Part shown: positions 1 through 43,156 of the stretch, one piece after another | Layout of the letters: each line of letters starts with the position of its first letter | Position numbering within the stretch: the stretch's first letter is position 1 | Virus record (IMG/VR): IMGVR_UViG_3300024309_000003 | Span: 1 to 43,156 of that record | DNA: 43,156 nt | Reading direction: 5' to 3' (one strand) | Source of the DNA: a virus | Taxonomy: Duplodnaviria; Caudoviricetes | Translations under genes and position numbers: made by a program | The notes under the pieces: generated by a model | What the model was told of the DNA's origin: nothing | Database searches by the model: none | What the model saw: only the letters and a program-made list of their open reading frames with translations

Positions 1-307
1 CCTCGGATTCTGCACGGGTCCGCTCGGCAATTCGGGCGTATTCCGCGACCTGCCCATTTGCGGCATCGATGATGTCGAGCAACTCCGGAAGGGCATTGAT
101 GCCCTCGATCAGCAGGCGTGCCGTGGGCCCTTCGGGTCCTGCCGGAAAGCACAGATCAGGATGGCCGTCGGGCTGGTTGCAGGGCGAGACCACCGGCACA
201 TGGTAGGGGTCCACGATTCGCCGCCAGGAATTGCTGGTTGCCAGCGTCCAGGGCAGCGGGCAGGCCTGGCGGATCAGTTCGCGCAGCTTCTGTGTGTCGA
301 TTGTCAT
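1..307 (-). CDS. Ead/Ea22-like early protein, truncated by window edge
   Basis: Hand translation MTIDTQKLRELIRQACPLPW...NALPELLDIIDAA; ATGA overlap with the upstream gene; frame open to position 1. Confidence 0.6.
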   Translation of the reverse strand, partial: MTIDTQKLRELIRQACPLPWTLATSNSWRRIVDPYHVPVVSPCNQPDGHPDLCFPAGPEGPTARLLIEGINALPELLDIIDAANGQVAEYARIAERTRAESE

Positions 308-489
308 TCGTCATCCTCCCGGAACGCGACGTACTGCTCATCCCAGTCGCCTGGCGTCATCTTGTCGGGCCAGTCGTCTTTCCCTTCGATCCCCTGCCGC
401 AGGCGCCAATCTGCGGCGAATTTTTCAAGGTCCAGGATGCGCGATTCCAGCCAAGCTCCGAGCGTCTGGGGTTTCGTGTCTGCGGTCAT
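304..489 (-). CDS. Hypothetical phage protein, 61 aa
   Basis: ATGA-coupled on both sides within the leftward operon. Confidence 0.7.
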   Translation of the reverse strand: MTADTKPQTLGAWLESRILDLEKFAADWRLRQGIEGKDDWPDKMTPGDWDEQYVAFREDDE

Positions 490-734
490 TTCAGAGCCTC
501 CAGGAATCCATCCAGGCAGGACCGAAAGCCAGCAGCAAAGCCGCCCTGGTATCCGTTTCGATCATCGGCCTTGTCGGCGCCGATGGCGTGTCCAGCGGCG
601 ACGCGCTCCATGCGGTCGAGCGCTGTCTGAATCTTGGCGCGCAGGTATTCGCCCTCGTAGGCGTCTGCTGCCGCATCTATGCTGCCCTGGTTGATGTGCA
701 GGCCAGACAGCGGGTGTTTGGTATCTATGGTCAT
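486..734 (-). CDS. Hypothetical phage protein, 82 aa
   Basis: AAGGAGG SD, ATGA-coupled. Confidence 0.75.
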   Translation of the reverse strand: MTIDTKHPLSGLHINQGSIDAAADAYEGEYLRAKIQTALDRMERVAAGHAIGADKADDRNGYQGGFAAGFRSCLDGFLEALK

Positions 735-1738
735 GCGACCTCCTTATTCAATCCCGATTCCGGCGCGTCGAAAAAGCGCGACAAGTGCGCATCCAGCTTG
801 GAGCGGTACGACGCCATTTCCGATTGCGCGGAGCTGGTGACTGCGGGATTCGTCCACCACCAGGGGATGCCCATCAACCACGCCGCAAACGCCGGATTCA
901 GTCGCCGGGGCGAGGAAGGGGAATTGCTGGATGATTCCGGGCCAGTCGCTGCTATCCGGGCCTGGGGCGAAGATTCCGAGTGCGTCACAAACGCTGATAG
1001 CGTCGGGCCGCTGGGCCTGTTGAAATGGCTCATCGTTGCTGCCCCCCCCCCTGTTCGCTCTTGAAGTCGCGGGCTGATGGGGTCGGAAACATCATTGATG
1101 CGCGGAACAGCGTGACCATTCCTGCATTGATGCTCCCGGCTGATTCTCCGTCCTGCGCCATCGGCGTCGGCCATTCGCCAAGCGAAACAAAACCATCGCG
1201 CCCGCCGATGACTGGCGCCCACTTCGGACGCGGAAAGAGTGATCCACTCCGCATCCCACCCTCGGTCGGCCAGTTCTCCCATGACTCGGGAGGCGGCGCG
1301 CTCTTCGAGTTCGCCTTCGGCTTCGTCCACAACGGAGGCGGTGGCAGAAGCGATGGCGCTGACGTTCTCCAGAATGAGGAATCGCGCCGCGCAATCGTCG
1401 GCAATGTCGCAGACCCGGAAAAACAGGCCTGACCGTTTGCCGTCGAGGCCAGCTCGTCGCCCCGCAATGGATAAATCCTGACATGGGAAACCGGCAATGA
1501 TGCAATCCACACGTCCGCGCCATGCTGCGCCGTCGAACGTGAGCATGTCAGACCAGACAGGCGACGGATCAATGATTCCCGCTTCCATAAGCGTGACAAG
1601 CTGGCTGGCAGCAGCGGCTTCGCGCTCCACGTAAGCCACGGTTCGGTATTCGTGTCCGAGAAATCGGAATGCAGCACGGACGCCTTCTCCAAGCATTCCG
1701 ACTCCGGAGCAGAGTTCAATTCCGGTAAGTACAGCCAC
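731..1738 (-). CDS. DNA cytosine-C5 methyltransferase, catalytic (alpha) frame; frameshifted at G10 so motif X is out of frame
   Basis: Motif I ELCSGVG, IV GFPCQDLS, VI ENV, VIII RARWF. Motif X (QLRAIGNGVVPLQA) lies in the third frame after 1042..1051 and ends at TAA 746..744. Confidence 0.9.
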   Translation of the reverse strand: MAVLTGIELCSGVGMLGEGVRAAFRFLGHEYRTVAYVEREAAAASQLVTLMEAGIIDPSPVWSDMLTFDGAAWRGRVDCIIAGFPCQDLSIAGRRAGLDGKRSGLFFRVCDIADDCAARFLILENVSAIASATASVVDEAEGELEERAASRVMGELADRGWDAEWITLSASEVGASHRRARWFCFAWRMADADGAGRRISREHQCRNGHAVPRINDVSDPISPRLQERTGGGAATMSHFNRPSGPTLSAFVTHSESSPQARIAATGPESSSNSPSSPRRLNPAFAAWLMGIPWWWTNPAVTSSAQSEMASYRSKLDAHLSRFFDAPESGLNKEVA

Positions 1739-1740
1739 AC
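1030..1740 (-). CDS. Overlapping alternative-frame (beta-type) methyltransferase subunit, truncated just after the G10 tract
   Basis: 236-aa frame inside the MTase gene with WPTPMAQD and FPTPSARDFKS repeats; with G8 or G11 it joins the motif IX-like LNPAFAAWLMGIP tail ending at 731. Confidence 0.7.
   Translation of the reverse strand: MWLYLPELNSAPESECLEKASVLHSDFSDTNTEPWLTWSAKPLLPASLSRLWKRESLIRRLSGLTCSRSTAQHGADVWIASLPVSHVRIYPLRGDELASTANGQACFSGSATLPTIARRDSSFWRTSAPSLLPPPPLWTKPKANSKSAPPPESWENWPTEGGMRSGSLFPRPKWAPVIGGRDGFVSLGEWPTPMAQDGESAGSINAGMVTLFRASMMFPTPSARDFKSEQGGGQQR
1042..1051 (-). repeat. G10 homopolymer (C10 on + strand) inside the C5 MTase
   Basis: Counted directly: g-cccccccccc-tgttc. 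Confidence 0.95.
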
Positions 1741-1741
1741 A

Positions 1742-1810
1742 TCATTCCTCCCACGGTCCCGGGTAATCGCGCCCTGGCTTCTGGCGCTTCTGGCGGCTAC
1801 GCTTGCTCAT
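1742..1810 (-). CDS. 22-aa basic peptide MSKRSRQKRQKPGRDYPGPWEE
   Basis: GGAGG SD, TGATG overlap with upstream stop; ends just before the two MTase GTG starts. Confidence 0.45.
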   Translation of the reverse strand: MSKRSRQKRQKPGRDYPGPWEE

Positions 1811-2034
1811 CACGCCTCCCTGACTGCAAGCATGACGTCGGCCAGGCGATAGGCCCGCGCAGCGACATCGTGAATCGACGAGGCGTTCGGCAGCGGATTT
1901 GCCGACCACCCCTGCATCGCCTGGGCGGCGAAGTAGTCGCGCAGGCTCATGCCGAAGCACGTCATTTCGGGCTGGCCGCTGCCGTTCAATTCCCATACCG
2001 GATATGCCGGGCCGCCGTCGTTTCGTTCGCTCAT
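1810..2034 (-). CDS. Conserved phage protein of the GGPAFP...GMSLRDYFAA family
   Basis: NDGGPAYP and GMSLRDYFAAQAMQG...AYRLADVML motifs; GGAGG SD. Confidence 0.85.
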   Translation of the reverse strand: MSERNDGGPAYPVWELNGSGQPEMTCFGMSLRDYFAAQAMQGWSANPLPNASSIHDVAARAYRLADVMLAVREA

Positions 2035-2035
2035 G

Positions 2036-2233
2036 TCAGCCTCCAAGATGGATTGCCAGCATCCCGCGATCCATGATCGGAAGGGCGTCGCTGCTGTTCA
2101 TGATTCGACGCAGTCCGGTTTCTCCGCCAGGAAATCCGGTGACCGCCGCCACCACGTCGAGTTTTCCTTGTTTGTCCGCATTGCGCAGGGCTGCGCGGAT
2201 GCGATCGTCTTGCTGTTGGTCGGTGATGTCCAT
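2036..2233 (-). CDS. Hypothetical protein, 65 aa
   Basis: GGAG SD before ATG 2233; in operon. Confidence 0.65.
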   Translation of the reverse strand: MDITDQQQDDRIRAALRNADKQGKLDVVAAVTGFPGGETGLRRIMNSSDALPIMDRGMLAIHLGG

Positions 2234-2316
2234 GTCTTGCTCCAAATAGGTGGGCGGGCGCGACAGCGAGTTGGGAGGAGGAGACCGGTGCCGCCGCGCC
2301 CTTAACGCCCATTGAT

Positions 2317-4125
2317 CTATGCCGCCGCGCTTTCCGCGACAGCCGTGGTTTCAGTGATCCGGCCTTCCTCGACCCAGAACCCGGTGACGCACGGGAAGAT
2401 CTCGAAATTCGGCAGTTTCTTGAACGTCCCGAACACCAGGGCGGTGTCGATCTTTCCGGCCTCGGCCAGGGCGTCCAGCCCGGCAATGCAATCGGCGCGG
2501 CTGGCCAAGTCCAGAATCCCGAACTCGTCGAGCGCCACCAGCTTGAGGCCCGACAGCTCGGCCAGCGCCAGCGCGATCTGCGCGTCGGCGCGCCAACGCT
2601 CGGACGCCGACAGCAGGGCGTAGGGGCGGCCGCCGGCATAGATGTCGATGTCGCCGTGGACGAGCTCGACGCGCGGGAAGTTCAGCGCCTGCTGCAGGCC
2701 AGCCAGGATCCGATTCACCGGGCCCAGGCCCTTGAGCAGGATGTCGGCCGGGATGCCGTCGGATGACAGCGCGTCGACGGCCGCCTGCCAGGCTTGCGCG
2801 TCTCGGTGCGCGGCGGCTGCCGCCTCAGTGCGGCCCTGGGCCCGGGCGGCGGCCTGTTGGCCGGCCTGCAGGCGGTTGAGATCGGCGCTGGCCTGGGCCA
2901 GCTCGTCCTCGGCGGCGCGCAGGAACTCGCGGATCCGCTCGACGTCGGCCTCACTGCCGCGCTCGATCTGTTGCTCGAGGCGCGCGCCGGCGGCCTTGGC
3001 GGCCTCGATGTCGCGGCGGTCGTTGTCCACTGACCGCTGCATCAGGTCGCGGGCCTTGCGGGCCTCGGGCAGTTGGACGGCGGCGATCTGAGGGTCGGCG
3101 AGGACGACATCCAGCGGGCCGTACTCGGCCTCATAGGCGGCCAGCGTCCGGCAGATTCGTTCGTGCAACTCGGTCGCCGAAGGAAGGATTTCGCAAACTT
3201 CGGACAGGCATGCGGCCAGGTCGTGCACCAGCCCGACACGCGGCCCGGTACCGGCGCGCTGCTCCAGCTGCTGCACCTGGTCGACCCAACGCTTCAGCTC
3301 GGCCTCGTCGCGCACCAGCTTGTCTTGGGCGGCCTGCAGCCTGGCGAACGCCTTCTGATCGGCCTCGCGGTTTTCCTGGGCGGCCAGCCACGCCTTGAGC
3401 TTCTGCTCGGCGGCGCCCAGCTCGGTGCGGCCGTTGGCGATGCGGTTGCGCAGGCCGTCGACCTTGGCCTGCAGCGCCAGTATGGCGTTTTCGTCGACAG
3501 GCGCACCCGCCGGCGCCGCCCAGGTCTCAGCCTTCACGTGGCCGTAGGCTTCGCCGGTGGTGGCCTTCCAACTGGCCTTGGCGTCGCGGCAGCGTTCCTC
3601 CGCGAACTTCGCGGCGCCCGGGAAGCCGGCGCGCAGCATCGGCGTCACCGACTCGATCACAGCGTCGGTCAGGCCGCGCTCGCGCATGGCGGCGACGATG
3701 TCGTCCTTGTTGCTGGTGGCACCGGTCAGGGCGAACAGCAACTGGCGGCGGTCGTCGGTGCTGGCCTGGGCGAATGCCGCCGGATCCAGGCAGTAGGGCA
3801 GGGCCTTGGTCATGGAGGCCCACTGAACCCCAGGATAGTCATGGATCAGGCCCCATTCGCCCTTGGGGGCGACGAATTCGCCTTTGCCGTTCTCGAATTC
3901 CACTACGACGCTACCAGCCTTCTGGCCGTCGTGCACCAGCATGCCCAGATCCTTCTTTTTCAGGACACGCTCGGGCATGCCCATAAGTGCCGCCTGGATG
4001 GCTTCGCGCACGCTGGACTTGCCCGCGTGGTTGGGCCCGCAGAACGCCGCCACCGGCGTCGGCAGGTCGGCAGAAACCTGGGCCACGCCCAAGATGTTGC
4101 TGATTTCGATGTGGTGAATACGCAT
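2317..4125 (-). CDS. Rad50/SbcC-like coiled-coil ABC ATPase
   Basis: Walker A GPNHAGKS, central coiled coil, signature LSASE, Walker B LVALDE. Confidence 0.85.
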   Translation of the reverse strand: MRIHHIEISNILGVAQVSADLPTPVAAFCGPNHAGKSSVREAIQAALMGMPERVLKKKDLGMLVHDGQKAGSVVVEFENGKGEFVAPKGEWGLIHDYPGVQWASMTKALPYCLDPAAFAQASTDDRRQLLFALTGATSNKDDIVAAMRERGLTDAVIESVTPMLRAGFPGAAKFAEERCRDAKASWKATTGEAYGHVKAETWAAPAGAPVDENAILALQAKVDGLRNRIANGRTELGAAEQKLKAWLAAQENREADQKAFARLQAAQDKLVRDEAELKRWVDQVQQLEQRAGTGPRVGLVHDLAACLSEVCEILPSATELHERICRTLAAYEAEYGPLDVVLADPQIAAVQLPEARKARDLMQRSVDNDRRDIEAAKAAGARLEQQIERGSEADVERIREFLRAAEDELAQASADLNRLQAGQQAAARAQGRTEAAAAAHRDAQAWQAAVDALSSDGIPADILLKGLGPVNRILAGLQQALNFPRVELVHGDIDIYAGGRPYALLSASERWRADAQIALALAELSGLKLVALDEFGILDLASRADCIAGLDALAEAGKIDTALVFGTFKKLPNFEIFPCVTGFWVEEGRITETTAVAESAAA

Positions 4126-4346
4126 GTCGGTCTCCAAATTCGGTGCCGGGTTACCTTCGTCCCGGCGGCTGCGTCAGGCCCTACGGCGGGTCATATGTGC
4201 AGCGGGTGCGATCAGGCGGCTGACCGTCCAGACCTGCGCCGGAGGCTCGGCGCGGATCCTCTCTGTGCGGCCTACGTCCTGCAGATCAGCGCTCGACCTG
4301 CAGGCCGCCCCGCGATGTTCTGCGGGGCGGCCTCTCGGGGGGTGTA

Positions 4347-5174
4347 TTAGGGGCGGCCGGCCACGATGTTGAATCCGGTCTCTGTTTGGATCCGGTTCAG
4401 TTCTTCCTCGACGGCGGTCTTAAACACGCGGTCGGGGCGGATCAACTCGTACCAGAACGTCACGCGACCGTCCTTTTCCCGGTACTTCAGCCGGGCTTCG
4501 ATCGGGTAGGCACTGGTGCTGCCATCGAAAACAGGCAGGCCGAGCGTGAAACGCTCGAAGACCTGCATTTTTGTGCGCGTGTCCTTGTCCTCGTCGTCCA
4601 CGTACTCGAACTGGGTGCCGCCGTTTTGGAGATTGATCTTGCTGCGCAGGCGCTTGTCTGCCGTGGCCTCAAAGCCCAGCGCCATTTGCAGGATGTCGGC
4701 ACCTTTCGGCATGCCTTCCACCGAAGCGACATCAGACATGTTGTCTTCCAGCCATGTCGCAAACTCGGCCTGGGAAAAGTTCTTGCGATCATGACCTGTC
4801 CAGCGCCGCCATTCGATGGCCTGCGTCGGCGTGAAGATGCACAGGTGATCCTTCCAGTCCTGCGCGTCTTCCTCGCTGCCGTGGTCGTTCAGGACGCACA
4901 CCAGATTAAATTTGCTGGCCTCGGCGTCGATGTCGGCATAGATGACGCTGGAATCTTGGTTGCCATGCTTGGTCGTGTAGAAGATGAAGCCCTTGGAATC
5001 GGTCGTCGTGACCTTGCCGCGCTTGCGCATAGGGCGCGGCATGTGTTTTTCCAGGCCATGCACGATGTAGTTTTCTGGCACCAGCACGCACGGCTCGCCG
5101 CCAGGAATTTCATGTGGTTTGGCCTGGGCGGCTCCGGCCGCCAGAAGCGTGGCGAAATTGTCTTGTGCATCCAT
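4347..5174 (-). CDS. DUF2303 (YfdQ-like) phage protein
   Basis: FSQAEFATWLEDN and LPVFDG...ARLKYR...FWYEL motifs; follows its usual partner gene. Confidence 0.8.
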   Translation of the reverse strand: MDAQDNFATLLAAGAAQAKPHEIPGGEPCVLVPENYIVHGLEKHMPRPMRKRGKVTTTDSKGFIFYTTKHGNQDSSVIYADIDAEASKFNLVCVLNDHGSEEDAQDWKDHLCIFTPTQAIEWRRWTGHDRKNFSQAEFATWLEDNMSDVASVEGMPKGADILQMALGFEATADKRLRSKINLQNGGTQFEYVDDEDKDTRTKMQVFERFTLGLPVFDGSTSAYPIEARLKYREKDGRVTFWYELIRPDRVFKTAVEEELNRIQTETGFNIVAGRP

Positions 5175-5183
5175 GTCTGTTCC

Positions 5184-5540
5184 TTATTTGGTGATGGTTT
5201 TGAGTTCGCGGACGGGGGCTGGGGTGACCTGCTTGAAATCGAATTTCTGCTGGCGAGGGTCCTCGGCAATGAGGTTCCCCTCCGGGGTCGCCCACAGCAG
5301 GGATTCAGGGGTCGCGCCCTGGGGCTTCTTGGCCGACACTTCGGCCTTGACCGCCAGGGCTCCCGCCGTGGACGGCTTGATGGCGATCTTGAGGGTGAGT
5401 GAGCCTGCCTTTTGCTGCGCGGTGACCGCGTTGATCAGGTCGCTGAACAGAGTGCCGGCGACATCCATGACCGGCACCAGGTCGCCGTCATCCGTCACCA
5501 TCAGGACGCGGTCAAGGTTTTCGTGAAGGGGTTTCGTCAT
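5184..5540 (-). CDS. Conserved phage protein usually paired with DUF2303
   Basis: KAGSLTLKIAIKP...ATPEGNLIAEDPRQ motif. Confidence 0.7.
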   Translation of the reverse strand: MTKPLHENLDRVLMVTDDGDLVPVMDVAGTLFSDLINAVTAQQKAGSLTLKIAIKPSTAGALAVKAEVSAKKPQGATPESLLWATPEGNLIAEDPRQQKFDFKQVTPAPVRELKTITK

Positions 5541-5546
5541 CGCGGA

Positions 5547-6722
5547 TTACTCCATGTCAGCCGCATCGGCGCGGCGGCGGGTTTGGCGGGTGGTGGAAGC
5601 GGGGGCGGGGGCCGGCTGGCGCTGAGGCTGTCGGTCCTCGGGCTCGAAGGGCAGGCCGTCATCGACGACGCCGTCGAGCTCGTTCAGGCGGCGCTCGTAG
5701 GCGGCCTGAAGTTCGGCGGCGCGCGCGGGGTCGCAGTCGCGGATCTCGTCGGCAGCGAGGAGCAGGACGTCGTGATCCGTGGCGCGTTGGATGCTGGCCA
5801 GGACCTTGTCGGCGTCCAGGTATTCAGGGGCCGGCGGGGTGGTCGGGTCGGGATCGGCGGCGGCTGGCCCACCAGCGTCCGTCGCGGCGGCCTGGTCGTT
5901 GCTGCCGTCGTCCTCGTCACCGTCATCCATGGGCGTGATGTAGTCGCCTTCCAGGACGTTATCCAGGGCCTGCGACCGGCCGACAGCGTTCAATTCATCC
6001 AGTGCGGCGGCGCTGGCCAGCTCGATCGACACCGGCAGGTACTTCACCAGGCGGCGCAGTACGGTCTTGCGGCCCATCTCGGCGTAGTGCTGGCCCCATA
6101 CCGTTGAGCGCTTATCCTTGGCGAATTTGTAGTTCTGGCTGTTGTCGCGGATCTCATTGATCTGCTCGGCGCTCATGACCTCGAAGGCATGGCCGCCGCC
6201 CACCAGCTTGGCGACCGCATAGAAGGCGATGACCGGGCCACGCGCGCCCATCGTGGGCTTGTGCGTCAGCGTTTCGTCCAGGCCGTAGCTGTACTCGAAC
6301 TCGTCGTTCGCGCAGACCTCATGGGCGGCGATGCTCACGATCTGGCCGCTGCGCCGCGCCAGGTCGATCAGGCCCTTGTAGCCCAGCACGATCTGGACCT
6401 CGGTGACGCCCTTCTTGCGGTTGTCGAACGGGATCAGGTAGGCGTGACCCAGCGGCGTGTTCGGCTCCAGGCCCAGCTGCGAGCAGTGCACGACGGCACC
6501 CATCAGGGACTCGACGCTGCAGTTCATCAACTTCGGCGTGGTGCGCAGCGCGCCCAGGGCGATTTTCAGCATGCGGTCGGCACTGACATGCTTGGGCAGC
6601 ACCGCGGCGAGAGATCCTTTCTGGCTCTCGAAGAATTTCTTGACGTTGCCGATGCCAGCTTCGCGGGCGACCATCTTCGAGGTCTGCTTCAGTTCGGCAA
6701 GGGACGTGGGATTTGCGGTCAT
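5547..6722 (-). CDS. recT: RecT-family single-strand annealing recombinase
   Basis: LGLEP, GHAYLIPF, GYKGLIDLARRSG and EMGRKTVLRRLVKYLP motifs; acidic tail. Confidence 0.92.
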   Translation of the reverse strand: MTANPTSLAELKQTSKMVAREAGIGNVKKFFESQKGSLAAVLPKHVSADRMLKIALGALRTTPKLMNCSVESLMGAVVHCSQLGLEPNTPLGHAYLIPFDNRKKGVTEVQIVLGYKGLIDLARRSGQIVSIAAHEVCANDEFEYSYGLDETLTHKPTMGARGPVIAFYAVAKLVGGGHAFEVMSAEQINEIRDNSQNYKFAKDKRSTVWGQHYAEMGRKTVLRRLVKYLPVSIELASAAALDELNAVGRSQALDNVLEGDYITPMDDGDEDDGSNDQAAATDAGGPAAADPDPTTPPAPEYLDADKVLASIQRATDHDVLLLAADEIRDCDPARAAELQAAYERRLNELDGVVDDGLPFEPEDRQPQRQPAPAPASTTRQTRRRADAADME

Positions 6723-6738
6723 GGTGGCGGTCTCCAGG

Positions 6739-7236
6739 TTAAATTTGCGGGATGTTGTTGGTGAGGTGCATGCGTGACTTCGCCTTCATATACGCGTCAT
6801 GCGCGGCCTCGGCAGTGTCGAAATAACCGAGGTGGTGGTTCTTTCCGAAGGCGTGTATCTGGGCGATGTACTTGTTCCGTCGGCGCGTCACGCCGAGCAT
6901 CCCGGTGCTGTTATTGATGCGAGCGCGTGAGACGTTCTGGTTATTGAGAAACCTGTCAGCTTCTCTGAGATTTGAGATGGCGTTGTGTGCGCGGCAACCA
7001 TCAATGTGGTCAATTTCGTCTGCTGGCCACCGACCGAAGACATACAGCCAGGCAAGCCGATGAGCGGCGTATCGAACTCCGTCAATCGTGATCTGTATGT
7101 ACCCCTTGCCGTTGTCGCTGCCGGCGATCTTTCCTGCCTTGTCTTTCCGTCTTGCGGCCTTCCAACGAAACACGCCAGTAGCGGGGTCGTAATTCAGCAG
7201 CAACTTGACGCGCTCTTGTGTGGGGGCGGATTTCAT
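6739..7236 (-). CDS. HNH homing endonuclease with AP2 DNA-binding domain
   Basis: YDPATGVFRW, AHRLAW, IDHIDG...N..SNLR, LGYFDTAEAAHDAY. Confidence 0.92.
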   Translation of the reverse strand: MKSAPTQERVKLLLNYDPATGVFRWKAARRKDKAGKIAGSDNGKGYIQITIDGVRYAAHRLAWLYVFGRWPADEIDHIDGCRAHNAISNLREADRFLNNQNVSRARINNSTGMLGVTRRRNKYIAQIHAFGKNHHLGYFDTAEAAHDAYMKAKSRMHLTNNIPQI

Positions 7237-8144
7237 TCAAACACCTCCATTGCCCATGTCGGCAAACCAACCACTCCAATAGCGTTGGAATACGCCGGCC
7301 ATTGCCCAGACCGAAGACATGCCGCATACGTATCGAGATTCCTTCTGTACTTCGTGCGTCCGGTTTCCAAGCTGGCTTCGTCAAGCATGACCGCCGAGGC
7401 TGCGTACGGATATTCAGTCTCTACGGCGAGAAAAATGAACCCCAGGACTTCGACGTTGGCCGCCATTGCATATCCGTCCGAGTAATAAGCAGCCTGGACT
7501 TCGTACCTCATGCGGGCGATCTGGCGGGCGAATTCGCCGGGCGAGGCGTTGCTGTAGGTCTTCACGTCCACCAGAATCACGCGCCGCTCTCCGGCGTCGT
7601 GCACCCAGTCCGGCCGGCACCTGCACAGCACGCCCGTCACCGGGTCGCGCCAATAGGCGGACACCTCAGGGCGGCCGTTGGCCAGCGCATCACGGATGTC
7701 GGGCAGGCGCAGCACGCTTTCGGCCTGGCGCAGGGCGGTCTCGCGCTGGGCGTGCGTGATGACCGTGCGGCCTTCGTTGGCCGCCAGACAGTCGCGCCAC
7801 CAGGCCATGGCCATCATGCTGTCGGCTGACGGGTTCTTGGCGTTCCATTGCGCGCTGGTGGGCTTGCGCGGCGCGTCCGGCGGCAGCGTCACGTAGCGCC
7901 GCTCGAACTCGGCGGGCTCCAGGATCGCGCAGTGCGCGAGGTGCCCCACCAGGCGCGCCGGCGTCTCGTCGTCGGCCTTGGGCGGCCGGGCCGGGTCCAG
8001 ATATTCGGCGAAGTAGTGCGCGGGGCTGCGCTCGATCAGGTCCAGGCCGGTTTTGCTGATCGCTGTCGTGTCAGCGTGGTAGGCGTCGATGTCCAGATCA
8101 GGATGGATGCCGATCAGATTGACGGGTTCGGTGACGGCGTTCAT
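7233..8144 (-). CDS. RecE/exonuclease VIII-like PD-(D/E)XK nuclease (DUF3799-like)
   Basis: ISKTGLD..RSPAHY, CRCRPDW, DVKT, YEVQAAYY; adjacent to recT. Confidence 0.88.
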   Translation of the reverse strand: MNAVTEPVNLIGIHPDLDIDAYHADTTAISKTGLDLIERSPAHYFAEYLDPARPPKADDETPARLVGHLAHCAILEPAEFERRYVTLPPDAPRKPTSAQWNAKNPSADSMMAMAWWRDCLAANEGRTVITHAQRETALRQAESVLRLPDIRDALANGRPEVSAYWRDPVTGVLCRCRPDWVHDAGERRVILVDVKTYSNASPGEFARQIARMRYEVQAAYYSDGYAMAANVEVLGFIFLAVETEYPYAASAVMLDEASLETGRTKYRRNLDTYAACLRSGQWPAYSNAIGVVGLPTWAMEVFE

Positions 8145-8446
8145 GCTCGTGCCCCCCATTCGGCAAACTTCAATGCGTCTTCCGCGGCATCCGCCCGGGC
8201 CTGATCGGCCGCGATTTTCTTGGCCGCGATGATCTCCTGCTCGATGGCGCAGCGGTCCTCGCTAAACATCCGCTTCTCGAGCCAGGGCGCCGGCCGGCCG
8301 CGGCCGTCGAGGACGACGAACTCGATCTCGGTGTAGCCGTAGCAGTCGTCGGGGCTATCTGCCCAGTAGCCTATGGCCGGCTGGTGGAAGTAGCGCGTCA
8401 CGCGCACGCGACACGGAATGCCTTGGATGTGGGTAGGCAGGATCAT
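8141..8446 (-). CDS. Hypothetical phage protein, 101 aa
   Basis: MILPTHIQGIPCRV...LDGRGRPAPWLE; ATGA-coupled. Confidence 0.7.
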   Translation of the reverse strand: MILPTHIQGIPCRVRVTRYFHQPAIGYWADSPDDCYGYTEIEFVVLDGRGRPAPWLEKRMFSEDRCAIEQEIIAAKKIAADQARADAAEDALKFAEWGARA

Positions 8447-8943
8447 GGCCGCACCCTCCGTCCGGTCATCGACTCGTAGATGATTCGTTCCGCCTGGGCG
8501 CATTGGCAGGCATCGAAAAATCCGAAGTGGCAGGCCTTGGTCTCGATGCCCATGCGCTCGGCCAGCCACGAGTAGGCCGCGCCGCGGTCGCCGCCGAAGC
8601 GTTCCCGACAGATCCGCATGAATCCCGGCTTGACTGACTTCCGGGCCTCGCGGGTTTCCTCGTCGGCGAGCGTGCCCAGCGGCAGGTCGGTGTCCGGGTG
8701 CAGCCCGACATACGCCCGGCAACCCGAGCACAGGTAGACGTACGGCCACTCGCCGTACTCGCGGCCGTAGATTTCCGCATTGCTGACCAGCCCCACGCAC
8801 TCGCCGCAGTGCGGGCAGTCCGTGGGCGCCTCGATGCGGTCTTTCACGCGAGCCAGCGCCCGGCGGGAGACATGCGGTAGCGGGGCGGGTGCGGTGATCT
8901 TGTCCGGGCTTTTGGCGCGGGGATCGATGCCGAGGATGTTCAT
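8443..8943 (-). CDS. Zinc-finger protein (DUF3268-like)
   Basis: CPHCG...YLCSGCRAYVGLHP..PLGTLAD...AYSWLA...CHFGFFD. Confidence 0.8.
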   Translation of the reverse strand: MNILGIDPRAKSPDKITAPAPLPHVSRRALARVKDRIEAPTDCPHCGECVGLVSNAEIYGREYGEWPYVYLCSGCRAYVGLHPDTDLPLGTLADEETREARKSVKPGFMRICRERFGGDRGAAYSWLAERMGIETKACHFGFFDACQCAQAERIIYESMTGRRVRP

Positions 8944-9269
8944 GACTGACCCCCGGCGGCTTTGTTGATCGCCGCCCCGGTCAAGTCCATAACTCGACCC
9001 CATTCGACGCCCGTGATGTCCTCGGCGTTCGGCGGGCACTTGGACAGGTATGCGCGGGCGGCTTTCAGGGCCTCGAGTAGATCGGGGGCGGCCACGATCA
9101 GGCGGACGTCTTCCTCGCGCCAAATGCTCTCGGCGATCAGGTAGTCGCCGTAGTATCCGACGTGATCGTGGCCGCCGTTGATGTTGTACCCAGGCAGCGG
9201 CTGGTCGGAGACGACAGCACCACCGCGAGGCGATGGGGACCAGGTCCCGGGCGTGTGCTTGGCTCCCAT
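8940..9269 (-). CDS. Phage protein of the HTPGPW...AAPDLLEAL family
   Basis: KHTPGTW and LIVAAPDLLEALK. Confidence 0.8.
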   Translation of the reverse strand: MGAKHTPGTWSPSPRGGAVVSDQPLPGYNINGGHDHVGYYGDYLIAESIWREEDVRLIVAAPDLLEALKAARAYLSKCPPNAEDITGVEWGRVMDLTGAAINKAAGGQS

Positions 9270-9270
9270 G

Positions 9271-9549
9271 TCACACCCCCACAAACATCAGCGCCACGAA
9301 CCCGGCCAGCGCCAGCACGCCCACGGCGTCATAGCGGTCAAAGCGGCGGGTACGCTCGGGAAGGTGGACGGCCGGCGACAGCGTGATCGGCAGCGCGGGG
9401 TCGCGCAGCACGCCGATCTCGACGCGCGGCGTCATGGTGCGGCGCCGGTACGTCGGGATAGCGAGGCCGGGATGGCTGGTGGCCGCATCCAGGCGCTGGG
9501 CGCGCCGGCGGGCCTGGATGTAGTGGGGGTTGATGGGCTTATTCATCAT
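9271..9549 (-). CDS. Hypothetical protein with C-terminal membrane anchor
   Basis: GGAGG SD; ends AVGVLALAGFVALMFVGV. Confidence 0.65.
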   Translation of the reverse strand: MMNKPINPHYIQARRRAQRLDAATSHPGLAIPTYRRRTMTPRVEIGVLRDPALPITLSPAVHLPERTRRFDRYDAVGVLALAGFVALMFVGV

Positions 9550-10417
9550 CGGCCTCCACGAAGGCGCCGGCTTCGTCCAGGCGGTAGAACGTGTCCGGCT
9601 TAATGCCGTCCTCGCCAACGTAGGCCACGCTGATGCGCGGGCGGTCTGCGGTCTCGTCGAACCAGGACAGCGCGATCACGCCATCCGGGCCGGCCTTGGC
9701 TTTCGTGCCCCGTCCAGCGCAGGCGATGACCGCTTTCTCTCCGGTAGCTGCGATCCGGGCGGAGTCGCCGCTGCTGCCGATCTGGGCGGAGTCGCCGCTG
9801 CTGCCGATCCGGGCGGAGTCGCCGCTGCTGCCGATCTGGGCGTAGTGGCCGCTGCTGCCGATCCGGGCGGAGTCGCCGCTGCTGCCGATCCGGGCGGAGT
9901 CGCCGCTGCTGCCGATCCGGGCGTAGTGGCCGCTGCTGCCGATCTGGGCGGAGTCGCCGCTGCTGCCGATCCGGGCGGAGTCGCCGCTGCTGCCGATCTG
10001 GGCGTAGTGGCCGCTGCTGCCGATCCGGGCGTAGTGGCCGCTGCTGCCGATCCGGGCGTAGTGCTTGCCGCCGTCGTTCAGGATGTCGGTACCGCTGGCG
10101 TCCGCGGCGACTTCGACCGGCTCGACCTTGGTGGCGTCCTGCACGCTCTTGATCTTAGCGGCGGTGTCCTCGTCGACGGCGGCCATGACGCCGGCCGGGT
10201 CCTTGAGCAGAGAGCGGAACACAGCATCGGTCAGCCAGCGCGAGTCCGCGAACCGGCGGTCATCGCGCAGCGCCTGCTGGACAGCGGCGTAGGTGCCGCC
10301 TTGAGGGAATTTCGTTTCGAACCAGGCGCGTCCGTCGCTGCAGGCGCCCCATTCGCGCAGAGCGCGCATGGTGATGGTGAGGGGGGCGGGCTTGGCGGCC
10401 CGGGCTTTCTTCGGCAT
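9539..10417 (-). CDS. Phage protein with 9-aa IGSSG repeats (predicted beta-solenoid); first gene of the pL operon
   Basis: GACSDG N-terminal motif, 11+ [HY/DS]A[R/Q]IGSSG repeats, C-terminal VGEDGIKPDTFYRL. Confidence 0.85.
   Translation of the reverse strand: MPKKARAAKPAPLTITMRALREWGACSDGRAWFETKFPQGGTYAAVQQALRDDRRFADSRWLTDAVFRSLLKDPAGVMAAVDEDTAAKIKSVQDATKVEPVEVAADASGTDILNDGGKHYARIGSSGHYARIGSSGHYAQIGSSGDSARIGSSGDSAQIGSSGHYARIGSSGDSARIGSSGDSARIGSSGHYAQIGSSGDSARIGSSGDSAQIGSSGDSARIAATGEKAVIACAGRGTKAKAGPDGVIALSWFDETADRPRISVAYVGEDGIKPDTFYRLDEAGAFVEADDE
9752..10063 (-). repeat. 27-bp coding tandem repeat, 11 full units plus 15 bp
   Basis: Units gccgctgctgccgatc[c/t]gggc[ggagtc/gtagtg] read directly. 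Confidence 0.95.
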
Positions 10418-10433
10418 GGTGGTCTCCCAAATC

Positions 10434-10498
10434 ACTACTTAAAGTAGATATCCGTAATTCTACATAAAGTAGAAATGATGTCAACAACTTTAAGTAGA
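10434..10498 (-). promoter_or_regulatory. pL promoter with three oL operators
   Basis: TTGACA (10484..10479)-16-TAGAAT; 15-bp TCTACTTTAAGTAGA-like sites at 10434, 10459 and 10484. Confidence 0.85.
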
Positions 10499-10507
10499 AT
10501 TTTTTGG

Positions 10508-10531
10508 GAAAGAAAAGCCCGCAATGCGGGC
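10508..10531 (-). terminator. Intrinsic terminator insulating pL
   Basis: GCCCGC-att-GCGGGC-TTTTCTTT on minus strand. Confidence 0.75.
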
Positions 10532-10550
10532 CGGTCACCTGCTCGCCCAG

Positions 10551-10742
10551 CTACTCGAGTGCGCTCATAGCATTCTCACCGAGCTGGCGGATGAGATCCT
10601 GGAGGACGATTTGTATCTCTGGGGGAATGGGGAGCCCTTGCGAGGACGCCGATAGGGCGACTAGGACTGCGTGTTGATAGCGCAGTTGCGTCATCCCATA
10701 GCTGTGTTCGTCGTGGTTCGGTCCCTCTGTCGATGTACCCAT
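10551..10742 (-). CDS. 63-aa LexA-controlled protein, candidate antirepressor
   Basis: GGAGG SD, own promoter containing an SOS box, own terminator; function is inference. Confidence 0.6.
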   Translation of the reverse strand: MGTSTEGPNHDEHSYGMTQLRYQHAVLVALSASSQGLPIPPEIQIVLQDLIRQLGENAMSALE

Positions 10743-10771
10743 ACGCCCTCCAAGGTCTGTCCAGCGATTCA

Positions 10772-10800
10772 ATAATACTGTATGAAAAACCAGTTGTAAG
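10772..10800 (-). promoter_or_regulatory. Sigma70 promoter with LexA (SOS) box in the spacer
   Basis: CTTACA-17-TATTAT; taCTGTatgaaaaaCCAGtt (core 10778..10793). Confidence 0.75.
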
Positions 10801-10940
10801 CCTTGCCATCCAGCTGAAATCGTGGAACCAACATCCGGTGCGGTTTTTGGTGCGGCTAGGTGTTTTCCCTTGGTTTTATGTCAGTCTGCGACGGTTTTCC
10901 AAAAACCCGAAATTTTCCCGAAAATTCGATCTCCGGACGC

Positions 10941-10962
10941 AAAAAGCCGCCCGAAGGCGGCT
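10941..10962 (-). terminator. Intrinsic terminator
   Basis: AGCCGCC-TTCG-GGCGGCT-TTTT. Confidence 0.75.
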
Positions 10963-11103
10963 GGGGAGGGTGGAACGGGGCGGCGTTAAGGCAGGGTATC
11001 CAGGCATAAGGAAGTCGCCCGGAGGCGGCTGGTGCCAGGGGTGCGCGTATCTATCTGGCGCGGTGCTGAAATGGAGCCCCGAAACTACTTGAGGAGCACA
11101 ACC

Positions 11104-11295
11104 ATGGAGTTACTTCGCGCATCCATCCATTATATGGACCTACCCACGGGCGAGAGGGTCAAGTACCTCCGACTGATGTGCCGCGCTGGTCGAACCATCA
11201 TCGGTCGATCGGTACTTGCCAGGCGCTTCCCGCCAGAGTTCGTGGCGAGGGTTGAGGTGTTCGAAGCAGCGCACGCGATAGCCGACGGATCCTGA
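11104..11295 (+). CDS. Hypothetical protein, 63 aa (alternative starts at 11032 and 11071)
   Basis: GAGGAG SD before ATG 11104; no recognisable family. Confidence 0.4.
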   Translation: MELLRASIHYMDLPTGERVKYLRLMCRAGRTIIGRSVLARRFPPEFVARVEVFEAAHAIADGS

Positions 11296-11355
11296 CACCA
11301 GGCAGTGCGGCACTCGACACGCCGCCCTGCCGTCAAAACCCGGCGCCCGGACATG

Positions 11356-11377
11356 AAAAGCCCCCTGGAGAGGGCTT
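11356..11377 (-). terminator. Terminator of the membrane-protein pair
   Basis: AAGCCC...GGGCTTTT on minus strand. Confidence 0.55.
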
Positions 11378-11395
11378 GGCGGGCGCCGAGCGATC

Positions 11396-11710
11396 TTACC
11401 GAAACGAGATAATCCCGGGCGGCCGATGAGGCCTTTGAAAGGTTCTCTTCAATAGGGACAGCAACGAAAAGAATCCCGCAAGTGAGATGACGAGCTTGTT
11501 GCCGTGCACGAGAGTATCAAGCGCAGCGGAAGAGAAAACCGTCGCCGAGAGCAGCAGCATGGGAAACAACGTCACCCCATGACTGAGATCTATCATGACG
11601 GCCTCAGTAGTGATTTCCCCACAGACGAGTCGCCTCACCGCCGTGTAGGCAACCGCCATTGCCAGGGTGTACATATCGACCCACGAACCATCAAACGCAA
11701 GATGATCCAT
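11396..11710 (-). CDS. Membrane protein, 104 aa, about 3 TM segments (moron)
   Basis: Three hydrophobic stretches, lower GC, TAATG coupling to upstream gene. Confidence 0.7.
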   Translation of the reverse strand: MDHLAFDGSWVDMYTLAMAVAYTAVRRLVCGEITTEAVMIDLSHGVTLFPMLLLSATVFSSAALDTLVHGNKLVISLAGFFSLLSLLKRTFQRPHRPPGIISFR

Positions 11711-11901
11711 TAGATGAAATGGCCGAACTTTATCGCCGGAATGAGGCTCAGAAGGCTACCAGCAATGGCACCTATGTGATTTAAGTCGAGCTTCCAGACC
11801 TGGACCTCAGAACCGCTGAAAAAGAGTCCAGCTATGGCGGCACCGATGATCCCACCGGCAGCCATTACTTGAAGGGCGGTGATGGTTTTGCGTGCGTTCA
11901 T
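11710..11901 (-). CDS. Membrane protein, 63 aa, about 2 TM segments (moron)
   Basis: GGAG SD; AAGGIIGAAIAGLFF and IGAIAGSLLSLIPAI. Confidence 0.7.
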   Translation of the reverse strand: MNARKTITALQVMAAGGIIGAAIAGLFFSGSEVQVWKLDLNHIGAIAGSLLSLIPAIKFGHFI

Positions 11902-12248
11902 GATTGGGCTCCGAGTCAAAATTTTGACTGTGGATGAGCATCGGCTCGACTTGCCGGGTATTAGAATTATCCCGCCATGGCGGGTTATCCACAGGTATTT
12001 TTCTTGCCCTGGCCTTGTCCATGGCTCTCGTCCATGGGGCCTGACTCCGTGATGCAATGATAATTTGTAACTGTGGACAAGTCAACGCCAAGTTGTGCTA
12101 GGGAAACCTAGAATACGGCGGAAAACACAGCCCATTTCCGCTCACACCCCAACCCCACACCAAAGGCGTGAGCTACCCCTTGCGCAGCGTCCGCCGAAAT
12201 TCGCACAAATCGCAATTCGCACAAATCGCGACCCTGGTTTGTACGGAT

Positions 12249-12662
12249 TCAGGGCGAGCTTTTTGGAGATCTTCCCTCGGCCTCGAATCCCCTCAGCACT
12301 GCATCGACCATGTCGTCGACCTGCCGCAACTGCGCCGGAGCCAGCGCGCCCAAGCGCGCAGCGGTGGATTTTTTCAGGGGCCAAGGCGGAGACGTGCGAT
12401 AGGGGACCACATCTTCTCGCGATGCCGCGGGTTCTGTCCTGAGGTGTGCATCGACACCGAACGCGAGCCATGACGGGCTCTTCCCGACCAAGCCCGCGAG
12501 TTTCTTCAGCCTCGGCTCGCGCGGCATGGCTGTGCCCAAGGTGTAGCGACGTGCCATTTCGTAGGTCACACCCAGCCTTTCCTTGATGTCCACGATTTCT
12601 AGCCCGACCTCGGTCATGGCCTTGGTCAGGCGCTCGGCAAATTCCGGGTATCTAACGGCCAT
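12249..12662 (-). CDS. cI: CI-like XRE HTH repressor lacking the S24 autopeptidase domain
   Basis: FAERLTKAM...LGVTYEMARRY..GTAMP...SPSWLAFG; divergent from cro across operators; only about 137 aa. Confidence 0.8.
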   Translation of the reverse strand: MAVRYPEFAERLTKAMTEVGLEIVDIKERLGVTYEMARRYTLGTAMPREPRLKKLAGLVGKSPSWLAFGVDAHLRTEPAASREDVVPYRTSPPWPLKKSTAARLGALAPAQLRQVDDMVDAVLRGFEAEGRSPKSSP

Positions 12663-12663
12663 T

Positions 12664-12747
12664 TCTACCATAGGTTGAACTTTAGGCGACTTTATGTAGC
12701 GCGTCATTTCTATTTTTGATAGTATTCATGAATCTACTTTAAGTAGA
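12664..12747. promoter_or_regulatory. oR operator region
   Basis: Perfect site TCTACTT-T-AAGTAGA at 12733..12747; weaker copies at 12686, 12709 and 12664; same motif as oL. Confidence 0.8.
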
Positions 12748-12765
12748 AGTTGAGGACCTTCCGAT

Positions 12766-13008
12766 ATGAACGACGCGTATTCCAAAGCAATCAAGCTGCT
12801 TGGCGGGAAATCTGCCGTGGCCGCACGGTTCGGCCTTACGCCGTGGGCCGTCTCCAAATGGTCCCGCCGCGTGCCCGCAGAACGATGCCCAGACCTTGAG
12901 CGGCTGACCAACGGCGCCGTCCGCTGCGAAGACCTGCGTCCGGACGTCGATTGGTCGGTGTTGCGCGCCACGCCGACGCCGGCCACGGCAGGGGGCGAGC
13001 ATGCCTGA
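12766..13008 (+). CDS. cro: Cro-like (YdaS family) regulator
   Basis: GGKSAVAARFGLTPWAVSKW..VPAERCPDLERLTNGAV.CEDLRPD. Confidence 0.88.
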   Translation: MNDAYSKAIKLLGGKSAVAARFGLTPWAVSKWSRRVPAERCPDLERLTNGAVRCEDLRPDVDWSVLRATPTPATAGGEHA

Positions 13009-13114
13009 TCTCCTCGTCATCCTGCTTGCCGCTGCCGGCTTCGGTGCCGGGCTTGCCGTCGGCTACATCCTTGGGCTGTCGGACAGCAGGCGCGGGGAGG
13101 GGTGGAATGGCTGA
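13001..13114 (+). CDS. 37-aa single-TM peptide
   Basis: Hand translation MPDLLVILLAAAGFGAGLAVGYILGLSDSRRGEGWNG; overlaps cro stop. Confidence 0.5.
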   Translation: MPDLLVILLAAAGFGAGLAVGYILGLSDSRRGEGWNG

Positions 13115-13178
13115 GCCGCACCCCTGGCGCCCGGACCCTGCGGACACCCGCATCCCCGTAGGACCGCCCGACACTATC

Positions 13179-13379
13179 TCAGTGCACCGTCGCCGCGCCG
13201 TCGGCCGGCAGACCGCGGCGCCAACTCCAAGCCAGACGCTCGAAGACGGCCTCGATGTGCTCGACCTCGGCGCACTCGCCAAAGGTCTGCAGCGCCAGGC
13301 GCTCGGCTTCATCCATCAATTCGTGTCGCGTTTCTGTGTCCATGGCGGCAGTGTCGCCGCGGCCGTGATTCGCGTCCAT
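13179..13379 (-). CDS. Small acidic protein antisense to the pR operon
   Basis: Protein-like helical composition ending ATVH; start may be 13343. Confidence 0.5.
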   Translation of the reverse strand: MDANHGRGDTAAMDTETRHELMDEAERLALQTFGECAEVEHIEAVFERLAWSWRRGLPADGAATVH

Positions 13380-13443
13380 TCGTGCTTCCCATCCCTGTCA
13401 TTTTTGTCATGGCGCCATTGTGCTGGCGCCTGGAGCCACTGTC

Positions 13444-14013
13444 ATGCGTAGCCTGTCGCAGACCCCGATCGGGATCCTCCGCGAGGAGATTGCCGACTAT
13501 CGCCGAATCCACCAGCTGTCCCGCGAGACCGTGGCACAGTCTATCGTCGAGGCCCACGAGGCCCTGGGTGCCGACGCCTCGACCGGCATCCGGTTCGAGC
13601 CCAAAACGCTCGACGCCTTTGAACGCACCAAGGTCAATGCCGACCGCGTTTTTCGCTGGCTCGACGACAGCACCAAGGACAACAACCTGCTGCCGGCCAA
13701 CTTCCTGGTGTCGCTGCTGGCAGGCCTGCCCGACGACGTCCGGCGGCGCGCGCTCGATCGCATCCTGCTGCCGCTGGGCTTCGCCGTCCGAGCCCTGGGC
13801 GAGGAGCAGGGCGGTGCACCGGTTTCCCCTCACGGTGTCGCCGCGCTCATCCGTGAGCAGAGCGAAGCCGCGGCAGCTGCCACCAGCCTGCTTGGCGAGC
13901 ACGGGCCTGGCGCCCTGGCCGACGCCCGCCGTGAAGTTGCTGAGGCCGTGGATATGGGCCAGAAGGTGCTCGTGCAGATCGAAGCACAGATGGCGGCGGA
14001 GGCGAGGGGATGA
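13444..14013 (+). CDS. CII/YdaT-like regulatory protein
   Basis: Position after cro; NADRVFRWLDD...LLPANF..SLLAGLP motif. Confidence 0.6.
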   Translation: MRSLSQTPIGILREEIADYRRIHQLSRETVAQSIVEAHEALGADASTGIRFEPKTLDAFERTKVNADRVFRWLDDSTKDNNLLPANFLVSLLAGLPDDVRRRALDRILLPLGFAVRALGEEQGGAPVSPHGVAALIREQSEAAAAATSLLGEHGPGALADARREVAEAVDMGQKVLVQIEAQMAAEARG

Positions 14014-14831
14014 TCACGCGCCCGATCGTTCGCTACCACGGCGGCAAGTGGCGGCTGGCGCCCTGGATCATCAGCCACTTTCCCGCGCACCGCGTCTACG
14101 TCGAACCGTTCGGCGGGGGGGGCTCCGTGCTGCTGCGTAAGCCCCGATCTTATGCCGAGATCTACAACGACCTGGACGGCGACATCGTCAACCTGTTCCG
14201 GGTCGCGCGCGACGACGGTGAGCGCCTGGCGCTGGCCTGCGAGCTGACACCCTTTTCCCGGGCCGAGTTCGAGGAATCCTACCTGCCTGCGGATGATCCT
14301 TTGGAACGGGCCCGGCGCACACTGGTGCGTGGCTACATGGGGTTCGGCTCGGCAGCCAGTACCTTCCAAGTCAGTGGTTTTCGCGCAAAAAGCCAGCGCT
14401 CGAACACCACCGGCGCACACGATTGGATGAACTATCCGGACTGTCTGCGCCAGATTATCCAGCGACTGCGGGGTGTTGTGATCGAGTGTCGCGATGCTGT
14501 GGAGTGCATGCGCCAGCACGACAGCCCCCAGACACTGTATTACGTTGATCCTCCCTACGTGCATAGCACTCGTCAACTGAGAACCAGATCGCCGGCGTAC
14601 CGCTACGAGATGACCGACGAGCAACACGAGAAGCTGGCCGGCAACCTGCGGGATCTCGCGGGTATGGTGGTGGTCAGCGGCTACCGCTGCGACCTCTACG
14701 ACCGCCTCTACGCGGGTTGGCAACGGATCGACCGAGCTGCTTATGCCGACGGCGCGCGGCCGCGTGTCGAGTCGCTTTGGCTGTCGCCCAACATCCGCAC
14801 GAACAGCCTGTTTCGGCAGGAGGCGGCGTAA
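14010..14831 (+). CDS. Orphan DNA adenine methyltransferase (D12/Dam class)
   Basis: YHGGK, YVEPFGGGGSV, YNDLD, YVDPPY. Confidence 0.92.
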   Translation: MITRPIVRYHGGKWRLAPWIISHFPAHRVYVEPFGGGGSVLLRKPRSYAEIYNDLDGDIVNLFRVARDDGERLALACELTPFSRAEFEESYLPADDPLERARRTLVRGYMGFGSAASTFQVSGFRAKSQRSNTTGAHDWMNYPDCLRQIIQRLRGVVIECRDAVECMRQHDSPQTLYYVDPPYVHSTRQLRTRSPAYRYEMTDEQHEKLAGNLRDLAGMVVVSGYRCDLYDRLYAGWQRIDRAAYADGARPRVESLWLSPNIRTNSLFRQEAA

Positions 14832-15814
14832 TGGCGCGCATCCGCTCAATTAAGCCCGAATTCTGGACCAGCGAACAGGTCCTCGACTGCTCGCCGATGG
14901 CGCGATTGCTGTTCATCGGTATCTGGAATTTCTGCGACGACGCCGGTAACCACGTTGCCAGCCCGCGCACGATCAAGGCGAACGTGCTGCCCGGTGACGA
15001 TATCGACTCGGCGACCGTTCGAGGATTGCTCGACGAACTCTATCAGAATGGTTTGATAGATTTTTATGTTGTTGAAAATAAACAGTATTTGCACGTTACC
15101 GGCTGGCATCACCAGCGAATCGACAAGCCTACGTACAAGCACCCCGAGTACAAACCGGGGGAAAACGACGAGCGATCAATAGCCGCTCGACGACCATTCG
15201 ACGAGTCCTCGCCCCCGGAGTGGAGTGGAGAGGATGGGAGTGGAATAGGAAAGGAAGAGGAAGCGGCGGCGGCACCTCCCCCGCGTGCGTGCGTACATGC
15301 GCCCGCGCACGAGGCCGAACCGCCCGCCGCGCCGCCTGACGACCCGGAAACCCCTGCCGAACCCCCTGGACCGCCGCCGACCATCCCCGACGAGGTGCCG
15401 AAGCGCGCCACGCAGATCGCCGTGCTGCTGCGCCGCAACGGCGCCGACCCCCGGACCTTACCCAACGACCGGCGTATCGCCGACTGGGCGCGCGACGGCG
15501 TGACCGACGCCCAGCTGCTGCTGGCCCTGGAAACCGCCAAGGCTCGCCGCCAGGCCCAGGGCAGCGACCAGCCCATCGGCACCGCCTACCTGGCGCCGAT
15601 CATAGCCGACCTGCGGACTTCGCCGGCGGAGGCACAGGCAGGCGGGAAACCAGCCGCCGCGCCGCAGGACCAGTGGTGGCGCTCTGATGCCGGCATCGAC
15701 CGCAAGGCCCGGGAACTGGGCATGTTCGCCCGGGCCACCGAGGACTACGCCAGCTTCAAGGACCGGATTTTCGAAGAAATCCGCCGCCGTGAGTCGCAAG
15801 GAGGACAGGCATGA
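14831..15814 (+). CDS. Phage replication initiator / replisome organizer
   Basis: MARIRSIKPEFW...ARLLFIGIWNFCDDAG...W.HQ.I.KP N-terminal domain; Pro-rich linker. Confidence 0.8.
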   Translation: MARIRSIKPEFWTSEQVLDCSPMARLLFIGIWNFCDDAGNHVASPRTIKANVLPGDDIDSATVRGLLDELYQNGLIDFYVVENKQYLHVTGWHHQRIDKPTYKHPEYKPGENDERSIAARRPFDESSPPEWSGEDGSGIGKEEEAAAAPPPRACVHAPAHEAEPPAAPPDDPETPAEPPGPPPTIPDEVPKRATQIAVLLRRNGADPRTLPNDRRIADWARDGVTDAQLLLALETAKARRQAQGSDQPIGTAYLAPIIADLRTSPAEAQAGGKPAAAPQDQWWRSDAGIDRKARELGMFARATEDYASFKDRIFEEIRRRESQGGQA

Positions 15815-16350
15815 AGGGCATTCCCGCCGCCCCCAGGGCGCCGCGCGCCGAGGCTGCGCAAACCGAGCAGCCACGCATCGCCGCCGGCCACTGCTGCGCG
15901 CCGGGCTGCAAGCTGCCGGGCACGATGGCCACCAGCACCACGGGCTCGAGCGAGTGGTACTGCCGCCTGCACTTCGGCGCGTCCTACGCCGACCAGGCCG
16001 ACATCACGCTGCGTGCCAACAACCGCATCGGTCTGTACCGCCTGGCGCTGGCCTGGTCGAACGAGGCGCCCGCCACACCGATCCCCGGCGAGGTGACGGA
16101 CACACTGCGCCGGTTCCGGCGCGAGGGCGCGTTGTCAACGAAGTCGCCCGTCGAGGGTCGCCCGCTGACGATGCGCACGATGGCCAGGGCGCTGCTGTCG
16201 CAGCTGGACGCCGAGTGCCGCGATGCCGCGACCCCGACCTTTGATGGCGACGAGCCGCCCGCCCGGCCCGCCGACACATGGGCCAGTGCGGGTACAGCCG
16301 CACGCGGTGGCCGGCTCCCGCCGGCGGCGTTTGGTCAGGAGGCCGCATGA
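15811..16350 (+). CDS. Hypothetical Cys/His protein
   Basis: CCAPGC...WYCRLH; ATGA-coupled. Confidence 0.65.
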   Translation: MKGIPAAPRAPRAEAAQTEQPRIAAGHCCAPGCKLPGTMATSTTGSSEWYCRLHFGASYADQADITLRANNRIGLYRLALAWSNEAPATPIPGEVTDTLRRFRREGALSTKSPVEGRPLTMRTMARALLSQLDAECRDAATPTFDGDEPPARPADTWASAGTAARGGRLPPAAFGQEAA

Positions 16351-16598
16351 CCCCCGACCCAGTCCAGTGTATCGACTGCATACGCTTCTCCCTGCGCGGC
16401 CACGCCGGCATGGCCAGCCAGGGCTACGGCCAGTGCGCGCTTGCCACCAGCGCCGCGCATTTCGAGAGCGCGACATTCTGGCGCCACTGCGCGGACTTCG
16501 AGGCGGCCGCGGCCGAGGTATCTGCTCAGCGCCGCGAGTGGCTTAGCGGCCGCCAGCAGGCTTTTTACGATTCGATCGACAGGAGCAGTACTCCATGA
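16347..16598 (+). CDS. Small Cys-rich hypothetical protein
   Basis: VQCIDCIRF...GQC...C; AGGAGG SD, ATGA-coupled. Confidence 0.7.
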   Translation: MTPDPVQCIDCIRFSLRGHAGMASQGYGQCALATSAAHFESATFWRHCADFEAAAAEVSAQRREWLSGRQQAFYDSIDRSSTP

Positions 16599-17161
16599 CT
16601 TTTCATGACTCCAGGAACGGCCAGGACGCCACAGGCGGCCATAAACAGGCTGGGGTGGTACCAGCACAAGGGCAGGGCCTCGAAATCGCTCAGAGCGGCG
16701 GAAATGCCGATACTGGGGCGATACCGGCGGGCGTGCATTTCTTCGTCCCCGGCAAACCCCAAGGCAAGGGTCGGCCCCGGGCCGTCGCCCGCGGCAAGTT
16801 CGTGCGCATGTACACGCCCGAGAAGACCGCCAGCTATGAGTCCACGGTCGCGCTGGCAGCCAGCCAGGCCATGGTGGGCCGCCCACTCATCGAGGGTCCG
16901 GTGGTGGCCACGCTGTTCATCGCGCTGCCCATCCCGACGTCCTGGTCGAAGAAGAAGCAGGCCCAGGCCCTGGCCGACGAACTGCTGCCCATCACCAAAC
17001 CGGACGCCGACAACGTCGTGAAGGCCGTGTTCGACGCCATCAACGGCGTGGTGTGGGCCGACGACACCCAGGTGGTCGACCACACGGCGAAGAAGCGCTA
17101 CCGGGCTCGGCCTGGCGTGTCGGTCACGATTTCCCCGGTGTTCGCGCGGGAGACTCGCTGA
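16595..17161 (+). CDS. rusA: RusA-family Holliday junction resolvase
   Basis: PQGKGRPR, KPDADNVVKAVFDAING..WADDTQV. Confidence 0.9.
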   Translation: MTFHDSRNGQDATGGHKQAGVVPAQGQGLEIAQSGGNADTGAIPAGVHFFVPGKPQGKGRPRAVARGKFVRMYTPEKTASYESTVALAASQAMVGRPLIEGPVVATLFIALPIPTSWSKKKQAQALADELLPITKPDADNVVKAVFDAINGVVWADDTQVVDHTAKKRYRARPGVSVTISPVFARETR

Positions 17162-17538
17162 TGTCCAGCCCATCCCAGCGCCAGGCCCTGAATGAGGCCA
17201 AATCCCGCGTGGCCCGCGCCCTGACCGCCGCCGGCGTGCCCAGCATGTACGTCGACACGACGCGCACCCTGCGTGCCCGCGCCGCCCGGGTCTTCGGGCC
17301 AGCTAACCCCGGCGAGTCCACCACCGACTATTTCGACCGCGTGGCCGACCAGGTGCCGCGGACCAAGCAGTTCGGCTCGGGATGCGTTGCTGCGCCGCTG
17401 ATGCGTGAGCCGCTGCGGATTCGGCCGTGGCAGCCCAAGCCGCACCCCCGGGCGGCAGAGATAGACGCTCAGCCGACACCGGTCAGTATGAGCGGGCGAG
17501 TGACCCAGTACGTTGGATTCGAGGAGAGGGGTCGATGA
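17161..17538 (+). CDS. Hypothetical protein
   Basis: TGATG coupling; fills the gap between rusA and the Q-like gene. Confidence 0.55.
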   Translation: MSSPSQRQALNEAKSRVARALTAAGVPSMYVDTTRTLRARAARVFGPANPGESTTDYFDRVADQVPRTKQFGSGCVAAPLMREPLRIRPWQPKPHPRAAEIDAQPTPVSMSGRVTQYVGFEERGR

Positions 17539-17906
17539 TCGCAGAGGATCGCCCCCTAACCGGTCACGACCTGCTGTGGAACTGGGCGCGCTGGTGCTGG
17601 TCAGGCGAGACGCCGGGCAACATGCCCCGGTACGTGCCGCAGGAGGACGACCACCGGGTCATCATGGTCGATCACGCCGTGGCCGTGCAGGCCCTGTACG
17701 AGCGCCTGCCGCGCTACGAGGCCATGGTCATCCAAGCCGAGTACACGCGCAAGAACTCGTGGTTTGGTCATCTGTCGGCTGACGGGCGCCGCACGGTGGC
17801 CAGGCGCTGGATCCAGGAGGCCACGGGCGTGGTACTGCGTGAAGAGGATTACCGGAGGCTGCTGGAGGGGTTTCGGATGACGGTAGAGCGGAGGGTGTTG
17901 GGGTGA
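17535..17906 (+). CDS. Q-like late antiterminator (putative)
   Basis: LLWNWARW N-terminus; position just before the late promoter and terminator. Confidence 0.6.
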   Translation: MIAEDRPLTGHDLLWNWARWCWSGETPGNMPRYVPQEDDHRVIMVDHAVAVQALYERLPRYEAMVIQAEYTRKNSWFGHLSADGRRTVARRWIQEATGVVLREEDYRRLLEGFRMTVERRVLG

Positions 17907-18184
17907 AGTACGCGCATGAGATCCTGGGGCTGATGCGGCCGTATCCCGGTCGGCAGTTCAGGATGGCTCAGCTGGTGCGCGAGGCATCTGCGGGGCGGGC
18001 CCTCACACCTCGGCAGATGGAGGCCGTGCGAAAGGGAGTCAAGCGGGTGCTGGATCACTTGATCGACACCGGGCAAGTCGTGCGGTCTGGTGGCGGCACA
18101 AAGTCAGCCGCCTACACCTGGCGCGGATTGGGACATGAAGTTCGTCAAAATCCTTGCGAATTGGGACACCAATTGGGACAATAG
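17903..18184 (+). CDS. Small basic protein, possibly winged-helix
   Basis: GTGA coupling; EILGLM...FRMAQLVRE...VKRVLDHLIDTGQV. Confidence 0.6.
   Translation: MKYAHEILGLMRPYPGRQFRMAQLVREASAGRALTPRQMEAVRKGVKRVLDHLIDTGQVVRSGGGTKSAAYTWRGLGHEVRQNPCELGHQLGQ
18154..18182 (+). promoter_or_regulatory. Late promoter (pR'-like)
   Basis: TTGCGA-17-GACAAT with ATTGGGACA direct repeats; terminator about 30 bp downstream. Confidence 0.6.
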
Positions 18185-18214
18185 CCGGGACCAAGTTGCG
18201 TCTTGCGCAAACGT

Positions 18215-18243
18215 ACCCGCCCACCGAGGCGGGTTTTTCATTT
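18215..18243 (+). terminator. tR'-like terminator
   Basis: ACCCGCC-caccga-GGCGGGT-TTTTCATTT. Confidence 0.8.
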
Positions 18244-18451
18244 CCGGAGCCCGTGTGTTCTACCTGCGCATCCTGGAGTTCGACGATACCGTCAGGGCTC
18301 TGAGGGTCGCGATCATGCCGGACTGCCCGGGCGCCGCCCTGCAGAAACTGGACGCCGAGACCTGGATCGACGCCAGGGAACTGGTGGACACCGAGCGCCT
18401 GAGGCATGTCCCTGGGTTCGGATGGTTCCTGAAAGCCAGACGGCAGATTGA

Positions 18452-18529
18452 GGTGGGGTAGCGCAGCCAGGTCAGCGCGTCGGGCCCATAACCCGAAGGT
18501 CGGAGGTTCGAATCCTTCCCCCGCAACCA
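18452..18529 (+). tRNA. tRNA-Met(CAT), initiator-type
   Basis: Full cloverleaf, anticodon arm TCGGG-CCCATAA-CCCGA with three G:C pairs, 1:72 mismatch, GGTTCGAATCC, encoded CCA. Confidence 0.93.
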
Positions 18530-18660
18530 GTGTCTCCTCCCGAGGTGTTGCAGCCTCGTTTCGCGCCCCGCTTGGTGAATGCTGAGTGGGGCGCAGTGTT
18601 TTTCTGGATCGGCGGCGCGAGAAGTGGCATGCTGTAGTTTTTCGTTACGCGAGGAAGAGC

Positions 18661-19035
18661 ATGCAAGTGGAGAATGACGAGGCGGTGGCCGCAGGCGCTG
18701 GCGCTGTCTTGGGCGCGGTAGGCGGTGGAGCATGGGGGGTGTCGTCCTTGGGTGGGATTGCCGCAGGCGCCGCGTCCGCCGCAACTGGCGCTGCAGGCGT
18801 CGGAGCTGGGGCTACTGCAGCCGCAACCACTGCAGCTTTAGCAACGGCTGGTGGTGGAGCAGTGGCTGCTGGCGGGGGCGGGATGGCGGGCGGGGTTGCC
18901 GTTGTAGCCGCTAGTGCAGCTACAACGGCGGCAACTACGAGCGTTCTCATCGTTGCCGGAGGGGTCGTGGTCGGGGCTGCTGCGATCGGGACCGCCTGCT
19001 ACTTCGGCTATAAGGCTTTCAAGAAATGGCGATAG
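18661..19035 (+). CDS. Gly/Ala-rich glycine-zipper membrane protein (moron)
   Basis: GAGGA SD; GxxxG-rich hydrophobic body, basic C-terminus YKAFKKWR. Confidence 0.65.
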   Translation: MQVENDEAVAAGAGAVLGAVGGGAWGVSSLGGIAAGAASAATGAAGVGAGATAAATTAALATAGGGAVAAGGGGMAGGVAVVAASAATTAATTSVLIVAGGVVVGAAAIGTACYFGYKAFKKWR

Positions 19036-19093
19036 ACTTAATGGCCGCTTAATAGTGGCGTCCGCCCTTGGCGACTGTCTTATGGGGCTAGAA

Positions 19094-19744
19094 ATGACAA
19101 AGCGACGATTCAGACAGGCGATTGCACGGCCCATGCCGCTGGATTTTCTACCGCTGAAATCGGTTGACGTCCCGCCCCTAGTTATCCTAGCGCCAGCCCC
19201 CGACCTGTCCGCCTGGGCTCAACAAACCATCCTGGCCGACACCGGCCCGCTCTACAACCCCGATCATGCCCACCTGCTGGACGCCGACATCAGTTTCCTG
19301 TGGGCGTCGTCGGCTTTCGTCAAGCGCGGCCGCACAGTCGTCGGTCAGGCCGAACAGGTCATAATCCGGGCCGGCGGCTGGCAGAAGGCCCGGCAGGAAC
19401 AGCAGTTGCGCGAGTGGTTCGGCCACGTGCCGGACTTTCTGATCACGCTGGCCGCCGACTACTGCGCCCAGTGCAGCGACACAGATTTCTGCGCCTTGGT
19501 TGAGCACGAGCTGTACCACATCGGCCAGGAACAGGACGAATTCGGCGCGCCGGCGTTCACGAAGGACGGCATGCCGAAGCTGATGCTTCGCGGCCACGAT
19601 GTCGAGGAGTTTGTCGGCGTGGTACGGCGCTATGGCGCAAGCGCTCAGGTCGCCCAGATGGTTGAGGCGGCCAAGCGTCCGCCGGAGGTTTCTGGCGCCA
19701 GCATCGCGCACGCATGCGGCACCTGTCTGAGGGCCGCCGCCTGA
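19094..19744 (+). CDS. Putative phage metallopeptidase
   Basis: HELYH (HExxH) and GHDVEEF; usual position upstream of terS; start uncertain. Confidence 0.8.
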   Translation: MTKRRFRQAIARPMPLDFLPLKSVDVPPLVILAPAPDLSAWAQQTILADTGPLYNPDHAHLLDADISFLWASSAFVKRGRTVVGQAEQVIIRAGGWQKARQEQQLREWFGHVPDFLITLAADYCAQCSDTDFCALVEHELYHIGQEQDEFGAPAFTKDGMPKLMLRGHDVEEFVGVVRRYGASAQVAQMVEAAKRPPEVSGASIAHACGTCLRAAA

Positions 19745-19763
19745 TCACATAGGATTTTTTGGC

Positions 19764-20225
19764 ATGGCCAAGCTCACGGATGCCCACAAGCGGTTCATCG
19801 TGCAGGCGCTTGCCTGCTGGGACACGCCCACTGAAGTATCCGCCGCCCTGAAGGAAGAGATGGGCATCGATGTGGCGCGCATGCAGGTCGCTCAGTACGA
19901 CCCCACGAAGGTGGCCGGGGCCAAGCTGGCCCAGAAGTGGCGCGAACTGTTTGAGGACACGCGCAAGAAATTCCGCGAGGCCGTCGCTGAGATCCCCATT
20001 GCCGACCAGGCCTACCGGCTGCGGCAACTCGGCAAGATCTATGACCGACACATACAGCGCGGCAACGTGGTAGCCGCGGCTGCCGTACTCGAGCAGGCTG
20101 CCAAGGAGCACGGCGGCATGTTCACGAACAAACGCGAGGTGAGCGGGCCGGACGGTGGCCCCATCCCGACCATGCCCACCACAATCGAACTGGTGGCCCC
20201 CAATGTCCAGCAAAGCGAGGATTGA
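19764..20225 (+). CDS. terS: Terminase small subunit (DUF2280-like)
   Basis: FIVQALAC.DTP..V, YDPTK.AG..L, LEQAAKE.GG.FTN; overlaps terL. Confidence 0.8.
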   Translation: MAKLTDAHKRFIVQALACWDTPTEVSAALKEEMGIDVARMQVAQYDPTKVAGAKLAQKWRELFEDTRKKFREAVAEIPIADQAYRLRQLGKIYDRHIQRGNVVAAAAVLEQAAKEHGGMFTNKREVSGPDGGPIPTMPTTIELVAPNVQQSED

Positions 20226-21471
20226 GTTACCGCCGAAGCTGATCCCTGTTTTCAGTGGCCCGGCGAGGTATCGTGGTGCATGGGGCGGGCGAGGCAGTGC
20301 GAAGACGCGCACGTTCGCCAAGATGACGGCGATTCGAGGGTATATGTTCGCCGAGGCTGGCGTCAGCGGCATGCTGTTGGGCGCGCGCGAGTACATGAAC
20401 TCGCTCGATGAATCCTCGATGGAGGAGATTAAGGCCGCCATTCGGTCTGAGCCGTGGTTGGACGCCTACTACGACATCGGCGACAAGTACATCCGCACCA
20501 AGAACCGCAGGGTGTGGTACGGATTCGCTGGCCTGCGCCACAACCTGGACAGCATCAAGTCCAAGGCGCGAATCCTGATCGTTTGGGTCGATGAGGGCGA
20601 GAACGTCAGCGAAACGGCGTGGATCAAACTGATCCCGACGGTGCGCGAAACAGGGTCCGAGATCTGGGTCACCTGGAACCCAGAGAAGGACGGCAGCCCG
20701 ACGGACAAGCGGTTTCGCAAGAATCCGCCGCCCAACAGCAAGATCGTTGAGCTGAACTACACGGACAACCCGTGGTTTCCGGCAGAGCTTGATCAGGAAC
20801 GGCGCAACGACCGCGACCTGCTGGATGACCAGACCTATGCCTGGATCTGGGATGGCGCCTACCGCGAGAACAGCGATGCGCAGATCCTGTCTGGCAAGTA
20901 CCGGGTGGCCGAGTTCCAGCCGGGCGCCGACTGGGACGGCCCGTACTTCGGCATCGACTGGGGATTCAGCCAGGACCCGACGGCGGGCGTCAAGCTGTGG
21001 ATCCACGATCAGCGGCTCTACATCGAGCACGAGGCCGGCAAGGTCGGCCTGGAGAACGACGACATCGCCGACTTCATGATCGCCCGGCTGCCGGGCATCG
21101 AGGGCCACGCGGTGCGCGCTGATTCAGCCCGGCCGGAGACGATCAGCCACGTCAAGAGCGACGGCAGGGGCATGCGCAAGTGCCTGCCGCGCATCGTCGG
21201 CGTGGAGAAGTGGAAGGGCAGTGTCGAGGATGGCATCGCGCACCTGCGGTCATACCGCGAGATCGTGATTCATCCGCGCTGCGCGAAGACGCTGCATGAG
21301 GCCAGGACGTACAGCTACAAGGTGGACCGTCTGACTGGCGACGTGCTGACCGACATCGTGGACAAGAACAACCACTACATCGACGCGACCCGCTATGCGC
21401 TGGCACCGCTCATCAAGCGGCGCACCCCAGCGGGTCTCATGATCCCCAAGCGCCTACTTCAAGGCAGGTAA
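20203..21471 (+). CDS. terL: Terminase large subunit (PBSX family)
   Basis: GGRGSAKT, WVDEGE, TWNP, GIDWGF, ADSARP, NHYIDATRYAL. Confidence 0.95.
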   Translation: MSSKARIELPPKLIPVFSGPARYRGAWGGRGSAKTRTFAKMTAIRGYMFAEAGVSGMLLGAREYMNSLDESSMEEIKAAIRSEPWLDAYYDIGDKYIRTKNRRVWYGFAGLRHNLDSIKSKARILIVWVDEGENVSETAWIKLIPTVRETGSEIWVTWNPEKDGSPTDKRFRKNPPPNSKIVELNYTDNPWFPAELDQERRNDRDLLDDQTYAWIWDGAYRENSDAQILSGKYRVAEFQPGADWDGPYFGIDWGFSQDPTAGVKLWIHDQRLYIEHEAGKVGLENDDIADFMIARLPGIEGHAVRADSARPETISHVKSDGRGMRKCLPRIVGVEKWKGSVEDGIAHLRSYREIVIHPRCAKTLHEARTYSYKVDRLTGDVLTDIVDKNNHYIDATRYALAPLIKRRTPAGLMIPKRLLQGR

Positions 21472-21696
21472 ATGCCAATTTTCAAGGTATTCGCGCGAGA
21501 CAGCAGCCTCGCGCTGGTGATCCGTGCGCGCTGCATTTCCTGCGCTCGCCAGATCGCCGCCGAGCGCAGTCCGGCCGCCGAGTTCGCGCTGTGGTCTGAC
21601 GGGCAGCAATCAGGCGTCGAGTGGATCAGCAACCCCGAGGCCCAGGGCTATCTGGCAGAAGGGCGGGCAGGCATCATCAAACGGATTTCAGCATGA
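21472..21696 (+). CDS. Hypothetical protein, 74 aa
   Basis: Abuts terL stop, ATGA overlap with portal; CISC motif. Confidence 0.6.
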   Translation: MPIFKVFARDSSLALVIRARCISCARQIAAERSPAAEFALWSDGQQSGVEWISNPEAQGYLAEGRAGIIKRISA

Positions 21697-23069
21697 CCGA
21701 CAAATTGACCTTGGCTGTGAACCATGCCATGCAAGACATGCGCATAGCCCGAGCCCGCATGTCGCTGCTGAACCCGGGTATGGGGCTGGACTCAAAGCGA
21801 CCCCAGGCGTGGTGCGAGTTCGGCTGGCCAGAGACAATCGAATTCTCCGACCTATACAGCCTGTACCGGCGAGGCGGTATCGCGCACGGGGCTGTCGAAA
21901 AGATCGTCGGGGCCTGCTGGAAGACCGCGCCGTGGCTGATCGAGGGCGACGAGCAGGACGAGGCCCGCGACGAAACCGCATGGGAGCGCAGCAACAAGCC
22001 GCTGTTGGCTGGTGGCCGATTCTGGCGCGCCGTGGCCGAGGCAGACCGCCGCCGCCTGGTGGGCCGGTATTCGGGCCTACTGATCCAGTTGCGTGACTCG
22101 GGCCGCTGGGACGAGCCTGTCAAGAAGAAGGATGCAGCAGTCGTCAAGCTGATCCCGGCCTGGGCGGGCAGCCTGAAGCCGGTCGGGTTCAACACCAACA
22201 CCCGGGACGAGGGCTACGGCCAGGTCACGAAGTGGCAGTACACCGAGGCCGCCACGATTGGCACATCAGGCCGGCAGATCGACATCCATCCTGATCGGGT
22301 TTTCATCCTGGGCGACTGGTCGGCTGATGCCATCGGATTTCTGGAACCCGCCTTCAATGCCTTCGTGAGCCTGGAGAAGGTCGAGGGCGGCAGCGGCGAA
22401 TCGTTCCTGAAGAATGCCGCCCGTCAGGTGTCGGTCAATTTCGACAAGGAAATCGACTTCGCCAATCTGGCCAGCGTCTACGGCGTGAGCGTGGACGAGC
22501 TGCAGGAGAAATTCAACGAGGCCGCGCGCGAGATCAACCGTGGCAACGATCAGATGCTGATCACGCAGGGCGCGACTACTACGCCCCTGGTGTCGGCTGT
22601 GGCCGATCCTGAGCCGACCTACAGTGTGAACCTGCAGACGGCGGCCGCCGCACTGGACATCCCGTCCAAGGTGCTGACAGGAATGCAAACCGGCGAACGG
22701 GCCAGCAGCGAAGATCAGAAGTACTTCAATGCTCGGTGCCAGTCTCGCCGTGCAGGCGTCCTGTCGTTCGATATCCACGACCTAATGAGCCACCTGATGC
22801 GCATCGGCGTCATCAAGCCGGTAGGTGAATTCACGGTCATGTGGGACGACCTGACCGACGCCACCCAGACCGACAAGCTGGGCAACGCCAAGCTGATGAC
22901 CGACATCAACACGGCGGCGATGGCCACCGGAGAGATGGTGTTCCGCACCGATGAAATCCGGGCCGCCGCAGGCTATGACGCCGACGATGCGCCGGACCCG
23001 CTGGGCGAAGACGATGAGGACGAGGATGGCGACGAAGAAGACCCGCCCGCCGATCCTGCCCGCCAATAA
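21693..23069 (+). CDS. Portal protein (DUF1073-like)
   Basis: Size and position after terL; LYRRGGIA, IP.KVL.G.QTGERAS.ED; acidic tail. Confidence 0.85.
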   Translation: MTDKLTLAVNHAMQDMRIARARMSLLNPGMGLDSKRPQAWCEFGWPETIEFSDLYSLYRRGGIAHGAVEKIVGACWKTAPWLIEGDEQDEARDETAWERSNKPLLAGGRFWRAVAEADRRRLVGRYSGLLIQLRDSGRWDEPVKKKDAAVVKLIPAWAGSLKPVGFNTNTRDEGYGQVTKWQYTEAATIGTSGRQIDIHPDRVFILGDWSADAIGFLEPAFNAFVSLEKVEGGSGESFLKNAARQVSVNFDKEIDFANLASVYGVSVDELQEKFNEAAREINRGNDQMLITQGATTTPLVSAVADPEPTYSVNLQTAAAALDIPSKVLTGMQTGERASSEDQKYFNARCQSRRAGVLSFDIHDLMSHLMRIGVIKPVGEFTVMWDDLTDATQTDKLGNAKLMTDINTAAMATGEMVFRTDEIRAAAGYDADDAPDPLGEDDEDEDGDEEDPPADPARQ

Positions 23070-23982
23070 GAGGGATCCCGCCGGCGTAGACAAGCTCGAA
23101 CGCGGGGCCATGCGCGAGTTTGGCCGACGCATCCGCAAGATCGCCCGGGGCTACGCCAAGTTGTTGGATCGCATCCCTGCTGAGCCGGTCGCCAATCGAG
23201 CAGAAACCAAGACGCGCCGCTACACCTTCCGCCTGGATCAGTTCCTGTTGGAGTCGATCCTGGCCGCAGGCGCTGATCTGGTGGATTCGATCCTGCTGGA
23301 AGGCGGGCAGCGCAACCCATGGTTTTTCGAGGCGTATGTGGCCGTGGCCTACCGGCGCGGCACCGCCCAGGAATTCGCCAACCTGGCGCAGCAGTCGCCC
23401 GCGTACCTGGCCGGGCAGATCAGCGCGGCCGACATCATGCGCAGCGACCCGTACCGGCGGCGTATGGCGCTGGTGCAGGCCCGCACGTTCGAGGACATGC
23501 AGGGACTGGCCGCTGGCGTGCGGTCGGCCATGGCCAGGATCCTGACCGATGGCATCGGACGCGGCCTGAATCCCCGCGAGATCGCCCGCAACCTGAATGA
23601 TCAGGCGGGCATTGAAGCAGGACGGGCTCGACGCATTGCCCGCACCGAAGTGCCGATGGCGCTGCGCCGTGCCCGCTGGGATGAGTCCGACGATGCCACA
23701 GAGCGGTACGGACTGCGCACCCTGGAAATGCACCTGTCGGCACTGAGCCCGACGACACGGGCCACGCACGCCGCCCGCCACGGGAATCTGTACACGACCG
23801 AGGCGGTGCGCGAGTGGTACAGCCGCGACGGGAACTCAATCAACTGCAAATGCTCGCAGACGGCTGTCCTGGTGGACGAAGACGGCAAGCCGCTGGTGCC
23901 AGCCATCCAGCAGCGCGCCCGCGAAACCAAGCGTGTGATGAAAGCCAAGCACAACGGCCCGTGGGCCGACGAGGACGAATGA
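23026..23982 (+). CDS. Head morphogenesis protein (SPP1 gp7 / Mu F family)
   Basis: RARRIARTE, TR.THAARHG, INCKC. Confidence 0.88.
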   Translation: MATKKTRPPILPANKRDPAGVDKLERGAMREFGRRIRKIARGYAKLLDRIPAEPVANRAETKTRRYTFRLDQFLLESILAAGADLVDSILLEGGQRNPWFFEAYVAVAYRRGTAQEFANLAQQSPAYLAGQISAADIMRSDPYRRRMALVQARTFEDMQGLAAGVRSAMARILTDGIGRGLNPREIARNLNDQAGIEAGRARRIARTEVPMALRRARWDESDDATERYGLRTLEMHLSALSPTTRATHAARHGNLYTTEAVREWYSRDGNSINCKCSQTAVLVDEDGKPLVPAIQQRARETKRVMKAKHNGPWADEDE

Positions 23983-25337
23983 TGAAGAAAAAGCAGATCG
24001 TGCTGCAGGTCAATGAGGGCATGGATCCGGCGCTGATCGGCCGCCGGCCGCCGGTGTGCCAGGCCGGGCACACCCAGGTCAACATCACGACCCAGGTCAA
24101 CGCCGCTCAGATCCGCCGCGAGACCTACAACGGCCGCGCGCATTGGGTAGTTCCGTCCTACACGCTGCCCGCCAATGTCGTCATGAACAGCGGCCTGTAC
24201 CCGGCGGCCGAGATTGATGCCCACTACCAACAGCTCGAGGACACGCTGGCTCCACTGGGCCATCCGACGGTGGACGGCCATTTCGTCTCCGCGTTCTCGC
24301 CGGAAGGCATCAACGTCGGACACGTGGGCGCATGGAATCGCAACGTCAAGAAATCAGGCAACCGCGTCTACATCGAGAAGTGGATCGACACCGAGGTCGC
24401 TCAGATGTCCGAGGGTGGTCGTCGGCTGCTCGAGCGCCTGGAGGCCCTGGAAAAGGGCGAGGACGTGCCGCCGATCCACACCAGCGTGGCGGTCTTCCTG
24501 GAGCGCCTGGACGCCAGCGAGGAACAGCGGTCCCAGGGCGTCGAGTGGATCGCCAAGATCCACGGCATGGACCACGATGCCATCCTGCTGGACGAGGTGG
24601 GCGCGGCCACCCCTGAGCAGGGCGTCGGCATGATGGTCAACGCCGACCAGGCCCAGCCGTTGGCAGCCAACGCCGGCGCCCTGGTGGGCGAATCCTACCG
24701 AGAGCGCGAGCAGCGGCTGGACCAGGCCGCCCGCAAGCGTTGGGCGACCGGCAGCGACCAGTACGTCTGGGTGGCCGACTTCACCGACAGCCAGGCCGTG
24801 ATCGTGCGCAACGGTGGCATCTCCGAGGTCTACGGCTACGAGGACAAGGGCGGCACGATCACGTTCGCCGACACCGGCACGACTGTCGTGCGCCAGGAAT
24901 CGTGGGTCACCACGGTCGCCAATTCACTGAAACGATTTTTCAACCAGCAGGCCCGGCCTGCAGTCACTAAGGAGGGCGATATGCCTCTCACCCCTGAAGA
25001 GCGGGCCGAACTGGTCAAAGATTTCGGTGCCGCCGTCACCCCCATCGTCAACGCCGCTGTGGCCGAAGCGATCAAGCCCGTCTCCGAAAAGGTGGACGGC
25101 CTGGAAGCCAACATCAAGGCGACAGCCGACGCCATTACCGCCAACGCCCGCGCCGAGGAAGCCGAGAAGCGCAAGGCCGTGGCCGCGGTGCATGGCGATG
25201 TCGTCGCCAACGCGCTTTCGGGCGAGGCCCTGGACGCGATGTTCAAGTCTCTGGGCACCGCAGCACCGCTGGGCACCAATTCGGCCACGGCCCCCGCAGG
25301 CCTGACCGCCGACGTTGCCAACCTGCCCAAGGAGTAA
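23979..25337 (+). CDS. Prohead protease-scaffold protein (putative)
   Basis: APLGHP and DHDAILLDEVGAA motifs; helical Ala/Glu-rich C-terminus; position before capsid genes. Confidence 0.7.
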   Translation: MMKKKQIVLQVNEGMDPALIGRRPPVCQAGHTQVNITTQVNAAQIRRETYNGRAHWVVPSYTLPANVVMNSGLYPAAEIDAHYQQLEDTLAPLGHPTVDGHFVSAFSPEGINVGHVGAWNRNVKKSGNRVYIEKWIDTEVAQMSEGGRRLLERLEALEKGEDVPPIHTSVAVFLERLDASEEQRSQGVEWIAKIHGMDHDAILLDEVGAATPEQGVGMMVNADQAQPLAANAGALVGESYREREQRLDQAARKRWATGSDQYVWVADFTDSQAVIVRNGGISEVYGYEDKGGTITFADTGTTVVRQESWVTTVANSLKRFFNQQARPAVTKEGDMPLTPEERAELVKDFGAAVTPIVNAAVAEAIKPVSEKVDGLEANIKATADAITANARAEEAEKRKAVAAVHGDVVANALSGEALDAMFKSLGTAAPLGTNSATAPAGLTADVANLPKE

Positions 25338-25341
25338 GGAC

Positions 25342-26034
25342 ATGGCTACTTCCCGCTATCGCCGCGTCAACATCGACGGGCAATCGCTGTACAAGACCGA
25401 AACCCGCATTGCCGCCGCCGCGCTGCTGCCCGGCACGTTCGCCGTGATCAATGGCGACAACGAGTTCGCGCAGGCTTCGTCCGGCACGATCGGTCGCCTG
25501 TACGTTGTGGACTGCGCCTATCACCAGGGCCTGGGCATCCGTGACCAGGTGCCCCAAGGCGATTCCGTCGTCGGCAACTACGTCGAGGAAGGCCGCGAAC
25601 TGGCCATCCTGGTGGCGCCGGGCACGTACAAGAAGGACCAGCCCATCGCGGTCGGATCCAACGGCATGGGCGCGGCCAGCAATGAAAACGTGATCGGCTA
25701 CTGCCAGGAGAACGTCACCATCCAGGCCGGCGCCAACGATTTCATCCGCGTGCGCATGCGCACCGTGCTGCAGACGCCCGCCATCACGTCGCTTTCGGTG
25801 ACCCCCGAGACTACCAGCGTGGAGGAGGGCGCCACGGTCCAGCTCACCGCCACCATCCAGCCCACCAGCGCCGACCAAGGCGTGACCTGGGCGTCTTCGG
25901 ACGCCACCAAGGCCACGGTCGATGCCACCGGCCTGGTCACAGGCGTTGCCGCGGGTTCCGCCACCATCACCGCGACCAGCAGCTCGGACGGCACCAAGTC
26001 CGACACCTGCACGGTCACCGTCACTGCCGCCTAA
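25342..26034 (+). CDS. Head decoration protein with C-terminal Ig-like (Big_2) domain
   Basis: Position before MCP; VTWASSDATKATVDATGLVTGVAAGSATITAT. Confidence 0.8.
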   Translation: MATSRYRRVNIDGQSLYKTETRIAAAALLPGTFAVINGDNEFAQASSGTIGRLYVVDCAYHQGLGIRDQVPQGDSVVGNYVEEGRELAILVAPGTYKKDQPIAVGSNGMGAASNENVIGYCQENVTIQAGANDFIRVRMRTVLQTPAITSLSVTPETTSVEEGATVQLTATIQPTSADQGVTWASSDATKATVDATGLVTGVAAGSATITATSSSDGTKSDTCTVTVTAA

Positions 26035-26045
26035 GGAGGGCTGCC

Positions 26046-27137
26046 ATGTTTCTTACTCAGCAAGCAATTGCGGCCCATCCTCGACTGATGGGCCACTACC
26101 AGGAGCTTCAGGCCAACCGCAACATCTGGAACCGGCAAAATGACGCCATGATCGCGGCCCACCGTGCCGTGATGACGCCGGAAATGCTGGCCTGCAACGC
26201 GCTGGCCGGCCTGGGCCGCGACTTCTGGCAGGAGGTTGATCGCCAGATCATCCAGATGCGTGACCAGGAAACCGGGATGGAGATCGTCAACGATCTGCTG
26301 ACCGTCCAGACCGCGCTGCCCATCGGCAAGACCGTGAAGCTGTACAACGTCTCGGGCGATATCGCTGACGACGTGTCGATCAGCATGGACGGCCAGCCGC
26401 CGTACTCGTTCGATCACACCGAATACGACAGCGACGGCGACCCGATCCCGGTGTTCACCGCAGGGTACGGCGTAAATTGGCGCTTGGCGGCTGGCCTGAA
26501 CACTGTCGGCATCGACCTGGTGCTGGACTCGCAAGCCGCCAAGATGCGCAAGTACAGCAAGTTCGTCGTGAACTATGTGCTCAACGGCAGCGACAAGATC
26601 GTCGTGAACGGCAAGCCGGGCCAGGGCCTGAAAAACCACCGCAACACCATCAAGCTGAATCTTGGCAGCGGTGCCGGTGGCGCGAATATCGACCTGACCA
26701 CGGCCAGCCAGGCCGACATGGCGACGTTCTTCACCAGTGGCGCGTTCGGCCAGGCCGCCCGGAACAACTTTGTCGAAGCCTACGATGTCATGTGGGTGTC
26801 GCCGCAAATCTGGGCCAACCTGATGAAGCCCGCCAACGTCACCATCGGCGGCAGCACGCTGCTGTCCGGTGGCAATGTGCTGAGCGTGATTCAGGGCTTC
26901 GTGCCGGCGCGTTCGATCAAACAGTCCTTCGCGCTGTCCGGAAACGAGTTCATCGCCTACCAGCGCCGTCAGGACGTGGTGACGCCCCTGGTCGGCATGG
27001 CCACCGGCGTTGTTCCGCTGCCGCGCCCGCTGCCGCAGAACAACTACAACTTCCAGATCATGGGGGCCATGGGCCTGCAGGTGAAAAAGGACGGTTCCGG
27101 CAAATCGGGCGTGCTGTACGGCGCTGACCTGGATTAA
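26046..27137 (+). CDS. Major capsid protein
   Basis: 363 aa, TAAGGAGG SD, strongly biased codons, position in head operon. Confidence 0.85.
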   Translation: MFLTQQAIAAHPRLMGHYQELQANRNIWNRQNDAMIAAHRAVMTPEMLACNALAGLGRDFWQEVDRQIIQMRDQETGMEIVNDLLTVQTALPIGKTVKLYNVSGDIADDVSISMDGQPPYSFDHTEYDSDGDPIPVFTAGYGVNWRLAAGLNTVGIDLVLDSQAAKMRKYSKFVVNYVLNGSDKIVVNGKPGQGLKNHRNTIKLNLGSGAGGANIDLTTASQADMATFFTSGAFGQAARNNFVEAYDVMWVSPQIWANLMKPANVTIGGSTLLSGGNVLSVIQGFVPARSIKQSFALSGNEFIAYQRRQDVVTPLVGMATGVVPLPRPLPQNNYNFQIMGAMGLQVKKDGSGKSGVLYGADLD

Positions 27138-27147
27138 GGGGATCGAC

Positions 27148-27429
27148 ATGGCGAAATACGAAGTCATCCGCCCCTGGCACGGGGTCGCTCTGGGGGCCGT
27201 GGTGGAACTGAAAAAACTCCACCCGGCCCTGAAAGCCAACGTCCGTCCGTTGCGCGGCGAGGCCGCCGAACTGGTGCCGACCACGCCCGGCGGCAGCAAG
27301 CCCCCGGCCAAGGGCGCTATCGCCAAGCGGCTGAAGGAACTGGAAATCGAGTTCGACGGCCGCAAGAGCGCCGAAGAGCTCGCAGCCCTGCTGCCCGACG
27401 GCGACCCGCTGAAGCCCGCCACCGAATAG
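27148..27429 (+). CDS. Small head-associated protein (HeH/LEM-like C-terminus)
   Basis: LKELEIEFDGRKSAEELAALL. Confidence 0.65.
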   Translation: MAKYEVIRPWHGVALGAVVELKKLHPALKANVRPLRGEAAELVPTTPGGSKPPAKGAIAKRLKELEIEFDGRKSAEELAALLPDGDPLKPATE

Positions 27430-27449
27430 CCGCCTACGGGCGGTTTTTT
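27429..27449 (+). terminator. Terminator after capsid genes
   Basis: GCCGCC-tacg-GGCGGT-TTTTT. Confidence 0.8.
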
Positions 27450-27490
27450 GGCCCTGCTCCGGCGGGGCCTTTCTATTTCCAACAGGTGAA

Positions 27491-28003
27491 ATGATGAAAG
27501 AACTCATGTTCCAGGACCATTCCATCCGCCTGATCGAGCGTGATGGCAAACAGTGGGCCAGCGCTGCCGATATCGCCCGGGCGCTGGGCTATGCGAACGC
27601 CGACAAGGTGACACGGATTTACGACCGGCACAAGGTCGAGTTTTCTGACTCCATGACATGCCTGACGATGATGCGAGACCCGGACACCCGTTTTGGGGGT
27701 CCAGGTCAGTCTCGCACCGCTCGCGTGTTCAGCCTTCGCGGCGCTCATCTGATCGCCATGTTCTCGCGCACCGCAAAGGCTCAAGAGTTCCGCCGCTGGG
27801 TGCTGGATGTCATCGAGCAGCACCAGGCCGCGCCGTCGCTGATCCAGGAATGGTTCGACGCCAAGGCCGCGCTTGATGCGCAAGACAAATTCGCCAGCCT
27901 GTGCGGGCGGGGCCTCAACGAACACAAGATGCGCAAGCCGCCGCTCGTTGGGCGCCTCGAAGCAATCGCCGAACGGTTGCAGCCCTCTCTTCAATTCAAC
28001 TGA
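27491..28003 (+). CDS. Bro-N domain protein (antirepressor-like)
   Basis: W.SAADIARALGY, FSLRGAHLIAMFSRT.KA.EFRRWVLD. Confidence 0.85.
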   Translation: MMKELMFQDHSIRLIERDGKQWASAADIARALGYANADKVTRIYDRHKVEFSDSMTCLTMMRDPDTRFGGPGQSRTARVFSLRGAHLIAMFSRTAKAQEFRRWVLDVIEQHQAAPSLIQEWFDAKAALDAQDKFASLCGRGLNEHKMRKPPLVGRLEAIAERLQPSLQFN

Positions 28004-28042
28004 CCCGGCCCAGCGCTGGGTTTCTTTTTCTGGAATCGAGCC

Positions 28043-28444
28043 ATGGTGACCACCGAACAGGCCCAGCAATACCTGGAGGGCCAGGGCATCACGCTGCCCG
28101 ATTTCGTGCTGTCCGCGCTGGTCGAGCAGGCGAACGCCATCGAGGACTGCCTGAACGCCAACTACACGACGGCCACGGCGCTGCTGATCCAGCTCTACCT
28201 GCTGGGCCTCATGGGTCTGGCGCAGGGCGACAAGTACATCAGCAGCCAGACGGCGCCATCAGGCGCGTCCCGGTCGTTCCGCTACCAGTCCTTCGCTGAT
28301 CGCTGGCGCGCTGCCCTGGCGCTGCTGCGTGGCCTGGATACGCACGGCTGCGCGACCGGCCTCATCCCGCCCGACCCGACCCAGACGGCGCACGCCGGTA
28401 TGTGGATTGGGAAGGGCGGCTGCATGTCGGGTGGCAGCAAATGA
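28043..28444 (+). CDS. Head-tail adaptor (putative)
   Basis: Position; ISSQTAPSGASRSF motif. Confidence 0.65.
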   Translation: MVTTEQAQQYLEGQGITLPDFVLSALVEQANAIEDCLNANYTTATALLIQLYLLGLMGLAQGDKYISSQTAPSGASRSFRYQSFADRWRAALALLRGLDTHGCATGLIPPDPTQTAHAGMWIGKGGCMSGGSK

Positions 28445-28788
28445 GCGAAGTCGCGCGCTGGAGTTACCAGAACACCGCCACCGTCAAGCCGTTCACCGGA
28501 CGCAACGATTGGGACGGCGCGAACACCTACGGCGAACCGTACACCATCGCCTGCACCTGGACGGCAGCCGCTGAAATGGTGCGCGAAACCGGCGGGCAGG
28601 GTGGGGCGCGGGGCGCTGAATTTGTCGCCAAGCACCTGATTTTCACCGAAGACAAGCGCCCCAAGTATCTGGACCTGATCCAACTGAACGGCCACGCCGA
28701 CTGGGAAGAAATCCGGGCCGTGACCGAGTGGGATATGTCGAGCTTGGACGAACCGGATAGCCCGGATTTTCGTCTCGCAACTGCATAG
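28441..28788 (+). CDS. Head closure / head-tail joining protein (putative)
   Basis: ATGA-coupled, beta-rich, position. Confidence 0.6.
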   Translation: MSEVARWSYQNTATVKPFTGRNDWDGANTYGEPYTIACTWTAAAEMVRETGGQGGARGAEFVAKHLIFTEDKRPKYLDLIQLNGHADWEEIRAVTEWDMSSLDEPDSPDFRLATA

Positions 28789-28798
28789 GAGCATCACT

Positions 28799-28885
28799 AT
28801 GGAATATCTGATCGGAACCGGCCTCGTGGCCTTCATTTTCGGCGTGGCCGCCACCATCATCGTGCAAAAGATGGCTGGGAAGTAA
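28799..28885 (+). CDS. 28-aa single-TM peptide
   Basis: AGGAG SD; MEYLIGTGLVAFIFGVAATIIVQKMAGK. Confidence 0.55.
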   Translation: MEYLIGTGLVAFIFGVAATIIVQKMAGK

Positions 28886-28888
28886 GCC

Positions 28889-29059
28889 ATGAGCCGCACC
28901 GCGAGGGGATCGAAGGCCGGCGGGTATGAATACTGGTCGGCCCGTCCGTTCAATCGGTGCGGCGGCATCATCAGCCCGAAGGGCGGCAAGCACACCAAGC
29001 GGCGCACCCACAAGGCTGAGCGAAAGCAGGGGAGGCGGGAATGCCGGTGCGTGGAATAG
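28889..29059 (+). CDS. 56-aa very basic protein
   Basis: Hand translation MSRTARGSKAGGYEYWSARP...TKRRTHKAERKQGRR. Confidence 0.6.
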   Translation: MSRTARGSKAGGYEYWSARPFNRCGGIISPKGGKHTKRRTHKAERKQGRRECRCVE

Positions 29060-29436
29060 AGCGGGTGCGCAGCAATTACAAGCGCGCCGTACAGCGAATC
29101 GCGCAGCCAGTATCCGAGGGGGCGGTGTACGCCGTCCTTTCACAGGGCAGGGCGCTGGCCGACTCGATGACCCCCATCGACACCAGCAACCTGATCAACA
29201 GTGGCTACGCCCCGCAGATCAAGATCGAGCGCGGCAAGATCATCGGCACAGTGGGCTACACAGCCAGCTATGCCTTTGTGGTCCATGAGGCACCGGGCAC
29301 GCTGAAAGGCCAGCCTCGGCCCGGCAATCGCGGCGATTACTGGGACCCGAACGCGCAGCCGCGCTTCCTGGCGGAAGGGTTCGATCAGTTGAAATCATCT
29401 ATCCCCGCCATATTGAAGGCTTACTACCGTGCTTGA
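29041..29436 (+). CDS. Neck / tail completion protein (HK97 gp10-like)
   Basis: TPIDTSNLINS, VGYTASYA..VHE, AQPRFL. Confidence 0.8.
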   Translation: MPVRGIERVRSNYKRAVQRIAQPVSEGAVYAVLSQGRALADSMTPIDTSNLINSGYAPQIKIERGKIIGTVGYTASYAFVVHEAPGTLKGQPRPGNRGDYWDPNAQPRFLAEGFDQLKSSIPAILKAYYRA

Positions 29437-29788
29437 CGAACTGAAAACCTGGATCGAATCGATCCTGGGGCCGTCCTGGGTCTACAGCATGGGCCTGTGG
29501 ACCGACCGCCCGGGCATCGAGGCCAGCAGCATCTGCTCGATCCAGAACGACGGCGGCCCGCAGCCGGACGTAGACGACCGCCGGCCACGATTCCGCGTGA
29601 TCCTGCTGAGTCCCATTCAGGGCGCGCCAGGACCAACCAAGGACGCCGCCGAGTCGCTGGCCCAGGCTGCGCTGACCGCCACGCCGCCGTGTGGTGCCGC
29701 GCACATCCGAATATCTGAGCCGACCGGGCCCGGGACCACCACAGAAAACCGGCGTTGGTTCGGGCTGGACGTCGAAATCATTTTCTGA
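29429..29788 (+). CDS. Tail terminator protein (putative)
   Basis: Size and position immediately before the major tail gene. Confidence 0.65.
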   Translation: MLDELKTWIESILGPSWVYSMGLWTDRPGIEASSICSIQNDGGPQPDVDDRRPRFRVILLSPIQGAPGPTKDAAESLAQAALTATPPCGAAHIRISEPTGPGTTTENRRWFGLDVEIIF

Positions 29789-29811
29789 ACGCCTCCGGGC
29801 GGAATTCTCTC

Positions 29812-29832
29812 GCCGCCTTTGGGCGGCTTTTT
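29812..29832 (+). terminator. Intrinsic terminator
   Basis: GCCGCC-tttg-GGCGGC-TTTTT. Confidence 0.75.
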
Positions 29833-29848
29833 CATTTGGAGGCCGTCA

Positions 29849-30601
29849 ATGGCTAACTGCAAATCCCAGAAATACGTCGGGCGCTCGGTCGTCCTGGAAT
29901 ACGCCATCGGCTGCGCGGACGAACTGCCGGCTGAAGACGACTGGAAGCGCTTCGGCTCGATGCGCACCAAGGAATTCAATCTGGAATGGGACACCACCGA
30001 CGCGACTGCTGACGACTCGATCGGTGCACTGCGCGAGAACCTGGCAACCTTCCAGTCGCTGACGATCTCGGGCGACGGTACCTGCAAGGCCTCCGGCTCC
30101 GGCGCCGCCAACCTGATCGAGTTGACCAAGCACGTCGCCAACCCGACGGCCACGGCCGGCCAGCCCTTTGCTTGGCTGCGCATGACGTTCCCGGACCTGA
30201 CCTTCACGGCCTTCATGATCATCACGACCATGAGCCGGTCGGCACCGTACGACGATGTGACGACCTACAGCATGGAAGCCAGCGCCACGGCCTCCGATTA
30301 CGGCCTGATCGTGGAAGATACGCCGGATCCCGATGCGCCCGATGTGGCGTCCGTGACCGTCGTGCCCGACACCCTGGCGCTGACCGTGGGCCAGACCTCC
30401 GATGTGGAGGCCGTCGTGCTGCCCACCAACGCACCGCAGGGCGTGACCTGGGCGTCTGACGATACCGCGGTTGCCACCGTCAATGCGCTGACCGGCGTCG
30501 TGACGGCTGTGGGCGATGGAACGGCCACGATCACCGCGACGAGCACCAGCGATCCGACGAAATCGGATACGTGTGATGTGACGGTGACTGGAGGTGCCTG
30601 A
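29849..30601 (+). CDS. Major tail tube protein with C-terminal Big_2 domain
   Basis: GGAGG SD; DTTDATADD..GALRENL tube motif; VTWASDDTAVATV Ig domain. Confidence 0.88.
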   Translation: MANCKSQKYVGRSVVLEYAIGCADELPAEDDWKRFGSMRTKEFNLEWDTTDATADDSIGALRENLATFQSLTISGDGTCKASGSGAANLIELTKHVANPTATAGQPFAWLRMTFPDLTFTAFMIITTMSRSAPYDDVTTYSMEASATASDYGLIVEDTPDPDAPDVASVTVVPDTLALTVGQTSDVEAVVLPTNAPQGVTWASDDTAVATVNALTGVVTAVGDGTATITATSTSDPTKSDTCDVTVTGGA

Positions 30602-30625
30602 TCTGCGATAGTCGTCTACGGGCGG

Positions 30626-31051
30626 CTATTTCGCTCCATGCTGGAGCATCCATTTATGCTTCGGGGCATCAAGGGGCGAGATCAGAATCCAGTTGCCGGC
30701 CGAGCCATATACATCCAGCGGATCCCCTGGGGCATAGTAGCCGCTGATAGGCGCGTCTTCAGAAGGCCATGCATGAAGAGGGATGCCGTTTACTGGGGCG
30801 GATTTCCTGCTTTCTGATGGCTTTTTAGGGGCGCTTATTGGGGGCGGGATGATGACGTGAGGCGTCGCGCGGCTTGGCGCTCGCCGCTGCGTTGGCGGTG
30901 AGTACCCTCCGATCCGGCATGTCTTGCTTGCTGATATGCAGGAATTTCCGCAAGGAATCCCCTTGCGGCAGGTTTTTGCATGGGCAGGCAGGGACGCAAC
31001 GGCCAGGGCCACTAAAACAATAGAGGCCGCCCGCCATGTTAAGGCTTTCAT
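30626..31051 (-). CDS. Secreted protein with 4-Cys N-terminal motif and SH3b-like C-terminus (moron)
   Basis: Signal peptide ending AHA; CRKGIPCGNSCISASKTC; Pro-rich linker; GDPLDVYG..GNWILI. Confidence 0.7.
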   Translation of the reverse strand: MKALTWRAASIVLVALAVASLPAHAKTCRKGIPCGNSCISASKTCRIGGYSPPTQRRAPSRATPHVIIPPPISAPKKPSESRKSAPVNGIPLHAWPSEDAPISGYYAPGDPLDVYGSAGNWILISPLDAPKHKWMLQHGAK

Positions 31052-31449
31052 TTCCGTGGCTGATCAACTGCGGGGCCGCCAGCATCCACTGCGATGCCGG
31101 TTGCGGTCCCGTATTCGCTGGAAGAGCTGGACGTGCTTTGCAGGACGCCTTGCTGATCGAAGGTCAGCACCACGCTGTTTGATCTGGTGTCCATGCCTCC
31201 CGCAAACGCCCCCACGATGGGAATGAATGCGCTGGCGCGGGTGCGGGCCTCGGCGTAGGTGTACATGACCATCGTTGTGCCGTCAGCATTGCGCATGGTC
31301 ATAGTGGGCTGGCCCAGAACCGCAACCACTTCTTGCTTCGTCGTCTGGCCTTCTTTGAATTGTGAGATCTGATCGTCGGTGACGCGCACGCCGGTTGAGG
31401 CGCAGGCCGACAGGGCCAGAGCGGCGAGAACGACGGCGAATTTCTTCAT
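31048..31449 (-). CDS. BamE/SmpA-like outer-membrane lipoprotein (moron)
   Basis: AGGAG SD; lipobox LSAC; GQTTKQEVVAVLGQP...VLTFDQQGVL. Confidence 0.8.
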   Translation of the reverse strand: MKKFAVVLAALALSACASTGVRVTDDQISQFKEGQTTKQEVVAVLGQPTMTMRNADGTTMVMYTYAEARTRASAFIPIVGAFAGGMDTRSNSVVLTFDQQGVLQSTSSSSSEYGTATGIAVDAGGPAVDQPRK

Positions 31450-31476
31450 GCCAATGCTCCTGATGGTTTCTGGATT

Positions 31477-32076
31477 ATGCAAATTCTGACCGAAATCGGC
31501 GAGGTGTGCATCCATGCCGACCGGGATGTGCTGCTGCGCCCGTCGCTGGCCGCTATCGCCAGCCTGGGTGAGCCAGCGGAAATCGTGGAGACATTCGCCC
31601 GGGTGATGGCCGGTGACTTCATGGACAGTCTGGGCGTGGTGTTCGCCTGCGCCGATGAGGACGTATCCGACCTGTTCGGATTCTACGAGCCGGGCGACGA
31701 TGCGATCAGATATGTCCCCGGCACAGCTCCGGCCGCCCACGTCGTGCCGCTGGCGCAGTCTCTGATGCGCCATGGCGTGGTGGGTGTCGCCAAGCCGCTG
31801 CCGCGCCGCAGCGATGCCGAGCAGGAATATCTGACGGAATTCGACGCCCGCAGCCATGCGGCGATGGCCATGGCCCACCTGGGCCTGACCGAGCGCGAGG
31901 CCTGGAATATGACGATGACCGGGCTTGTCGCGGCGCTGCGCGCCAAATTCCCGCCGTCCGCCAAGGATTCGCCGGGAGCGCGGGCACCGACCAAGGAAGA
32001 GCACGCAGCCACCGAGGCGTGGTACGAGCGGGTGCTGGAAGCCAGGGCATCTAGAAAGAACAAGACGATTCACTGA
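31477..32076 (+). CDS. Tail assembly chaperone (DUF6246-like)
   Basis: EIGE..I..RPSLAAIA.LGEP.EIV, AHLGL...EAWNMTMT; directly before tape measure. Confidence 0.7.
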   Translation: MQILTEIGEVCIHADRDVLLRPSLAAIASLGEPAEIVETFARVMAGDFMDSLGVVFACADEDVSDLFGFYEPGDDAIRYVPGTAPAAHVVPLAQSLMRHGVVGVAKPLPRRSDAEQEYLTEFDARSHAAMAMAHLGLTEREAWNMTMTGLVAALRAKFPPSAKDSPGARAPTKEEHAATEAWYERVLEARASRKNKTIH

Positions 32077-32084
32077 GTTTGAAC

Positions 32085-32107
32085 GGCTCGCTTCGGCGGG
32101 CCTTTTT
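32085..32107 (+). terminator. Intrinsic terminator
   Basis: GGCTCGC-ttcg-GCGGGCC-TTTTT. Confidence 0.7.
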
Positions 32108-32121
32108 CATGGGCGCAAGTC

Positions 32122-35094
32122 ATGGCTGAAGGCACCTCCGTAGGCGCGATCTACTACGAAGTCGAAGCGGACACATCGAAGCTGGTCAACAGCACGACCA
32201 GTGTGGATGGGTCGCTTGACCAACTGAACAAGACGTTTGCGCGCACTGACAAAGCGGCCAACGACACGCGCTTTCAGATGACGAAGACGGCCGCTGCCGT
32301 CAAAGGTCTGGGCGCGGAGTCGGCCGCCGCACGCGCGAATGTGTCGAGCCTGTATGGCGCGCTGGCTGGCCTGGTGTCGCTGCGTGCCGCCCAGGGCCTA
32401 ATCGAGATGGCCGATGCCTACAACGAGATGGCCGAGCGCATCGCGATGGCCACCTCGAGCGCGGACGAATATGAGCACGTCCAACAGCGCCTACTGGCGA
32501 CGGCGAACGGCACCTACCGAAGCCTGTCCGAGGCGCAGGAACTGTACGTCCTGACGGCCAGCACGCTCAAGAGCCTGGGCTACGACACTGATCAGTCCAT
32601 GGACATCGTGGACTCGCTTTCGTACGCCTTCGTGAAGAACGCGACCGCGGCAGATCGGGCGTCTACCACCATCGATGCTGTCACCAAGGCGCTGAACAAG
32701 GGCAAGGTCGAGGCCGACGGCTGGCAAACCATTCTGGCGGCCGTGCCGACCATCGTCGACGACTTGGCGGCGTCCACCGGTCGCAGCACGGCAGAGATCC
32801 TGGCGCTGGGCGCCCAGGGCAAGATTACCGGCCGCGAGCTGTCCGAGTCACTGCGCAAGTCGCTGGACGATAACAAGGCCGCCGCCGATGGCATGGCGAC
32901 GACCGTCAAAGACGCCTTCACGAATCTGAAAAACAACCTCTCGGTATTCGTGGGCGAGGCGAACCGCGCCAGCGGCGCCACGCAGCTCATGTCCGGCGCC
33001 CTGGTCGCGCTGGGCAACAACATCGATACGGTCGTCAGCCTGCTGATGGTCGCAGGCGCCGGCGCGCTGGCTCGCTATATCGCCCAACTCGGGGCGTCGG
33101 CTATCGCAAGCGGCCGAGCTATGCTGGCGGCACGCGCCCAAGCCGCTGAGGAATTGCGGCTGGCCCAGGCGCACATGGCCGCGACCCAGGCCGCGCTGGC
33201 CCAGGCTCAGGCAACCGGCGGCTTGACTGCCGCCCACGGACGCGCCGCGGCTGCTGCCGCCGCGCACGCCGCCGCCGTTACTCGAATGCAAGCCGCACAG
33301 GCTGCCGTGGTCACCGTGGGGTCTCGTCTACTGGGGTTGCTGGGCGGTCCCGTCGGCATCATTGCGCTGCTCGCGTCTGCCGCCGCATCCGTGGTGACGT
33401 TCGGCGGTGACTCGAAATCCGCGTCCGGCAAGGTCGATGATCTGTCCGGATCCGTCGATGGCTTGACCGCATCGCTCAAGCAACTGAACAATGCCGGGCT
33501 GTCGTCGGCCGCCGCCAATATCCAAGAGCGGATCGGAGAATCGGCGCGCCTGGCCGTTGAGGCTCAGGACAAGCTCAAGGATCTGCAGCAGCAACTGACC
33601 AAAGCGCCGCCGGGATCTGATGCCGCCCGCCAGATCACCCAGCAGATGGCGAACTGGGGCAGCGTTTACGGCGAGGCCCAGAAGAACCTGGACAGACTCC
33701 GCGATCGTGCCAAAGAGATCCAGGACATGCAGGGCCGGCGCACGGAAGCCGCAAATGGTCCGTCCTCGACCCAGGCCGACCCGGAGGTTGCAAAGCGCTT
33801 GCAGGCCATGCGCGACGAGCTGGAACTGGCAAAACAGACCGGTGTCGCTCGCGCGCGTCTACAGGCCCTCCAGAAACTGGGAGCGAACGCAACAGCCGAA
33901 GAGCGCGCCGAAGCCGAGGCGTTGGCGACCCAGATTTACGAGCTGGAGAGCGCGCAGAAGGCCGGCACCAAGACGACCAAGGAGTCCGTTGCGGCTCACA
34001 AGGAAGACGCCAAGGTACTCACCGAGCTGGCCACCGAGCTGCTTGGTGCGGGTGAGGCGTCCCGCGAAATGGCGCAGGCCAAGGCCGCCGCGCAACTCAG
34101 CAAATTCGCCACGCCGGAGGAGATCGCCCAGGTCAAGGAATTGGCTGGCGCACTGTTCGACCTGAAGCAATCTCAGGCCGATCAGAAGCTGATCAACGAG
34201 GCCGACCCCATCCAGGCCGAGATCCAGGGCTACGAGAAGAAACTGGCGGCGTACCAGGACATGCTGGCGCGCAAGGCGATCAGCGACGAGGAGTATTACC
34301 AGTACGCCGGGGATCTGGCCAAGCAACACGAAGAGACGATGCTGGCGCTGCAGGAAGAGCGGTTCCGCCAGCAATCGGAATTCAACGACCTCCTGATGAC
34401 CGGGGTAGAGGCTCTTGGGGAGGCCGCCACAAATACGCTGGTCGGCCTGATTACCCAAACCACAAGCGCCGCTGACGCAGCCAAGGCTTTTGCTGGCGTG
34501 ATCATGAAAGAAGTGATTGGGTCCGTCGTCAAGATGGGGGTCGAGCAAGCGAAGGCGTGGATCATGGGGCGTGCCGCCGCAGCGGTTGCGGGGGCGGCGT
34601 ATGCCGCGGGCGTGGCCGGTCAGGTCCAGGCCAATACCGCCCTTGCAGCCCAGGCGACGTTCGCATCGATCAGCGCGATTCCCATCGTCGGCCCCTTCAT
34701 GGCCCCGGCTATGGCCGCCCAAGCCGCGGTGACTGCTGGGGCCCTGGGGGCTCCGGCCATCCCTGCGGCCGCGATCTCGGCCGGCCGCCAGTACGGCGGC
34801 CCAGTCGCCGCCGACGGCATGTACCGCATCAACGAAACCGGCCGGCCAGAGATCCTGAACATGACCAACGGCCAGCAGTTCCTGTTGCCGAACCAGCGCG
34901 GCGAGGTGGTCAGCAACCGGGACGCGACGGCGCAGGCAGCCGGGGGTGCGGGGGCTGGGTCGGGCGGCATCCATATCGATCTGGGCGGCATCCACATCAA
35001 TTCCGTGTGGCCGCTGCCCGACAGCGAGGTCCGCAACCTGGTCGGCCGCATCAATGACGCCCTGCGCGACGGTATGACGCTGAGGACGAAATGA
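32122..35094 (+). CDS. Tape measure protein, 990 aa
   Basis: Ala-rich helical protein, tape-measure domain, C-terminal GRQYGGPV...YRINETGRPE. Confidence 0.93.
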   Translation: MAEGTSVGAIYYEVEADTSKLVNSTTSVDGSLDQLNKTFARTDKAANDTRFQMTKTAAAVKGLGAESAAARANVSSLYGALAGLVSLRAAQGLIEMADAYNEMAERIAMATSSADEYEHVQQRLLATANGTYRSLSEAQELYVLTASTLKSLGYDTDQSMDIVDSLSYAFVKNATAADRASTTIDAVTKALNKGKVEADGWQTILAAVPTIVDDLAASTGRSTAEILALGAQGKITGRELSESLRKSLDDNKAAADGMATTVKDAFTNLKNNLSVFVGEANRASGATQLMSGALVALGNNIDTVVSLLMVAGAGALARYIAQLGASAIASGRAMLAARAQAAEELRLAQAHMAATQAALAQAQATGGLTAAHGRAAAAAAAHAAAVTRMQAAQAAVVTVGSRLLGLLGGPVGIIALLASAAASVVTFGGDSKSASGKVDDLSGSVDGLTASLKQLNNAGLSSAAANIQERIGESARLAVEAQDKLKDLQQQLTKAPPGSDAARQITQQMANWGSVYGEAQKNLDRLRDRAKEIQDMQGRRTEAANGPSSTQADPEVAKRLQAMRDELELAKQTGVARARLQALQKLGANATAEERAEAEALATQIYELESAQKAGTKTTKESVAAHKEDAKVLTELATELLGAGEASREMAQAKAAAQLSKFATPEEIAQVKELAGALFDLKQSQADQKLINEADPIQAEIQGYEKKLAAYQDMLARKAISDEEYYQYAGDLAKQHEETMLALQEERFRQQSEFNDLLMTGVEALGEAATNTLVGLITQTTSAADAAKAFAGVIMKEVIGSVVKMGVEQAKAWIMGRAAAAVAGAAYAAGVAGQVQANTALAAQATFASISAIPIVGPFMAPAMAAQAAVTAGALGAPAIPAAAISAGRQYGGPVAADGMYRINETGRPEILNMTNGQQFLLPNQRGEVVSNRDATAQAAGGAGAGSGGIHIDLGGIHINSVWPLPDSEVRNLVGRINDALRDGMTLRTK

Positions 35095-35894
35095 GCAACA
35101 TCACGGTCTTTTCCCCGAACCTTGTCGGATCGGGCGGCTGCAACGGCCCACGCGGGACGTATGCGCGCATCGGCTGGCACACGGTCACGCGCACGGCCGC
35201 GCTGACGGTCAGCAGTGAACGCGCCGGATTCCCTGGAGAGTCGCTGCGCAACCCGACGACTTATGATCGATGGTCGCCCGTGGATACTCCGGCCTGGGCT
35301 CAGTTCGACACTGGCCGCCAGACCGATATCGACTACGTGGGTATCGCCAGCCACAATCTGCGCGGCATTGAAATCGCAGTCCAGCACAGCCAGGACGCCG
35401 AAACCTGGGCCGATGCCATCGTGCTGACGCCCTCGCGCAATGACGCGCTGCTGGCCTGGTTTGAGCCGGTGACGGCCCGCTACTGGCGGATCCGGATTGC
35501 CAGCGGTGCCAATCCCTACATCGGCGTCGTCTACTTGGGCCAGATCCTGGTGATGCCGCGCTCGATCACCGGCGGCCACACGCCGGGCGTGCTGGCGCGC
35601 AAGACCGACATCCTGCCCAGCAAATCGGACAGCGGCCAGTTCCTGGGGCGCTCTGTCATCCGCCAGGGCTACGCCACAACCTACCGATGGGACAACCTGC
35701 CCGCGCAGTGGTATCGCGACGAGTTCGATCCGTTCGTGGCGGCAGCCGTGAAATACCCGTTTTTCCTGGCTGAGAATCCGCGGCGATGGCCAGACGAGGT
35801 GCTGTACGCCTGGACCACGAAAGACGTGAAGCCACGATATGGCCGCGCGCGCGACTGGATGGAAGTTGATCTTCCTGTGGAGGCCCTGGCATGA
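35091..35894 (+). CDS. Distal tail / tail tip protein
   Basis: ATGA-coupled to TMP; beta-sandwich-like ARYWRIRI. Confidence 0.65.
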   Translation: MSNITVFSPNLVGSGGCNGPRGTYARIGWHTVTRTAALTVSSERAGFPGESLRNPTTYDRWSPVDTPAWAQFDTGRQTDIDYVGIASHNLRGIEIAVQHSQDAETWADAIVLTPSRNDALLAWFEPVTARYWRIRIASGANPYIGVVYLGQILVMPRSITGGHTPGVLARKTDILPSKSDSGQFLGRSVIRQGYATTYRWDNLPAQWYRDEFDPFVAAAVKYPFFLAENPRRWPDEVLYAWTTKDVKPRYGRARDWMEVDLPVEALA

Positions 35895-37672
35895 GCCCGG
35901 AAAAGGAAGTGGGCCGCGAATTGCGGACCATCGTTGAGATCGAGCAGGATTTCTGCCAACTCGCCTACGGCGTGGCGCCGTGCGCAGCCGCCCTGGGCGT
36001 GACGGGCGACAGAAAGTGCTTCAACACTCTGGCCACCTGCCAGGACCCGGAGCACTACACGCCGGGCAAGCTCGTCGTGCGGTTCTGCAAGCCGACCCAG
36101 ACGCTGCCGAGCGTGCCGGCAATCCCGCTGGTCGTGGACGTCACTACGGCACCCACGGAGATCAACCCAGGTGGTGCTGGTGGCAACTCCGGGGCACTGG
36201 GTAAGCGCGCGCGGGTGACCGTGACTTTCCAGGACGCCCCGCACTCGGACATCGGCGTGGATCCCTACGTCGCCGAGCGCGGATACGACGCTATGGAGCG
36301 CGGCACGTTCTGGTCGAAGTGGCTGGCCAGGAATCCCTACTATAACGGCCGCGTGCTGCGCATCCGAGAGGGCTACGTCGGCCAGGATCTGGGCGACATG
36401 ATCACCCGGACATACCTGATCGACAAGATCGATGGCCCCGACACAAAGGGCCGCGTGAAAGTCACGGCGCTCGACATCCTGGCGCTGGCTGATAACGATA
36501 AGGCCCAGGCGCCAGCGGCGTCCACAGGCGAGTTGGTTGCCGAGATCGCCGACATTCCCGCCGGCACGCCCGATCCGGTGACGCTGGCCGAGATCGAGAT
36601 TGCCGGGGCCGCAGCCGCTGATTACCCGGCGCCCGGCACAGTGCGCATCAACGACGAACTGATGACATACACCGGCGTCACCGTCTCGGGCGAAACCATC
36701 AAGCTGACCGGCGTCACGCGGCGCACGGATGGCTCGGAGGCTCAATCGCACAGCGAGGGCGACCGCGTGCAGCTGTGCCTGCGCTACGAAAACGTGCGCG
36801 TCGACGCTCTGACGCGTGAATGGCTGGTGGACTACGGCGGCGTGCCGGCCGGTTTTATCCCCTGGTCTGACTGGCAGGCCGAGGCTGATGTTTGGCTGGC
36901 TCAATTCGATTTGACGGGCCTCATCACCGAGCCAACCGGTGTACAGGATCTGCTGGCCGAGATCACCGAGCAGTGCCTGTTTTATGTCTGGTGGGATGAG
37001 CGTGCGCAGCTGATCAGGTTGGCCGCGATCCGACCGCCAGAATCCGACGTACCGCTGCTGGCGGGGGAGGCCAACATCCTGGCCGATAGCGCCGAGCTGT
37101 CCCAGGATCCTGGCGGCCGCTGGTCACAGGTTTGGGTCTACTGGGGCCAGCGTGACCCCACCGAGAAGCTGGACAAGGACTCCAACTACCGGCATTTGCG
37201 CGTGCGCGCCGACGTGGAAGCGGAGTCCGCAAACCAGTACGGCGAGCAGCGCATCAAGAAGATCTTCTCGCGCTGGCTGCACAGCGAAGCTCAGGCGATC
37301 AACGTCACCACGCGCCTGCTCAATCGCTACCGCGACAACCCGCAGTACATGACTCTGGACCTGGATGCGAAGGACCGCGAGCACTGGACCGGGGACGTCG
37401 TGGATGTCGAGCACCGGTCCGTGGTGGACGATACCGGCCTGCCTGTGCGCGTGCGCTGGCAGATCGTCTCGGCCGAGGAAAAGGAGCCCGGTCATTCGGT
37501 CACCTACAAGCTGTTTGCCTACGAGTTCAAAATCAGCGGCCGGCCTGGATACTGGATGCCGATCGATGCGCCGGACTATGCGGACGCAACCGAAGAGGAG
37601 AAAGAGGCTGGAGCATGGTGGGCCGATGAAAACGGCCTGATTGGGGATGACAAAGGGTTTGCGTGGATTTGA
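35891..37672 (+). CDS. Tail hub / baseplate-tip protein
   Basis: 593 aa, Cys cluster C...C...KCFNT..TC, position. Confidence 0.7.
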   Translation: MSPEKEVGRELRTIVEIEQDFCQLAYGVAPCAAALGVTGDRKCFNTLATCQDPEHYTPGKLVVRFCKPTQTLPSVPAIPLVVDVTTAPTEINPGGAGGNSGALGKRARVTVTFQDAPHSDIGVDPYVAERGYDAMERGTFWSKWLARNPYYNGRVLRIREGYVGQDLGDMITRTYLIDKIDGPDTKGRVKVTALDILALADNDKAQAPAASTGELVAEIADIPAGTPDPVTLAEIEIAGAAAADYPAPGTVRINDELMTYTGVTVSGETIKLTGVTRRTDGSEAQSHSEGDRVQLCLRYENVRVDALTREWLVDYGGVPAGFIPWSDWQAEADVWLAQFDLTGLITEPTGVQDLLAEITEQCLFYVWWDERAQLIRLAAIRPPESDVPLLAGEANILADSAELSQDPGGRWSQVWVYWGQRDPTEKLDKDSNYRHLRVRADVEAESANQYGEQRIKKIFSRWLHSEAQAINVTTRLLNRYRDNPQYMTLDLDAKDREHWTGDVVDVEHRSVVDDTGLPVRVRWQIVSAEEKEPGHSVTYKLFAYEFKISGRPGYWMPIDAPDYADATEEEKEAGAWWADENGLIGDDKGFAWI

Positions 37673-37683
37673 TGGAGCGGTAA

Positions 37684-38220
37684 ATGGCGACGTGGACTGA
37701 AGTAGATGACACCAGGCTTGAGCCCGGAAAGCCGGCCCGATCGGTGGACGGACTGGCGCTACGGGACAACCCGATTGCGATCGCGGAGGGGGCTGCTGGG
37801 GCACCTCGAGTGTCACAACTCGCATGTCCTGAGCCGCAGGCGGGAGAAGTCTATCTGATCTCATCGTGCCCCATGGCGATTTCCGCCGGGCCTGCCGGCA
37901 GCTCTGTGATCAACATGTGGCAAGGTTTTGTGATGCCCGCCGATGGCGTGGTCCGGGTTTCATTCACACAGGAATCGCAGAAGCTGGCTGCAGCTGGATC
38001 TTTGGTCTGCACGACGCGCGTCATCAAGAACGGGGCGGTCATCCAGTCGTGGGCACGATCAGCGCCGACTGGATCCGGCAGTTATTACGATGACAGGGTG
38101 CTGGATGTATCTGTGGCCGCCGGTGACAGGATCTACGCGGACGCCTTCGGCAACACTGGCGCTCAGTGCTACATCCGGAATTTCAAAATTACGAGCGAGA
38201 CACCGACATGGATGAATTGA
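37684..38220 (+). CDS. Short tail fibre / receptor-binding protein
   Basis: ALRDNPIAIAEGAAGAPR N-terminal anchor, beta-rich C-terminus. Confidence 0.6.
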   Translation: MATWTEVDDTRLEPGKPARSVDGLALRDNPIAIAEGAAGAPRVSQLACPEPQAGEVYLISSCPMAISAGPAGSSVINMWQGFVMPADGVVRVSFTQESQKLAAAGSLVCTTRVIKNGAVIQSWARSAPTGSGSYYDDRVLDVSVAAGDRIYADAFGNTGAQCYIRNFKITSETPTWMN

Positions 38221-38498
38221 GCAACCCGCGCTACGCGAACGCATTTGGCGGCGTCGTAGTTGATCAGCCTAGCGGCGTGCCTCTGTATATCGATTCTGGC
38301 GATCTATATCGGCGCATCGTGGCTGGAGATTTTGGTGTTGTCGCGCCATACATTGAATCGGGCGATACGCCCGAGAATCGGCAGCTCGCGCAGCCAGTTG
38401 ACGGCGCCCGGCTGCGCGCGGTACTGCGCGCTGCGGGTATGGCGAACGAGCAGATTGATGCGCTGTTTGCGGCCGCCGCCTCTGTGGAGATTGTGTAA
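38208..38498 (+). CDS. Putative fibre chaperone
   Basis: GDFGVVAPY and EQIDALFAAAA motifs; follows the fibre gene. Confidence 0.5.
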   Translation: MDELSNPRYANAFGGVVVDQPSGVPLYIDSGDLYRRIVAGDFGVVAPYIESGDTPENRQLAQPVDGARLRAVLRAAGMANEQIDALFAAAASVEIV

Positions 38499-39616
38499 TG
38501 CTGAATCGTTGGCAAAAAACAGTTGTCGATCGGCAGGGCAATGTGGTGCCGTGGGCCGCACTCATGATCCGCAGGGAAGCCAACCAGATGCCGGCCACAA
38601 TCTACCGCGACAGCGAAGGCACGGACCCTTATCCGTCCGGACAGATCACGGCCGATGGCGATGGCTTCGCGTTCTTCTACGCGGCGCCGGGGCTGTATCG
38701 GATCACCGGGCAGACCCCGGCTATTGACTGGCGCGATGTCGGCATCGGCGCACCGTTCGACCCGAATGCCCTGGGCACGGCCGCCGCGGCGGATCTGATC
38801 GAGAGCCGGTACGACGCGACACCCGGGCGCGTGGTCACGGCTGGCGGGTTTGGCATTGGCGTGCCGGACGACGGCGCTTTGGAGGCCCTGGACGTCGACC
38901 TCGATACCGTGCTTATCAGCGGCGACTATTACTGCGCCGACACCTGCGACAACCTGCCCGGCGACTTGCCGGGTTTTCTTTCCGTGCGGGCTGGCGACGA
39001 TCCGAGTCGAAAATTGCAGCGGTTTGTCGAGGACGATGCGGGAGGGAGGGAGTATTGGCGTATTTTTGACGGAACACCAGGCGCCGAATGGACAAGATCG
39101 TTCGCCGGAATCCCCGGCGCCACCTTCGCGGAAGTCGGCGCCATGGCCGAGGACCGGGGCCCGATTATCGTCACCGATCACGGCGGCGCCGTCTATGCCT
39201 GGAATGGCAGCGTTTATGCGCCGCTGATCGCGGACGAGACGTATGCCGGCTCGATGAAGCGCGCAACCACCGCCCTGGCGGAGGCGTTAGCAGATGAAGA
39301 AACTGTGATTACGCCAAAAACGCTTGGCGATGTCATGAACGCGTATGCCCTGGGCATGGGGCAGACTTGGCAGGATGTGACGGCAAGTCGAGCGGGAGGA
39401 GTTATTTATACAAACACCACCGGACGGCCAATTGCTGTCGCGATCTCAACCAGCAATGGCGCTGCTGTTAACTTTCTTAAAGTCAATGGGGTTGAGGTAT
39501 CCATTTCGGTGGGCAATGGCGCAAATCCATTTAGTACCGCACTGGCAATCGTTCCCCCGGATGGAACGTATGAGTTTTCCCCGACCTCGATTTATAAATG
39601 GGCGGAGCTTCGATAA
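38498..39616 (+). CDS. Side tail fibre protein
   Basis: LGTAA..D......TPGRV...GGFGIG, ITPKTL, GMGQTWQDVTASR...YTNTTGRPI...VPP..Y...WAELR. Confidence 0.85.
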   Translation: MLNRWQKTVVDRQGNVVPWAALMIRREANQMPATIYRDSEGTDPYPSGQITADGDGFAFFYAAPGLYRITGQTPAIDWRDVGIGAPFDPNALGTAAAADLIESRYDATPGRVVTAGGFGIGVPDDGALEALDVDLDTVLISGDYYCADTCDNLPGDLPGFLSVRAGDDPSRKLQRFVEDDAGGREYWRIFDGTPGAEWTRSFAGIPGATFAEVGAMAEDRGPIIVTDHGGAVYAWNGSVYAPLIADETYAGSMKRATTALAEALADEETVITPKTLGDVMNAYALGMGQTWQDVTASRAGGVIYTNTTGRPIAVAISTSNGAAVNFLKVNGVEVSISVGNGANPFSTALAIVPPDGTYEFSPTSIYKWAELR

Positions 39617-40011
39617 TGAAATACTACAAATCCGCCTCCGGTGATGTCTACGCCTATGAATCCGACGGCTCTCAGGACGCCTGGATCAAGCCCGATCTAG
39701 TACCGATGACCCAGGCTGAAATCGACGCGCACCTTAATCCGCTCACGCCTGAACCTCCCAGCTACCCGCAATTCACGGCGCTCGAAATGCTGGATCTGTT
39801 TACCGAGGCCGAGCAACTGGCTGTGGTCGAGGCCACGATGTCGGTGCCAGCCGTCAAGCTCTGGTATGACCGTCTCATCGCCGCCATGTTCGTGACCTAC
39901 GAGGATCCCCGCGTAGAGGCCGGACTTCAGGCGCTGCTCGATGCCGATCTCCTGACGCCGGAGCGAAAAGCGGAGATCGTCGCGGCGATGCAACCGCCTG
40001 CAGCAGACTGA
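39616..40011 (+). CDS. Tail fibre assembly chaperone
   Basis: MKYYK...VYAYESDGSQDAWIK..LV.MT.AEIDAHLNP. Confidence 0.75.
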   Translation: MKYYKSASGDVYAYESDGSQDAWIKPDLVPMTQAEIDAHLNPLTPEPPSYPQFTALEMLDLFTEAEQLAVVEATMSVPAVKLWYDRLIAAMFVTYEDPRVEAGLQALLDADLLTPERKAEIVAAMQPPAAD

Positions 40012-40062
40012 CCGGCCTCGCGCCGGTTTTTCGTTTTTGACCCGCCCTGCGCGGGTTTTTTT
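40011..40062 (+). terminator. Tandem intrinsic terminators before the lysis cassette
   Basis: ACCGGC-ctcgc-GCCGGT-TTTT and ACCCGC-cctgc-GCGGGT-TTTTTT. Confidence 0.75.
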
Positions 40063-40083
40063 CGTCCAAAGGAACGACACGAC

Positions 40084-40425
40084 ATGCAACCACCGGAAAA
40101 CATCGATGCGCGGGTCTGGGCGTGGCTGATCGGGGCGGCCGGCGCGGTCATCTCGATGCAGTTTATCCGGGGCCTGACATGGCCGCAGAAGCTCGTCATG
40201 GCGGTGTCAGGCACGGTCATGTCCGTGGTACTGACTCAGCCGGTTGTCGAGTTCGTGGGCATGCCGGCGGGCTGGGCTGACGGCGTGGCGTTTCTCGTCG
40301 GGCTGTTTGGATGGTCGGCCGTGGGGTCGATCATCGCGGCGATCCGCAAGGCCGACTGGTGGGGGTTGATCCAGGACCTGGCGCGCCGGCTGATCGACCG
40401 GCTGCCAGGCCGGGGAGGGCAGTGA
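40084..40425 (+). CDS. Holin (putative)
   Basis: Three hydrophobic segments, GAAGAVIS...AFLVGLFG, upstream of endolysin. Confidence 0.75.
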   Translation: MQPPENIDARVWAWLIGAAGAVISMQFIRGLTWPQKLVMAVSGTVMSVVLTQPVVEFVGMPAGWADGVAFLVGLFGWSAVGSIIAAIRKADWWGLIQDLARRLIDRLPGRGGQ

Positions 40426-40426
40426 C

Positions 40427-40720
40427 ATGTGGACATGGATCTATGTGGCCGCGCATCTGCTGATTGCGCTGGCCTGCACCTGGGCGGTGCTCTCGCCGCG
40501 CATCAATGACGGGCTATTTGGCAAGTTTGCGCTCCTGCTGCTGTGCTTTGCCTCGCTGGCGTGCGCCGGCTGGGCGCTGCGCTGGCCAGTGAGCGTGGAT
40601 CGATCGGAGGCCCTGTTTGCCGCGGCCATCGCCTGCATGGCGTTGCGGTGCTACTGGCTCAAGACGTGGGCGCCGGGCCTGCGCCGGCACATCAAACGGA
40701 GGATTCGCAAATGCAACTGA
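40427..40720 (+). CDS. Second lysis membrane protein (holin/antiholin-like)
   Basis: Three TM segments, basic C-terminus, overlaps endolysin start. Confidence 0.6.
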   Translation: MWTWIYVAAHLLIALACTWAVLSPRINDGLFGKFALLLLCFASLACAGWALRWPVSVDRSEALFAAAIACMALRCYWLKTWAPGLRRHIKRRIRKCN

Positions 40721-41157
40721 CTGAGCATTTCGCGCTGGCCGAGCTCATTCGGTCGGACACGGCCACGCGCCTGGGCATCGACAACACGCCCACACCCCAC
40801 CACCTGGCCAGCCTGCATGTGCTGGCGGCGCACCTGGAGAGCGTCCGCGCCCTGCTGGGGCACCCGATCATCATCACGTCCGGATATCGGTCGCCGGCGC
40901 TCAATCGCGCTGTGGATGGGTCGGCAACGTCGTCGCATTGCGAGGGCCTGGCCGCCGATTTCCACGTCCCCGGGTTCGGCCCGGACCAAGCCGTGGCGCA
41001 GGCCATCGCGGATTCGGCCCTGGAGTTCGACCAGTTGATATTCGAGCAGGCGCGCACACACTGGGTCCACCTGGGGGCAGGGGAGCGCATGCGCCGCGAG
41101 GTGCTGTCCTGGCGATCGGGCCGGGGGTATCAGCGCGGCATCGTGAGGATCGAATGA
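40711..41157 (+). CDS. Endolysin, peptidase M15 family
   Basis: LTEHF.LAEL, ITSGYRSPALN, SSHCEGLAAD, FDQLIFE, WVH. Confidence 0.92.
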   Translation: MQLTEHFALAELIRSDTATRLGIDNTPTPHHLASLHVLAAHLESVRALLGHPIIITSGYRSPALNRAVDGSATSSHCEGLAADFHVPGFGPDQAVAQAIADSALEFDQLIFEQARTHWVHLGAGERMRREVLSWRSGRGYQRGIVRIE

Positions 41158-41657
41158 TCGCCGCTGCACTCAAGGCCCTGGCCGGCTGGCGGGGCTACGC
41201 GGCGGCGGCTGTGGTGGGCGGGTTGATTCTGGGCGCCGTCGGCGTGACTGTGACGCGCTGGTACTACAGGGCAGAGATCGCCGGCATGGAGCGTGACCAG
41301 GCCCAGCAAATAGCAGACGCCCAGGCGCTGGCCAGGGCAACAGAACAGCGCCGTTGGGCGGCGCGAGAGGGAGTTATCAATGATGCCAAAGAACAGGCCG
41401 CCGCAGCGGCCGCTGATGCTGATCGTGCCCGCGCTGCTTCTGAGCGCCTGCGCCAGCAAGTCGCCCGTCTCCGTGCGGGCTCCGGAGATTCCGCCGCTGC
41501 CGGCCGAGGCCAGGGTCAGTCAGGTGCCGACACCCTCGATCTGCTCATCCGGCTGCTCAGCGGGCTGGACGACGCTGGTCGAGACGTCAGCCGATACGCT
41601 GACCGACTCCGAATAGCGGGGCTGGCGTGCGAGCGGGCCTACGAGTCGCTGCGGTGA
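41154..41657 (+). CDS. Inner-membrane spanin (Rz-like, DUF2514-like)
   Basis: N-terminal TM, coiled coil, YADRLRIAGLACERAY. Confidence 0.85.
   Translation: MIAAALKALAGWRGYAAAAVVGGLILGAVGVTVTRWYYRAEIAGMERDQAQQIADAQALARATEQRRWAAREGVINDAKEQAAAAAADADRARAASERLRQQVARLRAGSGDSAAAGRGQGQSGADTLDLLIRLLSGLDDAGRDVSRYADRLRIAGLACERAYESLR
41380..41616 (+). CDS. Embedded outer-membrane spanin lipoprotein (Rz1-like)
   Basis: Alternative frame inside Rz; lipobox LLLSAC; Pro-rich; GAGGGAG SD. Confidence 0.8.
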   Translation: MMPKNRPPQRPLMLIVPALLLSACASKSPVSVRAPEIPPLPAEARVSQVPTPSICSSGCSAGWTTLVETSADTLTDSE

Positions 41658-41669
41658 TCTTGACGCGGT

Positions 41670-41753
41670 AAAAAATAGCCGCCTGCAGGCGGCGGCCATA
41701 TTTTCCCCGAACAATGAACTCAGAGTTTCAATCCACGCGTCGAAGCGCGAAAC
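41670..41753 (-). ncRNA. Solitary type I-C CRISPR-like repeat plus spacer-like segment plus terminator (crRNA-like RNA / Racr candidate)
   Basis: GTTTCGCGCTTCGACGCGTGGATTGAAAC (41753..41725), 25-31 unique nt, then GCCGCC-tgca-GGCGGC-TATTTTTT. Confidence 0.7.
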
Positions 41754-41756
41754 CAA

Positions 41757-41785
41757 AGCATAAAATCATTGCGCACTCGGTGCAA
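41757..41785 (-). promoter_or_regulatory. Sigma70 promoter of the repeat RNA
   Basis: TTGCAC-17-TATGCT, predicted start about 41751, at the repeat hairpin. Confidence 0.6.
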
Positions 41786-42113
41786 GAGTGGCGATGACTT
41801 GGGCGGCGATCGTGCGCCGCCAGTCCTCTTCCGTGCCCGGATACCATGCGGGCGTGCGCACCGCGTGGTAATCGTTGGTCCAGGTCGGAGGCTCGCGCTG
41901 GATGTCGGCCTCCATTCGGCCGGTGGGGCTTTGGTAGACGACCGCGTACCAGGTTGAGGTCTCTGTCGCGCCGTTTGTCAGATCGATAGCCATGGTGCTC
42001 TCCACTTTATTGGTGATCCAGTCGGTAAGCCGCATGCCCGCGGCCCGGCTCTCGCGCACCCAGCGCGCCTTGGTGGCGGCCGGGACGCGCAGATGAATGA
42101 GGGCGTCTGTCAT
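41766..42113 (-). CDS. RHH-domain fusion protein, 115 aa; anti-CRISPR candidate
   Basis: IHLRVPAATKARWVRESRAAGMRLTDWI ribbon-helix-helix; ATGA-coupled; internal GGAG-ATG at 41993. Confidence 0.6.
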   Translation of the reverse strand: MTDALIHLRVPAATKARWVRESRAAGMRLTDWITNKVESTMAIDLTNGATETSTWYAVVYQSPTGRMEADIQREPPTWTNDYHAVRTPAWYPGTEEDWRRTIAAQVIATLAPSAQ

Positions 42114-42523
42114 ACGCCGTCCTGCAGGCGCATGCGTGCTTGCAGCTCGTCGTACTTGCGCTGAGCGGCGTGACCAGCCTTGATGCTGGCCTGGTACTCG
42201 ACCCACTCGGGATGTGCTTCGATCCTGGCGCGAGCGGCCATGATCTCGTCGTAGCGGTCTTGCATGAGGCCCAGGCGCCAGATCGCACCAGCCGCACCGG
42301 CGGGGGCCTGGGCCTTTTCGGCGGCGGTCAGCGGGCGGATGGAAACATCACGGTGGATCTCGTCGCCGTAGGTGAGGTCGATGTCGATATGGCGGCGGCC
42401 GGTGTCGCCGCTGACGTTGGATTCGACGTCCTGGAAGTGTTCGGCCGACAGTGTGAACTCGACCTTGACGGTCTTGCCGTTGTCGATCCAGGTGACGGTT
42501 TCGGTGGAGATGGTCTGGTACAT
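42110..42523 (-). CDS. Hypothetical protein, 137 aa; anti-CRISPR candidate
   Basis: AGGA SD; first gene under the operator-containing promoter next to an Aca4-like gene. Confidence 0.6.
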   Translation of the reverse strand: MYQTISTETVTWIDNGKTVKVEFTLSAEHFQDVESNVSGDTGRRHIDIDLTYGDEIHRDVSIRPLTAAEKAQAPAGAAGAIWRLGLMQDRYDEIMAARARIEAHPEWVEYQASIKAGHAAQRKYDELQARMRLQDGV

Positions 42524-42592
42524 GACGTTGATCCTATCAGGATGCCTGGTGCCGCCAGGGCGGGGTGTCGTGATCTCGATCACCATGACTAC

Positions 42593-42622
42593 ATAATACT
42601 ATCGTTTAGACGATAGTGTCAA
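42593..42622 (-). promoter_or_regulatory. Strong promoter with inverted-repeat operator
   Basis: TTGACA-18-TATTAT; ACTATCGT-ttag-ACGATAGT (42598..42617) fills the spacer. Confidence 0.8.
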
Positions 42623-42630
42623 ATAGGTAT

Positions 42631-42840
42631 TTACCCTATCTCATAGGCCTGTTTGATCCGTGCGTCAGCGTCCCGCAGCTGCACAACCGCCCGGGCGACA
42701 TTGCTCGTTGGACAGCCGGTTTCCCGGGCCGCGTCGGCCTGCTGCTCGCCAGCCACCAGCACCAGCCTGGCGGCGGTCAAGATCGGTTTGCTGTGCATCC
42801 GCAGGAGCGAGGCGAGGGCGTCGAATTGTGCGTCGGTCAT
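42631..42840 (-). CDS. aca4: TrfB/KorA-like HTH repressor, Aca4-like
   Basis: MT..QF.ALA.L.R...AARLVLV.G...DAAR.TG pattern matches Aca4 as I recall it; extended -10 TGaTAGCAT 6 nt before ATG suggests a leaderless mRNA. Confidence 0.7.
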   Translation of the reverse strand: MTDAQFDALASLLRMHSKPILTAARLVLVAGEQQADAARETGCPTSNVARAVVQLRDADARIKQAYEIG

Positions 42841-42877
42841 GGCGATATGCTATCAGGTAAACGATTGCGGTGGGCGC

Positions 42878-42902
42878 AAAAAAGCCCGCGCTGTGGCGGG
42901 CT
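42878..42902 (-). terminator. Intrinsic terminator upstream of the aca4-like gene
   Basis: AGCCCGC-cacagc-GCGGGCT-TTTTT. Confidence 0.7.
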
Positions 42903-42904
42903 GA

Positions 42905-42925
42905 TGTGTGACCAATGCGTGACCC
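42905..42925. repeat. Direct repeat TGyGTGACC, likely integrase arm-type sites
   Basis: tgtgtgacca / tgcgtgaccc about 105 bp from the att core. Confidence 0.5.
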
Positions 42926-42932
42926 AAGCAGA

Positions 42933-42961
42933 TTGAAATCTGTATGAATTCACAGTATTAT
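42933..42961 (+). promoter_or_regulatory. Outward-facing promoter with LexA box
   Basis: TTGAAA-17-TATTAT; CTGTatgaattcACAG at 42940..42955. Confidence 0.7.
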
Positions 42962-43029
42962 AAAAACAGGATAGCGCCGTATGGCGTTGATAAATAAAGA
43001 TTTTATTTCCGTGAATTGCTAGGGCGTGA

Positions 43030-43093
<64 letters not shown>

Positions 43094-43130
43094 ATCCCCT
43101 GTAAGTCATCGATTACAGGGGATTTTCTTT
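43094..43130 (+). terminator. Host tRNA terminator
   Basis: ATCCCCTGTAA...TTACAGGGGAT-TTTCTTT. Confidence 0.8.
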
Positions 43131-43156
43131 GTCTGGATGATTTGTTGACCTGCATC

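Follow-up and report, generated by a model that had tools for sequence, protein, structure and literature searches.

The host elements CreR and CreA have, in the available part of the study describing them, a degenerate repeat, an intact handle and a PAM-flanked match of about 15 nt near a cas promoter, and type I-C members are among those predicted there (10.1101/2023.03.10.532045). RNA anti-CRISPRs of phages include the Racrs, for example the type I-C unit RacrIC1, described in a paper whose accessible text also assigns crRNA processing in type I-C systems to Cas5 (PMC10651486). Racrs act through sequestration alone, according to the accessible part of a preprint on a further class, the Cas-repressing RNA anti-CRISPRs (Cracrs), for which the same text gives a criterion of identity to the spacer part of a host CreA or CreR at nine or more PAM-proximal bases, and reports 219 predicted candidates, type I-C members included (10.1101/2024.10.29.618823). 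The tests in that text cover types V-A, I-E and I-F, with type I-C represented by prediction only (Neisseria is the named example), and Castellaniella, the genus considered below, is not mentioned in the preprint's main text (10.1101/2024.10.29.618823). Both the architecture and the mechanism discussed here have already been described, for Cracrs (10.1101/2024.10.29.618823) and for RacrIC1 (PMC10651486), and the phage unit reported below would be a new example. A literature search found no paper on this element; Table S2 of the Cracr preprint may already list it. Nine text files of the Racr supplements contained no match to the genus, the family or the phage repeat (the full tables of solitary repeat units may lie outside these files).

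The phage unit lies near one end of the window (the whole 43,156-nt stretch of viral DNA analysed) and, judged by its sequence, is a candidate member of the Cracrs. Like these, as far as the available text of the preprint describes them, it is a phage-borne repeat-like unit with a spacer-like part and a terminator, its spacer is similar to a host CreR, it is linked to acr-type genes, and its apparent two-unit relative recalls Cracr arrays, in which each spacer suits another variant of a single subtype (10.1101/2024.10.29.618823); it differs in that its agreement with the closest host unit is interrupted at positions 4 and 10 and that the promoter site was not seen in our searches. Set against the criterion of at least nine bases, the phage unit matches at 13 of 15 positions in total, its unbroken run being shorter, and the passage of the preprint giving the criterion is silent on which of the two counts. 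The likeness to RacrIC1, in the accessible text, lies in a solitary type I-C prophage unit placed directly after an acr-type gene, possibly in one transcript, and the phage unit falls within the formal definition of a solitary repeat unit given there (PMC10651486), with one relative (X7) appearing to hold two units. In contrast to Racrs, however, its stem is shortened, it ends in a terminator of its own, and its spacer-like part is akin to regulatory units of the host. It shares a degenerate repeat and an intact handle with the host CreR and CreA elements, as characterized in the available text (10.1101/2023.03.10.532045), and two host genomes (G024 and G031) hold such units; unlike these, the phage copy is in a prophage, apart from cas genes, and would act in trans, for the phage.

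The unit and its prophage setting

A sequence-only reading of this DNA had proposed a minus-strand gene for a crRNA mimic, consisting of a promoter, a solitary repeat, a spacer-like segment and a terminator, with neither a second repeat nor cas genes in the window. Sequence inspection located all of the parts on the minus strand of positions 41670..41785 (Table 1). The repeat–spacer–terminator feature is real: the terminator hairpin (41699-41675; nine pairs, six of them GC; GC core 41693-41678) was also called by a scanner, the handle is the sole one on either strand of the window, and no cas family was found among the 58 window ORFs scanned against PHROGs. The promoter was borne out in part, its two boxes being present but weak and uncalled by the scanner. 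By base composition, the 11-nt handle would be expected 0.006 times in the window and the stem base plus handle (15 nt) 6 × 10−5 times, and the 8-mer ATTGAAAC occurs a single time, both strands counted. The stem-loop is shortened compared with Castellaniella array repeats, and the spacer-like part is 25-31 nt long. An Rfam search of the window returned tRNA and no other family. A viral CRISPR mini-array against rival viruses has at least two repeats and a spacer that fully matches another mobile element; this candidate was rejected, given the single repeat in the window and no match in phage or plasmid records, where sensitivity to short matches was limited.

Table 1 Features of the repeat unit and the adjoining cassette, in window coordinates
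Feature	Position	Strand	Remarks
-35 box TTGCAC	41785-41780	-	17-nt spacing to -10 box; inside last codons of orf115
-10 box TATGCT	41762-41757	-	Seen in the sequence
Weak sigma-70-like promoter candidate	41757..41785	-	7/12 consensus; uncalled by scanner
Shortened repeat stem-loop	41736..41751	-	Canonical 4-bp register with 6-nt loop; a shifted 7-bp register competes
11-nt type I-C handle TGGATTGAAAC	41725..41735	-	Identical to array-repeat 3' end at 5/5 Castellaniella I-C loci
Spacer-like part, positions 1-15 (predicted guide seed)	41710..41724	-	Resembles host creR-like units
Spacer-like part from position 16 (variable tail into terminator)	41694..41709	-	Differences in X6 and X7 begin here
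Intrinsic terminator-like hairpin and T run	41670..41699	-	Overlaps end of spacer-like part; faces lysis genes
orf115	41766..42113	-	Ribbon-helix-helix-like domain at N terminus, resembling that of AcrIF25; C-terminal part without assigned function
orf137	42110..42523	-	Small protein; candidate anti-defence gene by position only
Strong cassette promoter	42593..42622	-	11/12 consensus; palindrome between -35 and -10
KorA/TrfB-family helix-turn-helix regulator	42631..42840	-	Pfam PF16509 above cut-off; PDB 7bbq, E = 9 × 10−4
3' part of tRNA-like sequence at prophage end	43030..43089	+	Likely attachment site

The predicted transcript measures 82-85 nt from just past the -10 box to the T run, and the predicted RNA from the handle to the T run 67 nt. 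The RNA may arise from the unit's own weak promoter or, because the unit starts 14 nt past the stop codon of orf115, as the 3' end of a cassette transcript reading through from the promoter at 42622-42593. In type I-C systems, Cas5d cuts just before the handle. Folding predictions gave -4.6 kcal/mol for the canonical 4-bp stem, in which the handle is free, and -9.2 kcal/mol for a shifted 7-bp register, predicted to be more stable, in which the first four bases of the handle are paired; the predicted fold of the phage RNA pairs both the start of the handle and the seed internally. The two host creR-like units described below are also predicted to pair their first handle bases, unlike the array repeats. 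Runs X3 and X6 are labelled as RNA, yet are represented by contigs, which show no RNA ends and give no evidence of transcription.

In a PHROGs scan of its ORFs, the window showed genes for head, tail, replication and lysis; it represents a temperate phage, the head region of which is 72% like relatives of Pseudomonas phage phi297. The phage is likely to infect Castellaniella, because close relatives of its endolysin (87-90%) are present in five Castellaniella genomes and the named relatives of the cassette proteins come from the same genus. It also encodes a tRNA-Met(CAT) (18452-18529) and two DNA methyltransferases (731-1738 and 14010-14831).

Within this prophage, the repeat unit is the last element of a small anti-CRISPR-type cassette flanked by the lysis genes and the end of the prophage, an accessory slot of a mobile element, apart from any CRISPR-Cas locus. 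Residues 3-46 of the neighbouring orf115, for which 467 relatives were found (two being full-length matches at 84%), match the ribbon-helix-helix of AcrIF25 (PDB 8jdh_A, E = 5 × 10−13), a domain that, in the available text, is dispensable for Acr activity and possibly regulatory (10.64898/2026.07.27.740549). Racrs often lie within 1 kb of an acr gene; near the phage unit, orf115 matches only this dispensable domain of AcrIF25, and orf137 is without a known match. The orf137 family is small (17 representatives at E ≤ 0.001), its predicted model is confident (pLDDT 87), and comparison with PHROGs, PDB sequences and a fold search gave no clear match (best Z 5.0); orf137 is a candidate anti-defence protein. 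The regulator at the head of the cassette may be Aca4-like; what the analysis showed of the aca4-like cassette in the earlier description is the KorA/TrfB Pfam match and the AcrIF25-like domain in the gene next to the unit. The palindrome in the cassette promoter is probably the operator of an Aca-type repressor.

The tRNA-like stretch at the prophage end, which we infer to be part of a tRNA-Ser, also terminates a related prophage (L132). The cassette slot is variable, with seven related prophage cassettes holding other cargo and none of the seven containing the unit. In L135, the same slot holds an AcrIF11-like gene (6207-6662; PDB 8dwq, E = 3 × 10−44; 6kyf, E = 0.004); a small helix-turn-helix-like ORF comes next. 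A partial handle beside type-II TA-like cargo in L133 was put aside as unrelated to the unit. In L130 and L301, the sequence of the cassette-promoter palindrome differs and its palindromic symmetry is kept.

Host type I-C loci and related units

The sequence-only reading had proposed looking for a host type I-C system and comparing its repeat. Such a system is present in the genus, with type I-C cas5d in 5 of 34 Castellaniella-genus genomes and the phage handle identical to the array-repeat end at every one of the five loci; the PF09704 profile gave no match in the first five genomes, and no G024-type Cas3 was found on plasmids. Two of the five loci (G024 and G031) hold a solitary unit with a TTC-flanked match inside its own locus. 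At G024, a locus found via cas5d, independently of the phage spacer-like sequence, the unit is upstream of cas3 and divergent from it, and matches its own TTC-flanked site over 15 nt with a single mismatch (position 6); this site precedes the start of cas3 by about 65-80 nt. The G031 unit matches its own TTC-flanked site over 17 nt, with mismatches at positions 6 and 12 only. In sequence, both units fit the CreR/CreA pattern. Castellaniella I-C systems have met this phage group, because an array spacer of G031 matches window positions 19537-19503 at 30 of 34 positions, with a TTC PAM. Two further features of these host loci were observed: the TTC-flanked site of the G031 unit (L269:7690-8030) overlaps the unit's own predicted promoter, and cas5 is immediately preceded by a hydrophobic ORF of 39 codons (7889-8008) served by a divergent promoter, an arrangement that resembles a toxin module under CRISPR repression in a type I-C locus; and at G063 (L289:900-1300), several eroded repeats form a degenerate I-C array directly upstream of cas3.

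The phage spacer-like part is identical to the G024 unit at 18 of 29 positions in an ungapped comparison, whereas the best of 2,710 control array spacers reached 15/29 and none reached 16/29 (spacers sharing the five initial letters on which the metagenome scan was based were excluded from the control set). The stem, 5' region and terminator of the phage unit differ from those of the G024 unit, while the handle and seed are kept. Compared with the G024 promoter site, the phage guide has mismatches at positions 5, 9, 10, 11 and 13.

A closer host unit was found where phage and host sequences co-occur. The phage cassette was present at 0.9-1.0 of words in four runs (X1, X2, X3 and X4, with X1 and X2 being one sample, possibly that from which the window came), and X3, which may likewise be a source, was identical to the phage over the compared stretch. 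Each run also contained a G024-like cas3-cas5-cas8c-cas7 contig (about 83% identity to the G024 locus; 8.5 kb in X1-X3, 11 kb in X4) and an 18-nt piece at the creR handle, which was assigned to the cas contig because their depths were equal (24.1, 176, 60.4 and 26.5 for X1 to X4). The spacer of this co-occurring unit, read by eye on the minus strand from the 30 letters beside the 18-nt piece, matches the phage spacer-like part at 13 of the first 15 positions in X1, X2 and X3 (differences at 4 and 10, the longest matching run from the PAM end being 3 nt) and diverges after position 17, followed by the start of a G024-like hairpin. When the 3 alignment-fixed nucleotides are left aside, the match is 10 of 12, and 0 of 2,741 control spacers reach 10. 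On these comparisons, the spacer-like part is non-random. If the co-occurring cas3 promoter equals its creR, the phage guide would have two seed mismatches. The depth of the phage was lower than that of the cas contig (23.1 versus 60.4 in X3; 4-6 versus 26.5 in X4), a difference equally compatible with partial lysogeny and with phage and cas contigs from different organisms.

The unit persists beside the ribbon-helix-helix gene in X6 and X7, each from another study. A 257-nt contig of X6 covers 41710-41914 with three differing letters (one listed at 41848), and its alignment ends exactly at spacer position 16, with positions 1-15 kept. Record 7 of X7 covers 41635-41744. Among its listed changes, which leave out those less than about 30 nt from a contig end, all affect positions from 16 on or the terminator, so that conservation of positions 1-15 is seen there only in part. 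Record 8 of X7 comprises the ribbon-helix-helix gene, the -10 region and two repeat copies with 39 other letters between them, and this relative appears to carry two units: the spacer between the repeats, in an orientation deduced from the difference table, matches the G024 unit at 14 of 20 positions (10 of 16 free positions, p about 0.003). The promoter-candidate region is covered by the X6 contig and, from 41768 down, also by record 8 of X7.

Searches for targets and homologues

Several searches were made for a site that the phage guide could recognize. A PAM-plus-seed scan of five 20-kb I-C loci found no cas-linked site. The 34 genus genomes, with one mismatch allowed, gave 13 matches (compared with 4 for a backwards control), none of them inside the five cas loci by coordinates, with context viewed for 6 of the 13. 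Two exact matches were found in 401 family genomes, neither near a repeat handle, and 18 cas3 loci (8 from the family and 10 further order-level loci) contained no guide target. The cas3 promoter of the co-occurring locus did not align to the G024 locus or to the phage unit and was unreadable there. No self-target was found in the window. Thus, the match between seed and host cas promoters or phage databases, with a 5'-TTC PAM, that the earlier reading had proposed to look for did not emerge as a cas-linked or phage match in the genomes and records searched.

The unit itself was absent at three mismatches from 371 family genomes (nearly the same draw as the 401) and had no match in 50,697 phage records and 72,556 plasmids, a search in which short matches lie near the detection limit. 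A metagenome scan, whose pattern was unable to match a G024-type stem, covered 49 of 64 parts, and 127 of its 136 matches had three or more handles. Contigs aligned to the phage unit did not include the host cas contig.

Interpretation

We consider it probable that the unit is a type I-C Cracr, the RNA of which would be loaded into host Cascade, repress cas3 and also serve as a decoy. An RNA of about 67-85 nt would be transcribed from the unit's own weak promoter or by read-through, and Cas5d would cut it just before the handle. The processed RNA would then assemble into host I-C Cascade and, by pairing through about 15 PAM-proximal bases, direct it to the cas3 promoter of a G024-type system, at a site flanked by TTC. 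Such pairing (about 15 bases) would be too short for DNA cleavage and would leave Cascade parked on the promoter, with repression of the cas3-cas5-cas8c-cas7 operon, while the phage RNA would compete with immune crRNAs for Cascade. We infer all of these steps (transcription, cutting, Cascade assembly, binding, repression and competition); what was observed is the layout of the unit, its resemblance to two creR-like units of the host, the TTC-flanked match of one of these before cas3 and the presence of the unit in relatives, in an anti-CRISPR context given by the AcrIF25-like domain next to the unit and the AcrIF11-like gene in the same slot of L135. The earlier reading of the unit as a crRNA mimic with an anti-CRISPR role, which had offered a decoy, silencing of cas genes or attack on a rival element, gains support from the similarity to host creR-like units, and among the three options the evidence favours cas silencing because the spacer-like part resembles creR-like units at Castellaniella-type I-C loci.

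It is possible, if doubtful, that the unit is only a decoy, in the manner of a Racr: a captured host creR, the guide of which no longer fits the promoter, could still tie up Cas5d and Cas7. The seed mismatches (two relative to the co-occurring host unit, five relative to the G024 site) are consistent with this, as are the failure to find the guide target in the loci and genomes searched and the place just past an acr-type gene, which recalls RacrIC1, located 11 nt after acrIC5 in the accessible text (PMC10651486). A decoy needs no particular spacer, however, yet X6 keeps positions 1-15 while the tail changes, and X7 appears to hold a second creR-like spacer; the similarity to host creR units likewise argues against a sequence-free tail.

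We regard it as very unlikely that the unit is a passenger, that is, an inert fragment of a host creR that came to lie in a variable slot of the prophage and is poorly expressed or misfolded. The weak promoter, the burial of the cleavage site and seed in the predicted folds and the absence of the unit from all seven related cassettes would fit a passenger, but the selective retention of handle and seed relative to the G024 unit, the persistence of the unit beside the same gene in X6 and X7, and the predicted mispairing shared by the host units all speak against it. Least probable is a Cascade target other than a cas promoter (the promoter of a CRISPR-linked toxin or defence gene, a rival phage or the phage itself): the G031 unit aims at the divergent promoter region before the hydrophobic ORF, so toxin-type targets may exist in the genus, and Cracrs against toxin promoters appear in the available text of the preprint (10.1101/2024.10.29.618823), but the phage guide resembles the G024-type unit, the site of which directly precedes cas3, and neither the window nor, within the detection limit for short matches, the phage and plasmid records hold a match.

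Building on the Cracr reading, we tentatively suggest an arms race over type I-C guides, in which paired creR units and cas3 promoters of the G024 clade would drift together to escape Cracrs, and phages would keep or stack variant guides. The G024 unit, the co-occurring unit, the phage guide and the spacer of the two-unit relative would then represent a single guide family in four states, with the two seed changes of the host being an escape caught in progress.

Although the underlying principle is already published, a type I-C Cracr at this locus would provide a compact test case for a subtype that, in the available text of the preprint (10.1101/2024.10.29.618823), is so far only predicted. 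Natural host promoter variants, matched and mismatched, would serve as built-in controls, and the system would reveal how much divergence from the host regulator a viral guide tolerates with repression retained and whether hosts escape via joint change of creR and promoter.

Other viral type I-C repeat units

Scans of viral sequences returned further type I-C repeat loci: 10 in one scan, all with other spacers; 119 in a scan of 47 of 64 parts, none with the repeat stem; and 5 in a further scan, none with the spacer of the phage unit. Another viral solitary I-C unit (L299:530-660) has a promoter-like region, a 5-bp stem, an intact handle and a terminator, and the first five letters of its spacer-like part are shared with that of the phage unit (13/29 identity). 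A two-unit, short-stem I-C mini-array with a terminator, adjoining a tyrosine integrase gene on a small element, was observed in L148, L164, L188, L230, L239 and L252 and is a candidate Cracr array. In other viral contigs (L002, L003, L004, L006, L007, L008 and L009), I-C repeat units with complete stems occur singly or in pairs.

Follow-up and report, generated by a model that had tools for sequence, protein, structure and literature searches.

A cassette with a predicted repressor at a prophage end as a candidate anti-CRISPR operon with a type I-C-like repeat

Is the small cassette at the end of a temperate phage genome, which points against the late genes and carries a lone CRISPR-like repeat behind its last gene, directed against host defence, and is CRISPR-Cas its target? 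The window, the whole stretch of 43,156 bases analysed here, is IMG/VR record IMGVR_UViG_3300024309_000003, positions 1-43,156 (Duplodnaviria; Caudoviricetes). A PHROGs scan of 40 open reading frames of the window gave a temperate siphovirus-like gene order, in which recombination, repressor and replication genes are followed by plus-strand terminase, head, tail and lysis genes. A phage-encoded tRNA-Met (18452-18529) separates early from late genes, and an anti-repressor (Ant) gene lies within the head-tail block (27491-28003). The late block to the left of the cassette ends in holins, an endolysin and spanins, the last spanin terminating at 41657, and beyond it the cassette lies on the minus strand, convergent with the late operon.

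To the right of the cassette is the 3' half of a tRNA gene, read as an attachment-site remnant that marks the prophage end; no whole tRNA was called at 43028-43091. A tRNA or att end adjoins related cassettes too (loci L002, L005 and L043). The record starts inside small minus-strand genes (window 1-500) and no integrase was seen among the 40 reading frames scanned, so the left end of the prophage seems to be missing. The closest relative of the cassette lies in a Castellaniella metagenome-assembled genome (L005; identities of 93% for the HTH protein, 90% for ORF2 and 84% for ORF3), and the host is therefore probably a betaproteobacterium related to Castellaniella. Neither the HTH protein nor ORF3 had a tblastn match among 50,697 GenBank phage records. 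Contigs of one metatranscriptome contain all sampled words of 41650-42900, a contig-level match that is not counted as evidence of expression. The features of the locus are as follows.

43028..43091, plus strand: 3' half of a tRNA gene, which we take to be of the Ser type (sequence; Rfam matches to tRNA-like models)
42883..42902, minus strand: terminator-like hairpin dividing the cassette from the att side; a similar hairpin precedes the HTH gene in L001, L005, L043 and L044
42849..42868, either strand: a second operator-like site, degenerate (11 of 16 arm positions), which overlaps the promoter of the HTH gene itself
42847..42855, minus strand: extended -10 element (TG-n-TAGCAT) with the start codon of the HTH gene 6 nt downstream and no Shine-Dalgarno sequence
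42631..42840, minus strand: KorA/TrfB-type HTH protein, 69 aa, related to Aca4, predicted repressor (Pfam KORA; PDB 7BBQ)
42593..42622, minus strand: near-consensus sigma-70 promoter, TTGACA-18-TATTAT (promoter scan), conserved in related cassettes
42598..42617, either strand: perfect 8-4-8 inverted repeat, predicted main operator, covering the spacer and one base of each hexamer
42524..42590, minus strand: 5' leader, the first 14 nt of which are found again after promoters of this type in other mobile elements
42110..42523, minus strand: ORF2, 137 aa, acidic (pI 5.3), start behind AGGA, of no known family, candidate inhibitor
41994..42113, minus strand: ORF3 residues 1-40, ribbon-helix-helix (RHH) module homologous to the N-terminal RHH of AcrIF25, ending in GGAG before an in-frame ATG
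41766..41993, minus strand: ORF3 tail, 75 aa, acidic (pI 4.6), with an internal in-frame start, of no known family, candidate inhibitor
41725..41752, minus strand: solitary, shortened type I-C-like CRISPR repeat, 28 nt, candidate RNA anti-CRISPR (Racr), with a 4-bp stem base and an intact 11-nt handle (41725-41735)
41670..41699, minus strand: intrinsic terminator (terminator call), closing the cassette against the convergent late operon

The minus-strand order is thus HTH gene, promoter with inverted repeat, ORF2, ORF3, repeat and terminator. An initial annotation had proposed such a cassette at the prophage end, opposite to the late operon, and every part it named is present. Its near-consensus promoter (-35 TTGACA at 42622-42617, an 18-nt spacer and -10 TATTAT at 42598-42593) agrees with the consensus at 11 of 12 positions, the 8-4-8 repeat behind the HTH gene is perfect, and the two coupled genes share the ATGA at 42113-42110. 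The repeat RNA that it placed after ORF3 was found just beyond the 41766..42840 first assigned to the cassette. Layout, two operator-like sites, KorA fold, AcrIF25-type RHH module and repeat can all be read directly from the sequence.

The regulatory part of the argument is the best supported, and it is very likely that the operon is switched by a repressor. Genes of Aca proteins in general adjoin a strong core promoter that contains an inverted repeat, and the window shows the same: the operator repeat is one of eight perfect hairpins with arms of at least 8 in the 43 kb, and two sites of this promoter quality occur in 40000-43156, vs 0.7 in shuffles. Of 4000 random 45-nt stretches taken from the window, 0.1% reach the score of the second operator-like site, an addition to the earlier picture. 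This site is placed alike in L005, L001 and L043 and absent in L044, so that four of the five loci with an upstream HTH gene have it 8-9 nt before the HTH start, in each case following their own operator group. The operators of six loci form two sequence groups that match two recognition-helix groups, a covariation that is suggestive only, because the loci are related and the pattern amounts to one change, not many.

The repressor gene had been described as lying upstream on an apparently leaderless transcript, and gene order bears out the first point. The transcript is probably leaderless, since the -10 element sits so close to the ATG and the window has no Shine-Dalgarno sequence; a TAnnnT hexamer lies 6-7 nt before the HTH ATG in all five upstream-type loci, the window included. 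No terminator was called between the HTH gene and the main promoter, so read-through is possible. Folding of the 5' leader gave a z of 0.13, no stability above shuffles, and does not support a structured leader RNA as for Aca1/Aca2.

How close is this protein to Aca4, to which it had been likened? It matches Pfam KORA at 31.4 bits (cut-off 26.7) and PDB 7BBQ at an E value of 9e-4, and PMC9410906 assigns Aca4 to the KORA/TrfB family with a size of about 67-72 aa, in line with the 69 aa found here. Hand-counted without gaps, 27 of 67 residues (40%) are identical to the Aca4 reference WP_071533911.1, 24 of them in the first 42 residues and 3 in the last 25. In the same paper, mean identity to the reference is 72% for acr-associated members and 42% for solo homologues, so the protein does not reach the acr-associated range and stands at the level of homologues not tied to acr genes. 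The Aca4 operator motif is tacaccc-N4-gggtgca in the supplement of PMC9410906, and the window operator, ACTATCGT-N4-ACGATAGT, is alike in geometry but different in sequence. The 4-nt operator centre between -35 and -10, the double occurrence of the operator and the occurrence of family members with acrIF11 are shared with the Pseudomonas acr-aca4 operons. The recognition helix is not shared, however, and aca4 is the last gene in the acrIF12 operons listed in that supplement, whereas the HTH gene here lies upstream on its own predicted leaderless transcript. The comparison with Aca4 thus stands for fold and family; because identity, operator and position all differ, the HTH protein should not be filed as Aca4.

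It nevertheless likely works as an Aca-type repressor of the operon, judging from its siblings and its operators. Control of an adjacent operon by an Aca protein is shown for Aca14 and predicted for Aca4 in PMC13551039. Aca14, an RHH protein with an AT-rich operator, and other neighbour-operon Aca proteins resemble the present case in that control and in the presence of RHH regulators in acr loci; unlike there, the RHH module of the window is fused to cargo, namely ORF3.

Sibling cassettes supply the known anti-CRISPR gene that the window's cassette lacks. A profile of three close HTH homologues matched in 11 of 401 genomes of the family. In Kerstersia similis (L044/L077), an upstream HTH gene whose product is 68% identical is followed by the same promoter and leader and then, as first gene of the operon, by an AcrIF11-family gene (NCBIfam 164.7 bits, cut-off 50). 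A 48%-identical HTH gene directly follows another AcrIF11 gene at L046. At L045, a 65%-identical HTH gene is last in its operon, the usual aca position, and the operon promoter has the same operator type. A scan of eight cargo genes in three sibling cassettes (L001, L043, L044) recognised only one as an Acr. A further arrangement was seen in G053 (L046 and L054, about 1.9 kb apart), where an operon behind tRNA-His has a KorA-like HTH gene on either side, the first lying upstream of the promoter and the second directly after the AcrIF11 gene.

The promoter itself is more widespread. Promoter plus 14-nt leader, as a pattern, gave 17, 3 and 8 matches in three collections, of which 22 were left after removal of one self-match and five duplicates. 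A spacer inverted repeat (at least 6 of 8 pairs) is present in 5 of the 22 and in none of the other 17, and the scanned genes behind the operator-free copies include ArdC, SSB, DUF3560 and a DNA methylase. The promoter is therefore a general early-expression part of mobile elements, which gains an operator where it goes with a repressor gene. In operator-free elements it drives, together with the leader, ArdC, SSB and DUF3560, so on its own it is no pointer to CRISPR; it supports an anti-defence role generally. In Thauera and metagenome elements (L057, L059, L060, L078, L080-L082), the operator-free copies before ArdC, SSB, DUF3560 and methylase genes resemble a conjugative leading region. At L002/L065 and L068, the same promoter and leader are combined with another inverted repeat, whose centre is 3 nt long, and the gene at the 3' end encodes an MqsA-like HTH protein; repressor and operator appear to have been swapped together. 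An early version of the promoter pattern gave 14 viral matches, 13 of them unrelated.

What do the two genes encode? ORF2 most likely starts at 42523; a 158-aa reading would begin at the transcription start. Its family is dispersed, with 17 representatives at E ≤ 0.001, and an alignment of 15 (two much longer proteins with short-stretch matches were excluded) gave no known family above noise in Pfam, PHROGs or NCBIfam. Neither PDB sequences nor the ESM Atlas returned a match. The structural model (pLDDT 86) predicts a beta-sheet and long C-terminal helices, and Foldseek found nothing at E < 0.001. A wide structural search reached at best Z 5.0, to generic sheets and PH-like domains; this is background level. 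Among 400 genomes of the class, an ORF2 profile found one match, the known orthologue (L005), and no gene-neighbourhood evidence was found for the distant relatives. ORF2 is a candidate inhibitor by the position of its gene.

ORF3 (115 aa) is a fusion. Residues 3-46 match AcrIF25 (PDB 8JDH) at E 5e-13, and both proteins carry an N-terminal RHH module. The match stops at residue 46; the tail is unrelated to AcrIF25 (8JDH/8JDI) and the C-terminal inhibitory domain was not found. Because, in addition, the RHH of AcrIF25 is described as dispensable for inhibition and possibly a built-in regulator (discussion of PMC13551039), ORF3 is not an AcrIF25.

A search with residues 1-41 returned 469 proteins. 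Among the best 120 of these, 118 could be split at a fixed motif, and their tails form 23 clusters, that is, at least 23 unrelated tails in that subset. Methionine directly follows the module in 109 of the 118, and GGAG or GAGG precedes the internal ATG at all four loci checked at the DNA level. Since an internal ATG with GGAG follows the module in ORF3 as well, its tail may be made both fused and, from the internal start, alone. The largest tail family of the subset (68 of 118) is presumably AcrIC6, and the tail of P0023 seems to resemble AcrIF15; PDB searches for these two matched the RHH alone. None of 18 scanned representatives of the fusion tails (P0022-P0138) exceeded a Pfam or NCBIfam cut-off. 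One further RHH fusion, at L002, carries another tail. The ORF3 tail itself has only two relatives and no known-family or Acr match in Pfam, PHROGs, NCBIfam, PDB sequences or folds; the model, built from three sequences, is weak (pLDDT 63), and with it Foldseek gave no match. The initial view that neither cargo protein resembles a known Acr agrees with these searches for ORF2 and the ORF3 tail, but not for the ORF3 N-terminus.

Alternatively, and whether or not regulation and decoy RNA are as described, the two proteins may be general early accessory factors, acting against restriction, abortive infection or superinfecting phages and not against CRISPR-Cas. The company that the promoter and leader keep elsewhere (ArdC, SSB, DUF3560, DNA methylase) is what this alternative would predict, neither protein matched an Acr by sequence or fold in the searches above, and according to PMC13551039 functions are assigned to less than half of the genes that Aca1/Aca2 control. 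The RHH module in common with AcrIF25, the AcrIF11 gene of a sibling cassette and the CRISPR repeat at the end of the same predicted transcript argue against it, and we consider it unlikely, though the most serious of the alternatives. For an anti-CRISPR role of at least one of the two proteins, the chances are near even.

For the repeat, a decoy-RNA role is likely, the next best supported part after the regulation. It starts 13 nt past the ORF3 stop and shares its last 15 bases, without a difference, with four array repeats of related genomes; chance origin of this 3' end is excluded because the chance expectation in the window is 1.5e-4. The type I-C label, a tentative one, follows from the form of the repeat as given in PMC8524198, where the stem is 7 nt long. 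Compared with the 32-nt repeats of the arrays, the 28-nt unit has a reduced upper stem and loop and keeps the stem base and the 11-nt overhang, the two elements that Cas5d recognises (PMC5965381). In keeping with a Racr, it is a single copy in a mobile element, outside an array and with phage genes on its left, and the stem base and 11-nt handle of host-type repeats are retained. The full 7-bp hairpin of host repeats is not: a C-A mismatch leaves 4 bp in the canonical register in the window, and the L005 stems have 5 bp. Folding prefers a shifted register for the window repeat, and likewise for genuine array repeats. The predicted cut product measures 66 nt to the U-run of the terminator, vs array periods of 65-68 nt in related bacteria.

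The Castellaniella orthologue (L005, 4089-4245) has two such shortened units, 70 nt apart, before its terminator. The 15-nt 3' end is exact in all three copies, while loop and flanks differ. With a strict pattern, shortened repeats were absent from viral contigs and occurred once in genomes, in this orthologue. A looser pattern found 51 viral loci, nearly all of them full-length repeats by eye, with no HTH, RHH or ORF2 gene near any of the 51. Most of these loci (L085-L135) hold a single full-length I-C-type repeat, several just before a ribosome-binding site and gene. In G037, two I-C-type repeats (L025, L034) lie 1.5 kb apart around a few small genes, one of them HTH-like, an arrangement that may go back to insertion into a repeat.

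Arrays whose repeats have the 3' end of the window repeat are present in only 5 of 151 genomes of the family; none was found in the assembly of the closest relative (G001). Among 81 spacers, those from the retrieved parts of related-genome arrays, one (from G113) matches window 2527-2559 at 29 of 33 positions and has CTC on the 5' side, the type I-C motif being TTC. Because a related genome's spacer matches the window in this way, relatives of the phage seem to meet such CRISPR systems; the match is not one of self-targeting. An exact 19-mer spacer match from G004, which has 37-nt repeats, also falls within window 2527-2563.

Among the closest known systems is acrIC5-racrIC1 of a Bifidobacterium pseudocatenulatum prophage (PMC10651486). 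Both prophage operons have a solitary type I-C repeat closely following a small gene, at 11 nt from acrIC5 in the case of RacrIC1 and at 13 nt here. Unlike in that system, the repeat here is shortened to 28 nt with a stem of 4-5 bp, neither protein is AcrIC5, there is a KorA-type repressor upstream, a relative has two units and the host is probably betaproteobacterial.

Could the repeat instead give a working guide RNA that enlists the Cascade of the host against a competing mobile element, or for repressing one of the host's own genes? The repeat-42 nt-repeat order of L005 has the form of a mini-array, and the window and L005 resemble each other in what follows the last repeat. Yet no target for the three post-repeat stretches was found in the window and 41 loci (the best run was 12 nt, with 16 of 34 positions), and their lengths, 25 nt to the terminator and 42 nt from one repeat to the next, do not agree with the spacers of 33-36 nt in arrays with 32-nt repeats. 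The first three bases are common to all three stretches and point to duplication more than to spacer acquisition, and we regard a guide function as improbable. About as improbable is that the repeat is a functionless, decayed relic behind an ordinary autoregulated moron: the window stem is indeed shortened and mismatched, and the pattern search of genomes found the shortened form in only one other, but the 15-nt end is exact in three copies, loss is limited to upper stem and loop, and repeat position and product length fit processing.

The reading that we prefer, and consider probable, is that of a repressor-controlled anti-CRISPR operon of a temperate phage, with a strong promoter, two candidate inhibitors, a type I-C repeat decoy and shut-off by the HTH protein. 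On phage entry, the promoter would fire at once because the new cell has no repressor, a timing proposed by analogy with other acr operons. Cleavage of the transcript by host Cas5c would fall at the foot of the short hairpin, between 41736 and 41735, and release a 66-nt RNA made up of the 11-nt handle, 25 nt that match no known target, and the hairpin of the terminator. As has been proposed for Racrs, this RNA would keep Cas5c, Cas7 and Cas8c bound in complexes that do not target. Inhibition by protein, of CRISPR-Cas or of another defence, would be the part of ORF2 and the ORF3 tail. The HTH protein, made from its own leaderless transcript, would then bind both sites, repressing the operon and limiting its own synthesis. 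Further control may come from the RHH module within the ORF3 fusion, and the internal start would allow the tail to be made without that module.

Four lines of evidence support an anti-defence operon independently: the AcrIF11-family gene of a sibling, the AcrIF25-type RHH, the operator covariation and the conservation of the repeat in the orthologue. Against the preferred reading stand the lack of a known Acr gene in the window's cassette, the single recognised Acr among the sibling cargo, the use of promoter and leader before non-CRISPR genes, the 4-bp stem of the repeat, the rarity in the family of arrays with this repeat end, the covariation that amounts to one change and the identity of the HTH protein to Aca4 at the level of solo homologues. 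Of the anti-defence module first proposed, an entry burst of protein and RNA inhibitors, the Aca-type repressor and the repeat RNA are supported, whereas the proteins are cast as anti-CRISPRs by association and the burst is borrowed from other acr operons. As far as its sequence goes, the locus most likely represents an operon of the acr-aca-racr type whose arrangement is new. A stronger claim, for now tentative and rather doubtful as a whole, is that it combines a minimal type I-C RNA anti-CRISPR (a 4-5 bp stem plus handle, expandable in tandem) with two new Acr families and two new handles for Acr discovery, an upstream, leaderless Aca4-related subfamily and a portable AcrIF25-type RHH tag with internal start, whose at least 23 unrelated tails would include many undiscovered inhibitors.

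RacrIC1 is the only tested type I-C RNA anti-CRISPR met in a limited literature search. A repressor gene placed upstream, as here, would be overlooked wherever aca is sought only behind the last gene of an operon. The 23 tail clusters of the RHH tag form a list of further candidate inhibitors, and ORF2 and the ORF3 tail are ready candidates for new ones. If the shortened unit works, it would define what Cas5c requires of a repeat and provide a small RNA off-switch for type I-C tools.
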